DNA of 59,019 nucleotides, taken from Acholeplasmataceae bacterium UBA5617 (GTDB lineage: Bacteria > Bacillota_I > Bacilli_A > Acholeplasmatales > Acholeplasmataceae). A program made the translations under genes and the position numbers. Below the pieces are notes generated by a model. That model had not been told where the DNA came from and searched no databases. It saw only the letters and a list, made by a program, of their open reading frames with translations. Within the stretch, counting starts at the first letter, position 1; each line of letters opens with the position of its first letter. The stretch lies in assembly GCA_002424575.1 (NCBI GenBank), contig DIKN01000009.1, positions 1-59,019 on the forward strand. The letters run 5' to 3'. Of the stretch, positions 1-59,019 are shown one piece after another.

Positions 1-1273
1 ACGTGATAGACTCTACATGTACAGTATTTGAGAACATATCAACACCCATGACATGTTCAATCTTATAAAACTTAGCAAGTTGTGCTAAGTCTCTTACCTG
101 AGTCTCCGGTTCACATGATATATAGACAATGCGTTTAGGTCTTAACTTCATCACAGCATTCAAAAAGCGTGGTGATGCTCCTTCACGTGTCGGATCCATG
201 ATTAATCCATCAACGGAGCCTTGATAATGCATCATAAATCCTTCAACATCGTCATGCACAAACGTTACGTTGTCGATCTGATTCATTTTACGATTAGCCA
301 GTGCATCCTGATGTGCTTTAACGTTGCTTTCAATGGCAATTACCTGTTTTGCTTTTTGAGCTGCTAAAAGAGAAAGTGTTCCTATACCTGAATAGGTATC
401 AAAAATAATATCACGTGTTGAAATATTTAAAAGTTCAATCGCATGTTGATAGAGTTTCATCATCTGAAGCGGATTGATCTGATAAAATGAACGTGCTGAA
501 AGTCTAAACTGAAGATCATCAATACGATCAAAAATAAACCCAGAACCATAGAGTATTTTTTCTTCTTCAAGAAGAACCAATCGTGTATTTTTTCGATGGA
601 TATTTTGCATGATAGTTGTCACTTGTGGATGCTTTTCTCTGATCTGTGCGATGATATCTTTAACATGAGGTAAAATATGACCTTGGGTCACTAAGACAAC
701 CATCAGGGTGTGATCATGAAAACTTTTTCTGATGAATACATGCTTAAAAATACCTTGTTTAGTTTCCACATCATATGCTTTAATCTTGTATTGATTGAGA
801 GCATCCTCAATTGTTTTTAAAATTTGATTGGTTTGCTCGTCGTGTAAGTAGCATGATAAAAATGGAATGACTTCTTTAGATTGATCACGGTAAAGCCCTA
901 AACGAAGTTGTGTTTTTACCATGGTTGCTGACAACACAACTTTATGGCGATAGTGGAGTGGTTTAGGATTTGAAAGTACGGTGATTTTGGGTTGGTACTG
1001 TAAAGATTTAAAAAGATCGCTGAGATATTTTTCCTTCATTTTGATTTGTTCATCATAAACGATATGAAGAAAGTCACAACCTCCACACGTATGAAAAATC
1101 GGACAAATCACCTTTTGCCGTTTAGGTGATTTGATGATGAGATCATTTTCTTCAATCACTTTTTTCGGTGATGTAAGTTCAGCTTCTTCACCAGGCAAAA
1201 AATAACGGACATCCGTTTTCGGTTCAGTCATCGGTATATTCATTTTTCTTAAACCAAGGCAGCGTATTTTCAT
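1..1273 (-). CDS. rlmD: 23S rRNA (uracil-C5)-methyltransferase RlmD/RumA family, 3' end truncated by window edge
   Basis: Not in the ORF track. Manual translation from ATG at 1273: MKIRCLG...FLPGEEA...CPIFHTCGGCDFLH (Fe-S cysteines), plus DPTREG, VYISC (catalytic Cys) and DMF..TVHVE near the edge. Confidence 0.9.
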   Translation of the reverse strand, partial: MKIRCLGLRKMNIPMTEPKTDVRYFLPGEEAELTSPKKVIEENDLIIKSPKRQKVICPIFHTCGGCDFLHIVYDEQIKMKEKYLSDLFKSLQYQPKITVLSNPKPLHYRHKVVLSATMVKTQLRLGLYRDQSKEVIPFLSCYLHDEQTNQILKTIEDALNQYKIKAYDVETKQGIFKHVFIRKSFHDHTLMVVLVTQGHILPHVKDIIAQIREKHPQVTTIMQNIHRKNTRLVLLEEEKILYGSGFIFDRIDDLQFRLSARSFYQINPLQMMKLYQHAIELLNISTRDIIFDTYSGIGTLSLLAAQKAKQVIAIESNVKAHQDALANRKMNQIDNVTFVHDDVEGFMMHYQGSVDGLIMDPTREGASPRFLNAVMKLRPKRIVYISCEPETQVRDLAQLAKFYKIEHVMGVDMFSNTVHVESIT

Positions 1274-1288
1274 AGATTCCTATCATGT

Positions 1289-1307
1289 AAAAAGGGCATG
1301 GCCCTTT
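1289..1307 (-). terminator. Probable intrinsic terminator after acyltransferase
   Basis: AAAGGGC-atg-GCCCTTT hairpin with T-run on the minus strand. Confidence 0.6.
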
Positions 1308-1311
1308 AAGG

Positions 1312-2568
1312 TTATGCGTTGAGATGTTGACTCTTTTTCAAGTTGTCCTTCTCAATTTTGTATAGTTCTTCGACTGCAAAATGCAATTTGGTAACCACAT
1401 TCTTCTTATTCTTGAAATAGATATAGTAGGTATCATCCAATGTCGATAAATCGATACAATCACCTTTCCCAAAATAATCATATTCAATATGTAAGGAATA
1501 GAGTGATAAGGGTTCTTTAATTAATGTCAAGGGTTTCCCCATTTCTTGACCCGTTAACACGAAGCCTTGTCGATTGTGAACAAGATGACCATCGCCTAAA
1601 TCGATGTAACCTTTTGCATTGGGTAACGAATCGATCCTTACATCATCTTCGATGTGATAGTTACCATCAAGAATTTGTTTTCTTACCTGCTCACGTTCAA
1701 ACTCATACCAGTCAGGAATGTGTGAAAATTCAGTTTCACCTTCTGTTGCGTGAAGTTTACCGTATTCATCCATTTCATATGATTTCTTGCAAGCGTTGCA
1801 CCATATCATGTTTTTATCAGATGCCATTTCATGCTCTTTCAAACAATGGGGGCACTGATAGAGAACTTTATGAAGATTTTTTGCGCGATTTGGATCATCA
1901 ATTTTAATTTTGTTATCAAATTGCCATGTGTACTCATCATAAACAAAGGCTTCATTGATTCGTTTGTTGATCTCGTCTAAAGTGATGGACTCGATGTCCT
2001 CTTTGGTGATGATTTGTGTCATGTCTGCAGCCAATGGATTTTTTCGTTCTTTCAAGTTCCACACAGGCTGAGAAAGATAATTACCATGCATATTTAAAAC
2101 AACAACCGGATGCTTCATTAACTTAACAATTTTCCCCAATGAGTCAGGTAAAATTGCAGTTGTTCCGACGAGCGAATAGCGTGCTTCAGGATAGATTGCG
2201 ACGATATACTTGAGTTTTTCAAGACTATATTTGATCTGTTTGACCAATTTGGTATCATTGGTAAATTTTCGCTTACCGATACCACCGACATTACGTAGCA
2301 ACCACTCACGACCGATAAAACCATCGATCGCTACGATATAATTCGCACGATGAGGGAATATCGCTGCTGTGGTCACTTTGAAATCGATAAATGCGTGATG
2401 TGTACAGAGCAACAAGTAGGGTGGCTTTAAGCCTTTCATATTGACTTTATTGATTTTAAGTTTTCTCTTCCATACGGCTGGAAAACTTAAAAGGTATGCT
2501 AAAGGTGTTAAAAAGAATTTTTCCTTTTTGGGTTTCATGTCAAAATCAAAACGCTTAATCTGATCCAT
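1312..2568 (-). CDS. PlsC-like lysophospholipid acyltransferase with C-terminal Cys4 (zinc-ribbon-like) extension
   Basis: HHAFID (HX4D), IYPEA block, CPHC...CNAC. ATG 2568 preceded by GAGGA. Confidence 0.8.
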   Translation of the reverse strand: MDQIKRFDFDMKPKKEKFFLTPLAYLLSFPAVWKRKLKINKVNMKGLKPPYLLLCTHHAFIDFKVTTAAIFPHRANYIVAIDGFIGREWLLRNVGGIGKRKFTNDTKLVKQIKYSLEKLKYIVAIYPEARYSLVGTTAILPDSLGKIVKLMKHPVVVLNMHGNYLSQPVWNLKERKNPLAADMTQIITKEDIESITLDEINKRINEAFVYDEYTWQFDNKIKIDDPNRAKNLHKVLYQCPHCLKEHEMASDKNMIWCNACKKSYEMDEYGKLHATEGETEFSHIPDWYEFEREQVRKQILDGNYHIEDDVRIDSLPNAKGYIDLGDGHLVHNRQGFVLTGQEMGKPLTLIKEPLSLYSLHIEYDYFGKGDCIDLSTLDDTYYIYFKNKKNVVTKLHFAVEELYKIEKDNLKKSQHLNA

Positions 2569-2651
2569 CAATCGATCCTCATTTCATCATTTACTCTCAT
2601 TATATCATCCATTGTCTGAAGATGTTCGGACATCTTTGGTTGTTTTGAAGT

Positions 2652-3542
2652 TCAAAGAAGACAAACCTGATTTTTTCCCTGTTTCTTAGCGCGATACATG
2701 GCTTGATCCGCACGTTTAATAGCTTCTTTTATTTGCTCTTGATTTTTAACAAGCGTTGCTCCTATAGAAACGGTCACCTTCATGGGATGCTCTTGATAAC
2801 GTATGTGACTTTGTGCAATTAATGCGCAAAGCATTTCAGCAACATTTAACATATTTTCTTCGCTCACATCGAGTAAAATAACAACGATTTCTTCTCCACC
2901 ATAGCGCACCACCACATCTTTTTGTTTGAGCTGGTATAAAATCGTTTTTGCGACTGTGCGAAGAACCACATCACCATAATCATGACCAAAAGTATCATTA
3001 AACGTTTTAAAATTATCAATATCTATAAATAGAATCCCGATATTCGAGTGACCATGAAGATCGAGATGACCATCTAAACGATCGGTTAAAAAACGACGTT
3101 GATAGAGTCCAGTCAAAGGATCAATGAAACTCATCTGTTTCAACAATGCAATCTCTTCTTGCATGAGGTTCTTTTCAGTATCATCAGTGAAGACTTCAAT
3201 CGCACCGACGACGTCTCCATCTTCGATGATGGGAATTGCACGAACATGAACACGTACCCGATACCCTAATTTATGATGCAAATAAACAATATGATCTGTT
3301 ACAACATTTTCACGGATTGCATGGGTTAATGGACATCCTGAAAAACATAGATTTTTGCCTTTTTCATCCACATGATTCAAGATGTTGTCGTAACAAAAAA
3401 ATCCTTCTGTTTCTTCCTGTGAGAAACCCGAAATGAGCGATGCAATGGGATTAAAATAGAGAATCTTTCGATCTTTATTGACGATATAGATCGCTTCATG
3501 AAAAGATTCAAAAACACGTTTATACTGTTCTAACTGTTCCAT
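2652..3542 (-). CDS. PAS-GGDEF diguanylate cyclase
   Basis: N-terminal PAS; DPLTGL, DIDNFKTFNDTFGHDYGD, RYGGEE, ADQAMYRAK. ATG 3542 with GAGGT RBS. Confidence 0.9.
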   Translation of the reverse strand: MEQLEQYKRVFESFHEAIYIVNKDRKILYFNPIASLISGFSQEETEGFFCYDNILNHVDEKGKNLCFSGCPLTHAIRENVVTDHIVYLHHKLGYRVRVHVRAIPIIEDGDVVGAIEVFTDDTEKNLMQEEIALLKQMSFIDPLTGLYQRRFLTDRLDGHLDLHGHSNIGILFIDIDNFKTFNDTFGHDYGDVVLRTVAKTILYQLKQKDVVVRYGGEEIVVILLDVSEENMLNVAEMLCALIAQSHIRYQEHPMKVTVSIGATLVKNQEQIKEAIKRADQAMYRAKKQGKNQVCLL

Positions 3543-3544
3543 GT

Positions 3545-6376
3545 TTACCTCTTTTGAAAACCTTGTCTTTTTTGGCTTCCCCATGATCCTTTTTCACGAA
3601 GAGCTGAGAATGTGGAAATCACACGATGTAGCGATGTCATTTGCCGATACCCAAAGTTTTCGATGATACCGACAAGAATAAGCATGGCTGTTTCTTGGTT
3701 GGAGTAGAAAATCTGTTTTCGTTCTGCAATCCACAGTGAAAAAAGTGAGATCACAATGCCATAACCGATGGTTGCCACAAAGAGCATGATGACGAGAGCA
3801 TTATTCAAGAGACCAAGAACGAGTCCTGCAATCAACGCAAGATAACCTATCAATTCTATAAATGGACCAATCATTTCGAAGATGAAGAAATAAGGAAAAG
3901 CAATGAGACCTGGTTGCTTGAAATGAGGATTAAAAAGCATCTTGCGATGGTAACTCAATATGTCGAGTAGCCCACGTTGCCATCGATTGCGCTGTTTCAA
4001 TAAACTCTTATAATCGGAGGGTAACTCCGTATAGCAGTTGGCATGATGCACATAAGATACACGATATTTTATTTTTTCAAGTAGGGCTTGATAGGTGAGT
4101 CGAACCACGAGTTCCATATCTTCGCCTACCGTGTCCTTTTTGAGATCACCACTGATGGTTAAATAGCCACCCGTTTTAATCAAAGCTTTACGCTGAAATA
4201 GCCCAAATGCTCCTGAAATGATGAGCAGACTGTTCAGTTTCGACCAGCCAATTCGACCGGTTGTAAACGCACGAAGGTATTCAATGGTTTGAAACCGAAC
4301 AATGCCTTTTTTACCCAATCCTTGATGCTCAATTTTACCTTGATCGACAACACAACCATTGACGGGGACAATGTTGCCACCCAACGCAAGATGTTCTTTG
4401 TTGTCATCAAGTGTTACACTCATCAGTTTTAACAAGGCATCTTCTTCAAGTAATGAATCAGCATCGATACCACATACATAATCATGTCTCGCTGCATTGA
4501 TACCAAGATTTAACGCATCAGCTTTACCACCATTTTGTTTATCAATGACAACGAGATTAGGAATGTGACGATTGATATATACGCCACGAAGTGCTTTCGT
4601 GTTAATCGGTCGCTTAAAAAATGGATGTTTTCTTTCAAGCTCAAAATGCTCAATTAATGCATCTATCGTTTTATCCTTTGAACCATCATTGACAACAATG
4701 ACCTCATAAGTCGGGTATTTGAGATTGAGCAGTGATGTCACACTCTCAATGATACTCTTTTCTTCGTTGTATGCAGGAGCGATGATTGAAATAGAGGGTA
4801 ACAATCCATGTTCAAACAATAAGGTTTCTCTTTTCATGTTCCATAAATGGATACGATCACTTGCCCCTCGAATCGATAAAATCAAGAGTGTTAAATATAT
4901 TGAATTGACGGTCATGAAATAAACAACAAGATAGCGGTTGATATTGATGATTAAAACAATACCTAGGTTAACTTCACCACGAAAAATCGGCCCAACATTG
5001 AATAAAAATGCCAGAAGAGGTAATAAAATAACACCCAGTGATACCCAAAGTGAAATCCAAATAATCTTATCTTTTTCAAGCGGTGATTTCTCACGTGGTA
5101 TGACAGGTTGAGGCTTTTTCAATAACCCCAGTCTTTTTAAGATGTCGTCTTTCCCATATATTTGGAACTGATCAAGTATATAAAGATCTTTTGATGCATA
5201 TTTTTTGATCAATGGAAGATAAATCTTTTCAAGTGATTGATCCTTATTGTGGTTTACAAAATCGATGAAGTCTTCGATGATGTGAAGTTCCATAATCATA
5301 TCAAGTATGTTCATGATATAATCATATCCCCCACCTTTTAGTTTTAATATAAGATAATCAATTTTCTGGGACAATATGCGTGCGATCATCTGTTTAATCA
5401 ATCGCGATGACTGCTTCGCATACTGTTCGATCAAAATGAGTAACATATCTTTTGAATCATAGGCAATTTGTGAGAGGGCTGCGGTGATTTCACTTTCGAA
5501 TTTAGCATCTTGATACAAATCAAGTAAACGAAAAATCATTGTTTCTTCATGAATCTCACCACACGCCATGATGGCTTTTCTTATCACCCAGTCCTCTTCA
5601 TGATGCAAAAATGTATCGTCCATTAAGAGCTGTGGATATTGCATTCTGATAACATCAAGTGCCTTTTTACGAAGATCAATGACACTGACCGCTTCGCGAA
5701 AGATTCTTAATGCATATTCTTTGAGTTTATTTTCTAAATGCCTATTGGCTAATTCAAGAATCAAATAAGCAATCTCGATGCGTTGATCTAGGTAAATCAA
5801 ATTGGTAAAAGGTTTGATGGACGTATAGTGATTCGCAAGCAAGACGCGCATCCAGCGCTGATAGTGCAATGAAGACCCAATCAATGACTCAATCATATCA
5901 TCAAACGTGGATTGATCCATGTGCTCGATCAGATGAAAAGCTAGAAAGAACCGAACACTTTCGTTTTTTTCATGCTTGAATTGACGTTTGAGTGCAGATA
6001 TAGCCTCATCTGTTTTGAGTTGTGCAATATAGAAAATGGCTAATCTGCGAATAACCGATCGATGTGCTTTTAATCTTCTAAATTGTCGTTTGGTAAATGA
6101 CATGTTCATCAGATCAGAAACGATAGACTTACGTACGTCAACATCGATTGTAACTTGTGTTTCGATATCGATAAACACATCAAAAAAGAACCGATTTTTA
6201 AAGTTCTTCTTGACTTGTTGACCATCAAAATATTTAGCGAAAACAAAATCACGAACAACACCTTGCAAATGATGTTCTTTTTGAAGGACCCACTTTTGAA
6301 TGATAATCATGTCAATCAGTAAAAAGATGATCGCAACAAACACCAAACAGATCAATATAGCTTGTTCAAGTGTCAT
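3545..6376 (-). CDS. Processive GT2 glycosyltransferase (IcaA/PgaC/chitin-synthase-like) fused to N-terminal HEAT-like repeats
   Basis: PAYNEE, NDGSKD, NGGKADALN, IDADS, VGEDMEL, QRNRW; TM helices flank the catalytic domain; helical repeat N-terminal half. Confidence 0.88.
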   Translation of the reverse strand: MTLEQAILICLVFVAIIFLLIDMIIIQKWVLQKEHHLQGVVRDFVFAKYFDGQQVKKNFKNRFFFDVFIDIETQVTIDVDVRKSIVSDLMNMSFTKRQFRRLKAHRSVIRRLAIFYIAQLKTDEAISALKRQFKHEKNESVRFFLAFHLIEHMDQSTFDDMIESLIGSSLHYQRWMRVLLANHYTSIKPFTNLIYLDQRIEIAYLILELANRHLENKLKEYALRIFREAVSVIDLRKKALDVIRMQYPQLLMDDTFLHHEEDWVIRKAIMACGEIHEETMIFRLLDLYQDAKFESEITAALSQIAYDSKDMLLILIEQYAKQSSRLIKQMIARILSQKIDYLILKLKGGGYDYIMNILDMIMELHIIEDFIDFVNHNKDQSLEKIYLPLIKKYASKDLYILDQFQIYGKDDILKRLGLLKKPQPVIPREKSPLEKDKIIWISLWVSLGVILLPLLAFLFNVGPIFRGEVNLGIVLIININRYLVVYFMTVNSIYLTLLILSIRGASDRIHLWNMKRETLLFEHGLLPSISIIAPAYNEEKSIIESVTSLLNLKYPTYEVIVVNDGSKDKTIDALIEHFELERKHPFFKRPINTKALRGVYINRHIPNLVVIDKQNGGKADALNLGINAARHDYVCGIDADSLLEEDALLKLMSVTLDDNKEHLALGGNIVPVNGCVVDQGKIEHQGLGKKGIVRFQTIEYLRAFTTGRIGWSKLNSLLIISGAFGLFQRKALIKTGGYLTISGDLKKDTVGEDMELVVRLTYQALLEKIKYRVSYVHHANCYTELPSDYKSLLKQRNRWQRGLLDILSYHRKMLFNPHFKQPGLIAFPYFFIFEMIGPFIELIGYLALIAGLVLGLLNNALVIMLFVATIGYGIVISLFSLWIAERKQIFYSNQETAMLILVGIIENFGYRQMTSLHRVISTFSALREKGSWGSQKRQGFQKR

Positions 6377-8394
6377 TATTTCACCCGATCTTTCATCCGT
6401 TTCACATGTCCGATTAATTCTTCAGGTGTAATGGGTTTTTCTAAAATGAGATCGACATCGAGCATGTTTCCTCGTTTGATGTTGTCGACCGTTTTGTTGT
6501 GAGAAACCATAATAAAAGGAACTTTCCGAAAAGCTTTGGATTCATTCATCATCATTTTGAGTTGAAAACCATCCATTTTTGATAGGTTAATTTCTGAAAT
6601 AACTAAATCGATGGGTCGTTTTTCTAAAATCTTATACGCCTCAATCACAGAGTCCGCTAAAATCACGTCGTACTTGATACGTTTAAACAAACGATAAAGC
6701 ATATTGCGGTTGACTTCATCTTGGTCAACGAGTAGAATTGCACCTTCGGTTTGTTCAGGCAATTCAACGGACTCATCGATAATCGAACCATGACCCGTAA
6801 TTTTGGCGAAAGCCATTCGTTTTTCGAGTGTTTTGAAAAGGAAAGCTAACCGATCTTCTAAAATTAGACTAGGATCTACTTCGGTGCATGTCACAACAGC
6901 GATTGATGCCGTGACCTCTTCAATAAAATTGGTCGATTCTGCAACTGCATTTCTAAAACGTACCGCTTCATTGATGATGTTTGATTTATTATCTTCTTGA
7001 ATTAGGGCAAAAACACCTGGACCATTTTGTTTAAAAAGCATGACATGATCCTTTTTAGCTTGATCAAGAACATACACGAGATTTCTTAAAGATTCGTCAC
7101 CGGTATCTTTCCCATAACGTCGATTAATTTGTAACAATTGATCCAAGTGAATCAACATGAGTCCCCGTGTTTTACCTGTAGAAGCAGGAGTAGAGAAATG
7201 TTCAATCATCATTTGCTTCAAAATATCTTGAACATATAGGTGAGTTAATGGATCACGGATAACTTGGTCTTTAGCTTCTTCAATCTGTTTCATTAATATA
7301 ATTAGATTTGACTCGAGTTCCTGTTTTGTAACTTCTAATAGTCGAGCTTCTTCTTTAAGTTTTAATGCTTCTGTTCGATAGATGGAAGGCAGTTCTAAAT
7401 GGTAGCGTTCCATCAACTTTTGCATCGTCGGTTCCATCAACGTTAACCATGCCATACCTCGTTTCGCGTAAACATGATCAAAAAATTGATGCCACATTTT
7501 GTAATTAACGAGTGATGTCTTCTTGACCAATAGAGATTCGCTATCCAGATGAAAGGGTGAACCCACAAATGTATTAAGAATTTCGATGCGAGGAAAATGT
7601 TTATTCAAGGCTGCAATCAAATGATTGATCACCTCGATGTGGTTCACTTCTTGAGGTGCATTACCAATTCGACTATTCATGTAATAGTTGTTGTGAAAAT
7701 CAATTTGCTTCATCAAATCTATTATCGGCTGTACCATGCGTGAGTCAATCATATAACCATAGGTTGGTAAAATAACGGATGGATGAAGCGTTTCAATTTG
7801 ACGAATAATGGGCTTCACATAATCCGAAGAAGGCATCATTTCTTTATGATAGGTAAAAATCAGTCGTTCGAGATTGCTCAGTTCAGGTTGATCCTCACCT
7901 TGGTAATAGGAAGACATGAGATGCGATGTAAAAATGACTTTCGTCTCAGGTTCAACAACAATAAACATATCGGGAAAGGGTAAAAATACCATAGATATGA
8001 ATGACAATAGCGTTTGTTGGTCGATAATCAATTGTTGATTCAACTCTTCAATGGTGACGATTTTAATGGGCAACAATGCGTTTTTAATCTGACGCGCCAT
8101 AAAGGCATTGGTGATCAGTGTGCCTTTAAAACCTTCATCGATGATGTCTATAATCACATTGATTGAAGACATCATCATATTTTGAATAATGATGTAATCG
8201 ATTTGATTGATTTCGGTATGCTTTTGTATCGCTAATTTCATCAAATCAGCAACTTGAATAGGCGCAAGGTCAATCAGGATTTTGACATTTTCTTTTTCAA
8301 GATAATATAGATTAACCGCATGCGACGCATCGACAATAAAAGGTCCCAAAGGAAGGACCTTGATGCTCTTTTTGATAGGAGTTGTTTTATTCAT
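6376..8394 (-). CDS. Multidomain signalling protein: degenerate MBL-fold (ODP/FprA-like) domain, coiled coil, degenerate GGDEF, atypical receiver
   Basis: RDPLTHL and INRRYGKDTGDE (GGDEF scaffold with NGPGV at the active site); C-terminal REC LLVDQD...ISEINLSKMDG...KP; N-terminal MBL-like strands (ILID, YHKEMMPS, ILPTYG). Confidence 0.72.
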   Translation of the reverse strand: MNKTTPIKKSIKVLPLGPFIVDASHAVNLYYLEKENVKILIDLAPIQVADLMKLAIQKHTEINQIDYIIIQNMMMSSINVIIDIIDEGFKGTLITNAFMARQIKNALLPIKIVTIEELNQQLIIDQQTLLSFISMVFLPFPDMFIVVEPETKVIFTSHLMSSYYQGEDQPELSNLERLIFTYHKEMMPSSDYVKPIIRQIETLHPSVILPTYGYMIDSRMVQPIIDLMKQIDFHNNYYMNSRIGNAPQEVNHIEVINHLIAALNKHFPRIEILNTFVGSPFHLDSESLLVKKTSLVNYKMWHQFFDHVYAKRGMAWLTLMEPTMQKLMERYHLELPSIYRTEALKLKEEARLLEVTKQELESNLIILMKQIEEAKDQVIRDPLTHLYVQDILKQMMIEHFSTPASTGKTRGLMLIHLDQLLQINRRYGKDTGDESLRNLVYVLDQAKKDHVMLFKQNGPGVFALIQEDNKSNIINEAVRFRNAVAESTNFIEEVTASIAVVTCTEVDPSLILEDRLAFLFKTLEKRMAFAKITGHGSIIDESVELPEQTEGAILLVDQDEVNRNMLYRLFKRIKYDVILADSVIEAYKILEKRPIDLVISEINLSKMDGFQLKMMMNESKAFRKVPFIMVSHNKTVDNIKRGNMLDVDLILEKPITPEELIGHVKRMKDRVK

Positions 8395-8465
8395 CGTAAC
8401 ACCTCACCTTATTTATCCTCATTTTAACACAAAAAGAGTATAGATAATGGTGTTTTAACTATACT

Positions 8466-9635
8466 TTATACAATGGACATCTCTTTTGCTGTGATAAACA
8501 TGATTTCTGATGCACGTTTCAACATCTCATGGGTATGAAGTGCAGAAACCATGCAACGAACTCGTGCTTTTCCTTTAGGAACGGTCGGGAAAACAATTCC
8601 TGACACATAAACCCCTCGCTTGAGGAGTTCTTTTGAAAACAACATGGTTTTTGCTTCATCACCGATCATAATCGGTGTGATTGGTGTTTCACTATGGCCA
8701 ATATCAAACCCTTTTTCAAGTAAGAGTTTCTTGAAATACTTTGCATTGTCCCATAAACGATCAGTATATTCTGTGGTTTCTTCAAGCATCTTGAATGCTT
8801 CGATGATGGCTTCTGCCGCTGCAGGCATCATGGCTGTAGAAAAAAGCAGAGGTCTTCCACGGTGAAGCAACCACTCAATCGATGCATGTGTGCCACATAC
8901 GTAACCACCAACGACACCAATCGCTTTTGATAAAGTACCAATGATAAAATCGACTTGACCATGTAACCCGAAATGATCAACTGTTCCACGCCCAGAATGT
9001 CCGAGAACCCCTGAACCATGTGCATCATCCACATAGGTCATCGCATGATACTTTTTTGCGAGTTTCACGATTTCTGGAAGATTTGCGATATCACCATCCA
9101 TTGAAAAAACGCCATCCGTGATGATGAGAACCTGATTGAAAGCATTTCTTTTTTCGATGAGTACACGTTCAAGATCAACCATATCTGAATGTTTATAGAC
9201 CGCACGTGAGGCTTTTGAAAGCCTTACACCATCGATAATGGACGCGTGATTGAGTTCATCACTGATGATGAGATCCCCTTCTTCAGTGATTGCTTGAATC
9301 ACGCCTGCATTGCATGCAAAACCACTTTGAAAAACAAGCGCTCTTTCTTCGTGCTTGAACCGTGCAATCACTTGATCCAATGTTTCATGAACGCTCATAT
9401 TGCCTACGATTGTTCTTACAGCACCGGCACCAACCCCATACTTTTCAATAGCACGAATGGCTGCTTGTTTCAAGCGTGGATGATTGGCAAAGCCTAAGTA
9501 GTTGTTAGACGATAAGTTAATCACTTTGTGACCATTCAAGATGATTTCAGCTTCACAAGGACCTTCATTGATCGGCAAAATGCGATAGGTTCCATTTTGT
9601 TTAAGTTCAGCAATTTTTTGTTCAAACGTTGACAT
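8466..9635 (-). CDS. kbl: Glycine C-acetyltransferase (2-amino-3-ketobutyrate CoA ligase)
   Basis: [33 protein letters not shown] (PLP Lys); adjacent to tdh; AAGGAG RBS. Confidence 0.93.
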
Positions 9636-10686
9636 TCTTTTCTCCTTCATCTAAGACAAGCACAACCTTGCCACTGTTGCCAGAAATCATGGTTGCCATC
9701 GCTTCTTCCATCTGATCAAATGGGAAAAAGTGGGTGATGATTTTTTCTAACTCAAGTTGTTTATGATGAATCATCGACGTCAATTGATCCCATGTTTCAA
9801 AGAGTCTTCGACCAACAACACCATAGATACTGACACCTTTAAAAACAATATCGTTAGATAAATCAATTTCAATCGTGGTTGGAACAATGCCTAAGAGAGA
9901 CATCTTCCCCCCTGCTTTCACGTATTTAAATGCTTGTTCAATCGCTTGTTTATTACCAGAAAACTCGGTGACGACATCAACACCACGACCATCGGTTTCT
10001 TCGAGAACACGTTTGATGACGTCTTCTTTAAGAGGGTTAATAACAACATGTGCTCCCAGTTCTTTCGCTAATCGGATTCGATAATCGTTAATTTCAATCG
10101 CAATAATCTTTTTTGAACCCATTGCTTTTGCAATGTTAACACCCATTAAACCGATCGGACCACATCCCACGACGGCGACCGTTTTATCCACGATATCAAA
10201 ATGCATCATGGTATGAACTGCATTGCCAAGAGGTTCCTGAATGGATAAATATTTAGGTTCAGTTTTGGTCTGATTGACAATCAAATTGTAAGCAGGCATC
10301 TTTGCATATTCGGCAAAACATCCATCGGTATCCACACCAATGATTTTGGTGTTTTCACAGATGTGATATTCACCACGTTTACAAAACTCACATGTTCCAC
10401 AGACAATGTGTGATTCAGCAGATACAATGTCACCCAGTTTTATGTTTTTGACATCACGACCAACCTTAATCACACGTCCTGAAAATTCATGACCAATCGT
10501 GAGTGGTGGTTTTATTCGACCTTGGCTCCATCGGTCCCATTTATAGATGTGGACGTCCGTTCCACAAATCGATGTGGCAAGAACCTTGATCAAAACTTCA
10601 TCAGATTTAATGTCATCTGGCACTTTTTTAGTGACCTTTTTAAATCCAACTTCACGAGCTTCTTTGATGTAAGCAGTCATTTCCAT
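9622..10686 (-). CDS. tdh: L-threonine 3-dehydrogenase
   Basis: [23 protein letters not shown] zinc site, [14 protein letters not shown]. Confidence 0.93.
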
Positions 10687-10730
10687 AGTAAAAAAATCTC
10701 CTTTTGGCATCCATCGTGTCATGCAATACT

Positions 10731-10759
10731 ATTATACGCTGAAAGGGCTTACAATACCA
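10731..10759 (-). promoter_or_regulatory. tdh-kbl promoter with cre-like box in the spacer
   Basis: Minus strand TGGTAT-17-TATAAT; TGTAAGCCCTTTCA (10740-10753) is one mismatch from TGWAANCGNTNWCA. Confidence 0.6.
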
Positions 10760-10776
10760 TACCTTTGATGCCGTTT

Positions 10777-11925
10777 TTAATATTTATCCTGAGCGATTCT
10801 TAAGAATGCAACGGCATGGTGATCCATCTTCAATAAGTAATTTTTACCTTCATGGAAAAATGCAAAATCACGACGCATGGTGATGGTCGGGTTAGATATC
10901 TCTTCAAGAGGTATGTTCTTGACGTAGTCTCCGCTGAAGATGAAGCGGTGATTTTCATAGCGTAGTTCAATACGTCCAATTTCATCCATCGAGAGTGTCT
11001 CTTCATTCACAAAATAAAGAGTCGCTTGAGTTTGAAGTGGTGTTTGATGCAATGTTTCTTTGCGTGTACGTTGATACTTATTCCAGTCAATCAAATTATC
11101 ATATTTGAAACCCTGGATAAAACCATACTGATCCATGGTTCCCTGTGTTTTGCAAAACGAACAAGAAATGGTGTTTCCCATGGTATTGAGCGTGTGGACT
11201 TGGCCACATGCTGGACACGCATAAATGGCGTCTTCAAGCCCTTCTGCGAGGTTTTTTCCAGGACGTGGAATCATCTTTATCCGTTGATCGTCATAAGCGT
11301 TATAATAGAGTGCTTCTTTCATTTTTAGATTGATTTCATCAACGGTCATATCTTTGATTTTTTCTTTTGGAATCGTCAGTTCATAGTGCAATTCAATCGA
11401 GCGATTTTTTCTTTTTGCTGTCGCCCATCGTGGTTTTGAGAGGTATCCTCCACGCACGTTACATGTTATCACATCAATTTCAAGTTTTTTGATCAATTTC
11501 ATCGTGGATTCTTCGATGTATCCGGTCTCTCCATAAAAGGTCGTATCACCTTCAGGAAAAATGAGAATAGGGTAACCTCGTTTCACTGCACCGATCAAGT
11601 CTCTGACGGTTGATGTATCGCTTTGTCCTTTTTGTTTGCTGATGACATGTGCCACTTGACTGACTAAAAATCGGGTTGCTTTCTTTTTAAAAAGGGTTTG
11701 ATTAGCGACGATGAAAGGCACGTTTTTAAAGCGTAATGGAACATGGATAACATCGAACATAAACGTATGGTTTGCGAGCATGATAAACGGTTCTTTGCGC
11801 TTAAAACTGACACCTTGGCCCAGAAAGACCTGACGTTTCGCATCCATCCTCATCCAAAGATAAACAAGAGGTCTTAAAAGTTCTAACAGAATATTTTGTT
11901 GAATATCAATCCATCTTCTTTTCAT
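10777..11925 (-). CDS. PlsC-like lysophospholipid acyltransferase with Cys4 extension (paralogue of 1312-2568)
   Basis: NHTFMFD, IFPEG, CPAC...CSFC. ATG 11925 with GAGGT RBS. Confidence 0.82.
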   Translation of the reverse strand: MKRRWIDIQQNILLELLRPLVYLWMRMDAKRQVFLGQGVSFKRKEPFIMLANHTFMFDVIHVPLRFKNVPFIVANQTLFKKKATRFLVSQVAHVISKQKGQSDTSTVRDLIGAVKRGYPILIFPEGDTTFYGETGYIEESTMKLIKKLEIDVITCNVRGGYLSKPRWATAKRKNRSIELHYELTIPKEKIKDMTVDEINLKMKEALYYNAYDDQRIKMIPRPGKNLAEGLEDAIYACPACGQVHTLNTMGNTISCSFCKTQGTMDQYGFIQGFKYDNLIDWNKYQRTRKETLHQTPLQTQATLYFVNEETLSMDEIGRIELRYENHRFIFSGDYVKNIPLEEISNPTITMRRDFAFFHEGKNYLLKMDHHAVAFLRIAQDKY

Positions 11926-11926
11926 G

Positions 11927-12463
11927 TCAGACCTCAACAAGCAAATAGTGCTGCAAAGCAATAATGGTTTTGCCATCGGTGATGGATCCATCTTTAAGCA
12001 TGTTTTGGATCTGATATTTATCAACGATCATCACATCGATGGTTTCATCTTCGTCCATATCTTTAGGATGCTCAATTTTATAGCATGCGCGGGCAACAAA
12101 TAGATCGAGTCTTTCATCGGAATATCCAACACAAGGATCTACTGCGTAAAGTTTTTCCCATATTTTTGATCCATAACCTGTTTCTTCTTCGAGTTCTCTC
12201 ATCGCGCACATCAAACCATCTTCACCAACAACATCCTTTTTGCCAGCTGGGATTTCGATGCTCATTCTTTCGATGGGATATCTGTATTGTTTGGTTAAAA
12301 TGACATGACCCTCTGGTGTGATGGGTAAAACACAAGCACCACCTGGATGTTTGATCACAACACGCTGACTGATTCTTCCGTCATGTAATTTGACTTTGTC
12401 TTCATATAATTCAAGAAATGTGCATGAGTATTTTAATTCGCGATGAATTCTTGTTTCTTTCAT
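11927..12463 (-). CDS. nudF: NUDIX hydrolase, ADP-ribose pyrophosphatase type
   Basis: HPGG, QYRYP, EIPAGKKD...RELEEETG Nudix box. Confidence 0.85.
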   Translation of the reverse strand: MKETRIHRELKYSCTFLELYEDKVKLHDGRISQRVVIKHPGGACVLPITPEGHVILTKQYRYPIERMSIEIPAGKKDVVGEDGLMCAMRELEEETGYGSKIWEKLYAVDPCVGYSDERLDLFVARACYKIEHPKDMDEDETIDVMIVDKYQIQNMLKDGSITDGKTIIALQHYLLVEV

Positions 12464-12523
12464 GATTAACCTCGCTGTTAAAAAGTATGTTATTGGTCAA
12501 TATCATTTAAATGATCTTGTGTT

Positions 12524-13720
12524 TTATCCCAAATCTTTTTCTCTGATGAAATGTTCATAAATCTGCAAAGCATCTTGAACGACTTGTGGATGAACATGAT
12601 CGAGTGTATCGTTGGGGGTATGATAAACATGACTTCGCGATGAATTTGTCCATGGCATACCAATCAATGTCGTTGCATGAACGCCCTTTTTAGCAAGTTC
12701 GGCTGCGTCTGTTCCACCCGTTAGAAAAGCTTGTCGTTGTGTCTTCACGTGGATGCCTAAAGTATGTGCGTGCTGGACAAGTTCATGAGCAAGTTTTTCG
12801 TCCAAAGGTACAAAATCATTAAGGTCAGATGTTAAGAAGAAAAGCTCTTTTTCATCATAAAGACAATCCATATTTAAGAGATATGTTTTCGTCTTTTTGA
12901 AATGATCATGATGTTTTTTCGCAAATGCTCTCGCACCGCGTAAACCCTCTTCCTCAGCATCAAAACTCATAATAATGAGTCTGGTGTGTTCTAATCCTTG
13001 ACCTTCATCGCGCAATTCCTTAAAATGTTTACCTAATGATATAGCGATGGAGGATGCAATCAAATTATCCCCTGCACCAGGGGCAGCTTTTTTGGATTGA
13101 AAGAACCACATTTGTCCCACCAAACATGCACCCAGTGATAAGAGAAGATTGGTTGATAGACTAAACCAATCGATATGAATCAAGATTTGAAGTGTTGATA
13201 TCAATGTCATAAGGATGACAAAAAAGATGGATCCCGTTGTTCTGAGGTTGTAAAGTTTAGGTTGGTGGATGAAAAAATTAAAAACATGTGCACTGTCATG
13301 ATGCCCACTGATAATGATTTGTTGTTTGACTTCCTGTTTAGGATCAATGATTCCAAAGACGTTGCGTGCCGTTTTTTTAGGGTAAAACGTATCCAAAAGA
13401 GGGAGATATAAAAAGAATTGCAAGGTCAAAACAAGTATAGAAAAGATGGACAAAAGCAGTGCAACAACGGGCAGATTCACCCATAGAAAACCAACACCCA
13501 TCACATAACAAAAAACAAGAATGCGAATCCATCCCAAAAAAGCACCTTGATAAACATCAAAATCGTCTTTTTTTGTCTGATCAGCAAACGTTTCTATTTC
13601 TGCATGAAGTTCATCGGCACATTCAAGACTAGCTTTTGTTCCTGCAAGACGTGGACCATGATGTTTAATCAAACGATCGACACGTTCAAAGACTTCTTTT
13701 TGTATCTTAACAGCATCCAT
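12524..13720 (-). CDS. Membrane M28-family metallopeptidase
   Basis: SGHHDSA, GAGDN, DAEEEGLRG, NMD, YHTPND; about four TM segments; AGGTGA RBS. Confidence 0.8.
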   Translation of the reverse strand: MDAVKIQKEVFERVDRLIKHHGPRLAGTKASLECADELHAEIETFADQTKKDDFDVYQGAFLGWIRILVFCYVMGVGFLWVNLPVVALLLSIFSILVLTLQFFLYLPLLDTFYPKKTARNVFGIIDPKQEVKQQIIISGHHDSAHVFNFFIHQPKLYNLRTTGSIFFVILMTLISTLQILIHIDWFSLSTNLLLSLGACLVGQMWFFQSKKAAPGAGDNLIASSIAISLGKHFKELRDEGQGLEHTRLIIMSFDAEEEGLRGARAFAKKHHDHFKKTKTYLLNMDCLYDEKELFFLTSDLNDFVPLDEKLAHELVQHAHTLGIHVKTQRQAFLTGGTDAAELAKKGVHATTLIGMPWTNSSRSHVYHTPNDTLDHVHPQVVQDALQIYEHFIREKDLG

Positions 13721-13721
13721 A

Positions 13722-14822
13722 TTAATCACCTACATTCAGACGAAACTTCATCACGACAGGATGATGATCCGCATCACGAAACCCAAGATCAAGAGTCATG
13801 GCCCCTGGGGCACTTACGCCATCATAAGATAAGACAGTGATATTACTTGAAACGATATATCCATCAATGATGTAATACTGTGTTAACTCACTTTCAGGAT
13901 CATAAGGTTGATTGAGTAGACGACATGATGGTGTCGTTGTATCTATTTCAAAGGAATAACCGGTTGGTAAGTAAGTGTCTTCAATGGCATAAGCTTCCCA
14001 TAAACCTTCTTTAACTGGATAAAGATTAGAAGCTTCAGGGAAGGTTTGATTGAAATCACCTCCAACGATGACATAATGACCTGCTGTGTGAAGTTCTTCA
14101 AGATAACTTTTTAGAAAAGCCATTTCTTGTTCTCTTAAAGTACCACTTGCATCATATGCCGATAAATGAAGGTTGATGATATATAGATCTTGATCAATAT
14201 CTTCAATATCCAACACAGAAACCATTAACGCGCGTTTAAGATTCGCTACGCGAAGTGGCCAACTGAATGCTCCTGGGAGTTGATATCGTGTGGAGGAGCT
14301 GACATGATAGGTGGTATACGTTGCGAGTCCACTTTCAACATAACCGATATAATCTGTTAACGATACAGGAAAAGGCACGAAAGGTGACTTGAAATTGTAT
14401 GCGAACTGCGTGCTATACTGATCACCCAGTTGTCCTGTGATACCTAAAACTTGATCGATTTGATAACTTCGACGTGCTTTAAGATCGACTTCCTGGAGCA
14501 AATAAAAATCAGAAGGATAGTTCATGAGCGTTTCTTTTATCCCAGTAAAGTAATTTTCAACAACTTCGCGACTTGATGGGATGCCCTGCTTACCACCGTC
14601 CATGACAAAATCCTCAAGTTCACCTAATCCCGCATATCCGATGTTATAGATCATGATTGAAAGATCGGTATTGAGTGTGATGATTCGCTCCCGATTATTT
14701 TCAATCGGCAATTGGATCTCATCTTCAGGGCGATATTCGAGCAGTGTCATGATACCCAAAAAAGCACCAATGAGTACAAAAAGTGAAAGGAAAATAATCA
14801 TTACCATTTTAAGGATTTTCAT
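13722..14822 (-). CDS. Membrane-anchored endonuclease/exonuclease/phosphatase-family protein
   Basis: N-terminal TM; YNIGY, LQEVD, NLHLSAY, GGDFN, IDG, DHHP. Confidence 0.85.
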   Translation of the reverse strand: MKILKMVMIIFLSLFVLIGAFLGIMTLLEYRPEDEIQLPIENNRERIITLNTDLSIMIYNIGYAGLGELEDFVMDGGKQGIPSSREVVENYFTGIKETLMNYPSDFYLLQEVDLKARRSYQIDQVLGITGQLGDQYSTQFAYNFKSPFVPFPVSLTDYIGYVESGLATYTTYHVSSSTRYQLPGAFSWPLRVANLKRALMVSVLDIEDIDQDLYIINLHLSAYDASGTLREQEMAFLKSYLEELHTAGHYVIVGGDFNQTFPEASNLYPVKEGLWEAYAIEDTYLPTGYSFEIDTTTPSCRLLNQPYDPESELTQYYIIDGYIVSSNITVLSYDGVSAPGAMTLDLGFRDADHHPVVMKFRLNVGD

Positions 14823-14878
14823 CACATAACCTCCCTTATTGACTTTCATGATTTTTATATTTTGATTTCATATAGTTC

Positions 14879-14904
14879 AAAAAAGGAACGCAAGAGCCGT
14901 TCCT
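14879..14904 (-). terminator. Intrinsic terminator after fumarase beta subunit
   Basis: AGGAACG-gctcttg-CGTTCCT followed by T-run on the minus strand. Confidence 0.7.
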
Positions 14905-15460
14905 AATCTTCAAGTGGTTTTATTTGGTACTTTTTCACTTCATCGATGATCAAGTTACCACCATAGATATCATAGGTCACAATGGCGGGAAAATCTTTGA
15001 CTTCAAGACGATAAATAGCTTCTGCACCTAAATCATGATAGAGCACGACTTCAGAAGATATCACTTTGCGTGATAAAAGAGCACCTGCTCCACCAACTGC
15101 TTGTAGATATACCCCTTTTTCAACGATCATATCTTGAACAAAAGCATCACTTCGATCGCCTTTACCAATCATCACTTTCAAACCTTCCTTCATAAGACGC
15201 GTTGAATAAGCATCCATCCGGTAGGAAGATGTGGGTCCACACGATCCAATCGGTCGACCGGGTTTTGCTGGTGTTGGACCGACATAATAAATCACTTGTC
15301 CCTTAAAATCAATCGGTAGTTTTTCGTGTCGATCAAGTGATTCAACGAGTCTTTTGTGAGCTGCATCACGACCTGTATAAATGACGCCTGAAAAATAAAC
15401 AATTTCTCCAGCGCGCATCTTAGCGATATCTTGATCGGTAATCGGTGTTTTCACGTACAT
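14903..15460 (-). CDS. Class I fumarate hydratase beta subunit (probable mesaconase by context)
   Basis: TGRDAAHKR, GPTSSYRM, IGKG, LGAEAI. Confidence 0.88.
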   Translation of the reverse strand: MYVKTPITDQDIAKMRAGEIVYFSGVIYTGRDAAHKRLVESLDRHEKLPIDFKGQVIYYVGPTPAKPGRPIGSCGPTSSYRMDAYSTRLMKEGLKVMIGKGDRSDAFVQDMIVEKGVYLQAVGGAGALLSRKVISSEVVLYHDLGAEAIYRLEVKDFPAIVTYDIYGGNLIIDEVKKYQIKPLED

Positions 15461-15468
15461 ATGTTCAC

Positions 15469-16308
15469 CTATATGACACTTTCTTTATGGCGTGATGCAT
15501 GACATTGCAAGTTGATCGCAACTGGCAGGGATGCAATATGACATGGGTAGCTATTAATCTTGACAGCTAAAGCGGTTGTCGATCCACCAAAACCCATCGG
15601 ACCTACACCCAATTCGTTGATTTCATCAAGTAATTCTTTCTCTAATTGAGCTAAAACGGGATCAGGATTCACATCATGGATATCACGCATGATAGCTTCT
15701 TTGGCAATCATCGCTGACTTTTCAAGATTTCCACCTAAACCGATGCCAACAACAAGTGGGGGACATGGTTTTCCTCCCGCGTAAAAGATGGTATGGAGAA
15801 CAAGTTTTTTTATCCCTTCAATACCATCAGAGGGGACAAGCATTTTGACAAGACTCATGTTTTCAGACCCACCACCTTTAGGTGCTAGTGTGATTTTGAT
15901 CTTGTCACCTGGAACCAATTTCACATGGATTACTGCTGGAGTATTGTCGTTGGTGTTTCCACGAGTAATCGGATGTTTTGCCACTGATTTCCGAAGGAAA
16001 CCTTCTTCATAAGCCTGTCGAACGCCTTCATTGATGGCCTCATAAAGGTCACCTTTAAGATGAACGTCGTAACCCAATTCAACGAAAACAACAACCATAC
16101 CTGTATCTTGACACATCGGTTCTTTATGTTCCATCGCAATCGTATCGTTTTCAATGATCTGCTCGATTACATTTTGTCCGATTCCCGATTTTTCTTTTTT
16201 CAAAGCTTCTCTTAAAACATCAATAAAGGATTTTCCTATGTTGCAGTTTGCGTCAATCGCGAGCGCTTTGACGGTGCTTGTGATGGTTTCCATCTCAATA
16301 TATCGCAT
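15469..16308 (-). CDS. Class I fumarate hydratase alpha (Fe-S) subunit (probable mesaconase by context)
   Basis: PMCQDTG, PKGGGSEN, PCPP, HIASLPVA, CHASRH. Start corrected to ATG 16308 (GGTGA RBS). Confidence 0.88.
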   Translation of the reverse strand: MRYIEMETITSTVKALAIDANCNIGKSFIDVLREALKKEKSGIGQNVIEQIIENDTIAMEHKEPMCQDTGMVVVFVELGYDVHLKGDLYEAINEGVRQAYEEGFLRKSVAKHPITRGNTNDNTPAVIHVKLVPGDKIKITLAPKGGGSENMSLVKMLVPSDGIEGIKKLVLHTIFYAGGKPCPPLVVGIGLGGNLEKSAMIAKEAIMRDIHDVNPDPVLAQLEKELLDEINELGVGPMGFGGSTTALAVKINSYPCHIASLPVAINLQCHASRHKESVI

Positions 16309-16365
16309 AACATCACCCAATCTCATTATACACGAAAAAAAGTCAAACGCAAATGAAGGAAGGTG

Positions 16366-16417
16366 TTGTATTTTTAGGCGCTTTGTATTACAATACAAGT
16401 GTATGTAAGCGTTTTAT
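16366..16417 (+). promoter_or_regulatory. Promoter of glutamate mutase operon with overlapping palindrome and downstream cre-like site
   Basis: TTGTAT(16366)-17-TACAAT(16389); inverted repeat TTGTATT-ac-AATACAA 16383-16398; TGTAAGCGTTTTAT 16404-16417. Confidence 0.65.
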
Positions 16418-16447
16418 TTTTTATCAATCTCGAGGCTGGAGGAAGTC

Positions 16448-16858
16448 ATGAAAACAATTGTTATTGGCGTTATCGGAGCCGATGTTCACGCTGTGGGGAA
16501 TAGAATCATCGAGTATACGTTAACACGCGAAGGCTATAACGTAGTCAACGTCGGTGTGTTATCGTCACAAGAAGATTTTATCAATGCAGCGATTGAAACG
16601 TCGGCTCATTTAATTATGGTGTCATCTTTATACGGACATGGTGAGTTAGATTGCCGTGGTATGCGTGATAAATGTAATGAAGCAGGACTTAAGGATATCA
16701 TTCTTTATGTTGGTGGAAATATCGTGGTCGGTAAACAAGATTTTAAAGATGTTGAAAAACGATTTAAAGATATGGGATTCAATCGTGTTTATCCCCCAGG
16801 AACGACCATCGATATGGTTCTCGACACCATCAAGGCAGACTTGGAGGGTCTTGAATGA
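16448..16858 (+). CDS. glmS: Glutamate (methylaspartate) mutase S subunit, B12-binding
   Basis: DVHAVG (DxHxxG), SSLYG, YVGG, RVYPPG; GGAGG RBS. Confidence 0.95.
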
Positions 16859-18237
16859 GATGTTATCTACTCGTTGATTTTGGATCGACATTCACCAAAT
16901 TAACCGCTGTTAATCTTGACAAAGAAGACATTCTCGCTACCGCTAAAGCAGTGACAACTGTTGAAACGAACATCATTGAAGGTTATGAACGAGCGCTTCA
17001 AGAGCTATATAACACCATCGGTGGTGCGATATCCTTTGAAAAGGTGATTGCATGTTCATCAGCTGCTGGTGGTTTAAAGATGGTTGCCATCGGTTTAGTT
17101 GAAGAACTCACAACCGAAGCTGCAAAACGCGTTTGCTTAGGTGCTGGTGCAAAAGTCGAACTGGTTTTATCACATCATATCAACAATCAAGAAATTCAAA
17201 AAATTTTAGACAAAAAGATTGATATTATTCTTTTAGCCGGTGGGGCTAACGGAGGAAATAAAGAATGTGTGATTCATAATGCACAAAAACTTGCATCTTC
17301 TTCCATCACAGCACCCATCGTTTTTGCTGGAAATAAAGATGCGATCGATGAAGTCACTGAGATTCTTTCAGAAGCGCACAAAATGTTTTTTATTTGTGAA
17401 AACGTGATGCCAAAACTTAACGTGCTCAACATCGATGACGCAAGAGATCGCATCAAAGACATTTTTGTTAAAAACATCATTGAGGCTAAAGGCATCAAAA
17501 AGGTCGAAGCCATTATCGATCGCGTTGTCCTCCCTACACCACATGCCGTCTTGATGGCAGCTGAACTTTTAAGCAAAGGCTTTGGTGATGAAAAAGGGTG
17601 GGGTGACTTAGTTCTCACCGATGTCGGTGGTGCAACCACGGATCTTTATTCGATCGCAGAAGGACTGCCCACACAAATGAATGCCGTTTTATCAGGTCTT
17701 GAAGAACCATTTGCTAAACGCACCGTTGAAGGTGATTTAGGAATGCGCTATTCTGCATCAGGTATTTTACAAGCTATGACGCCTTCAGATATTGAACACT
17801 ATCGTGCTCAAGGTATCGACATGGTTCAAGAATGTGCAAAAAGACATGCAGATATTGGGTGGATTCCATCAACACATGAAGAGTTTATGGTTGAGAATTT
17901 ACTCGCGAGCACTTGCATCGATGTTGCTCTTTCAAGACATGTAGGCACTCTCAAGAGTGTGTACACGCCCATGGGAATGATGTATCATCAAACAGGAAAA
18001 GATTTGACACGTGTGGGTGCTATGATTGGTACCGGTGGTGTCGTCATTAAAAGTGAATCACCAAAACAACTCCTTGAGCAATCACTCAAACATGCACTAA
18101 AACCACATGAATTAAGACCTAAAAATCCCCAATATTATCTTGATCAGGATTACATTTTATCCGCCATGGGACTTCTCTCCATGGAAAATCCCACACTCGC
18201 ACTCCGTATCATGAAAAAACGGATTGTCAAACTTTAG
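16855..18237 (+). CDS. glmL: Glutamate mutase accessory/reactivating ATPase GlmL (MutL)
   Basis: [32 protein letters not shown]; lies between the S and E subunit genes. Confidence 0.92.
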
Positions 18238-18246
18238 GAGAAAACT

Positions 18247-19713
18247 ATGCACGTTGTGAACAAAAAATGGCCACTCGAAAAATTTTTATCCATGCGTAAA
18301 GAAGTTCTCGCATCATGGCCAACTGGGCAAGATCCACTTTTGGAATTAGATCAGGCGATCGAGACCTTAAGACATGTACCTGATCATAAAAACTTTGCTC
18401 TTAAATTGATGAAAGCTAAGTCAGAGTCACGCACCTATGTGCAACCTCGCGCAGGTGTCGCTCTGCTCAATGAACACATTGACCTCATGCGTCATCTCGA
18501 ACAAGCTGGTGCTGATTTTTTACCATCTACGATTGATTCATACACCCGTCAAAATCGTTACGCTGAAGCTGAGGAAGGAATCATGGTCTCGCAAAAAGAA
18601 GGACGATCGATGTTAAATGGTTTTCCTGCGGTTAACCATGGTGTTCGAGCATGTAAAGAGGTTTTAGATGCTGTCAATGTCCCCCTTCAAGCACGACATG
18701 GAACACCAGATGCGCGTTTGCTTGCTGAAATCATTCACGCTGCAGGTTGGACATCGAATGAAGGTGGCGGGATTTCTTATAATTTGCCCTATGCAAAAAA
18801 TATATCGCTTAGCGATTCCATCTACTATTGGCAGTATTGTGATCGTTTAGTTGGTTTCTATGAAGACCATGGCATTCACATCAACCGTGAACCTTTTGGA
18901 CCACTGACAGGAACGCTTGTTCCACCCTCGATTGCCATTACGATTGGCATTATTGAGGCACTTCTTGCTGCAGAGCAAGGTGTTAAAAACATCACCGTGG
19001 GATATGGGCAGTGTGGCAACGTCAACCAAGATGTCGCAGCGATTCATATGCTCCAAGAACTTACGGAGGAATATCTTAAAAAAGAAGGCTATGATGTTTT
19101 TGTCACCACAGTCTTCCATCAATGGATGGGAGGGTTTCCTCAAGATGAAGCTAAAGCATCAGGTTTAATCGCCATGGCATCGACGGTTGCTGCTCTTGCG
19201 GGAGCAACCAAAATGATTACAAAGACTCCCTATGAATCCATTGGTGTACCCACCAAAGAGATCAATGCTTTTGGTATAAGAGAATCAAAAATGGTGATTT
19301 CACTCTTAAAAGATCAAAAAATGCCCCATTCATCCGAACTTAACATCGAAAAAGCACAGATTCGTGCTGAAGTTGATTGTTTGATGCGAAGTGTGTATGA
19401 ACTCGGTGAGGGTGACCTCGCTGTGGGTACCATCAAAGCTTTTGAACAAGGCGTCATTGATGTTCCATTTGCGCCATCCAAACAAAATCAAAACAAGGTT
19501 CTCCCCGCACGCGATAATGAAGGCTGCGTGCGCATCCTTGAATTCGGTAACCTCGGAATGACCCAAGAAATTAAAGCTTTCCATAAAGCTAAACTCGACG
19601 AAAGGGCAAAAGCTGAGGGGCGTCCAATTACCTTCCAGATGACTGTTGATGACATCTATGCAGTCTCAATGGGTGAATTGATCGGTAGACCTCAGCCAAA
19701 CAAAAAGCGATAA
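18247..19713 (+). CDS. glmE: Glutamate mutase E subunit
   Basis: [50 protein letters not shown]. Confidence 0.96.
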
Positions 19714-19714
19714 C

Positions 19715-20968
19715 ATGAAGATTACGAACGTCATTTTGACAAAAAGTTATACAGGGTTTTATTTTGACGATCAAAAAGCCATTAAAAATGATGCGACAAA
19801 AGATGGGTTTCTCTATGTAGGACAAGCGATGACAGAAGGTTTTTCGAATATTCGTGTCCCCGGTGAAGCCGTGTCGATTCAGCTTCTTTTAGACTCTGGC
19901 GATATTGGTATCGGTGATTGTGCTGCTGTACAATATTCAGGCGCAGGTGGACGAGATCCTCTCTTTTTAGCCGATGATTTTATCCCACTCATTCAACAAT
20001 TCATCGTACCTCAACTGATTGGTGAAGATGTTTCAAGTTTTAGAAAAATAGCTGAAAAATATGACCATCTACACGTCAACGGACAGCGCATCCATACCGC
20101 CATTCGTTATGGCATCACACAGGCTTTGCTTTCAGCAACTGCACTTTCTACCAAGCGAAGCATGGCTGAAGTGATCAGAGACGAATACCATCCCGAGTTA
20201 AAAACACTCCATCATATTCCCATCTTTGCACAATCGGGTGATGACCGTTATAACAATGTTGATAAAATGATTTTAAAAGAAGTCGATGCTATGCCTCATG
20301 GCTTAATCAATAACGTGAAAGAAAAGTTAGGATATCGAGGTGAATTGCTCAAAGAATATATTCGCTGGATGCGTGATCGTGTTCTATCGAAGCGCGCCCA
20401 TGACCATTATTTACCAACCTTTCATATCGATGTTTATGGTACGATTGGCATCGCATTTAAAAATGATTACGATCAAATCGTTAACTACTTGATTGATCTT
20501 GCAGAAACAGCAAAACCTTTCTTCTTGCGAATCGAAGGTCCTATCGATACAGGAGATCGTGAAGGCACCATGATTGCACTGCGTGAAATCACGAAGCGTC
20601 TCGATGAAAAAGGAACACCACTTGAAATTGTTGCCGATGAATGGTGTAATACACTCGAAGATATCCGTTATTTTGCTGACCAAAAAGCTGGTCATGTTCT
20701 TCAAATAAAAACACCTGATTTAGGTGGGATTAACAACATTGCTGAAGCAATTTTATATTGTAAATCCAAAAACATAGGTGCTTATTGTGGTGGAACATGC
20801 AACGAAACCAATCTATCTGCAGAAGCGACCACATCAGTTGCAATCGCATGTGAAGCAGACTTATGTTTAGCAAAACCCGCCATGGATGTGGATTCGGGTT
20901 ATATGATTGTTCATAATATGATGGAACGTGTCATTGCCTTATCTGAAGCGCGTTCAAAAAAGGACTGA
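19715..20968 (+). CDS. mal: Methylaspartate ammonia-lyase
   Basis: GFYFDDQ, CAAVQYSGAGGRDP, QSGDDRY, PHGLINN, ADEWCN, KTPDLGG, GGTCNET. Confidence 0.96.
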   Translation: MKITNVILTKSYTGFYFDDQKAIKNDATKDGFLYVGQAMTEGFSNIRVPGEAVSIQLLLDSGDIGIGDCAAVQYSGAGGRDPLFLADDFIPLIQQFIVPQLIGEDVSSFRKIAEKYDHLHVNGQRIHTAIRYGITQALLSATALSTKRSMAEVIRDEYHPELKTLHHIPIFAQSGDDRYNNVDKMILKEVDAMPHGLINNVKEKLGYRGELLKEYIRWMRDRVLSKRAHDHYLPTFHIDVYGTIGIAFKNDYDQIVNYLIDLAETAKPFFLRIEGPIDTGDREGTMIALREITKRLDEKGTPLEIVADEWCNTLEDIRYFADQKAGHVLQIKTPDLGGINNIAEAILYCKSKNIGAYCGGTCNETNLSAEATTSVAIACEADLCLAKPAMDVDSGYMIVHNMMERVIALSEARSKKD

Positions 20969-21231
20969 TGATATTGTCTTACGCCAGTGCAGGAACACTC
21001 TCTTCAAATGATTGCTTCATTACGGTAGAGCATGCTGAACAGTTGGAGATCACCATTGAAAGCATCGTTTTGGATGCGTTTGGTGACCAAATTGAACAGG
21101 TGATACGCGGTGTTCTCAAACAATTAAAGATTAAAAAGCTCAAAGTGCTTGTTCAGGATAAAGGTGCACTCGACTACACCATCAAAGCACGGTTGATCAC
21201 AGCACTTCATCGATTGGAGAAAAAAGCATGA
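20968..21231 (+). CDS. citD: Citrate-lyase-type acyl carrier protein (gamma); probable citramalate lyase ACP
   Basis: AGTLSSND (prosthetic-group Ser region), DKGALD. Confidence 0.88.
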   Translation: MILSYASAGTLSSNDCFITVEHAEQLEITIESIVLDAFGDQIEQVIRGVLKQLKIKKLKVLVQDKGALDYTIKARLITALHRLEKKA

Positions 21232-22073
21232 AAAGAAGCCTTCTTTTTATCCCAGCCAATTCGCCTGCGATGTTGCAAAATGCCGATATTTTTGGTGCTG
21301 ATGCCATCATTTTTGACTTAGAAGATGCGATTCATCCCCTCGAAAAAGATGCTGCTCGTGATTTACTCACATGCTATCTTGAACGCTTTGCATTACCCGA
21401 CATGGAACTGATTGTTCGTATTAACGATCGTCAAACCCCTTATTACATCAAAGATGTCGAACGCGCTGTTCAACTGCCGATTCATACCATCATGTTACCT
21501 AAAGCACGTGAGGAAGATATCCTTGAACTGAGCGAGCGATTAACGGCTTTAGAAAAAAAGCGTAAACGGCTAGCACCTCTGATGATCATCCCCATCATTG
21601 AACGGGCTATCTCACTCTTCGAAATTGAAAAAATAGTGGCTCATGCACGGGTATCAGGTCTTCTTTTAGGTGGTGAAGATTTAACATCGGATCTTGAGGT
21701 TGAACGTACGAAACAAGGTTTGGAAATCCTTTTTGCACGTCAAATGGTGATCTATGCAGCAAAAGCCTATCGAAAAGAAGCCATCGATACACCATTTACC
21801 GATGTGGGTGATCATGTTGGACTTGTCGAAGATGCGACATATGCAAAATCCCTTGGGATGACAGCAAAATCCTGTATTCATCCGATTCAAATCGATGCCA
21901 TCAACGAGGTATTTTCACCCTCTGAAAAGCAGATTACTTTTGCAAAACGTGTTTTGGAAGCTGAAAAAGAGGCTCAAGAAAAAGGGCTTGGTGTTTTTTC
22001 TGTTGACGGCAAAATGGTTGATAAACCGATCATCGAACGTGCAAAACAAGTCTTAAAGAGGGTGAAACCATGA
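21228..22073 (+). CDS. citE: Citrate-lyase-type beta subunit; probable citramalyl-ACP lyase
   Basis: RSLLFIP, FDLEDA, VRIN, GGEDL, IHP.Q, GKMVDKP. Confidence 0.88.
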   Translation: MKRSLLFIPANSPAMLQNADIFGADAIIFDLEDAIHPLEKDAARDLLTCYLERFALPDMELIVRINDRQTPYYIKDVERAVQLPIHTIMLPKAREEDILELSERLTALEKKRKRLAPLMIIPIIERAISLFEIEKIVAHARVSGLLLGGEDLTSDLEVERTKQGLEILFARQMVIYAAKAYRKEAIDTPFTDVGDHVGLVEDATYAKSLGMTAKSCIHPIQIDAINEVFSPSEKQITFAKRVLEAEKEAQEKGLGVFSVDGKMVDKPIIERAKQVLKRVKP

Positions 22074-23599
22074 ACATGATTAAAAACAGTCTTGGTCGAT
22101 TGGTTCCTGATGATTTGACACCTTTTCAAGGTGCTGATCAGATCATCAAAAAGAATAAGCGCATTTTAGTTGATGAAGTCATCGTCGGAGGTGGCAATAA
22201 ACCTGTTGAAACCGATATGACAACGCTTTTTGATAAGCTCAATATCCAAGATGGTATGACGCTCTCATTTCATCATCATTTACGCAATGGTGATGGGGTC
22301 TTAAACATGGTTCTTGCTGAAATCAAGAAACGAAAACTTAAAAATTTAACACTCGCACCGAGTGCGATTTTTCCCGTTCATGAACCGATGGTTTCACTCA
22401 TCAAGAATGGTGCAATCACCAATATCATCACCAATTACATCAATGGACCTGTTGCTTTAGCCATTGAACAGGGATACCTTAAAGGGATGCTGATCATGGA
22501 TACACATGGAGGTCGATCTCGTGCGATTGAATCTGGTGAACTCAACATTGATGTTGCATTCATCGCGACACCCGCATGTGATAGATATGGTCACGGTAAT
22601 GGTATCGAAGGTCCCTCTCAGTGTGGAACGTTGGGGTATGCCATTCCTGATCTGATGTATGCCAAACAAAAGGTTCTCATCACAGATCACCTTGTTGATC
22701 GTGTGAAGAAAATTGATCTCGATGGCCGTTATGTTCACATGATTTGTCATGTTCCTTCCATTGGTGATTCACAAGGTATACAAAGTGGTACAACCAAACC
22801 AACACGTGATCCCATTCAATTGCGTATCGCTAAAAATACAGCTCAATTAATCCATGAACTCGGTTATATCAAAAAAGGGTTCCGCTTTCAGACAGGTGCC
22901 GGAGGTACAAGTCTCGCGGTTGCTGAAGACATCAAGCATATCATGAAAGACAAAAAAATCATGGGTGCTTTCGCATCTGGTGGCATAACAAATTTCCTTG
23001 TGAAGATGCATGAAGAGGGTTTATTTGAAAAACTCTACGATGTACAGTGTTTTGATTTAGAAGCGATCAAATCTTATGGGCGCAACAAAAACCATATAAT
23101 GATGAGTGCTTCAGAATATGGTAATCCCTACGCAAAGCCCATCGTCAATGATCTTGATGTCGTTGTTCTAGGTGCAACAGAAATCGATCTCGAGTTTAAT
23201 GTCAATGTCACAACGGATTCATTTGGTCATATAATCGGTGGAAGCGGTGGCCATGCTGATACAGCTTATGGTGCAAAACTCACCGTCATCACCACCAATT
23301 TAATGAAATCAAGACTATCCATGATCAAAGAACATGTTACCACCATCACGACACCCGGAGAAACCGTGGATGTTTTGGTCACTGAACGAGGTATTGCGAT
23401 TAACCCGAGAAGACAAGATTTAATCGATAAGTTAAAGCATTCAAAACTTCCAATCATGCCGATTGAAGACCTCTTACACATCGCCTATGATTTCACGGGT
23501 ATTCCAAAATCGACCACACGAGATGGTCGAATCATCGGTTATGTCCGCTATCGTGATGGTTCCATCATCGATAGTCTCTATCAAATCAAAGGAGTTTAG
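22070..23599 (+). CDS. citF: Citrate-lyase-type alpha subunit (acetyl-ACP transferase)
   Basis: SFHHHLRNGD, HGGRSRA, QTGAGG, DVQCFD, GGSGGHAD, TPGETVD. Confidence 0.92.
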   Translation: MNMIKNSLGRLVPDDLTPFQGADQIIKKNKRILVDEVIVGGGNKPVETDMTTLFDKLNIQDGMTLSFHHHLRNGDGVLNMVLAEIKKRKLKNLTLAPSAIFPVHEPMVSLIKNGAITNIITNYINGPVALAIEQGYLKGMLIMDTHGGRSRAIESGELNIDVAFIATPACDRYGHGNGIEGPSQCGTLGYAIPDLMYAKQKVLITDHLVDRVKKIDLDGRYVHMICHVPSIGDSQGIQSGTTKPTRDPIQLRIAKNTAQLIHELGYIKKGFRFQTGAGGTSLAVAEDIKHIMKDKKIMGAFASGGITNFLVKMHEEGLFEKLYDVQCFDLEAIKSYGRNKNHIMMSASEYGNPYAKPIVNDLDVVVLGATEIDLEFNVNVTTDSFGHIIGGSGGHADTAYGAKLTVITTNLMKSRLSMIKEHVTTITTPGETVDVLVTERGIAINPRRQDLIDKLKHSKLPIMPIEDLLHIAYDFTGIPKSTTRDGRIIGYVRYRDGSIIDSLYQIKGV

Positions 23600-23600
23600 C

Positions 23601-24596
23601 ATGCCCTATCACGTTGTTTTGGCCAATACTTCCATCGAAAAAGATAAGTCTTTGATGCTACTTGAAGCATCTTCTCTTACCATGGATGAACATGTCGATG
23701 AAACATATAACCTCTATGACGGTGAGGATGTGGTGGGGACAATTTCAATCTATAGCAATGTGATCAAGATGATTGCCATTGAACCATCCCATCAAGGTGA
23801 GCAGATGACACAACATCTCCTTCACCATGTGATGCGTCTGTTTGAAGAACGTCAGATCAACAAGTATTTCATCTATACGAAACCAGAAAATAAAGTTTTC
23901 TTCACTGGATATCCTTTTTCTTTGGTCGCTGAAACCCAACATATCGCATTGCTCGAAAATAAACTCTATGCCATTGATGACCATCTACTCGCGTTGAAGA
24001 CGACCATCAAACCCCATCATGGAAAACGTGCAGCGTTGGTCATGAACTGTAATCCAATCACGAATGGTCATCTCTATTTAATTGAGACATGTGCTAGAGA
24101 AAACGATCAAGTCATCATTTTTTTGGTTGAAGAAAATCGATCCGTTTTCCCTTTTCAAGTTCGATATCAACTGGTTAAAAAAGCAACTAAGCACTTAAAA
24201 AATGTGAGTGTTGTCCCTTCAACACCCTACATCATCAGTTTGGCAACTTTCCCAACCTACTTCTTGAAAGACGCAAGTGTTATCTCAAAACGTTTCATGG
24301 AATTAGATATCACCATCTTTAAACAGCACTTTTTCCCAAGCTTTGAACTCGATTATCGGTATGTCGGCACAGAACCTAAAGATGAAGCGACTCGCTTATA
24401 TAATGAAACCATGCAGTCGATGTTAGGGGATAAACTTCGTATCATTGAGCGTAAAACGTATCACAATGAGCCTATTTCAGCATCTGTGATTCGACAGATG
24501 ATGAGAGATCATGCCTACAAAGACATAAAAAAACGGGTTCCTCCAGTGACCTATGCGTTTTTGAAATCAAAAGAGGGGAGAGCTCTTTTCATATGA
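23601..24596 (+). CDS. citC: [Citrate lyase] ligase (ACP acetylation)
   Basis: VMNCNPITNGHLYL, SLATFPTYF, RYVGTEP, ISASVIR. Start corrected to ATG 23601 (AAGGAG). Confidence 0.9.
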   Translation: MPYHVVLANTSIEKDKSLMLLEASSLTMDEHVDETYNLYDGEDVVGTISIYSNVIKMIAIEPSHQGEQMTQHLLHHVMRLFEERQINKYFIYTKPENKVFFTGYPFSLVAETQHIALLENKLYAIDDHLLALKTTIKPHHGKRAALVMNCNPITNGHLYLIETCARENDQVIIFLVEENRSVFPFQVRYQLVKKATKHLKNVSVVPSTPYIISLATFPTYFLKDASVISKRFMELDITIFKQHFFPSFELDYRYVGTEPKDEATRLYNETMQSMLGDKLRIIERKTYHNEPISASVIRQMMRDHAYKDIKKRVPPVTYAFLKSKEGRALFI

Positions 24597-25861
24597 GTGA
24601 TGCGATACTTGATGCACGCGAAAAGCGTGCCTCTCTTCTTTCAATGATGTTATCAAAAGGATATGATGCAGTCCTATCGATCCGTGCAAACATCCCAGGG
24701 CATCAAAAAAATACACCGGAAGCTTATATCATCGTTCGCTACTTTGAGTATTTTTTGAGAGAAAAGATTGGTTTTATTCATCACGAGCGTCTCGAAGGTG
24801 AAGATGGGCCCTATGTGTTTGCTGCTGTTGAAACCGATGAAATAAAGGTGCTAAAACAAAAACTCGTTCAAATTGAAGATGAGCTTCCATTGGGCAGACT
24901 TGTCGATCTCGACGTTTGGACTATAGAGGGTTCTCTATCGCGATCAGATCTAGGAATCAAACCTCGAAAGTGTTATCTCTGTGATCGTGATGCTCATTTT
25001 TGTGTACGCAATCGAAAACATGCACTTGATGATGTATTGGCTTTTATCAAGCATACGGTGAAGGCACACCTGATCATGGATATGCAACAAATGGCTAAAG
25101 ATGCGATGATGCGTGAACTCAATTTAGAGGATAAGTTTGGACTTGTCACGCCTACTAATTCTGGTTCTCATCATGATATGACCTATGATCTGATGATTCA
25201 AGCACAGGATGTCATTTTGCCCTATCTTGCGAAACTTTTTGAATTGGGTGGCTCAGGACTCGAACATTATCGATTGATGGATCTTGGTCGTCCGATTGGA
25301 GTCGAAGCTGAAAACGCGATGTTTGAGGTAACACATGGTGTCAATTGCTACAAAGGTCTTATCTTCATTCTTGGCTTAGTTATGCTATCTTCAGGCTACA
25401 TCCTTTCACATCATCACGATTTCAATCATCTCTTTTTGACCATTCAACTCCTCGCAAAGCCTCTGTTAGATGATTTTGAAAAAAGGCCGATCTCATTTGG
25501 AGAAAAAGCCTATCATGAGCATCAAATCATGGGGGCACGCGGTGAAGCAGCACTCGGATTACCTTCTGTCCATCATGCACTGCGCATCATGGATCAAAGA
25601 CCACTGACAGATGATCTTCTTCGTGAAATTTTACAGCTCTTGATTCGCTCCACCGATGATACTGTCTTATTGAAACGTGCTGGTTCCTTTGAAAAATACT
25701 TAGCAGTAAAAAAGAAAATTGCTTTGCTTGATGTACATGATCTTGTTGCAGTCAGACAATTTACCCAAGAAGCGATTGATGAAAAAATCAGTTTTGGAGG
25801 TTCTGCGGATCTTCTGATTGCCACACTCTTCATGCATGAGCTTCAAAAACATTACTTCTAA
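24593..25861 (+). CDS. citXG: CitX-CitG fusion (holo-ACP synthase plus triphosphoribosyl-dephospho-CoA synthase)
   Basis: ILDAREKR, LGRLVDLDV, RKCYLC (CitX); KFGLV..GSHHDM, GVNCYKG, GARGEA, GGSADLL (CitG). Confidence 0.9.
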   Translation: MSDAILDAREKRASLLSMMLSKGYDAVLSIRANIPGHQKNTPEAYIIVRYFEYFLREKIGFIHHERLEGEDGPYVFAAVETDEIKVLKQKLVQIEDELPLGRLVDLDVWTIEGSLSRSDLGIKPRKCYLCDRDAHFCVRNRKHALDDVLAFIKHTVKAHLIMDMQQMAKDAMMRELNLEDKFGLVTPTNSGSHHDMTYDLMIQAQDVILPYLAKLFELGGSGLEHYRLMDLGRPIGVEAENAMFEVTHGVNCYKGLIFILGLVMLSSGYILSHHHDFNHLFLTIQLLAKPLLDDFEKRPISFGEKAYHEHQIMGARGEAALGLPSVHHALRIMDQRPLTDDLLREILQLLIRSTDDTVLLKRAGSFEKYLAVKKKIALLDVHDLVAVRQFTQEAIDEKISFGGSADLLIATLFMHELQKHYF

Positions 25862-25863
25862 TG

Positions 25864-25898
25864 AAAAACGTACGACATCTATCGTACGTTTATTTTTT
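25864..25898. terminator. Bidirectional terminator between convergent citXG and pruA
   Basis: AAACGTACGA-catcta-TCGTACGTTT with an A-run before and a T-run after. Confidence 0.8.
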
Positions 25899-27455
25899 CT
25901 AGAAGGCTTCTGAAACTGTTTTTCCTTGCATATGTAAGATTAAGTAATCTGGACCGCCTGCTTTTGAATCGGTTCCACTCATATTGAATCCACCAAATGG
26001 TTGATAGCCTACGATAGCACCGGTGCATTTGCGATTCAAGTAGAGATTCCCAACATGAAATTCTCTTCTTGCTTGTTCTAGATGCATCCGATTACGTGAA
26101 ATGACAGCCCCTGTTAAACCATATTCTGTGTTGTTTGCGACCTCAATCGCTTCATCAAATGATCGGACTTTACAAACAGCTAAGATAGGACCAAAGATTT
26201 CTTCTTGCATCAATTTAGAATCCGGTGCCAAGTCTTTATATATCGTCGGCTGTATAAAATATCCCTTGGTACCATCAGCAACCCCACCAATAACTTTTTT
26301 GCCTTCCTGATCTCCAATTTCAAAGTAGGATGAAATCTTTTTAAAAGCATTGGCATCATTGACAGGTCCCATGAATGTCTGTGGTAGTGTCGGATCACCG
26401 ACAATCAACGTCTTCGTGATATTCGCCATTTTATCGATCACGGCATCATATACTTTTTCATGAATGATTGCACGGCTACACGCTGAGCATTTTTGTCCTG
26501 AAAAACCAAACGCTGATTTCACGATGGCATCAGCTGCTAAATCGAGATCAGCATCCTCATCCACGATGATAGCATCTTTACCACCCATTTCAGCGATGAC
26601 TCGCTTCAGCCATATTTGCCCTTTTTGGACTTTGGCTGCTTTTTCATAGATCGACATGCCCACTTCTTTTGAGCCTGTGAACGAAATAAAACGAATTTTA
26701 GGGTGATTAACGATATAATCACCGATGACTGCACCTGATCCAGGAATGAAGTTTGCAACACCTGCAGGTAAACCTGCTTCTTCTAAGACTTCAACAAACT
26801 TATATGCGATGACTTGCGTTGTTGAAGCGGGTTTAATCAACACGGTATTTCCTGAAACGATGGCAGCTGAGGTCATACCCGTTAATATAGCAAGTGGAAA
26901 ATTCCAAGGTGAAATGATGGCGCCTACGCCTAGAGGAATGTAGGTATATTCATTTCGTTCCATGTCTTTTCGCGATAAAACAACATCATCGATGTGAGTG
27001 AGTTGAAGCATTTGACGTCCATAATACTCGAGAAAATCGATGGCTTCTGCAACGTCAGCATCCGCTTCTGCCCATGGTTTTCCAGCTTCTTTGGTCATGA
27101 GTGCTGCAAACTCAAACTTACGACGACGAATAATGCCAGCCGATTTGAAAAGGACATCAGCACGAACTTTTGGATCAACCTTTTTCCAAGTCTCAAAGGT
27201 TTTAAGTGCGACTTGCATCGCAAGTTCTGCCTCTTCAAGTCCAGCTTGAGAAATGGTACCCACCACTTCACTGAACTGAGCAGGATTTAAAGAAACCATC
27301 TGTTTACTGGTCTTGATCCGTTTCCCTCCAATGATTAAATCATAGGTGTGACCCAGATAACTTTCAACTGTTTTTAACCCTTGTTGATATTTTTTAATGT
27401 TCGCTTCTTGTGTAAAATCTGTAAGCAATTCTGTTTGATAGGGATAAATCGCCAT
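25899..27455 (-). CDS. pruA: 1-pyrroline-5-carboxylate (glutamate-5-semialdehyde) dehydrogenase
   Basis: [56 protein letters not shown]. Confidence 0.95.
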
Positions 27456-27471
27456 GTCAACTCTCCTTTTT

Positions 27472-28617
27472 TTAAACGACTGATTTTTCGGTATGGATGA
27501 TGTCTTGATCTTTGAATCGGTGGATATCGAGTGAGGTCATATCCATCGATGGTGTTTCTCCTAAAATGATCTCTGAAAGCAATAACCCTGTCATTGGGGC
27601 TAGCATGAAGCCGTGTCCACTAAACCCACAAGCCATGTAGAAACCTTTGCATTGATCGGTTCCACCTAGAATGGGTTGACGATCGGGTGACATGTTATAC
27701 GATCCACCCCACTGTCTGACGACACGAAGTTCAGCAACCTTTGGCATGATATCGACAAGTGTTTTTGACATCAGATCTAAGAAAGACCATGTGGATTCAA
27801 TATGATGGTTTCTTTCTACATGTGGATTGCTGCGACCCATGAGGAATGCGCCATGAGGAACTTGCTGGCAATAAATATTTTTTGAAAATGACATCACCAT
27901 AGGACCTTGCATCTTTTCAACCGGTTCAGTTGCCAGTATTTCATGATTTTCAGCATATACAGGGATATCTACCCCCGCCATTTGACCTATTTCATACGAA
28001 TATCCACCAGCAGCATTGACCAAAATCGTTGTGTCATAGACGTTTTTATTGGTGATGATGCGTTTCACTTGGTGATTTTCAACGATGATTTCTTTCGCTT
28101 CTTCAAAGAAGGAGAAGGTGACACCCAATCGTTTTGCTGCAAGCATGTACGCTTCTGTCATTTTAAAGGGATTGAGATGTCCATCGGTTTGACAATAGGT
28201 TGCACTATAAAAAGCTTCTGGATTCAAATGAGGAACTATCTTTAGTGCTTCCTCTTTGGTCAATTGCTTTGAAGGAATGCCCAACCGATTTTGTAAGGCA
28301 ACATTCTTTGTAAATTGCTCATGTTCATTTTGAGAGGTTGCTAAAATGAGATAACCTTCTTGCTTAAATTCAAGATCACCATGATAATCAAGAATCTCTT
28401 TTGCATGCTCAAAAAATTCAATACTTTTTTTCGCAAGGAGACAGTTCATTTCAGTCGCCCATTGTTGACGAACGCCAGCACCACAACGACCGGTTGCACC
28501 GCTTGTAAAATAGCTTTTATCGATGACATGAATGTCCTTCATGCCTTTTTTTGCAAGATTATAGGCGATCGATGCACCACTAATTCCTGCACCAATGATC
28601 AAACAATTAACGTTCAT
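27472..28617 (-). CDS. FAD-dependent oxidoreductase, sarcosine oxidase beta / dye-linked proline dehydrogenase catalytic subunit-like
   Basis: [32 protein letters not shown]; GGAGG RBS at corrected start 28617. Confidence 0.82.
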
Positions 28618-28888
28618 CGTCTTGATCCTCCGCAATCTTTTTAAGAGGTACACCCATCACGAGTGGTCTGACTTTATGAACGGGTATTTCTTCCACTGAT
28701 TTTCCGAGGAATTTAGCGATTTCACGCTGAATGAGATGTCCACACGTATTGGCTTGACAGGGTCCCATACCGACACGAAGAAGTCGTTTTAAATCTTCAA
28801 ATGTGGTATAACCTTGTTCTAATAATTGATGAATTTGTTTTAATGATACATCTTCACAACGACAGATAATGACGTCTTCTTTTCTCAT
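28607..28888 (-). CDS. BFD-like [2Fe-2S]-binding subunit
   Basis: ICRCEDV...LKR..RVGMGPCQANTC...RP. Confidence 0.85.
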   Translation of the reverse strand: MRKEDVIICRCEDVSLKQIHQLLEQGYTTFEDLKRLLRVGMGPCQANTCGHLIQREIAKFLGKSVEEIPVHKVRPLVMGVPLKKIAEDQDDER

Positions 28889-29364
28889 AATCTTACCCTC
28901 ACCGTCACAAAATCATAAAGATAGTCAACAGGCACACTGACTGTCACAACAGCTGTATGATCTGTCTTTGATGAGATAGCAACTTGCTCGATTAAGGCAT
29001 CGCAAATGATCTCTCCAATGCGATTAATACCATCCCAGATCTGACCTTTCTCAGGCATGGGTAAAAACTCGTATGGAATTTTAAAGACTGCACGATCACC
29101 CTTTATCTGTGCAATAACTATGGCAAGTCCTGGACAACTGGGGACACACACCGCACAACCTGTGCATAAATCAGCGTGCAACTGCGGTTGTTTATTGATA
29201 TTTTCACCAATTTCAATCGCATCAAATGGGCATGAAGTTGAACAAGGATTACAGGGAATATCTTCGTAACACTCGAGAATAGCTTTAGGTTTGATCAATA
29301 CTTTTCGATCAGGAAAACGTGAAAGAACTTGATCTTTTGTTGGTATACCGGTTTTATTGAGCAT
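28885..29364 (-). CDS. 4Fe-4S ferredoxin-domain subunit
   Basis: CYEDIPCNPCSTSCP and CTGCAVCVPSCP. Confidence 0.85.
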   Translation of the reverse strand: MLNKTGIPTKDQVLSRFPDRKVLIKPKAILECYEDIPCNPCSTSCPFDAIEIGENINKQPQLHADLCTGCAVCVPSCPGLAIVIAQIKGDRAVFKIPYEFLPMPEKGQIWDGINRIGEIICDALIEQVAISSKTDHTAVVTVSVPVDYLYDFVTVRVRL

Positions 29365-30448
29365 GGATGTCGTCCTTTCTCAGTTTTTCGAGTCCTATTT
29401 TAGTCTTAATTCCAAATGGACCGTTGCGTAACATATCGAGTTCGTATTCGTATTTTTCTTTCAATGCATCTGAATCGGGATGAGGTCTTTGCATATCGGT
29501 TGCGACATAGAGTCCCGTCAAGTAACCTTCCATCATCGCAGAACTTGCTTCTTCAATGCCCACAGCGTCGCCACATGCATAAATACCTTTAACCGTGGTT
29601 TGATGATGGTCATCGATGATAGGGACAAAACCCCCTAATTCGTTAATATATTTCGTTTTTGCATTGACCATGGATAAAAGTTGATGCATCGGGGATAACC
29701 CAACAGAAATACAGAGTGCATCAAGAGACATGATGCGTTCTGTTCCGAGTAAAGGTTGCCATTTGGCATCCAAATCGATAAGTTCTACAGCTTCTAGATG
29801 ATCTTTCCCCATCGCACGTTGCACCGTTGTCGATGTCCAAATGGGAACACCAAGACGTCTTATCTTTGATGCGTGCACTTTGTATCCACCGATGGTAGGT
29901 GCAGCTTCAACGATACCTTTTACATGAACACCAGCTTGTAGGAGTTGATAAGAGACGATGAGTCCAATGTTACCACTACCTACCATGATAATCTCTTGAC
30001 CGGGTAAAACACCGTACAAATTCATCAGTGTTTGGACAGCTCCAGCACCATAAATACCGGGTAAATCATTGTTTTCAAAGGCTAAAAACTTTTCACTCGC
30101 ACCTGTAGCCACAATGATTCGATCCGCTTGATATCGTGTATATGTTTCATGTTGATATACGGTAACAACGCGATCGGGATATAGTCCGACTACGGTTGCT
30201 TCTTTTAGAATAGTGATGTGGGGATGATGAATCACTTGATCGATTAAAATCTTTGCAATATCAAAGCCACGTGTTTTTGCGTATTGTGCTTTTGAACCAA
30301 AAAACTTATGGGTCTGTTTGATCAGTTGCCCACCAAGTTCAGGACTTCGATCAATAATCAAAACATCAATACCTGCTTCAGCTGCCATTTTTGCAGCACA
30401 TAAACCTGAAGGTCCACCACCTATGATGATGAGTTCGTGATGTTTCAT
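29354..30448 (-). CDS. NAD(P)/FAD-dependent oxidoreductase (sarcosine oxidase alpha / PdhA-like)
   Basis: GGGPSG, GGQL, ATGA, NDLPG, GSGNIG, CGDAVG. Confidence 0.85.
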   Translation of the reverse strand: MKHHELIIIGGGPSGLCAAKMAAEAGIDVLIIDRSPELGGQLIKQTHKFFGSKAQYAKTRGFDIAKILIDQVIHHPHITILKEATVVGLYPDRVVTVYQHETYTRYQADRIIVATGASEKFLAFENNDLPGIYGAGAVQTLMNLYGVLPGQEIIMVGSGNIGLIVSYQLLQAGVHVKGIVEAAPTIGGYKVHASKIRRLGVPIWTSTTVQRAMGKDHLEAVELIDLDAKWQPLLGTERIMSLDALCISVGLSPMHQLLSMVNAKTKYINELGGFVPIIDDHHQTTVKGIYACGDAVGIEEASSAMMEGYLTGLYVATDMQRPHPDSDALKEKYEYELDMLRNGPFGIKTKIGLEKLRKDDIHAQ

Positions 30449-30750
30449 CGGATGACCCCCTTATCAGTCTGTCTTTCAATAATCATGCCGGCGACGAGTG
30501 GTGTGATACATGTTCGAACATTCGGAACTCCATTGACCATCATGTTGCACGATGCACAATTACCAATAGCACAATAAAAACCGCGTGGACGGTCTTTTTT
30601 GATTGAATAACTGAGTGTGGTCACTCCGAGTGCATGGAGTGCAGATGCAATCGTATCACCTTTATAACCAACAACGTGTTGACCTTCAAAAATAAAAGGA
30701 ATGGGTTCCTTTTTGGGAAAGTTTAAAATGGGGTGCTTATCAATGCGCAT
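30445..30750 (-). CDS. [2Fe-2S]-binding subunit (Fer2_4 type)
   Basis: GDTIASAL, RPRGFYCAIGNCASC...NVRTC. Confidence 0.85.
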   Translation of the reverse strand: MRIDKHPILNFPKKEPIPFIFEGQHVVGYKGDTIASALHALGVTTLSYSIKKDRPRGFYCAIGNCASCNMMVNGVPNVRTCITPLVAGMIIERQTDKGVIR

Positions 30751-30786
30751 AGATCCTACCTGTCTTTTCGTTACATTGTTACTTTT

Positions 30787-30837
30787 ATTCTATCACATAA
30801 ATATGTGATAAGGAAGGGTCTTTTAAAAACGCTTTCA
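30787..30837 (-). promoter_or_regulatory. Promoter/operator of the proline-oxidation operon
   Basis: Extended -10 TGaTAGAAT overlapped by perfect TATCACATA-aa-TATGTGATA (30791-30810); cre-like TGAAAGCGTTTTTA (minus strand, 30824-30837). Confidence 0.6.
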
Positions 30838-30848
30838 TTTTTATAAAT

Positions 30849-30871
30849 AAAAAAGAGGGTTGCCCCTCTTT
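30849..30871 (-). terminator. Intrinsic terminator closing the gpx-ohrR-rib-HAD operon
   Basis: AAAGAGGG-gcaa-CCCTCTTT plus T-run on the minus strand. Confidence 0.75.
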
Positions 30872-31520
30872 AAAGGATTGTTAAGATTTCTTTAAGATCA
30901 TGGATCACATGATCAGCATCTTTAAATTCACTGATGTGTCCATATCCATAGGCACAACCGATGGTGATTGCACCATTGGATTGACCAGTCTCAATATCTA
31001 AATAACGATCTCCAATCATGACCATAGGCTGCTTTAAACGCGACTTGATGTGCGCAAGAATGTCCTTTTTCGGCAGGAAATGATACATCTCTGAACAAAT
31101 CATTTCATCAAAATATTGGTCAAGTTGAAAGGCTTTTCTCATTGTTTCCATATAATAATTTTTTGAGTTAGAGAGATAAATCAATGTATATCCTTTATTT
31201 TTTAGCGCTTGGAGAACTTCGCGTGCATGTGGATATAATTGCGCCTGATTTTTTTCAATCGCCTCTAGCATGGCATCACTGATGATTTGACTAGCTTTTA
31301 ACATGACGTCATCTTCCAAACCAGGCATGAACATTCTCCACATATCTTTGGGGTTCATACCTATAAAATGCTTGACGTCATCTTGTGTTATGCTTTGATG
31401 AAGTGTGTAACCTTGATTCTTCAGATAATCAACACTTTTCAACAGTGCAGGGTAATAAATGACGATACTCTCATGCAAGGTCCCATCCCAATCAAAAATG
31501 ATGGTTTGTGGTTTTTGCAT
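30870..31520 (-). CDS. HAD-family phosphatase (candidate ribitylamino-uracil 5'-phosphate phosphatase)
   Basis: FDWDGTL, LSN, K, IGDRYLD; starts 5 nt after the ribBA stop. Confidence 0.82.
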   Translation of the reverse strand: MQKPQTIIFDWDGTLHESIVIYYPALLKSVDYLKNQGYTLHQSITQDDVKHFIGMNPKDMWRMFMPGLEDDVMLKASQIISDAMLEAIEKNQAQLYPHAREVLQALKNKGYTLIYLSNSKNYYMETMRKAFQLDQYFDEMICSEMYHFLPKKDILAHIKSRLKQPMVMIGDRYLDIETGQSNGAITIGCAYGYGHISEFKDADHVIHDLKEILTIL

Positions 31521-31525
31521 AAGAT

Positions 31526-32722
31526 TTAGTCTTTAAACTTAAGCATGTGACCCATTTTTTCTTTTTTGGTTCTCATGTAAAGTTCATTGCGTTCATTGTG
31601 ATTGAGTTGGATGGGTTCACGTGATGTAATTTCTAAACCGTGACCAGTTAAACCTTTTAGTTTGAGTGGATTATTGGTCATCAGTTTCACTTTGGTAACT
31701 CCCAAATCAGATAAGATTTGTGCACCAATGCCGTAATCTCTTAAATCTTCATCAAAACCCAATGCAAGATTGGCCTCAACGGTATCCATCCCTTGATCTT
31801 GAAGACCATATGCTCGAATCTTATTGATTAAACCGATTCCACGACCTTCTTGACGCATGTAAAGTAAAACGCCTTTTCCTGCTCTTTCAATCTTATCTAA
31901 AGCGGCTTGAAGTTGCTCACCACAATCACATTTCAACGAGCCAAAAGCATCACCCGTTAAGCATTCTGAGTGGACACGAACTAACACTTCATCACCAGGT
32001 TTGATATCACCTTTAACTAATGCAACATGATGTTCGCCATTTAATGCATTTTCAAAACCAATCATGCGAAATTCTCCATGTGAAGTTGGAAGATTAGCTT
32101 CTGCAGCACGTTTGACTAAGCTTGCATCCTTTTTACGATATTCAATCAATGAAGCAATGCTAATCATCATCCAACCGTTGGCTAAAGCGAGATCTTTGAG
32201 TTCATCGATCTGATAAAGAACTCCGTTGGATTTGATCATTTCAACGGTTAACCCCGCGGGATAAAGACCAGCCATTTCGGTTAAATCCATGATTGATTCA
32301 GGGTGACCGGCACGCTTTAGCACACCACCTTGACGTGCAACAATCGGGAAGAGTGAACCATGTTGTTTAAAATCAGCTGGTTTTGCATCTTGGGATACCA
32401 AACGCAAAATCGTTTTTTCTAATCGTTTCAAGCCTTCATCTGATGACTGTGATAAATCTATGGTTAATCGCGTTGCATGTTCACTGATGATGGAACGTTC
32501 ATAGGTCGCTGGTATCTCTAATTCATTGAAACGTTCCTTCATTCCAACAATTGAAAAAGCACCTTCAGTCAGTGATCGAAAAGATTCTAACCACGATGCA
32601 GAGACATGTTCAGCTGCCATCACTATTTCTCCAACGTTATCATCATCGTCATCATCAATCACGATGATAGGTAATCCCTTTTTAATGGCTTCAAGAGCCT
32701 GTTCAACGGTATGACATTTCAT
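31526..32722 (-). CDS. ribBA: RibBA fusion: intact GTP cyclohydrolase II, degenerate DHBP synthase domain
   Basis: RVHSECLTGD..CDC, QEGRGIGL, TNNP intact; RENEGD replaced by DDNVGE, GLIC by GAFS, RPGH by QHGS, GHTE by GHPE. Confidence 0.92.
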   Translation of the reverse strand: MKCHTVEQALEAIKKGLPIIVIDDDDDDNVGEIVMAAEHVSASWLESFRSLTEGAFSIVGMKERFNELEIPATYERSIISEHATRLTIDLSQSSDEGLKRLEKTILRLVSQDAKPADFKQHGSLFPIVARQGGVLKRAGHPESIMDLTEMAGLYPAGLTVEMIKSNGVLYQIDELKDLALANGWMMISIASLIEYRKKDASLVKRAAEANLPTSHGEFRMIGFENALNGEHHVALVKGDIKPGDEVLVRVHSECLTGDAFGSLKCDCGEQLQAALDKIERAGKGVLLYMRQEGRGIGLINKIRAYGLQDQGMDTVEANLALGFDEDLRDYGIGAQILSDLGVTKVKLMTNNPLKLKGLTGHGLEITSREPIQLNHNERNELYMRTKKEKMGHMLKFKD

Positions 32723-32724
32723 GT

Positions 32725-33837
32725 TTATTTTTCCTCCTGGTTTGTAAAATAACCTTCAATCATGAGATCATCATCAAAGGATCTATATCTGATATTGTTT
32801 AATAAATAGGCGTCTTTCATCATCGATATGCCATCACCACCAACGGGTGTAAGTGCTTCTTTTCCACCGATGATTTTGGGTGCGATAAAGACATAAGCTT
32901 TATCAACAATCTGTGATTCAATCGCGGTGGCATGAAGATAGGAACCACCCTCAATGAGCACACCATCAATCTTTTGTTCGCCAAGATAGGTCATGAACAT
33001 CTCAAGATTAAAGGAATGCATGGGCTGTTGAATGATGCGAACACCACGTGATTCATAGTCTCTAAAGCGTTTAGATTCAATCTTTTGATCGATAATCAGC
33101 CATGTCGGTTGAACCTTGGCTGATGTCACCACATAACTTGTTAAAGGTGTGTTGAGTTCGGGATCGATGACCAATCGAATGGGATGACGTGAGGGCGTGT
33201 TATTTCTTCTCGTATCCAAATGTGGATCATCAGCAATCACCGTGTTAACACCAACCATAATCGCCATGTATTGATTGCGTAATTCATGTACAAAAGCCCG
33301 TGATTTTTCATTCGTAATCCATTTGGAATCGCGTGTTTTTGTAGCGATTTTACCATCTAGGGTCATCGCATATTTGATGGCAACAAAAGGCTTTTTTTGT
33401 TGAATATACTTTAAGAAAATTTCATTTTGTCGTCTTGCTTCATCTTCGAGTATTCCACTTTCTACTTCAATACCAGCATCTTGGAGCAATTTGACACCTT
33501 TACTGTTGACCAGTGGATTGGGATCGAGTTGACTGATAAAAACACGCTTGATCTTTTTCTCGATAATTTTTAGTGCACAAGGTGGTGTTTTGCCATAGTG
33601 AGAACAAGGTTCTAATGTGACATACATGTCCGCACCTTCGACATCCTCAGTGGCGTGAAGAAATGCATTGACCTCTGCATGTGCGTGACCAAAACATTCA
33701 TGGTACCCTTCACCGATGATTTTGCCATCTTTAACGATCACAGCACCAACCAAGGGATTGGGATTGACAAATCCTTTGCCCTTTTCTGCAAGTTCGAGTG
33801 CACGTTTCATGTACATGATGTTTTCATGATGACTCAT
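32725..33837 (-). CDS. ribD: Bifunctional pyrimidine deaminase/reductase RibD
   Basis: PNPLVG, HAE, LEPCSHYGKTPPC, TLDGKIA, SKWIT, EGG, APKIIGG. Start corrected to 33837. Confidence 0.95.
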   Translation of the reverse strand: MSHHENIMYMKRALELAEKGKGFVNPNPLVGAVIVKDGKIIGEGYHECFGHAHAEVNAFLHATEDVEGADMYVTLEPCSHYGKTPPCALKIIEKKIKRVFISQLDPNPLVNSKGVKLLQDAGIEVESGILEDEARRQNEIFLKYIQQKKPFVAIKYAMTLDGKIATKTRDSKWITNEKSRAFVHELRNQYMAIMVGVNTVIADDPHLDTRRNNTPSRHPIRLVIDPELNTPLTSYVVTSAKVQPTWLIIDQKIESKRFRDYESRGVRIIQQPMHSFNLEMFMTYLGEQKIDGVLIEGGSYLHATAIESQIVDKAYVFIAPKIIGGKEALTPVGGDGISMMKDAYLLNNIRYRSFDDDLMIEGYFTNQEEK

Positions 33838-34267
33838 AGGATTCACCATCACCATCTTCACGATGGATTTTATTTAATATTGCATAGAGTTGTTTTGCAT
33901 CTTCTTCATTCACAGCAAACGATTGGAAAACCTCAAAAGGGATATTTTTAGCCTCTTTTGCTAATTGTTTGCCTTGCTCTGTTAAGTCAATCCAAACCTT
34001 TCGTTCATCTTTATCATCGCGTGTACGCTGAATACGCCCATCTGCTTCGAGTTTTTTGAGAAGAGGTGTGAGTGTGCCAGAATCCAGGGATAGACGCGCT
34101 CCTAAATCGGATACCGTTTGATGGTCTTCTTCCCAAAGTGCAATCATGGTCACATATTGTGTATACGTCAATTTGAGTGGATCAAGGAATGGCTTATAAT
34201 GCTTGATGACTTGTCGTGAACTCGAATAAAGAAGGAAGCATAACTGATCATTGAGCTTCCATGTCAT
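33824..34267 (-). CDS. ohrR: OhrR-type MarR organic-peroxide sensor (single Cys)
   Basis: DQLCFLLY with the reactive Cys, LTYTQY, LDSGTLTPLLKKLE, DER. Confidence 0.88.
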   Translation of the reverse strand: MTWKLNDQLCFLLYSSSRQVIKHYKPFLDPLKLTYTQYVTMIALWEEDHQTVSDLGARLSLDSGTLTPLLKKLEADGRIQRTRDDKDERKVWIDLTEQGKQLAKEAKNIPFEVFQSFAVNEEDAKQLYAILNKIHREDGDGESYESS

Positions 34268-34783
34268 TTAAATCACCTCTTCAATGTAGGGTGCAATCTT
34301 ATCGGGGGTAAACCCAGGACCGAAACGGTGAATGACTTGCCCTTGGCGGTTAACGAGGAACTTGGTGAAATTCCATTTGATGGAGGTGTTGGGTAATAAA
34401 CGTGATAACAATGTGTTCTTCCCATGATCACCTAAATCTTTCTTTTTTTCGTTTCTTAAATACTTATAAAGAGGATGTGCTTGTTTACCATTGACATCAA
34501 GTTTAGCAAAAGTCTTGAACTGTGTACCATAATTAAGTTCACAAAACGACTTCAGTTCTTGATCAGTCCCTGGAGCTTGATTCATAAACTGGTTGCATGG
34601 AAAATCTAGTATTTCAAAACCTTTCTTGCGATATGTCTCATAGATCTTCTCAAGACCTTCATACTGTGGCGTTAGGCCACACTTGGTTGCTGAATTAATA
34701 ATCAACAATACTTTTCCTTCGTATGCTTTGAGTGATACTTCTTTTTGATCAACATCTTTCACTGTAAACTGATAAACTGACAT
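34268..34783 (-). CDS. gpx: Cys-type glutathione peroxidase family (probably thioredoxin-dependent)
   Basis: ATKCGLTPQY, FPCNQF, FCELNYG (resolving Cys), IKWNFTKF. Confidence 0.92.
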   Translation of the reverse strand: MSVYQFTVKDVDQKEVSLKAYEGKVLLIINSATKCGLTPQYEGLEKIYETYRKKGFEILDFPCNQFMNQAPGTDQELKSFCELNYGTQFKTFAKLDVNGKQAHPLYKYLRNEKKKDLGDHGKNTLLSRLLPNTSIKWNFTKFLVNRQGQVIHRFGPGFTPDKIAPYIEEVI

Positions 34784-34814
34784 ATTTAATCCTCCGAGTT
34801 AAATCTATATTTTA

Positions 34815-34851
34815 TACAACTTAATTTTATCAAATATAATTGTATAATCAA
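34815..34851 (-). promoter_or_regulatory. gpx operon promoter covered by a tandem OhrR-like operator
   Basis: Minus strand TTGATT-16-TAAAAT (extended -10). TACAATTATATTTGA-TAAAATTAAGTTGTA (34815-34844) matches the B. subtilis ohrA repeat TACAATTAAATTGTA at 12/15 and 13/15. Confidence 0.75.
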
Positions 34852-34865
34852 ATCATTTGCTTTTT

Positions 34866-34893
34866 AAAAAATGAACCCATCTATAGGGCTCAT
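34866..34893 (-). terminator. Intrinsic terminator after carotenoid desaturase
   Basis: ATGAGCCC-tatagat-GGGTTCAT plus T-run on the minus strand. Confidence 0.65.
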
Positions 34894-36359
34894 TTCTTAT
34901 GTTTTTGAATCAAATCGAAAGCAATCAATGCCGATTGATAAATCGTCGGTAATCCACTACCTGGATGTGTTCCACCACCAACCAAATAAAGGTTTTTAAA
35001 TTCTTCAAAACGATTATGTGGTCTTAAAAATAGCATTTGATCCAAGCCGTGCGCTAAATTGAAAACCGCACCACGATAGATATGTTCTTTTTCTTGCCAA
35101 TCATGTGGTGTGTAAATCATTTCTTCTTCAATAAGTGGTTCAAGGTCAATACCATGATGCTCTTTAATCATATTCAAGACCATATCTTTCATCTGCATGT
35201 TATGTGCATCCCAATCTGTGACATGATGCATATTGGGAACCGGGACGAGAATGTAGAGTGAACTCTTACCTTGCGGTGCGAGTGTCTCATCGATTCGACT
35301 GGGGTTGTGCACATAGATGGATAGATCATCGGTTTTTTTACCATCCATGAGGGTATGAAGATAAGCATCATAATCCTTGGAGAATATGATCTCATGATGA
35401 GGAAAATCGAGCATTTGATGAATACCTAAGTAAAGCATCCACGTGGAAACCGAGTATTTTTTCTTTTGTAGTTTTTCAGGGGTATATTTTTTGAGGTGTT
35501 TTGGGTTGAAAAGCGATGTCATGCCATATGCAAAATCAGCATTCATGATGCAAAGATCCGTATCTATCTCATCACCCTTTTCCGTGATGACGCTTTTGAC
35601 TGTTTGATGTTCAACCACAACTTCTTTGACAGGTGTTGAAAGGTTCAATCGGCCACCGCATGAAATAAATAATTTTGCCATCGTTTCATTGATCTGATTA
35701 AGACCGCCTTTGACATGGTACAAGCCACCTGCATGTTCGAGAAAGGGTAAAATGGTGAAAATGGAAGGTGCTTGATAAGATGCCATGCCCAAATATTTTG
35801 CTTGAAAGGATAAACTGTGAATGAAATGTGGGTCTTTGCTATAAGCAGATAACATCTTATACACCGATTGAAAAGGATGTGCGTAGGGTGCTGCTTTTAA
35901 AACATCCTTTCGAAAGAGATGAAAGATGTTGGGAAATGGTTTTTCAAGAATCGATTTAATTGCACCAAATTTTTGATGTTGATCATCCATCCACTTCAGA
36001 TAAGCATCTCCTAAACCGGGATGTAAATCATCAAATGCATTGACGTTATCGTGTGGGTCTTGCCTGATTTCAAGCGTATGTTTTGGATAAACCAAGCGAT
36101 ACAGTGGATCCAGTTTGATGAGCGAGAGTTCCTGATCAAGATCAAATCCAGAGCGCTTAAATACAGTTCTTAATACATCGACATACATGAGGAATGTAGG
36201 TCCCATGTCGAAATGATAATCACCCAATGTGATTTTTTTACTACGTCCACCGACGCGATCATCCTTTTCAAAAATGGTCACATCATAACCCTGTTTGATA
36301 AGCATTAAACCTGCAGCTAACCCGCCAGGACCAGCGCCAATAATGACTACTTTTTTCAT
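34890..36359 (-). CDS. crtI: Phytoene/diapophytoene desaturase family (CrtI/CrtN)
   Basis: IIGAGPGGL, FDMGPT, YLGM, IYVHNPS..D..LAP, GGGTHPGSGLPTI. Confidence 0.85.
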   Translation of the reverse strand: MKKVVIIGAGPGGLAAGLMLIKQGYDVTIFEKDDRVGGRSKKITLGDYHFDMGPTFLMYVDVLRTVFKRSGFDLDQELSLIKLDPLYRLVYPKHTLEIRQDPHDNVNAFDDLHPGLGDAYLKWMDDQHQKFGAIKSILEKPFPNIFHLFRKDVLKAAPYAHPFQSVYKMLSAYSKDPHFIHSLSFQAKYLGMASYQAPSIFTILPFLEHAGGLYHVKGGLNQINETMAKLFISCGGRLNLSTPVKEVVVEHQTVKSVITEKGDEIDTDLCIMNADFAYGMTSLFNPKHLKKYTPEKLQKKKYSVSTWMLYLGIHQMLDFPHHEIIFSKDYDAYLHTLMDGKKTDDLSIYVHNPSRIDETLAPQGKSSLYILVPVPNMHHVTDWDAHNMQMKDMVLNMIKEHHGIDLEPLIEEEMIYTPHDWQEKEHIYRGAVFNLAHGLDQMLFLRPHNRFEEFKNLYLVGGGTHPGSGLPTIYQSALIAFDLIQKHKK

Positions 36360-37576
36360 GTTCTTAAACGGGCATCTGCATCTTTAAATTCTTGAATGAA
36401 ACGCCGCATTTCCTCCATTAATACAGTATCAGGTGCACCTTTGAGCACCATGCCATCCAAATACATCATCGACTTAATGATGGGAAACATTCCTTTTTCA
36501 AACACCATACCTGAATGGACACCTAATTTGATGGTTTCCATCATTTTGCGTGTCAAACTCACCTCTGAGACGGTTTTTCCAGCAAAATCATGGTAGAGAT
36601 CTAACATTTTTTGATGATAAATATCAAACTGCTTGCCAGAGATTTCTTGATCAGCCATATGATTGAGTGCATGCGCACACCCATCGTAATCGTATTCAGA
36701 TAAGAAGGTCATAAACTCAAATAGACCCGCTTGAATCTTTGGACCAACTTTCGAAATTGCACCTGTATCGATAAAATAATAGTCTTGACCTTTGACGATC
36801 AGATTTCCTGGATGAAGATCTCCATGGAATGTACCTATCAAAAAGATGTAAAATCCATGGATATGAAAGATTTCTAAAATATCGTTAAAAGGCATCTTTT
36901 TTGCCTTCAAAAGATCATCTGCAGTCGGTCCATCGATGAACTCAGAAACCAAAACATGTTCCGATGATAGATCTTCATAGATTTTGGGAAACTTCAAACG
37001 TGAAAGATCAAACTTCTCCTTATTCTTTTCATAAATATCTTTGAGAATCTTACCGTGTGCGATTTCATTTCGTAAATCGAGTTCAGCTAAGGTGTATGCT
37101 TCAATGTGTTCAAGGATACCGACAGGATCAGCAACTTTAGCAAGCTTAGGATAAAAGAAAATGACGAATTTGATTAATCGTCGCAAGGATTTTACATCTT
37201 TTTCAAATGACTTTTTAAAGTCTTTTTTAATGACTTTGACAACAACGCTTTCACCTGTTTTGAGCGTTGCAAGGTGAACTTGCCCCACTGAAGCACTTCC
37301 TAGTGACTTTCTTTCGATGGATAAAAACGATTCATGCCAAGTGGGTGTGGTGTAACTATGAAGTAAATCAAAAAAATTTTCTTCTTTAATCGGTGTTGTG
37401 TGGGTATAAAGCTGCGCAAGATGTGTGCATGTTTCTTCGCTTAAAAAGTCGATTCTTAAGGCGAAAGTTTGCGCGATTTTGACCGCTAATAATCCCTTTT
37501 TTTGAATGTAATCCAAATCAGGAAGTTTTCTTGAGAAAATCATTTTAAATAACTTGATAAACACCAGCCAGCGCAT
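36356..37576 (-). CDS. UbiB/ABC1 (AarF) atypical kinase-like protein
   Basis: VKIAQ (KxGQ variant), GSASVGQVH, VVVK, ELD..NE, HGDLHPGN, IDTG; 4-nt overlap with crtI. Confidence 0.87.
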   Translation of the reverse strand: MRWLVFIKLFKMIFSRKLPDLDYIQKKGLLAVKIAQTFALRIDFLSEETCTHLAQLYTHTTPIKEENFFDLLHSYTTPTWHESFLSIERKSLGSASVGQVHLATLKTGESVVVKVIKKDFKKSFEKDVKSLRRLIKFVIFFYPKLAKVADPVGILEHIEAYTLAELDLRNEIAHGKILKDIYEKNKEKFDLSRLKFPKIYEDLSSEHVLVSEFIDGPTADDLLKAKKMPFNDILEIFHIHGFYIFLIGTFHGDLHPGNLIVKGQDYYFIDTGAISKVGPKIQAGLFEFMTFLSEYDYDGCAHALNHMADQEISGKQFDIYHQKMLDLYHDFAGKTVSEVSLTRKMMETIKLGVHSGMVFEKGMFPIIKSMMYLDGMVLKGAPDTVLMEEMRRFIQEFKDADARLRT

Positions 37577-37631
37577 CGTATTCCTCCACCTTGTCTATAG
37601 TTTACCAAACAATAATAAAAAATGTCACCCA

Positions 37632-39707
37632 TTACACTTTTTGTGAACGTCGTATGGTTTCAAGTAAAAAAAGGATTGCAGTCAAAGACCAAAGTGATGA
37701 TACGAGCACGTACAAGAGTATCGTGGTGTGATGTGTAGAATCTTCTGGTAAGCCCTCTTCAAAGCGTAACTCAATCGATAAAGCCTCTTCTGGAGAAAGT
37801 GTCAATTGTGCTTCTCTTGATAAAAGCATCCCTTGATAATACCATCCTGCAACATGATAACCCGTCTTGGCGACACCTTCAAAAGTCACGGGCAAATCGT
37901 GATAGTAGTGGTCAACTGCATGCCCTGATGTATCCATTTTACCCAGAATCTGAACCGATCCTTTGGAGGCATCAAAATCGATTGAAACGTGATGTTTTTC
38001 TGATAAACCCAAATAATTCTCCATGGTTTCCATCATCACCGCTTGCCGACCATCAGCAAATGCATACATTCGATCAACATAGGTCATCCATGTATCCATC
38101 GATGCTGGATATCCCCATCTTTGGATGTGCTTTTCCATGTCAGGTGTATAGAGTTCAACCCAGTCATCCAATTCATCGGTGATACGCGTTTCATCAAAAA
38201 CAGTTTCTAAAAGTTCTTTCATGCGATAGACAAACTGTGCTTTGAACTGATCATTTTTAAGTAAACTTGTGAAGAGTTTGCCAGTCTTCCAATTCTGACC
38301 TGTCAGTCGTTCAAAACTGTTGACATCGGGTGTTGTTGCACCCCATGATATGCCAAAAGAGGCATCCAAATCATTGATGATAAAACGCCATCTTCCATCA
38401 TGTCCATAAGCTGCACTCGGTTGATAGCTTGTATTTTTTCGCCAATAAAGGATGTTGTTTTGTGGCCAGTCGACATTCCCCATATACAGTTGACTAATCA
38501 TATAATCGATGTAGTTGTCTGTATCAAGCCAGCGTTGAACATTATGATATTTTCGATCATCTGAAAGATCTTGAAGTGTTGCGTATTGATACAAGCGCTG
38601 ATAGTGCAATTGCCCACTTCGACTTCCATCTTCCATGTAAGCATGTCCTGTTAAAATCGTCACCTGGCGTTCATTAAGACCATAATGATCATCAAGATAA
38701 TTTGTATCGATGCGTTCTCGAATATTTCGAATTCCAAAGTACTCACCGTTGATGAACAGGATCACAGGACGACTGTTTTGCAAATCAAGAGTAAGTGGCT
38801 TAAGGATATGCTGTGCGAAGGCTTCACCAAAGAATGTATACTGGTAACTTTGTCCACCATTTCTTAGTACAAGACGTTTAAATGAGGTGATCTCTTCATC
38901 AGCGAAAAAAGGATATTCAAAACGATTCTGTTCATCATATTCAGTTCGTGCATAAAGACGGTAACTCTTGATCGGATATTTTCGTGATAATCCACCGTGA
39001 AGACGAATACCTGCATCTTGCGACATCACACGCAAGCCTGTTGGTTCAAAAAGTTCGACATGAATGGGTCTTTCCCAGTCATCACCACGCATGAAATAAT
39101 TACCTGTTCGATTTTGATGACCAGCTTCATCCAGTGATGAGTCATAGTGTTTTCCCATGATACTGATTCCTGTGTTGTAATCATAAAGATTCTTTGGGTC
39201 TGTTATGATAGACATCACTAAAAAACGATAGTATTCATCGATCTTTTCACTGACAAAATAAGTTTCAGTCAACACATCACTTTTTTTCTTTCCCGTTAAA
39301 TCATAAGCCATAACTTTCAATATGGTCGCTTGAAAGATATCATCTTTTGGTGAAATCCAATACAGTGGGGATGTCCGAATCAATGATAATGGGGTTGGAA
39401 TGGTTGTTGTATGTTGATCAATCACAAATTCTTCTCCCGTGGCTTCAATCCATTGTTCTTCGATCAGAAGGGGTGCAATATAACGGTTTGAAGAAGATGT
39501 GGGTGTCGTACCATCCAGCGTGTAATAGACGATAGTGTTTGGTTTTGGATTGATTGTCAATAAAAAAGAGGTGTTGTAAAATCCGCCAAGATGTGAAAGT
39601 GTGGGGGTATAATCAGTCGTTTGGTCTTCAGTGAGTGCTGTTGCTGAAAAACTTGATAAAAAAAGACTCGATAGAATCATCAAGCATACCATCAACGTTT
39701 TTTTCAT
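37632..39707 (-). CDS. Surface CotH-kinase-family protein with signal peptide, Ig/Fn3-like domain and C-terminal TM anchor
   Basis: YYTLDGTTP, GIRLHG..SR, FINGEYFG, NVDWPQNN, RWRFIINDLD. Confidence 0.82.
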   Translation of the reverse strand: MKKTLMVCLMILSSLFLSSFSATALTEDQTTDYTPTLSHLGGFYNTSFLLTINPKPNTIVYYTLDGTTPTSSSNRYIAPLLIEEQWIEATGEEFVIDQHTTTIPTPLSLIRTSPLYWISPKDDIFQATILKVMAYDLTGKKKSDVLTETYFVSEKIDEYYRFLVMSIITDPKNLYDYNTGISIMGKHYDSSLDEAGHQNRTGNYFMRGDDWERPIHVELFEPTGLRVMSQDAGIRLHGGLSRKYPIKSYRLYARTEYDEQNRFEYPFFADEEITSFKRLVLRNGGQSYQYTFFGEAFAQHILKPLTLDLQNSRPVILFINGEYFGIRNIRERIDTNYLDDHYGLNERQVTILTGHAYMEDGSRSGQLHYQRLYQYATLQDLSDDRKYHNVQRWLDTDNYIDYMISQLYMGNVDWPQNNILYWRKNTSYQPSAAYGHDGRWRFIINDLDASFGISWGATTPDVNSFERLTGQNWKTGKLFTSLLKNDQFKAQFVYRMKELLETVFDETRITDELDDWVELYTPDMEKHIQRWGYPASMDTWMTYVDRMYAFADGRQAVMMETMENYLGLSEKHHVSIDFDASKGSVQILGKMDTSGHAVDHYYHDLPVTFEGVAKTGYHVAGWYYQGMLLSREAQLTLSPEEALSIELRFEEGLPEDSTHHTTILLYVLVSSLWSLTAILFLLETIRRSQKV

Positions 39708-39793
39708 GCACTCACCCCTTTTCTTTATTTTACCATACCATAGAGAGCTGGATGTTCGTATTCTCCTTATTAAAATTGAACAAAAAGCGAAGA

Positions 39794-41800
39794 CTACAAA
39801 GTCTCCGCTCCAGGTTTAATTTGTGAACGATAAATGTTGGCGTAAACACCATTTTTTGCCAGCAAGTCCTTGTGCTTACCCTCTTCAACCTTAATCCCAT
39901 TTTCTAAAACAACAATTTTATCGGCATTTTTAATGGTCGACAAACGGTGTGCAATCACAATCATCGTTCGACCTTTCTTGACCGTCTCGAGCGCTGTTTG
40001 TAACATGGTTTCTGTTTCTGTATCGATGTTTGCTGTTGCTTCATCCATCACGAGAATCACCGGATCATGAACAACGGCTCGGGCAAATGATATGATTTGC
40101 TTCTCTCCAACCGATAAATTTCCACCACCACGCGTAATCTTGGTATGAATACCCTGTTCAAGTTTATCAAGAAGTTTTCCACCTCCGATATCTCTTAAGA
40201 TGCGTTCAACTTCTTCATCGGAGACTTGCTGACCAAATCGCACGTTATCTGCAATGGTCCCTTTAAACATCGCTGGATCTTGCAAGACAATACCGACATG
40301 TGTGCGATACGTTCGCTTAGAATACGTTCTAATATCAACGCCATCGACATAGATTGTTCCCATATCATAATCTTTCATGTCGTAGAAACGCATCAATAGA
40401 CTCATCAGTGAACTCTTACCCGATCCTGTATGACCCACAAGACCAACCATTTGACCTGGTTTAATTTCAAGATCAATGCCTTTTAAGACCGGATTATCTT
40501 GATGGTATGAAAACCAAATGTTATCAAATTTTACATGTCCTTGAAAACGAGGAATAAGCTCAAATGAGCCATCCTCTTGATCACCATCAATAATCTTAAA
40601 GATGCGATCAGTTCTGACCATGGAATGCTCGAGGTTACCGATTTCACGAAACAGGGTTCCAACAGGTTCAATGAGACGCGATAAGTAATCGTTATAAGCA
40701 TAGATAATTCCCGCAGAAACCACAAAACCTGAAATGGTTAAATACCCATGACCGAAATAGAGCACAATGACTGATGTGACCAAAGCCCCAATTAACCGGA
40801 TCATGTTCCACCCAATCGATAAATGCAAAATATTCTCTTTCACTTTTTCTTGCATAAATTCATCCGATAGGGTATTAAAACGGTCTTCTGTTTGTTTTCT
40901 AAAATTAAAAATCTGAAGAATGTTGATGCCATTGATGATTTCGTTAAGCTGTGCTGTAATCATCGATGCTTGTTCATTCACTTTGACAGCGATTTTATTC
41001 AACCGCTTGGTGAAATATTTTAACCATACATAAACCACAGGAAAAATCAAAAAGGTCATCAGTGCTAACCGTGCATCCAAATAGAACATACCAATATAAG
41101 CGAAGACAACTGCCATGGTGGCATTCACGAGTAAGTTCATGATGGTTGAAAAAAGATTCATCATGCCACCCACATCACTGATGATTCGATTTGCAATCTT
41201 TCCGGCAGGTTCTGTTTCAAAATAAGTCATCGGCATTCTTTGAAGTGATTTCACAGCATCTTTTCGAGCATCACGGACGATATTGACGTTGATCATCGAT
41301 GTCGTGATGCGCTGAATGTAGGTAAAAATCGTCTGTAAGAAAAATCTTGCTGTCAAAAGAATGATTAAAATGACTAAAGGTCTAACAAAAGGTTGATAGA
41401 AGGCAAGAACTTCATCTTTTTCCATGCGTTCAACCTGATAAATCTCTGTCAGTCCTTCTTGGCTGGTAACTGTCAATGTTGTTCCTGAGAATGATTTATT
41501 ACCATTGATGACGTGATCTTCAACAAAATAATACTTTCCTCGATAGATGACAACCGATACAACCGTATCTGAGGTACTTTCTTGAGAAAAATAACGTCCT
41601 TGATAGCTGACTTGATGATCACTTTCATCCACTTCATACCATGGTCTTTCAATACCGACCAGATAATCATCTAAAATGGTTTTAACGATCAGGGGTGCAA
41701 GCAAACCTAAAGCTTGAATAATAAGCATCGCTGATAAGGTAATGACAAGCAATTTTTTATATTTGGCGATGTAACGCCATACTTTTTTCATTGTTTTCAT
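39794..41800 (-). CDS. ABC exporter half-transporter (BmrD/YheH-like, consensus Walker B)
   Basis: TMD with extracellular insertion; GHTGSGKS, LSVGEKQ, LVMDEAT, IAHRLS. Confidence 0.9.
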   Translation of the reverse strand: MKTMKKVWRYIAKYKKLLVITLSAMLIIQALGLLAPLIVKTILDDYLVGIERPWYEVDESDHQVSYQGRYFSQESTSDTVVSVVIYRGKYYFVEDHVINGNKSFSGTTLTVTSQEGLTEIYQVERMEKDEVLAFYQPFVRPLVILIILLTARFFLQTIFTYIQRITTSMINVNIVRDARKDAVKSLQRMPMTYFETEPAGKIANRIISDVGGMMNLFSTIMNLLVNATMAVVFAYIGMFYLDARLALMTFLIFPVVYVWLKYFTKRLNKIAVKVNEQASMITAQLNEIINGINILQIFNFRKQTEDRFNTLSDEFMQEKVKENILHLSIGWNMIRLIGALVTSVIVLYFGHGYLTISGFVVSAGIIYAYNDYLSRLIEPVGTLFREIGNLEHSMVRTDRIFKIIDGDQEDGSFELIPRFQGHVKFDNIWFSYHQDNPVLKGIDLEIKPGQMVGLVGHTGSGKSSLMSLLMRFYDMKDYDMGTIYVDGVDIRTYSKRTYRTHVGIVLQDPAMFKGTIADNVRFGQQVSDEEVERILRDIGGGKLLDKLEQGIHTKITRGGGNLSVGEKQIISFARAVVHDPVILVMDEATANIDTETETMLQTALETVKKGRTMIVIAHRLSTIKNADKIVVLENGIKVEEGKHKDLLAKNGVYANIYRSQIKPGAETL

Positions 41801-41808
41801 GGCGTCAC

Positions 41809-43542
41809 CTACTTCATCGTCATTTGCTGGATGTATTGATACTTGTACCAGCCTTCTTGACGGAGCAATTCTTCATGCGTACCACGTTGTGTGATTTTCC
41901 CACCCTCAAGCACTAAAATCATATCCGCATCACGCACAGCCGAAAAACGGTGTGCCACGATGATATTGGTTTTTCCTTTGCGGAAGTCTTTCAAGTGGTT
42001 GATGATGGTATCCTCTGTTTTTGCATCCACAGCAGAAAGAGAATCATCAAGAATAAGAATTTGAGGATCTTTAATGAGTGCACGTGCAATCGATAGGCGT
42101 TGTTTTTGCCCACCAGAAAGTGTAGCTCCTGCTTCTCCGACCATGGTGTTCATATCGTGCTGTAAATAATGAAGATCCTTTTCGAAATCAGCAATCTTGA
42201 CGGCCTTGTCGAGAGCTTCGATGGTCGCTTTAGGGTTACCAATCATGATGTTTTCTTCGACAGAACGTTTGAAAAGCATGTGCGATTGTGGAACATAACC
42301 CACAAGGTTGCGTATCGCTTCGATTTTATATGTTTCAATTGACGCACCGTCGATAAAAATCTCTCCATCTGTGACCTTGAATTCACGAAGAAGTTGTCGG
42401 ATCAGGGTTGATTTACCTGCACCTGTGGGACCAACAATGCCCAACGTTTCACCATTTTTGATGGTAAAAGAGATGTTTTTAATGACCGGTTGTTTATCAA
42501 AAGGATACTTAAATGTCACGTTTTTAAATTCGATGACTTTAAACGCGACGATCGGTTTCGAATCGGTTTCATCATGGACAACAGGCATTTGTTTCATGAT
42601 TTCATCAAAACGATCAACTGAAATCGTTGCATTATTAATCTGTGTAAAAATACTAGAAATCGATATGATGGGCATAAAAAGCATGCCTACATAAGACACG
42701 AATGTAATCAATCCACCCAATGTCATCTGTTGTTGCATGATGTAATAAATGCCAAAGGCAAACGCTAAAATGTAGGTGATGCCATAGATCACTTCGAAGA
42801 GGGGGTTAAACCAGTTTTCAAACCGCACAATATAACGCCAAGATTCGATATCAGCATTGATCGCTTTATATTGTTTTTCTAAATCATTTTCTTCTTGGAC
42901 ATAGGCACGAATTGCGCGTTGTCCTTCAACCGATTCCAATACTTTTTCTGTCATGTCAGCATAGATTTCGCGATGCTTTTTAATATATTGACGCTTTTGA
43001 TTGCGAATCACATTTAAAATCGTTAATCCGATGGGCATGATGGTCACGGAGATCAGCGTCAATTTCCAACTGATTGTAAAAGCCATGACACTGATGGCGA
43101 ACAAAATCAAACCGACGTTAAAAACAATACCTTCAAGCATCGATGATGCTGCTTGAGTAATCGCATCCAAGTCCGCGGTGACACGGGCGATCAAATCTCC
43201 TTTTTCAAACTTTTCATAGAATTGGGAGTCCATATCAAAGAGATGAGATAAATACTTCTGTCTCATTTTAAACGAGAGTGTTTGTGCAGTTTTTTGGGAG
43301 AGATGGTTATAAATAAAACTTAGAAAATAACGTGTGATTGGAAGAAGTGCTAAAAAGAGGACGAGCCAAAAAAGCGATGTTTGTGTCAGCTCTCCTGAAA
43401 TGATGGTATCAATAGAAAGTCCTAGCACATATGCAGGCAATAATGAGATGGATGCGATGGAAATGAGCAAGAAAAACAAGGCGACATAAGTCTTCCATTT
43501 TTCTTTGACAAACCATCCAATTTTCTCAAAAATATGACCCAT
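41809..43542 (-). CDS. ABC exporter half-transporter (BmrC/YheI-like, degenerate Walker B)
   Basis: GPTGAGKS, LSGGQKQR, ILDDSLS; start corrected to 43542 (AAGGAG). Confidence 0.9.
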   Translation of the reverse strand: MGHIFEKIGWFVKEKWKTYVALFFLLISIASISLLPAYVLGLSIDTIISGELTQTSLFWLVLFLALLPITRYFLSFIYNHLSQKTAQTLSFKMRQKYLSHLFDMDSQFYEKFEKGDLIARVTADLDAITQAASSMLEGIVFNVGLILFAISVMAFTISWKLTLISVTIMPIGLTILNVIRNQKRQYIKKHREIYADMTEKVLESVEGQRAIRAYVQEENDLEKQYKAINADIESWRYIVRFENWFNPLFEVIYGITYILAFAFGIYYIMQQQMTLGGLITFVSYVGMLFMPIISISSIFTQINNATISVDRFDEIMKQMPVVHDETDSKPIVAFKVIEFKNVTFKYPFDKQPVIKNISFTIKNGETLGIVGPTGAGKSTLIRQLLREFKVTDGEIFIDGASIETYKIEAIRNLVGYVPQSHMLFKRSVEENIMIGNPKATIEALDKAVKIADFEKDLHYLQHDMNTMVGEAGATLSGGQKQRLSIARALIKDPQILILDDSLSAVDAKTEDTIINHLKDFRKGKTNIIVAHRFSAVRDADMILVLEGGKITQRGTHEELLRQEGWYKYQYIQQMTMK

Positions 43543-43663
43543 TCCATGTACTCCTTTCGACTCACAATTTTCATTATACACGTTTATTCCGAATAAAAAA
43601 GACCCTCACTTCATGTAAATGATTTCATCGATCAAATTCATTTATTCTTAAGAAATGGAAGGT

Positions 43664-43681
43664 AAAAAAGGCTTTCGCCTT
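43664..43681 (-). terminator. Probable terminator after sua5
   Basis: AAGGC-gaaa-GCCTT plus T-run on the minus strand. Confidence 0.6.
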
Positions 43682-44708
43682 ATACATGAATGATACGATG
43701 ACCAGCAGCTTTTGTCAGACGATTCATGATTGCTTGACCAAGATCTTCTGCAGGTAGCGCTGGAATTAAAATGATTTTGATCTTGAGAGCATCCATTTGT
43801 CTTAACGCAAGAAAGATGTTTTTAGCGACTTCATTTAAATTTGTTAATGAACCCAAATTGACTTTATAATGTGCTGAAATACTTTGCATATATTCATTGG
43901 GTGCAATCACACCAACCTCATCAGGTTGATAAATGCGCACTTGTTGATTGATATACGTCACCACATGTTCAAATGAACCTTCGATGATATTCACTTCACC
44001 CTTGGGTGCATAGTGTGTATATTTCATCCCTGGTGATTTAGGGATATCACGAACCTCTTCATGCGTTGCATCCATAATCCCCATGTGAAGTGTTTCTTCA
44101 ATCATTTTTTTGGTAATCGCACCAGGTCGAAGCAGAACCGGAATCGGTGTCGTGAGATCAAGCACGGTTGATTCTAGTCCAATCGAAACTTGTCCACCAT
44201 CGATCATGATATCCACTTTTCCAGAAAAATCTTCAAGGACATGTTTAAATAATGTCGAGGATGGTTTTCCAGATAGATTGGCTGAAGGCGCACATATGGG
44301 AACCCCTGCTGCTCGAATGACATCGCGCGCGACTTCTGATGATGGGATGCGGATACCAACTGTATCTAAACCACCTGAAACTTCAGGAGGAATGATGGTC
44401 TTCTTTTTGAAAACAAGCGTTAAAGGCCCTGGCCAAAATTGTGTCATCAATGGATAGGCGAGTTCGGGAATAGATAGGACACATTGATCTAAATCTTTTT
44501 GAAAAGCAAGATGAACGATCAGCGGATTATCGGTAGGTCTACCTTTGGCTTCAAATATTTTTTTCACAGCTTCAGGATTGGTTGCATCCGCACCAATACC
44601 ATAGACAGTTTCCGTAGGAAAAACAACAAGACCACCTTTTTTGATGGTTTGTTGAATGCGCTTTTGATTTTCGATGGATTGAATGTCTTCTGCACGAATG
44701 ATAATCAT
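43680..44708 (-). CDS. sua5: L-threonylcarbamoyladenylate synthase Sua5 (TsaC2)
   Basis: FPTETVYG, KGRPTDNPLIVH, APSAN, GLESTV, SPGMKYTHYAP; GAGGT RBS at 44708. Confidence 0.95.
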   Translation of the reverse strand: MIIIRAEDIQSIENQKRIQQTIKKGGLVVFPTETVYGIGADATNPEAVKKIFEAKGRPTDNPLIVHLAFQKDLDQCVLSIPELAYPLMTQFWPGPLTLVFKKKTIIPPEVSGGLDTVGIRIPSSEVARDVIRAAGVPICAPSANLSGKPSSTLFKHVLEDFSGKVDIMIDGGQVSIGLESTVLDLTTPIPVLLRPGAITKKMIEETLHMGIMDATHEEVRDIPKSPGMKYTHYAPKGEVNIIEGSFEHVVTYINQQVRIYQPDEVGVIAPNEYMQSISAHYKVNLGSLTNLNEVAKNIFLALRQMDALKIKIILIPALPAEDLGQAIMNRLTKAAGHRIIHV

Positions 44709-44962
44709 ATGAACCTCATTTTTGGTCTTTAGTAACTGAGATAGCGTCATCGATTGCTTGTAATATTGTCAAGCATCACACGTTATTCAATAGATGTTAA
44801 ATGTTTTATAGATGGATCGCGTGCGATGGATTCTTTTAGAGATTTTAAACTTGATGTCACATAATTGAATGCGTCTTCGTGGATAAGAATCTATCGCTTT
44901 TAAAGAGTATTGCAATACTCTACATCATGGTCTTGCTCTCCGATGTATCCTAACTAGGCTTT

Positions 44963-45376
44963 TTATAAGGTGACCTCAGCAAGGAAGCGTTCGTAGATGT
45001 CTGGATGTGTTTTGTAAACATTGGTTGGTTTGAGATCATGATTTAACCAGATCAATTCAGTTTGTCCTTCATGAACCATTGTATATTGATGATTAAAGAG
45101 CTGATATTGAAAGACCAAACGAACCTTAGATAATTGAATGAGTCGAACTTCAAGCGTATATTTTTGACCGAATACGGTCGGTTTGATATAGCGACAAGAC
45201 ATATTATACATCGCCAATCGAATACCTTTTTCTTCAATCACATGAAAGGGTATGCCGATCGCTTCACAAAATTGAACACGACCCATTTCATACCAGATGG
45301 GGTAAACTGAGTGGTGGATAATCCCCATTTGATCTGTTTCTTGATAGCGGGGTTCAATCGTGAGTTTTGCAATCAT
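44963..45376 (-). CDS. Hotdog-fold acyl-CoA thioesterase (YbgC/4HBT family)
   Basis: RYQETDQMGIIHHSVY..WYEMGR; GGAGG RBS at 45376. Confidence 0.88.
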   Translation of the reverse strand: MIAKLTIEPRYQETDQMGIIHHSVYPIWYEMGRVQFCEAIGIPFHVIEEKGIRLAMYNMSCRYIKPTVFGQKYTLEVRLIQLSKVRLVFQYQLFNHQYTMVHEGQTELIWLNHDLKPTNVYKTHPDIYERFLAEVTL

Positions 45377-45464
45377 GAAAACACCTCCAAAGTTAGTCTT
45401 ATTATAACACATTTTCAAGGTCATTTTATGATATAATAAAGGCAAATGATAAGAGAGGTTAACT

Positions 45465-46580
45465 ATGAATACAACAAAATCAAATTTGGTTGAACGTTTA
45501 CGTAACACAACCTATGCACACAAGAAAATGATCATTGGATTTGATGGCTTTATCGATGAAATCATTCATGCTGTTGATAAGCGCATGGACAGTGAACATT
45601 TTACACGGATTGAAACCATGCTTCAATTTGCAAAACGTATTGAACGTGCTGCTGGATTATCAACCAACATCGAACTCATTCCTGTTCAAGAAAAAATAGG
45701 CGGTAATGGTCCAATCATGTGTAACGCATTATCACAACATGATTCTGACATGGTCTATATTGGAGCATTAGGACAACCCCAAATTCACCCTGTCTTTCTT
45801 GGTATGCCCTCGAATGCTAAACTCTATTCGATTGCTCAAGCTGCACATACGGATGCTGTCGAATTTTTAGATGGCAAATTGATGTTAGGCAAGATGACAT
45901 GCTTAAATGATGTCACATACGCAAACATCATCAAGACGGTTGGACAAGATAACTTTGTCAAGATGCTTGCTGAAACTGATTTGTTTGCAACCGTCAATTG
46001 GTCCATGTTACCCTATATGACAGACTTATGGCAAAAAATCCAAGAAGATCTTCTCCCACTTCTTCCAAAACGTTCCAATCCACCGATTTTCTTTGTCGAT
46101 CTTGCCGATCCTGAAAAAAGAGAGCATCACGAAATTAAACGTGCACTCGATCTCTTAAAATCATTCAATCACCATTTCAAAGTTGTTTTAGGACTTAATA
46201 AAAAAGAAGCTTATGACATCGCTTCTATCTTGGGTTTAGCATCAAGCGATGCATCCCTAGAAGTCGTCAATCGTAAGCTCTATGATTATCTCAAGATTTA
46301 TGCAGTGGTCATCCACCCTGTGGATCAATCCTGCACTGTGATCGATGGAACGTTCTATCACGATATGGGACCCCTAGCTAAAAAGCCTAAACTTACAACA
46401 GGTGCAGGTGATAATTTTAACGCAGGTTTCGTCTTCGGTTTGATGTTGGGATTGAGTCCACACGAATCACTTTTAATGGGTATGGGTACATCAGGCTTTT
46501 ATGTCAGACAAGCGCGTTCACCCAAGTTCTTTGAACTTGTTCAATTCATTGCTGATTGGGATCACAATCAGATTGATTAA
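45465..46580 (+). CDS. PfkB/ribokinase-family carbohydrate kinase, substrate unknown
   Basis: IGFDGFID, GGNGP, LNKKEA, TTGAGDNF. Confidence 0.8.
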   Translation: MNTTKSNLVERLRNTTYAHKKMIIGFDGFIDEIIHAVDKRMDSEHFTRIETMLQFAKRIERAAGLSTNIELIPVQEKIGGNGPIMCNALSQHDSDMVYIGALGQPQIHPVFLGMPSNAKLYSIAQAAHTDAVEFLDGKLMLGKMTCLNDVTYANIIKTVGQDNFVKMLAETDLFATVNWSMLPYMTDLWQKIQEDLLPLLPKRSNPPIFFVDLADPEKREHHEIKRALDLLKSFNHHFKVVLGLNKKEAYDIASILGLASSDASLEVVNRKLYDYLKIYAVVIHPVDQSCTVIDGTFYHDMGPLAKKPKLTTGAGDNFNAGFVFGLMLGLSPHESLLMGMGTSGFYVRQARSPKFFELVQFIADWDHNQID

Positions 46581-47230
46581 AACAAAAAATCTTTGATTGC
46601 GGTTTCACCTTGGGGACTCAACATATGGAGTCCCTTTTCATTTTTGGTAAACCATCCATCATAATTTTTCCTTAAAATGTCGGCTGTTTTATCAATACGT
46701 GTATATTCTTTGAGTAATTTTGTTGATGCTTCGTGAAGTGTGTATAATGCTTTTGCAATTTCAATGACCTGTTCCCTGTAAAAAGTTATCTTCTTTTGAT
46801 TCGTTCCACCCAATGTTTGATGCTGATCGCGAGCATGAAATTCACTGAGCATTAACCGCTTTTTCGATGAAGATCCTCGCTTAGGTGTCAAGATGGATGA
46901 TTCCGGTTCAAGGATGATATCAATTTTATCTGATGTGACCGTCATAAGACCAAGTCCTAAACGGTTAAGTAGTCTGATAAACATGGGATTATTTTTCATA
47001 TGTCTCAAAACAACTGCTTTCGGGGCAGCAAGATAGACACGTTGAGCGACATGTTGTCTTTCCATGGCTTGATAAATGAGTTTCATGGAAATGGTGAGTT
47101 TGAGCTCAACAATGACGATATCATCGCCTTTGACCGCAAACACATCAGCTGCAAGGATTTCACCTTGCACATCATAACCTAAGGAAAGAAAGAATGCACG
47201 AACAGGTTTAAATAGATCTGTCTCTTTCAT
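46577..47230 (-). CDS. DUF2161-like putative PD-(D/E)XK phosphodiesterase
   Basis: KETDL..P, GE..ADV, VELK, YQA..RQ, GWF. Confidence 0.7.
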   Translation of the reverse strand: MKETDLFKPVRAFFLSLGYDVQGEILAADVFAVKGDDIVIVELKLTISMKLIYQAMERQHVAQRVYLAAPKAVVLRHMKNNPMFIRLLNRLGLGLMTVTSDKIDIILEPESSILTPKRGSSSKKRLMLSEFHARDQHQTLGGTNQKKITFYREQVIEIAKALYTLHEASTKLLKEYTRIDKTADILRKNYDGWFTKNEKGLHMLSPQGETAIKDFLF

Positions 47231-47664
47231 GCTGTATACCGAAGGATGAGATTTTCAATGTCATTTTCGCGGTTTCTATTTTTCCAGTTGATTGATGTCA
47301 TGAATCGTACTCTTCCACCCTGTGCTTCGATCATGCTTTTCATCTGGCTAAGCGTTCTATTCCCACCCATCCAAGCAAAGGGGAAAAAGTGAGTCACAAA
47401 TAGATCAATCGTTTTTCCAGTAAAATCAGTTTGCATCAAATAAACTTGCATCACCTTTGCTAAAGAAAAACCATGAACAGGTGACCCAATTATCACATGA
47501 TCAAATGCGTAGAGCTGTGGACGGTCTTTCAAAACAGGATGCGCTAAATTGGGATCATCAACTTCTGGAACAACTTGTAATAAGGGTATGTTTTCTTTTT
47601 GAATAAGACGTTTAGCGACATGGAGTGTGTTGCCTGTTTTTGAATAAATCACGATACTTTTCAT
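47227..47664 (-). CDS. Flavodoxin-like protein
   Basis: IYSKTGNT FMN loop, IGSPV. Confidence 0.75.
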   Translation of the reverse strand: MKSIVIYSKTGNTLHVAKRLIQKENIPLLQVVPEVDDPNLAHPVLKDRPQLYAFDHVIIGSPVHGFSLAKVMQVYLMQTDFTGKTIDLFVTHFFPFAWMGGNRTLSQMKSMIEAQGGRVRFMTSINWKNRNRENDIENLILRYTA

Positions 47665-47925
47665 GTGTATTCTCCTTTAAAAATCTTTTTTCATACATCG
47701 TTATTCTACTTCAATCATGGAGGTTAAAGGGGGTGTTAATTCCAACAGGATAAACATCATTCACACTTCTAACCATATGGCTATGTTCAATCACGAGTAT
47801 ACTCTGATATATCAACAATCCCGATTTAATTAATCCTCAATTGATGGCTTTATCAAGCGATATTTCATGCATGATATTTAAAGACAGTGCCATTAACATT
47901 CAAGAAGAATCTTCTTTCATGAAAG

Positions 47926-47958
47926 AAAGACCTTCCTAGGTATCCCCAAAAGGTCTTT
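47926..47958 (-). terminator. Probable terminator after nfnB
   Basis: AAAGACCTT...AAGGTCTTT inverted repeat just past the stop codon. Confidence 0.55.
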
Positions 47959-47968
47959 TAATGAGGAT

Positions 47969-49351
47969 CTATGTTAAACCTTGAATGCGTTCAATCACCA
48001 CTTTGGCTGCTTTTCGACCAGCCTCCATCGCAAGAATCACTGTCGCAGATCCTGTAACAACATCGCCACCTGCAAATATCATGGGAATAGTTGTCTCATT
48101 CGTTTCCTGGTTCACCACAAGACAACCATGGGATGTTGCTTGAAGTGTTTGGTGATCTTGAATGATCATGGGATTTGGTGTTGTTCCAATCGCCATAATG
48201 ACTTCATCCACATTGAAGACCATGATTTTCTTTGGATTTTCAATCGGACGTCTTCTTCCTGAAGCATCCGGTTCACCGAGAATCATTTCACAGCATGAAA
48301 TAGCCTTGACAGTCCCATTCTCATCGCCAATAATCTCTTTCACTTGTGTGAGAAGTTTAAAAATGATGCCTTCTTCAAGGGCGTGCTCAACTTCTTCATG
48401 TCGCGCAGGAATTTCTTGCATCCCTCTACGATAAACTAAATAAACGATGTCAGCCCCAAGGCGTCTGGCAGCACGAGCTGCATCAAGTGCAACGTTTCCA
48501 CCACCAATCACAGCAACTCTCTTTCCTCTTTTGATGGGTGTTTCACTGGTTGAATCATATGCTTTCATTAAATTAATGCGCGTCAAAAATTCATTGGCGG
48601 AATAAACACCGTTGAGCATCTCTCCTGGTATATTCATAAATTTGGGTAATCCAGCTCCAGTTCCGATAAAGATTGCATGATATCCCATGGTATGCAAGTC
48701 CTCTAACATCAATGTCTTACCGATGATGACATCTGTCAAAAGATGAACTCCTTGTTCAATTAACGTATCGACTTCGCGTTTGACAACATCCTTAGGTAAT
48801 CGAAACGCTGGGATTCCATAAGATAAAACTCCTCCAGGCGTATGCAGTGCTTCATAAAGATCGACTTGAAAACCTGCTTTGATGACATCATGTGCAAACG
48901 ATAAACCTGCTGGACCTGAACCAATCACAGCAACTTTAATCGATTTTTGTTTGATCGATTCAACGTTGTGATGCTTCATATAATATTGATCAGCAACATA
49001 ACGCTCTAAATGCCCGATCGCTACAGGTTCACCCTTGATAGCACGAACGCATACAGCTTCACATTGCGTTTCTTGAGGGCACACACGTCCACAAACTGCA
49101 GGAAGGCATGACGATGCTTCAATGATGCGATAAGCTTCATCAATACGATCTTGTTCGACCATTTTTATAAACCCGGGAATATCAATACCAACGGGACAAC
49201 CGTTGACACAGGGTTGATGTTTACAATCTAAACAGCGTGAAGCTTCTTGCATTGCTTCCTCTTTGGAATATCCTAAATTAACCTCTTCAAACGTTTGAGT
49301 CCGAATGTGCATCGGTTGCATGCGCATCACAGTGCGTTCATGATTTTTCAT
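47969..49351 (-). CDS. nfnB: NfnB/GltD-like large subunit of electron-bifurcating transhydrogenase
   Basis: RCLDC..PC..GCP, CGRVCPQETQC, GSGPAG, GGGNVALD, AGGD; paired with nfnA and no GltB in the window. Confidence 0.85.
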   Translation of the reverse strand: MKNHERTVMRMQPMHIRTQTFEEVNLGYSKEEAMQEASRCLDCKHQPCVNGCPVGIDIPGFIKMVEQDRIDEAYRIIEASSCLPAVCGRVCPQETQCEAVCVRAIKGEPVAIGHLERYVADQYYMKHHNVESIKQKSIKVAVIGSGPAGLSFAHDVIKAGFQVDLYEALHTPGGVLSYGIPAFRLPKDVVKREVDTLIEQGVHLLTDVIIGKTLMLEDLHTMGYHAIFIGTGAGLPKFMNIPGEMLNGVYSANEFLTRINLMKAYDSTSETPIKRGKRVAVIGGGNVALDAARAARRLGADIVYLVYRRGMQEIPARHEEVEHALEEGIIFKLLTQVKEIIGDENGTVKAISCCEMILGEPDASGRRRPIENPKKIMVFNVDEVIMAIGTTPNPMIIQDHQTLQATSHGCLVVNQETNETTIPMIFAGGDVVTGSATVILAMEAGRKAAKVVIERIQGLT

Positions 49352-50180
49352 CGGTTTCCCCCCCTGTGATAGCTTGCATATGCATTTTTTCTTGTTCTTG
49401 ATACATAGCATTTCGTTTCATCGCTAAGTCAAAATCAACCTTGTGTCCATCGAACTCTGGACCATCGACACAAGCAAACTTCATTTCATCTCCGACTTTG
49501 ATACGACATCCTCCACACATCCCAGTACCATCAACCATAATAGGATTCATGGAGACAATGGTTTTGATGCCATAAGGTCTTGTCACTTCACTGACAGATT
49601 TCATCATCGGTATCGGTCCAATCGCAATCACTTGATCGTAACGGGTATCTTCTTTGAGAATGGTTTGGAGTCTATCGGTGACTAATCCCTTTTCACCATA
49701 TGACCCATCATTGGTAAGCAACGAAAAACGATTGGAGAGTTCAAGAAATTGATCTTCTAAAAAGACCAATGACGCATCCCGAAAACCGATAATCGTATCG
49801 ATTTCTGTTCCATGATGGCGAAGCGTTTCTGCAATTGGAAACAGGATGGCACATCCCACACCTCCACCGATTAAAATAACACGTTTTAAGTGATTTAATT
49901 CAGATGGTTTTCCTAGCGGACCAGCGACATCTGAAATATATTGCCCTTCTTCACATTGATTAAGTTGATATGTGGATGAACCAACAATCTGAAAAATGAT
50001 GGTGATGCTCCCATCAATTGGATCGCTTGAAGCGATTGTGAGTGGAATGCGTTCTCCATCTTGATTGACTCTGATCATGACAAACTGACCAGGTTTTGCA
50101 TGTTTTGTCACAAGAGGTGCATCGATGACCATGCGTGTGACGTGTGGTGTTAATTGTCTCTTCTCTTTAATTAGATACAC
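49338..50180 (-). CDS. nfnA: NfnA (PyrK/SudB-like) FAD/[2Fe-2S] small subunit
   Basis: PGQF, ERIPLTI, GPLG, GGGVG, MVDGTGMCGGCR..ACVDGPEF; GTG start. Confidence 0.88.
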   Translation of the reverse strand: MYLIKEKRQLTPHVTRMVIDAPLVTKHAKPGQFVMIRVNQDGERIPLTIASSDPIDGSITIIFQIVGSSTYQLNQCEEGQYISDVAGPLGKPSELNHLKRVILIGGGVGCAILFPIAETLRHHGTEIDTIIGFRDASLVFLEDQFLELSNRFSLLTNDGSYGEKGLVTDRLQTILKEDTRYDQVIAIGPIPMMKSVSEVTRPYGIKTIVSMNPIMVDGTGMCGGCRIKVGDEMKFACVDGPEFDGHKVDFDLAMKRNAMYQEQEKMHMQAITGGETDEKS

Positions 50181-50261
50181 AGATATCCCCTCTCGACCTA
50201 CTACTTTTATTATAACCGATGCATCATATCTATAGATATGTATTTTTTTCTTTTTATCCTC

Positions 50262-50290
50262 TTGACAAACAAAATCGAGTTGAATATAAT
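50262..50290 (+). promoter_or_regulatory. Consensus sigma-A promoter of groESL
   Basis: TTGACA-17 nt-TATAAT. Confidence 0.9.
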
Positions 50291-50300
50291 AGAAATCGAA

Positions 50301-50327
50301 TTGGCACTATCATATATTGAGTGCCAG
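50301..50327 (+). promoter_or_regulatory. CIRCE element (HrcA operator)
   Basis: TTGGCACTA-N9-GAGTGCCAG versus consensus TTAGCACTC-N9-GAGTGCTAA, between promoter and RBS. Confidence 0.88.
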
Positions 50328-50341
50328 ATAGGAGGAAAAAT

Positions 50342-50602
50342 ATGCTAAAACCACTTGAAGATTATGTCGTTCTCTCGTTTGAAAAAGAAGAGAAAACAAC
50401 CAAAAGCGGCATCATTTTAACCACCGAAGAAAAGGATAAACCTGCGATGGGTAAAGTGCTTGCTGTCGGTCCCAAAGTTGAGAACCTCAAAGAAAATGAT
50501 CAGGTCATCTATCAATCTTATGCTGGGACAAAAGTCAAACTCGAAGGTCACGAGTATTTAATTATCCAGGCCAAAAATATTCTTGCAATCGTTACCGTTT
50601 AA
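50342..50602 (+). CDS. groES: Co-chaperonin GroES
   Basis: MLKPLED, TKSGIIL, AVGP; GGAGG RBS places the start at 50342. Confidence 0.95.
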   Translation: MLKPLEDYVVLSFEKEEKTTKSGIILTTEEKDKPAMGKVLAVGPKVENLKENDQVIYQSYAGTKVKLEGHEYLIIQAKNILAIVTV

Positions 50603-52220
<1,618 letters not shown>

Positions 52221-52222
<2 letters not shown>

Positions 52223-52246
52223 GCCGTTAACAACAACGGCTTTTTT
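52221..52246 (+). terminator. groEL terminator
   Basis: AAGCCGTT-aacaac-AACGGCTT-TTTT. Confidence 0.8.
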
Positions 52247-52257
52247 CTATTTAAAAT

Positions 52258-52278
52258 AAAAAAAGGTCCAAGACCTTT
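52258..52278 (-). terminator. tRNA terminator
   Basis: AAAGGTC-ttg-GACCTTT plus T-run on the minus strand. Confidence 0.65.
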
Positions 52279-52293
52279 ACATATCCATATGAA

Positions 52294-52368
52294 TGGTGGA
52301 GTTATAGGGATTTGAACCCTAGACCCCCTGCACGTCAAGCAGGTGCTCTCCCGCTGAGCTATAACTCC
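52294..52368 (-). tRNA. tRNA-Val(GAC)
   Basis: GGAGTTA acceptor stem, CCTGC-TTGACGT-GCAGG anticodon arm, GGTTCAAATCC T-arm, encoded CCA; upstream TTGAAA-16-TATAAT. Confidence 0.96.
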
Positions 52369-52414
52369 AACCATTATTATTATACACGAAACAAAACGAA
52401 TTTCAAGTGCAAAA

Positions 52415-52978
52415 TCATTTGCCTATTTTTCGCCATGGGCTGACATAACCGCCCTGCAAGATGGAAACCTCATTGGATACAATAAGGGCTTTATCGTTTA
52501 ACCCCTCGACAATATCGATGATCGTTTTTTTGTTCTTTCGATTTGCAAAAATCATGAGAACCATGCGATCAGAATCTTTACCGTGCGCATCAAGGGTTGT
52601 CACACCGTGTCCCCCTGCACGTAGTGCATCACACAAGATTTTACCAGACACATGATCGACGATCACGTAGATTAATATCTTACCAACCGCAAGGCGTGTT
52701 TCAAGAAGCGAGCCTACATAGACACCAAAAGCAAAGCCTAACGAGTAAACAACACCCTTCATCGGATAGTCGACAATACCCAAAATAACTTTTGAGGCAA
52801 TAAAGACCCATAATAAGATTTCAAATATCGCTAAAACAGTTCCCGGTTTACGGTAACCTTTTGTGATTAAAATGACACGCATCGTTCCGATGGTAACTTC
52901 AATGATTTTTGCTGAAAAAATCAGTAAGAGTTCCCAGAGTGGAACCGATGTCAGTAAAGCCCAAATTTGTTCAAACAT
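52415..52978 (-). CDS. UPF0316/DUF2179-type membrane protein
   Basis: Three TMs (KIIEVTIGTMR, FEILLW, GFAFGVYVG) and a C-terminal domain with GHGVT. Confidence 0.75.
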   Translation of the reverse strand: MFEQIWALLTSVPLWELLLIFSAKIIEVTIGTMRVILITKGYRKPGTVLAIFEILLWVFIASKVILGIVDYPMKGVVYSLGFAFGVYVGSLLETRLAVGKILIYVIVDHVSGKILCDALRAGGHGVTTLDAHGKDSDRMVLMIFANRKNKKTIIDIVEGLNDKALIVSNEVSILQGGYVSPWRKIGK

Positions 52979-53030
52979 GAAACATCACCCTTATCAATTA
53001 TAACACGTCAATCTGATAAAACAAGTGTTA

Positions 53031-53405
53031 TTATTCGGCTTTTTTGAAGCCTATACATGACCATTCTTCATCCAAAGAAACATTGCTATAAGGGATAAGA
53101 CCATCTCGTTTTCCAAGTTCGAAAAAGGTATCACGATTGATATTATACGTCTTTTTATGATATGCCTTTTTATAAGAAATCCATAACTTTGTCCGGTTAT
53201 CTTTGATAAGCGGAAGGACGTGCTGGATACGCTCATCATACTCTTCTTTGGATGTGATAAAGAGATGAAAAAACGTCGGATCTTCACCTTCAAAATCAAT
53301 GTATGTTTGCAAGCGAATCATGTTGATATATGCTTCAGGAGCAAAAAAGTAGCGACCTTGAGTTCCTTGTTTTAATTTCATTTTTGAAAAAACATGAACA
53401 TCCAT
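53031..53405 (-). CDS. Conserved hypothetical protein (DUF3052-like)
   Basis: LWISY.K...INRD...VSLDEEWS..F pattern; AAGGAG RBS. Confidence 0.55.
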   Translation of the reverse strand: MDVHVFSKMKLKQGTQGRYFFAPEAYINMIRLQTYIDFEGEDPTFFHLFITSKEEYDERIQHVLPLIKDNRTKLWISYKKAYHKKTYNINRDTFFELGKRDGLIPYSNVSLDEEWSCIGFKKAE

Positions 53406-53425
53406 TTCTTTTCTCCTTTAGTGTA

Positions 53426-54850
53426 TCAATAACCTCGTTTTGAGGGATTAGCTTCATAATATGCGAGTTGGGCTTGAATGGATGCTGTTTTGCTTTGAAG
53501 ATAGTTTTGAACATCGCGTAAACCAAAAGATAATGGCATCATAGAACCCAGTGTATAACCATCATAAAGATTTTTTTGGACATCATAGATTGAAAGAAAT
53601 GCATCGACACTGAATAATCCGGTTTGTGGATGAATCAATGCTTTGAGATGATTTTCGTATTGGATTTGATAGGCGGGAATATTGAGCAGTTTATCGACCA
53701 AAACATGAGGGTAATTGGGTTGTGATAGCATGGAAGCATTGAGATTGCCCCATGTGTAGATGTCTGCATCGATGGTCCAGTTCGAGAAAACCGGTGCGCC
53801 ATCCCATCCTTGACCGAGACCGTGATCATAATCATAAGGAATCATCATCCATTTACCGCTTGCGCTGTTTTGATAGAGATAGTAATTGTTACCCATGGCG
53901 CGGTAATCATCAGGATTTCCCAATAAAACGCCAACAGCAAGATATTTCAAAAACATGTCAACTTCAAAATTATTTTCAATATAGGTGATAAAACTATCCC
54001 CTGTTTTTGCATTGATTTCAGAGATAAACTGCCGCAACGCGGTGTGATCGGGGTTTGTCTTATTGGTTTTTAAATCGTAAGAAGGACGATAATTTCTTGA
54101 TTCATCTTTGATGCCAACCGCACCACTGGGTATCGGATGAGCAAGATTAGCAGGTCCATACATTTGCCATAAAGTTTTATACAGGTTACCTTGTGAAGCA
54201 TCTTTGGGTAAACGTCGTTTGATAAAGTTATCATCAATCGGCTCAAAGGCGGTATAAATGCCGTAGTCGTGTGTTTCAGCTCCAATCTGAATCAATAGTC
54301 TGACCAATGTTGCTTGTGCTGCAAACACGCCTATACTGCGAAATAAATCGAGAGCATATTTTTCAGTGATATAGGTAGGATCCCCGTTTCTGTTATATTT
54401 GAGATCGATTTCTTCAAGTTCAAAGACGGTTCTTTTCGCGTTTTTTTCCACATAATTTTCATGAAACGATAATTTAAAGTGCTGTAAATTCAACGATCCG
54501 TCATCATCTCTGATCCGATCTCGTGATAAATTACCACGGGTGCGAAAACCAATGGATTCGACCTTAACTTCGCCTTCTTGATCCTGATAGGTCATATCGG
54601 CTTCAACCATATAATCTGTTCGATATTGTCCAAAGCGAAGAAAATAATCAATCATCGCGTTATCGAGCTCAAGCCATTTATCTTCTGTGATGACAACTGT
54701 GATGGTCTTTATGGTTGAGTCATCAAAAAAACGTTCAAAACTTTCCACGTTAAATCCTTGAGATTGTGGATTGGGTTGAAGCGGCGTATCACACGAGGTC
54801 ATGAATAAACCGATAAAAATGACGATAAAACTGATGATGATTTTTTTCAT
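53426..54850 (-). CDS. CotH-kinase-family lipoprotein
   Basis: Lipobox FMTSC; GFRTRGN.SR, YGIY..E.ID, GNLYK, NPDDY..GNNYYLY, IPYDYD. Confidence 0.82.
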   Translation of the reverse strand: MKKIIISFIVIFIGLFMTSCDTPLQPNPQSQGFNVESFERFFDDSTIKTITVVITEDKWLELDNAMIDYFLRFGQYRTDYMVEADMTYQDQEGEVKVESIGFRTRGNLSRDRIRDDDGSLNLQHFKLSFHENYVEKNAKRTVFELEEIDLKYNRNGDPTYITEKYALDLFRSIGVFAAQATLVRLLIQIGAETHDYGIYTAFEPIDDNFIKRRLPKDASQGNLYKTLWQMYGPANLAHPIPSGAVGIKDESRNYRPSYDLKTNKTNPDHTALRQFISEINAKTGDSFITYIENNFEVDMFLKYLAVGVLLGNPDDYRAMGNNYYLYQNSASGKWMMIPYDYDHGLGQGWDGAPVFSNWTIDADIYTWGNLNASMLSQPNYPHVLVDKLLNIPAYQIQYENHLKALIHPQTGLFSVDAFLSIYDVQKNLYDGYTLGSMMPLSFGLRDVQNYLQSKTASIQAQLAYYEANPSKRGY

Positions 54851-55272
54851 GGACGAATCCCTTCAACAAATCGTTTAAACATGGTCATGCTTTCTGTTGT
54901 TTTTTCAATGAATCGTTCTTTGGGTAAGTCCATCGTTTGGCTAAATTCAAAGATGACTTCCATCACCCATTTTGTTTGATCATCGATGGCAATAAAATGG
55001 TTGACACATCGATTCCAGGCACCGGGCACTTCAAATATCTGTATGATCAGTTCTGGCAAGCATGCTTTTTCAATCGTCATATTCATCTTGATCGATGTTT
55101 TATCAAATGTAAAATGCATGATTCCTTGAGATCCTGTTTCAAAAAGGGTCCCTTGTGTTGTTTCAATCGATTCTAATCCTTTTTCCCATTCAGGCATATG
55201 TTTCATGTCAAGATAAAGTTGTGCAACTCGACTTCTTTCTTCGTGAATCATCATTTCAATTGTGTAAGTCAT
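54847..55272 (-). CDS. SRPBCC/START-fold protein
   Basis: 141 aa; MPEWEKGL and C-terminal helix M..FKRFVE; GAGGTG RBS. Confidence 0.65.
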   Translation of the reverse strand: MTYTIEMMIHEERSRVAQLYLDMKHMPEWEKGLESIETTQGTLFETGSQGIMHFTFDKTSIKMNMTIEKACLPELIIQIFEVPGAWNRCVNHFIAIDDQTKWVMEVIFEFSQTMDLPKERFIEKTTESMTMFKRFVEGIRP

Positions 55273-55299
55273 ATGAACACCTCACCTACATTTTACCAT

Positions 55300-55324
55300 A
55301 AAAAAAAGCCGTTGCCGGCTTTTT
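55300..55324 (-). terminator. Terminator after beta-propeller gene
   Basis: AAAAAGCCG-ttgc-CGGCTTTTT. Confidence 0.75.
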
Positions 55325-55327
55325 AAG

Positions 55328-57379
55328 TTAGCGGTACCACTCAGGTAATTCAAAGGTAATGGTCTGATCCACTTGACCTGTGAGTAAATTGTAACTTACC
55401 ATGCCCAAACTGGAGAAGGTGTAGACATTTTCGAAAGGTGACGCTCCATCTTGGCTGATATAGACACCACGATCGATGCCAAAGTAATAGGGTGATTCGG
55501 GATGTTCAATGACGATGGGGTCAGAGATGATTTTTTCTGAATTCGTAAAATCAATATAGAAAATAAGGAATTGGCTTGCATAGGTGTATTCATATTCGTA
55601 TAATCCGATTTGTCGAGAGGTCCACGACATGACAGGGAACGCGATGATGCCGTGATCCGGTGAAATCATCAAGGCTTTGGGGTTATAGGATGCTTCAGAA
55701 TAACTGTAGGACCATACGCCTTCCTCATCGGTTGCGTTAAGCTGATAGGTTTCAAGGGGTTCGGTATGTGTGTTGTCATAAGCAGATATTTTGAGTCCAG
55801 TGACACGTCCATTTGAATCGGCTGTGAATCCAAATCCAATCAATTGATTGCCTTCGTCATTCCACACATGAAGATATGTGCTGTATCCAGGTTCTTCGAT
55901 GGCTGAGATGATTTTAGGTTGTGTGGGATTGGTTAAGTCTATGGTGTAGAGTGGATCCGTTTGTTCAAAGGTGACAACAAATGCTGTATTGCCGTTAAAA
56001 CGAACAGATTTGACCGTTTCATTGATTTTTCCTAAGCCTGAGGTAATCGATCCAACAATGTTTAATTGATCATCAGACGCTGATTCTGATAAGACAAATA
56101 GACGGTTTGTGATGGGATTCCAAGATGAAGTCACTACTCTAAAGTAATGATCATATTCATCCATCCAATACTGATTTTCAATATAACCATCAACAAGACC
56201 ATGACCGATGTATTCAAACGTTGCAATCTCGGTATTTAAGTTGAACTTCATGATTTGTGTCTGTGTGGTATAACCCAACCAACCTTCTACAAATCCACTT
56301 GTTTTGGTAAATGAGAATGTCGTATATAAGCTATCTGTATCGGCATAAATCTGATTGACATTGCCTAAAAAAGCTTTTGAATTGAGTTCAAAGGTGTCCA
56401 GATCAATCCCTGTAAAGACGGTCATCCCGTAGGCTGGAACATCATCAAAATAATAGATTTGGTCATAGTCCAGAAATGATGTTGTCTGATCTTCACCAAT
56501 GGTTTGTGTAAACACGGGGCGAAGCTCATCATTATGCATGTATTTATTACCGATTAAGAACAGAGCATTGTTAATCAAACGGTATTGATAAAAGTTAGCA
56601 TCCGTTTGAAGATCATAGACGATATCCATCGTATCACGATCATAGATGACAACTGAACCCGTGTAAGACACGTATGCCCAACCAATCATATCATAAGCGG
56701 CATCATATTTATAGGGAGACATTGTGTAGGTATACCCGATGACAATCAAATATTGGTCTGTCAAAAACATGGAATCCGTGTAAAGATTGCCCAAATCAAG
56801 TGTTTCTTCGAGCGTTGCTAGACCATCATTTTCAATCGTAAAGATACGGATTTGATTTTGATAACGTGATGCATAATAAATCATGTTTCCGTCGGTTTTA
56901 ACGATATCGGATTCTTCTACACCATCCACTTGATTATTGGTTCCGATATAATCACGTTTCGCAGTTTCATTGCCACTGTAATCATCCATTGCACCTTCTT
57001 GAGGCGCCATTTCTGAATCGATGGCTGTGTTTCGAAACCAACCATTAAAGAAACCACCGGTTTGTTGACTGCTTAATAATTCGCGCAATTTGGCTTCGGA
57101 GGAGACAGGTTTCGCATTGATTAAAACGCGTTCATCCAATGTCAGAGGTATTGAAAACGCCCCTGAGAATATCGTCGCACACATAAAAAGACCCGCGATG
57201 ACAACACCATAGGATCGTTTAATCCAAAAAAGTGTCGGTGCTTTAACAACCACATCACCTAAGGTCTTCTGAAAGTTTGTTAATTTTTTATTCCATACCA
57301 CATCACGGATTAACTGTGCACCAAAATACAGCCCAATCAAACCCATGACACCTAATGTTACCCATCCAAACCAGGTCAT
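55328..57379 (-). CDS. Membrane-anchored beta-propeller domain protein (Beta_propel family)
   Basis: Two N-terminal TMs; TNNQVDGVEESDIVKTDG, MDEY..YFRVVT, SVRF, TFEQTDPL..IDL..P, PGYSTYLH. Confidence 0.8.
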   Translation of the reverse strand: MTWFGWVTLGVMGLIGLYFGAQLIRDVVWNKKLTNFQKTLGDVVVKAPTLFWIKRSYGVVIAGLFMCATIFSGAFSIPLTLDERVLINAKPVSSEAKLRELLSSQQTGGFFNGWFRNTAIDSEMAPQEGAMDDYSGNETAKRDYIGTNNQVDGVEESDIVKTDGNMIYYASRYQNQIRIFTIENDGLATLEETLDLGNLYTDSMFLTDQYLIVIGYTYTMSPYKYDAAYDMIGWAYVSYTGSVVIYDRDTMDIVYDLQTDANFYQYRLINNALFLIGNKYMHNDELRPVFTQTIGEDQTTSFLDYDQIYYFDDVPAYGMTVFTGIDLDTFELNSKAFLGNVNQIYADTDSLYTTFSFTKTSGFVEGWLGYTTQTQIMKFNLNTEIATFEYIGHGLVDGYIENQYWMDEYDHYFRVVTSSWNPITNRLFVLSESASDDQLNIVGSITSGLGKINETVKSVRFNGNTAFVVTFEQTDPLYTIDLTNPTQPKIISAIEEPGYSTYLHVWNDEGNQLIGFGFTADSNGRVTGLKISAYDNTHTEPLETYQLNATDEEGVWSYSYSEASYNPKALMISPDHGIIAFPVMSWTSRQIGLYEYEYTYASQFLIFYIDFTNSEKIISDPIVIEHPESPYYFGIDRGVYISQDGASPFENVYTFSSLGMVSYNLLTGQVDQTITFELPEWYR

Positions 57380-57380
57380 A

Positions 57381-57905
57381 TTATTCCTCCTTTTTTTGTA
57401 TGCCTAATGCATACTTAAAATCTTTCACGAAGGAACGTGAAACTTCAAGGTGCGTACCATCGATGAGCTCCAAATCAAGTTTCGCATTGAAGGATGTTCG
57501 GATGTACCGAATTTTCGTCATGTTCACAATAAATGATTTTCCAATGCGCAGAAAGTGATAAGGTTTGAGCATCTCTTCAAGCTGATAGAGAGGTTGCTTG
57601 ATCAGTTGGCTGGATTGTTTATCCAGATGCATGAAGATCTCATCACCAAAAGCTTCAAGGTAGGTAATGTGCTTCAACGGCATTTGAAGATAACCTTCTG
57701 GAGTTGGAAAAAGCATTTGATAACTTTCTTTCATCAATGCTTCGACCAACGCATGAAGATTCTCTTTTTGATCATCTTCAAGAATAAGTCCTATCTTGTG
57801 CTCAGGTACGTCATTTGGATTAGTCGTGATGGAAAGATTGAACTGATTCAAAATTTTGTCTTGAATCTTTTCGAAATCTTCACGATTCCAAATGATTTTA
57901 ATCAT
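57381..57905 (-). CDS. Stand-alone LytTR transcriptional regulator (no intact receiver domain)
   Basis: I.YLEA, LYQLEE.L, FLRIGKSFIVN, LEVSRSF. Confidence 0.88.
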   Translation of the reverse strand: MIKIIWNREDFEKIQDKILNQFNLSITTNPNDVPEHKIGLILEDDQKENLHALVEALMKESYQMLFPTPEGYLQMPLKHITYLEAFGDEIFMHLDKQSSQLIKQPLYQLEEMLKPYHFLRIGKSFIVNMTKIRYIRTSFNAKLDLELIDGTHLEVSRSFVKDFKYALGIQKKEE

Positions 57906-57925
57906 CAGGAGTTCCTCCTATCTAC

Positions 57926-57997
57926 AGTATAGTATGACCGAATGATGAATCCAAGTGTTCACCGATATGATGCAAATGTGCGCGATATGTTGCATAT
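57926..57997 (-). promoter_or_regulatory. LytTR-type direct repeats upstream of a -10 box
   Basis: CGATATGATGCAAAT (57963) and CGATATGTTGCATAT (57983), 13/15 identical, 20-bp period; weaker copy near 57937; TATACT on the minus strand at 57926-57931. Confidence 0.6.
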
Positions 57998-58037
57998 TCA
58001 TTCCTTATTTTAACACGCTTTCGATAGATTCATGTCT

Positions 58038-58067
58038 AAAAAAAATGCATCGCTTACGCCATGCATT
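58038..58067 (-). terminator. Terminator after trkH
   Basis: AATGCAT...ATGCATT plus T-run on the minus strand. Confidence 0.7.
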
Positions 58068-58068
58068 C

Positions 58069-59019
58069 TTATGCTTTTTGAAGGAGATGTTTGATGCTTC
58101 GTTTTGAATCTATGAAAAGCTTGGAGATTGCTACAAAGAAGACATAAAATTCTAGTCTACCTAAGAACATACCCACAGAGGATGTCCACAAGATGATGGG
58201 ATGTGCGTCGTATCCTGTAATACCTACGCTTAATCCGACGGTTCCCAAAACGGAAGCGAATTCAAAGAGGGCATTTTGCATGGATGCTTGACTGACCAAG
58301 CTAAAAATCAAAGCACCAATCATCAAGAATATCAAATAAACTAAAATAAACGAGTAGTTTTCAGAGATATCATCGTCATCCACAATCATTTTTGAACCCA
58401 GTTTGTTAATGAAGTGTTTTTTGATAACCTTGTGATGAGCAATCTTATCCGCAAAGCTCCAATAAATGGATTTGATGCCAAGTCCGACACGGTATTGTTT
58501 AATACCACCACACGTTGAACCCACACCAGCACCTAAAATCATACCTACAATCAATAGACCAAAATAGAAACTGGGTAGGCCTGTAAAGGATGGTATGATC
58601 TGATAACCCGTGCCCGTAACCGCTGAAATAAAATGGAAAGCGCCGTAACGGAGTGCAGTGCCAAAAGATCCATGGTAATAACTGATTAAAGACAATGTAG
58701 AGATGCTCACTGCAAGTGCAGTAATGATATAAAATGACTTGGTTTCAATGTGTTTGAACGCACTCTTCCATTTACCTGTGATGACCAATAAGTGTACGAA
58801 GAAGTTTGTGCCACCTGCGAACATCAAAAAGATAGTCGTGATTTCGATGGGTAAGCTTTGATAATAGCCAATGCTTTGTGCCTTCGTTGAGAATCCACCT
58901 GTTGCAACCGCACAGATGGCATGGTTCAAGGCGTCAAACCAATGCATACCAAAAATGATGTAGAGAATGGTGCCTACGATAACATATCCTAAATAAATCG
59001 CTAAAATATAGCGACCCGA
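58069..59019 (-). CDS. trkH: TrkH-family K+ uptake membrane protein, 5' truncated
   Basis: ATGGFS, TGTGY, GSTCGGIK, GTVGLS, GRLE; frame open to the window edge. Confidence 0.92.
   Translation of the reverse strand, partial: SGRYILAIYLGYVIVGTILYIIFGMHWFDALNHAICAVATGGFSTKAQSIGYYQSLPIEITTIFLMFAGGTNFFVHLLVITGKWKSAFKHIETKSFYIITALAVSISTLSLISYYHGSFGTALRYGAFHFISAVTGTGYQIIPSFTGLPSFYFGLLIVGMILGAGVGSTCGGIKQYRVGLGIKSIYWSFADKIAHHKVIKKHFINKLGSKMIVDDDDISENYSFILVYLIFLMIGALIFSLVSQASMQNALFEFASVLGTVGLSVGITGYDAHPIILWTSSVGMFLGRLEFYVFFVAISKLFIDSKRSIKHLLQKA

What the first reader, a model, noticed from the sequence alone, without database searches (positions are those of the whole stretch)
30849..34851. Peroxide-sensing operon gpx-ohrR-ribD-ribA(B-dead)-HAD that appears to make 5-A-RU rather than riboflavin
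Seen: five abutting or overlapping genes bounded by terminators on both sides, with a tandem OhrR-like operator over the promoter. RibA and RibD motifs are intact, the RibB half is eroded, a HAD phosphatase follows, and there is no ribH, ribE or FMN riboswitch. Established: GTP cyclohydrolase II, RibD and a HAD phosphatase convert GTP to 5-amino-6-ribitylaminouracil (5-A-RU); riboflavin additionally needs DHBP (RibB), RibH and RibE; 5-A-RU condenses spontaneously with glyoxal/methylglyoxal (the MAIT-ligand chemistry) and is the F0/F420 precursor. Inference: the pyrimidine branch has been rewired from flavin control into an organic-peroxide stress response, with 5-A-RU acting as a small-molecule reductant or dicarbonyl scavenger, or feeding an unknown product. 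I know of no described system with this layout.
Basis: partly seen in the sequence, partly recalled or inferred. Interest (0 to 1): 0.88.

Follow-up and report, generated by a model that had tools for sequence, protein, structure and literature searches.

The report
Peroxide-controlled half of the riboflavin pathway
Wall-less Acholeplasma-type bacteria keep only the first, GTP-to-pyrimidine arm of the vitamin B2 pathway, lack the enzymes that finish the vitamin, and carry that arm behind a peroxidase and a peroxide-sensor-type repressor gene, so they likely make the intermediate 5-A-RU as an oxidant-stress product rather than as a vitamin precursor.

Summary
The RibA, RibD and HAD motifs are intact; the RibB half keeps 5 of 13 conserved sites. 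G000 (Acholeplasmataceae-like, 85% complete) has no ribH, ribE or second ribB.

This is not an assembly gap: 30 of 42 ribA-positive family genomes lack both ribH and ribE, 17 of them at least 90% complete. Four of 4 near-complete relatives carry an FMN-riboswitch ribU-type importer. The five-gene order recurs in 17 genus-mates and in 6 genomes of another family in a different neighbourhood, with an OhrR box over the -10 wherever the promoter was fetched. Thirteen genus-mates lack ohrR, ribD, ribBA and HAD together. The unit most likely derives from ribD-ribE-ribBA-ribH-HAD by loss of ribE and ribH. RibA is under strong purifying selection.

F420, folate and toxoflavin routes found no support. 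The best reading is oxidant-inducible synthesis of 5-A-RU as a scavenger (precedent: yeast DARP quenches nitrosative species); this step is untested. Against it: one sister genus keeps the genes scattered without ohrR, and no RNA data exist. An earlier scan note saw a similar truncation, with no OhrR mentioned, in Binataceae.

The parts
34871..34893 (-). Hairpin ending the upstream crtI-like gene (terminator-like); upstream boundary
   Evidence: -17.6 kcal/mol, z -6.8
34830..34844 (-). Second, weaker OhrR-like box (11/14), poorly conserved
34815..34832 (-). Conserved OhrR-type operator (12/14) overlapping an extended -10 element
   Evidence: B. subtilis operator sequence from PMC2651793
34268..34783 (-). 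gpx: cysteine glutathione-peroxidase-family peroxidase, 171 aa, catalytic motifs intact
33824..34267 (-). ohrR: MarR-family OhrR/OspR-type repressor, 147 aa, single Cys in the QLCF motif
   Evidence: (best hit NF052638, below its cut-off)
32725..33837 (-). ribD: bifunctional deaminase/reductase; Zn motif and reductase motifs intact
   Evidence: (TIGR00326 360 bits vs cut-off 156)
31526..32722 (-). ribBA*: degenerate DHBP-synthase domain (aa 1-198) fused to an intact GTP cyclohydrolase II (aa 203-398)
30870..31520 (-). HAD-IA phosphatase, homologous (34-45%) to the HAD that follows ribH in full rib operons; candidate 5-A-RU-phosphate phosphatase
30852..30871 (-). Intrinsic-terminator-like hairpin with U tail; downstream boundary

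Best explanation
This is a conserved five-gene unit that likely works as an oxidant-stress operon: OhrR is predicted to repress it until oxidised, and RibA, RibD and the HAD are predicted to turn GTP into 5-amino-6-ribitylaminouracil (5-A-RU), which likely acts as a sacrificial scavenger of reactive oxygen, nitrogen or carbonyl species, not as a riboflavin precursor. Shown: gene content, motifs, absence of ribH/ribE/intact ribB, conservation, selection and the operator. Follows from known enzymology: GTP -> DARP -> 5-A-RU-phosphate. Inferred: the HAD's substrate, co-transcription, induction by oxidants, and the scavenger role. My odds: about 0.85 that it makes 5-A-RU(-P) without making riboflavin, about 0.8 that OhrR controls it, about 0.45 for the whole statement.
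For: (1) 30 of 42 ribA-positive genomes among 172 in the family have neither ribH nor ribE; 17 of these are >=90% complete and 2 are single-contig. Genus g26 of another family: ribH 0 of 8, ribE 0 of 5. Among 42 genomes, extra ribB hits occur only in the 4 with ribH, apart from split pieces of the same gene. (2) FMN riboswitch directly upstream of an ECF S-component in 4 of 4 near-complete relatives, and ribF in 5 of 5. (3) All five genes in order on one contig in 17 of 22 genus-mates fetched (the other 5 are cut by contig ends but consistent) and in 6 of 8 g26 genomes between different neighbours. (4) Operator conserved in the 16 sites used for the matrix and found independently in 6 of 6 g26 cassettes, G009, G060 and G064. 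(5) 13 of 38 genus genomes lack ribA, ribD, HAD and ohrR together; in 10 of 11 of their gpx loci fetched, gpx abuts the next operon, and matrix scores in all 11 are <=13 vs >=30. (6) ribH is followed by this HAD in 17 of 64 loci that hold ribH with a gene behind it, so loss of ribE and ribH yields this order. (7) dN/dS: RibA 0-0.04 (10 pairs), RibB* 0.04-0.25. (8) G071, G084 and G090 carry a ribE-ribBA-ribH operon with no ribD (FMN riboswitch seen in G071 and G090), so this unit's RibD is their only full-length one. (9) Yeast DARP quenches nitrosative species through its aminopyrimidine, independently of riboflavin (PMC7138843). (10) 5-A-RU-phosphate was reported by LC-MS in A. laidlawii (PMC3942410).
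Against: The yeast precedent concerns DARP and nitrosative species, and there RIB7/RIB2 were dispensable; I found no paper showing that 5-A-RU quenches peroxides. In genus g2, 9 of 10 ribA genomes have no ohrR orthologue; ribA and ribD are often unlinked, G003 and G004 have no ribD, and only 3 of 14 have the HAD, so oxidant control is not needed for retention. The joint loss in 13 genus-mates maps to only 1-2 events on a tree of the 10 with usable flanking genes, and one deletion would remove all four genes. gpx-ohrR with the box also exists without rib genes (G060, G064), so the rib genes may simply have landed behind an existing promoter. G088's RibA is split by a frameshift. Most dS values exceed 1, so the ratios are rough. 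The LC-MS paper also reports the ribosyl precursor in two species lacking the genes, which weakens its assignments. G000 itself shows no ribU or FMN riboswitch (85% complete).
Confidence: 0.45

Rival explanations
1. 5-A-RU or its phosphate is the precursor of an unidentified product made by enzymes encoded elsewhere (a pigment, cofactor or signal), needed under oxidant stress.
For: The reductase and phosphatase are kept at NADPH cost, which suits a defined substrate. Precedents for diverting this arm exist: F420 (PMC13151069 passage) and toxoflavin (recalled). I could not profile whole proteomes.
Against: The cassette is self-contained in three neighbourhoods with no shared extra gene. cofH 0 of 5, folP 0 of 5, ToxD-like family 2 of 5 and unlinked. 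RibA-only genomes and a deaminase-dead variant argue against one strict end product.
Confidence: 0.2
2. RibA is the selected activity (DARP as scavenger, or hydrolysis of 8-oxo-(d)GTP), and RibD plus HAD only dispose of the reactive DARP.
For: RibA is the most conserved part. Retention in g2 is nested, RibA > RibD > HAD. E. coli ribA is SoxRS-regulated and hydrolyses 8-oxo-dGTP (secondary citation in PMC6092379). Yeast needs only RIB1.
Against: Each of 5 genomes checked has 6-8 NUDIX hydrolases, with or without the rib genes. RibD and HAD are kept intact wherever the five-gene cassette was seen whole.
Confidence: 0.2
3. A half-decayed rib operon that hitchhikes behind gpx-ohrR, or supplies 5-A-RU to partner microbes or to a re-acquired ribE-ribBA-ribH operon; the oxidant control is incidental.
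For: gpx-ohrR exists alone. 13 of 38 genus genomes do without the module. Three genomes have the complementary operon.
Against: Purifying selection at near-saturated dS. Only the flavin-arm functions are lost. G009 lacks gpx in the unit but keeps ohrR, the box and the rib genes. 30 of 42 ribA genomes have no flavin arm to feed.
Confidence: 0.15

Closest known systems
Firmicutes-type rib operon ribD-ribE-ribBA-ribH(-HAD) under an FMN riboswitch
   Same: Same RibD, RibA and HAD families in the same order; the nearest intact RibBA proteins are 55-58% identical (Izemoplasmataceae and Bacillota records)
   Different: ribE and ribH absent, RibB degenerate, FMN riboswitch absent, OhrR box and ohrR present; cannot make riboflavin by the known route
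Pseudomonas aeruginosa gpx/ospR and Bacillus subtilis OhrR-ohrA peroxide regulons (PMC4999210 abstract; PMC2651793 passages)
   Same: An OhrR-family repressor with an N-terminal Cys beside gpx; operator resembles the B. subtilis ohrA site
   Different: Here the unit also holds three small-molecule biosynthesis genes; no such cargo appeared in the listings I searched
Yeast Rib1/DARP nitrosative-stress tolerance (PMC7138843)
   Same: A GTP cyclohydrolase II product protects independently of riboflavin, through its aminopyrimidine
   Different: A constitutive side benefit of a complete pathway, needing only RIB1; here a dedicated truncated pathway with RibD and HAD, linked to a redox-type repressor
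Plant RIBA3 clade (PMC3509567 passages)
   Same: Bipartite RibBA with a dead DHBP-synthase half and active GTP cyclohydrolase II
   Different: Plants keep a full pathway through RIBA1; here no intact ribB, ribH or ribE exists in most carriers
F420/F0 (CofG/CofH, FbiC) and toxoflavin (ToxB/ToxE with ToxA/C/D; recalled) branches
   Same: Use the pyrimidine arm without the lumazine arm
   Different: Their committed downstream enzymes were not found

Membership tests
Riboflavin biosynthesis operon | Intact GTP cyclohydrolase II motifs (3 Zn-Cys, Tyr, Arg) | tested here: met
   8 of 8 positions, aligned to E. coli RibA 2BZ0; residue roles recalled
Riboflavin biosynthesis operon | Bifunctional RibD | tested here: met
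   TIGR00326 above cut-off; motifs present
Riboflavin biosynthesis operon | Intact DHBP synthase (RibB) | tested here: not met
   5 of 13 conserved columns vs 12-13 in 79 of 123 rows, none scoring 8-11; TIGR00506 below cut-off; no second copy. Activity not assayed.
Riboflavin biosynthesis operon | Lumazine synthase and riboflavin synthase in the genome | tested here: not met
   (G000, 85% complete); 17 near-complete family genomes likewise
Riboflavin biosynthesis operon | FMN riboswitch control | tested here: not met
   none at any truncated unit scanned; present at the full operons and ribU-type genes
OhrR/OspR peroxide regulon | MarR repressor with N-terminal sensing Cys (QLCF) | tested here: met
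   27 of 28 rows, the other cut by a contig end
OhrR/OspR peroxide regulon | Inverted-repeat operator over the promoter | tested here: met
   (sequence match and conservation only)
OhrR/OspR peroxide regulon | Oxidant-dependent release of DNA and induction | not testable with these tools
   needs binding and expression assays
F420/F0 branch | CofH/FbiC | tested here: not met
   0 of 5 genomes
Toxoflavin-type cluster | Linked ToxA/ToxC/ToxD genes | tested here: not met
   No such genes in the unit; FGE-sulfatase family in 2 of 5 genomes, unlinked; ToxA/ToxC not searched genome-wide
RibA-fed folate bypass (Chlamydia-type, recalled) | Dihydropteroate synthase downstream | tested here: not met
   PF00809 0 of 5
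5-A-RU-phosphate phosphatase | Dephosphorylates 5-A-RU-phosphate | not testable with these tools
   Genomic context only

The most novel reading that the evidence does not exclude
Acholeplasma-type bacteria have turned the vitamin B2 intermediate 5-A-RU into a dedicated, oxidant-inducible, non-thiol small-molecule protectant, deleting only the flavin-forming enzymes and wiring the rest to OhrR. A second, possibly independent version (RibA plus a deaminase-dead RibD) would make the 2,5-diamino analogue for the same purpose, and carriers would be riboflavin auxotrophs that still make the MAIT-antigen precursor.
Probability: 0.35. Interest if true: 0.88.

Novelty: new variant of a known kind. Interest (0 to 1): 0.72.

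Why it matters
A vitamin pathway trimmed to one arm, kept under purifying selection in three genera and tied to a peroxide-sensor-type repressor points to an unknown function of a very well-studied intermediate. It makes three things directly testable: whether riboflavin-pathway pyrimidines are physiological antioxidants in bacteria; whether this HAD family is a dedicated 5-A-RU-phosphate phosphatase (the HAD enzymes reported so far are nonspecific, PMC12051542); and whether non-producers of riboflavin can be 5-A-RU sources. It also warns that these genes, which databases name bifunctional RibBA, do not signal riboflavin synthesis.

Tried and rejected
Assembly gap as the reason for missing ribH/ribE: rejected by 17 near-complete genomes.
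F420, folate bypass and toxoflavin routes: marker genes not found in the 5 genomes checked for each.
RibA as the MutT substitute: weakened, not excluded.
gpx standing in for a missing Ohr: an OsmC/Ohr-family gene is present in 4 of 5 genomes, with or without the module; uninformative.
Expression data: no RNA holder listed.
Metagenome scan with the second-type RibBA: best hits 41-54% identical, mostly ordinary intact RibBA; the homolog search gave only 4 proteins.
Independent origin of the second type: it sits apart in the trees, but a single clade is not rejected (AU p 0.108).
Lachnospiraceae/Clostridiales RibBA with eroded RibB (L078, L098, L105, L106) keep ribE and ribH and are a different case.
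Literature (listings only unless stated): no description of this layout; the library lacks most subscription papers, including any Acholeplasma genome papers not under a CC licence. One search found no usable source for RibB residue roles, so these are recalled. PMC4418817 and PMC3322544 passages added nothing on partial pathways. No supplements were read.
Full report
Observation. Profiles give Gpx, a MarR protein whose best NCBIfam hit is OhrR (below cut-off), full RibD, RibBA with a strong RibA and a weak RibB domain, and a HAD-IA hydrolase. Hairpins flank the unit. The window is contig C55 of G000 (1.5 Mb, 84.65% complete). Its nearest named RibBA relatives are Acholeplasmataceae records at 63-89% identity, from which I infer the family. 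A second public run holds the locus at about 99% identity in two contigs.

Enzyme state. Aligned to M. tuberculosis RibBA and E. coli RibA, the RibA half keeps 8 of 8 chosen positions, as do all 113 rows. On 13 RibB columns, 79 of 123 rows (some duplicates) score 12-13, 44 score 2-7 and none 8-11; the window scores 5. I chose the columns by conservation, and their catalytic roles are recalled. RibD, HAD, Gpx and the OhrR cysteine motif are intact across relatives. Crude pairwise dN/dS is 0-0.04 for RibA and 0.04-0.25 for RibB* (10 pairs each), 0.04-0.23 for RibD (9 pairs) and 0.05-0.23 for HAD (5 of 9 pairs measurable); two intact pairs gave 0.04-0.06 for RibA and 0.05-0.09 for RibB (most dS above 1). 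The dead half is relaxed but kept in frame, like plant RIBA3 (PMC3509567, passages).

No flavin arm. G000 has no ribH, ribE or second ribB. Of 172 family genomes, 42 have ribA, 13 ribH and 13 ribE. Thirty ribA genomes have neither (20 in the window's genus g1 including G000, 10 in g2), 17 of them at least 90% complete. In genus g26 of another family, ribA is in 8 of 10 sampled, ribH in 0 of 8 and ribE in 0 of 5. Four of 4 near-complete relatives have an FMN riboswitch in front of an ECF S-component, and 5 of 5 have ribF; G000 shows neither riboswitch nor that gene, which may be a gap. Flavin is therefore most likely imported.

Conservation as a unit. Of 22 g1 genomes fetched, 17 show all five genes in order on one contig and 5 are cut by contig ends but agree; two further g1 carriers were not fetched. 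Six of 8 g26 genomes have the same five genes between unrelated neighbours. G009 has ohrR-ribD-ribBA*-HAD with the box and without gpx. Thirteen of 38 g1 genomes lack ribA, ribD, HAD and ohrR. In 10 of their 11 gpx loci fetched, gpx has its own terminator-like hairpin and abuts the next operon; the -10 remains but the operator half-site is gone (matrix score at most 13 vs at least 30 in the 16 training sites). A tree of flanking genes for 10 of them needs only 1-2 changes, so this is not many independent tests. The matrix has one strong site in G000, the one at this promoter (36; next 17). The box resembles the B. subtilis ohrA operator (PMC2651793, passages), and gpx under an OhrR homologue is known from P. 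aeruginosa (PMC4999210, abstract).

Origin. Among 64 related loci with ribH and a gene behind it, 17 have this HAD next, giving ribD-ribE-ribBA-ribH-HAD. Removing ribE and ribH gives the window's order. Thirty-one dead-RibB proteins from the family form one supported clade (96/92), which g26 joins. G071, G084 and G090 carry a separate ribE-ribBA-ribH operon without ribD, with an FMN riboswitch in the two where the upstream DNA is present; there the unit's RibD is the only full-length one, indirect evidence that it works. A second type, in single-contig G190 and on a small G071 contig, pairs a dead-RibB RibBA with a RibD that lacks the deaminase motifs. It would stop at the 2,5-diamino ribityl compound; its independent origin is suggested, not shown.

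Mechanism. By known enzymology RibA and RibD give 5-A-RU-phosphate, and nonspecific HAD enzymes remove the phosphate in other species (PMC12051542, passages). Known sinks are missing: cofH, folP and a linked toxoflavin set (5 genomes each). I commit to oxidant-released OhrR inducing Gpx together with synthesis of an easily oxidised ortho-diaminopyrimidine that is consumed as a scavenger. The precedent is yeast, where DARP and its bare pyrimidine quench nitrosative species independently of riboflavin (PMC7138843, parts 1-3 of 5 read). E. coli ribA is SoxRS-regulated and hydrolyses 8-oxo-dGTP (cited second-hand in PMC6092379, passages). LC-MS reported 5-A-RU-phosphate in A. laidlawii, though the same paper assigns the ribosyl precursor to two species without the genes (PMC3942410, passages).

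Against this reading. Yeast needed only RIB1. In g2 the genes are mostly unlinked and lack ohrR, with nested retention RibA > RibD > HAD. gpx-ohrR exists without rib genes. One RibA is frameshifted (G088). I found no report of 5-A-RU acting on peroxides. Rivals: an unknown enzymatic product (0.2), a RibA-centred function with clean-up (0.2), and hitchhiking or cross-feeding (0.15).

Verdict. The feature is real, conserved and under selection. It is not a riboflavin operon by the membership tests, and it looks like an OhrR regulon by sequence. Ten literature searches (listed under Tried and rejected) showed no description of the layout, within a library that lacks most subscription papers. An unchecked earlier scan note (e1-9840785) describes a similar truncation in Binataceae with no OhrR mentioned. 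New variant of a known kind; interest 0.72.

Noticed in passing
L287:4631-6813 (G190) and L002 (G071:C11): Second truncated type: RibD with an eroded deaminase domain plus RibBA with a dead RibB; would make the 2,5-diamino ribityl pyrimidine phosphate. No ohrR beside it in G190; rare in databases (4 homologues).
   Followed up: partly
L039-L107 (17 loci); window 30870-31520: A HAD-IA family that follows ribH in many Bacillota and Izemoplasmatales rib operons and stays with ribD after loss of the flavin arm (ribD-HAD adjacent in G002): candidate dedicated 5-A-RU-phosphate phosphatase.
   Followed up: partly
L140, L296, L297 (G071, G090, G084): ribE-ribBA-ribH operon without ribD, complementary to the OhrR unit; FMN riboswitch seen in L140 and L296.
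   Followed up: partly
window 25899-30750: 2Fe-2S, NAD(P)/FAD oxidoreductase, ferredoxin-like, BFD-like and DAO-family genes followed by an aldehyde dehydrogenase; resembles a multi-subunit proline dehydrogenase plus P5C dehydrogenase (recalled); conserved across genus g1 with or without the rib unit.
   Followed up: no
window 34890-37576: crtI-family desaturase overlapping an ABC1/UbiB-like kinase gene, upstream of the unit in several genus-mates.
   Followed up: no
L163, L164 (G003, G004): Genomes 94-99% complete that keep only RibA with a dead RibB half and have no ribD, ribH or ribE.
   Followed up: partly
L166, L168, L172: In some g2 genomes ribD lies directly behind genes that look like acyl-CoA dehydrogenase and ETF subunits (read by eye, not profiled).
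   Followed up: no
L078, L098, L105, L106: Lachnospiraceae/Clostridiales rib operons with an eroded RibB half but ribE and ribH retained; a separate ribB was not sought.
   Followed up: no
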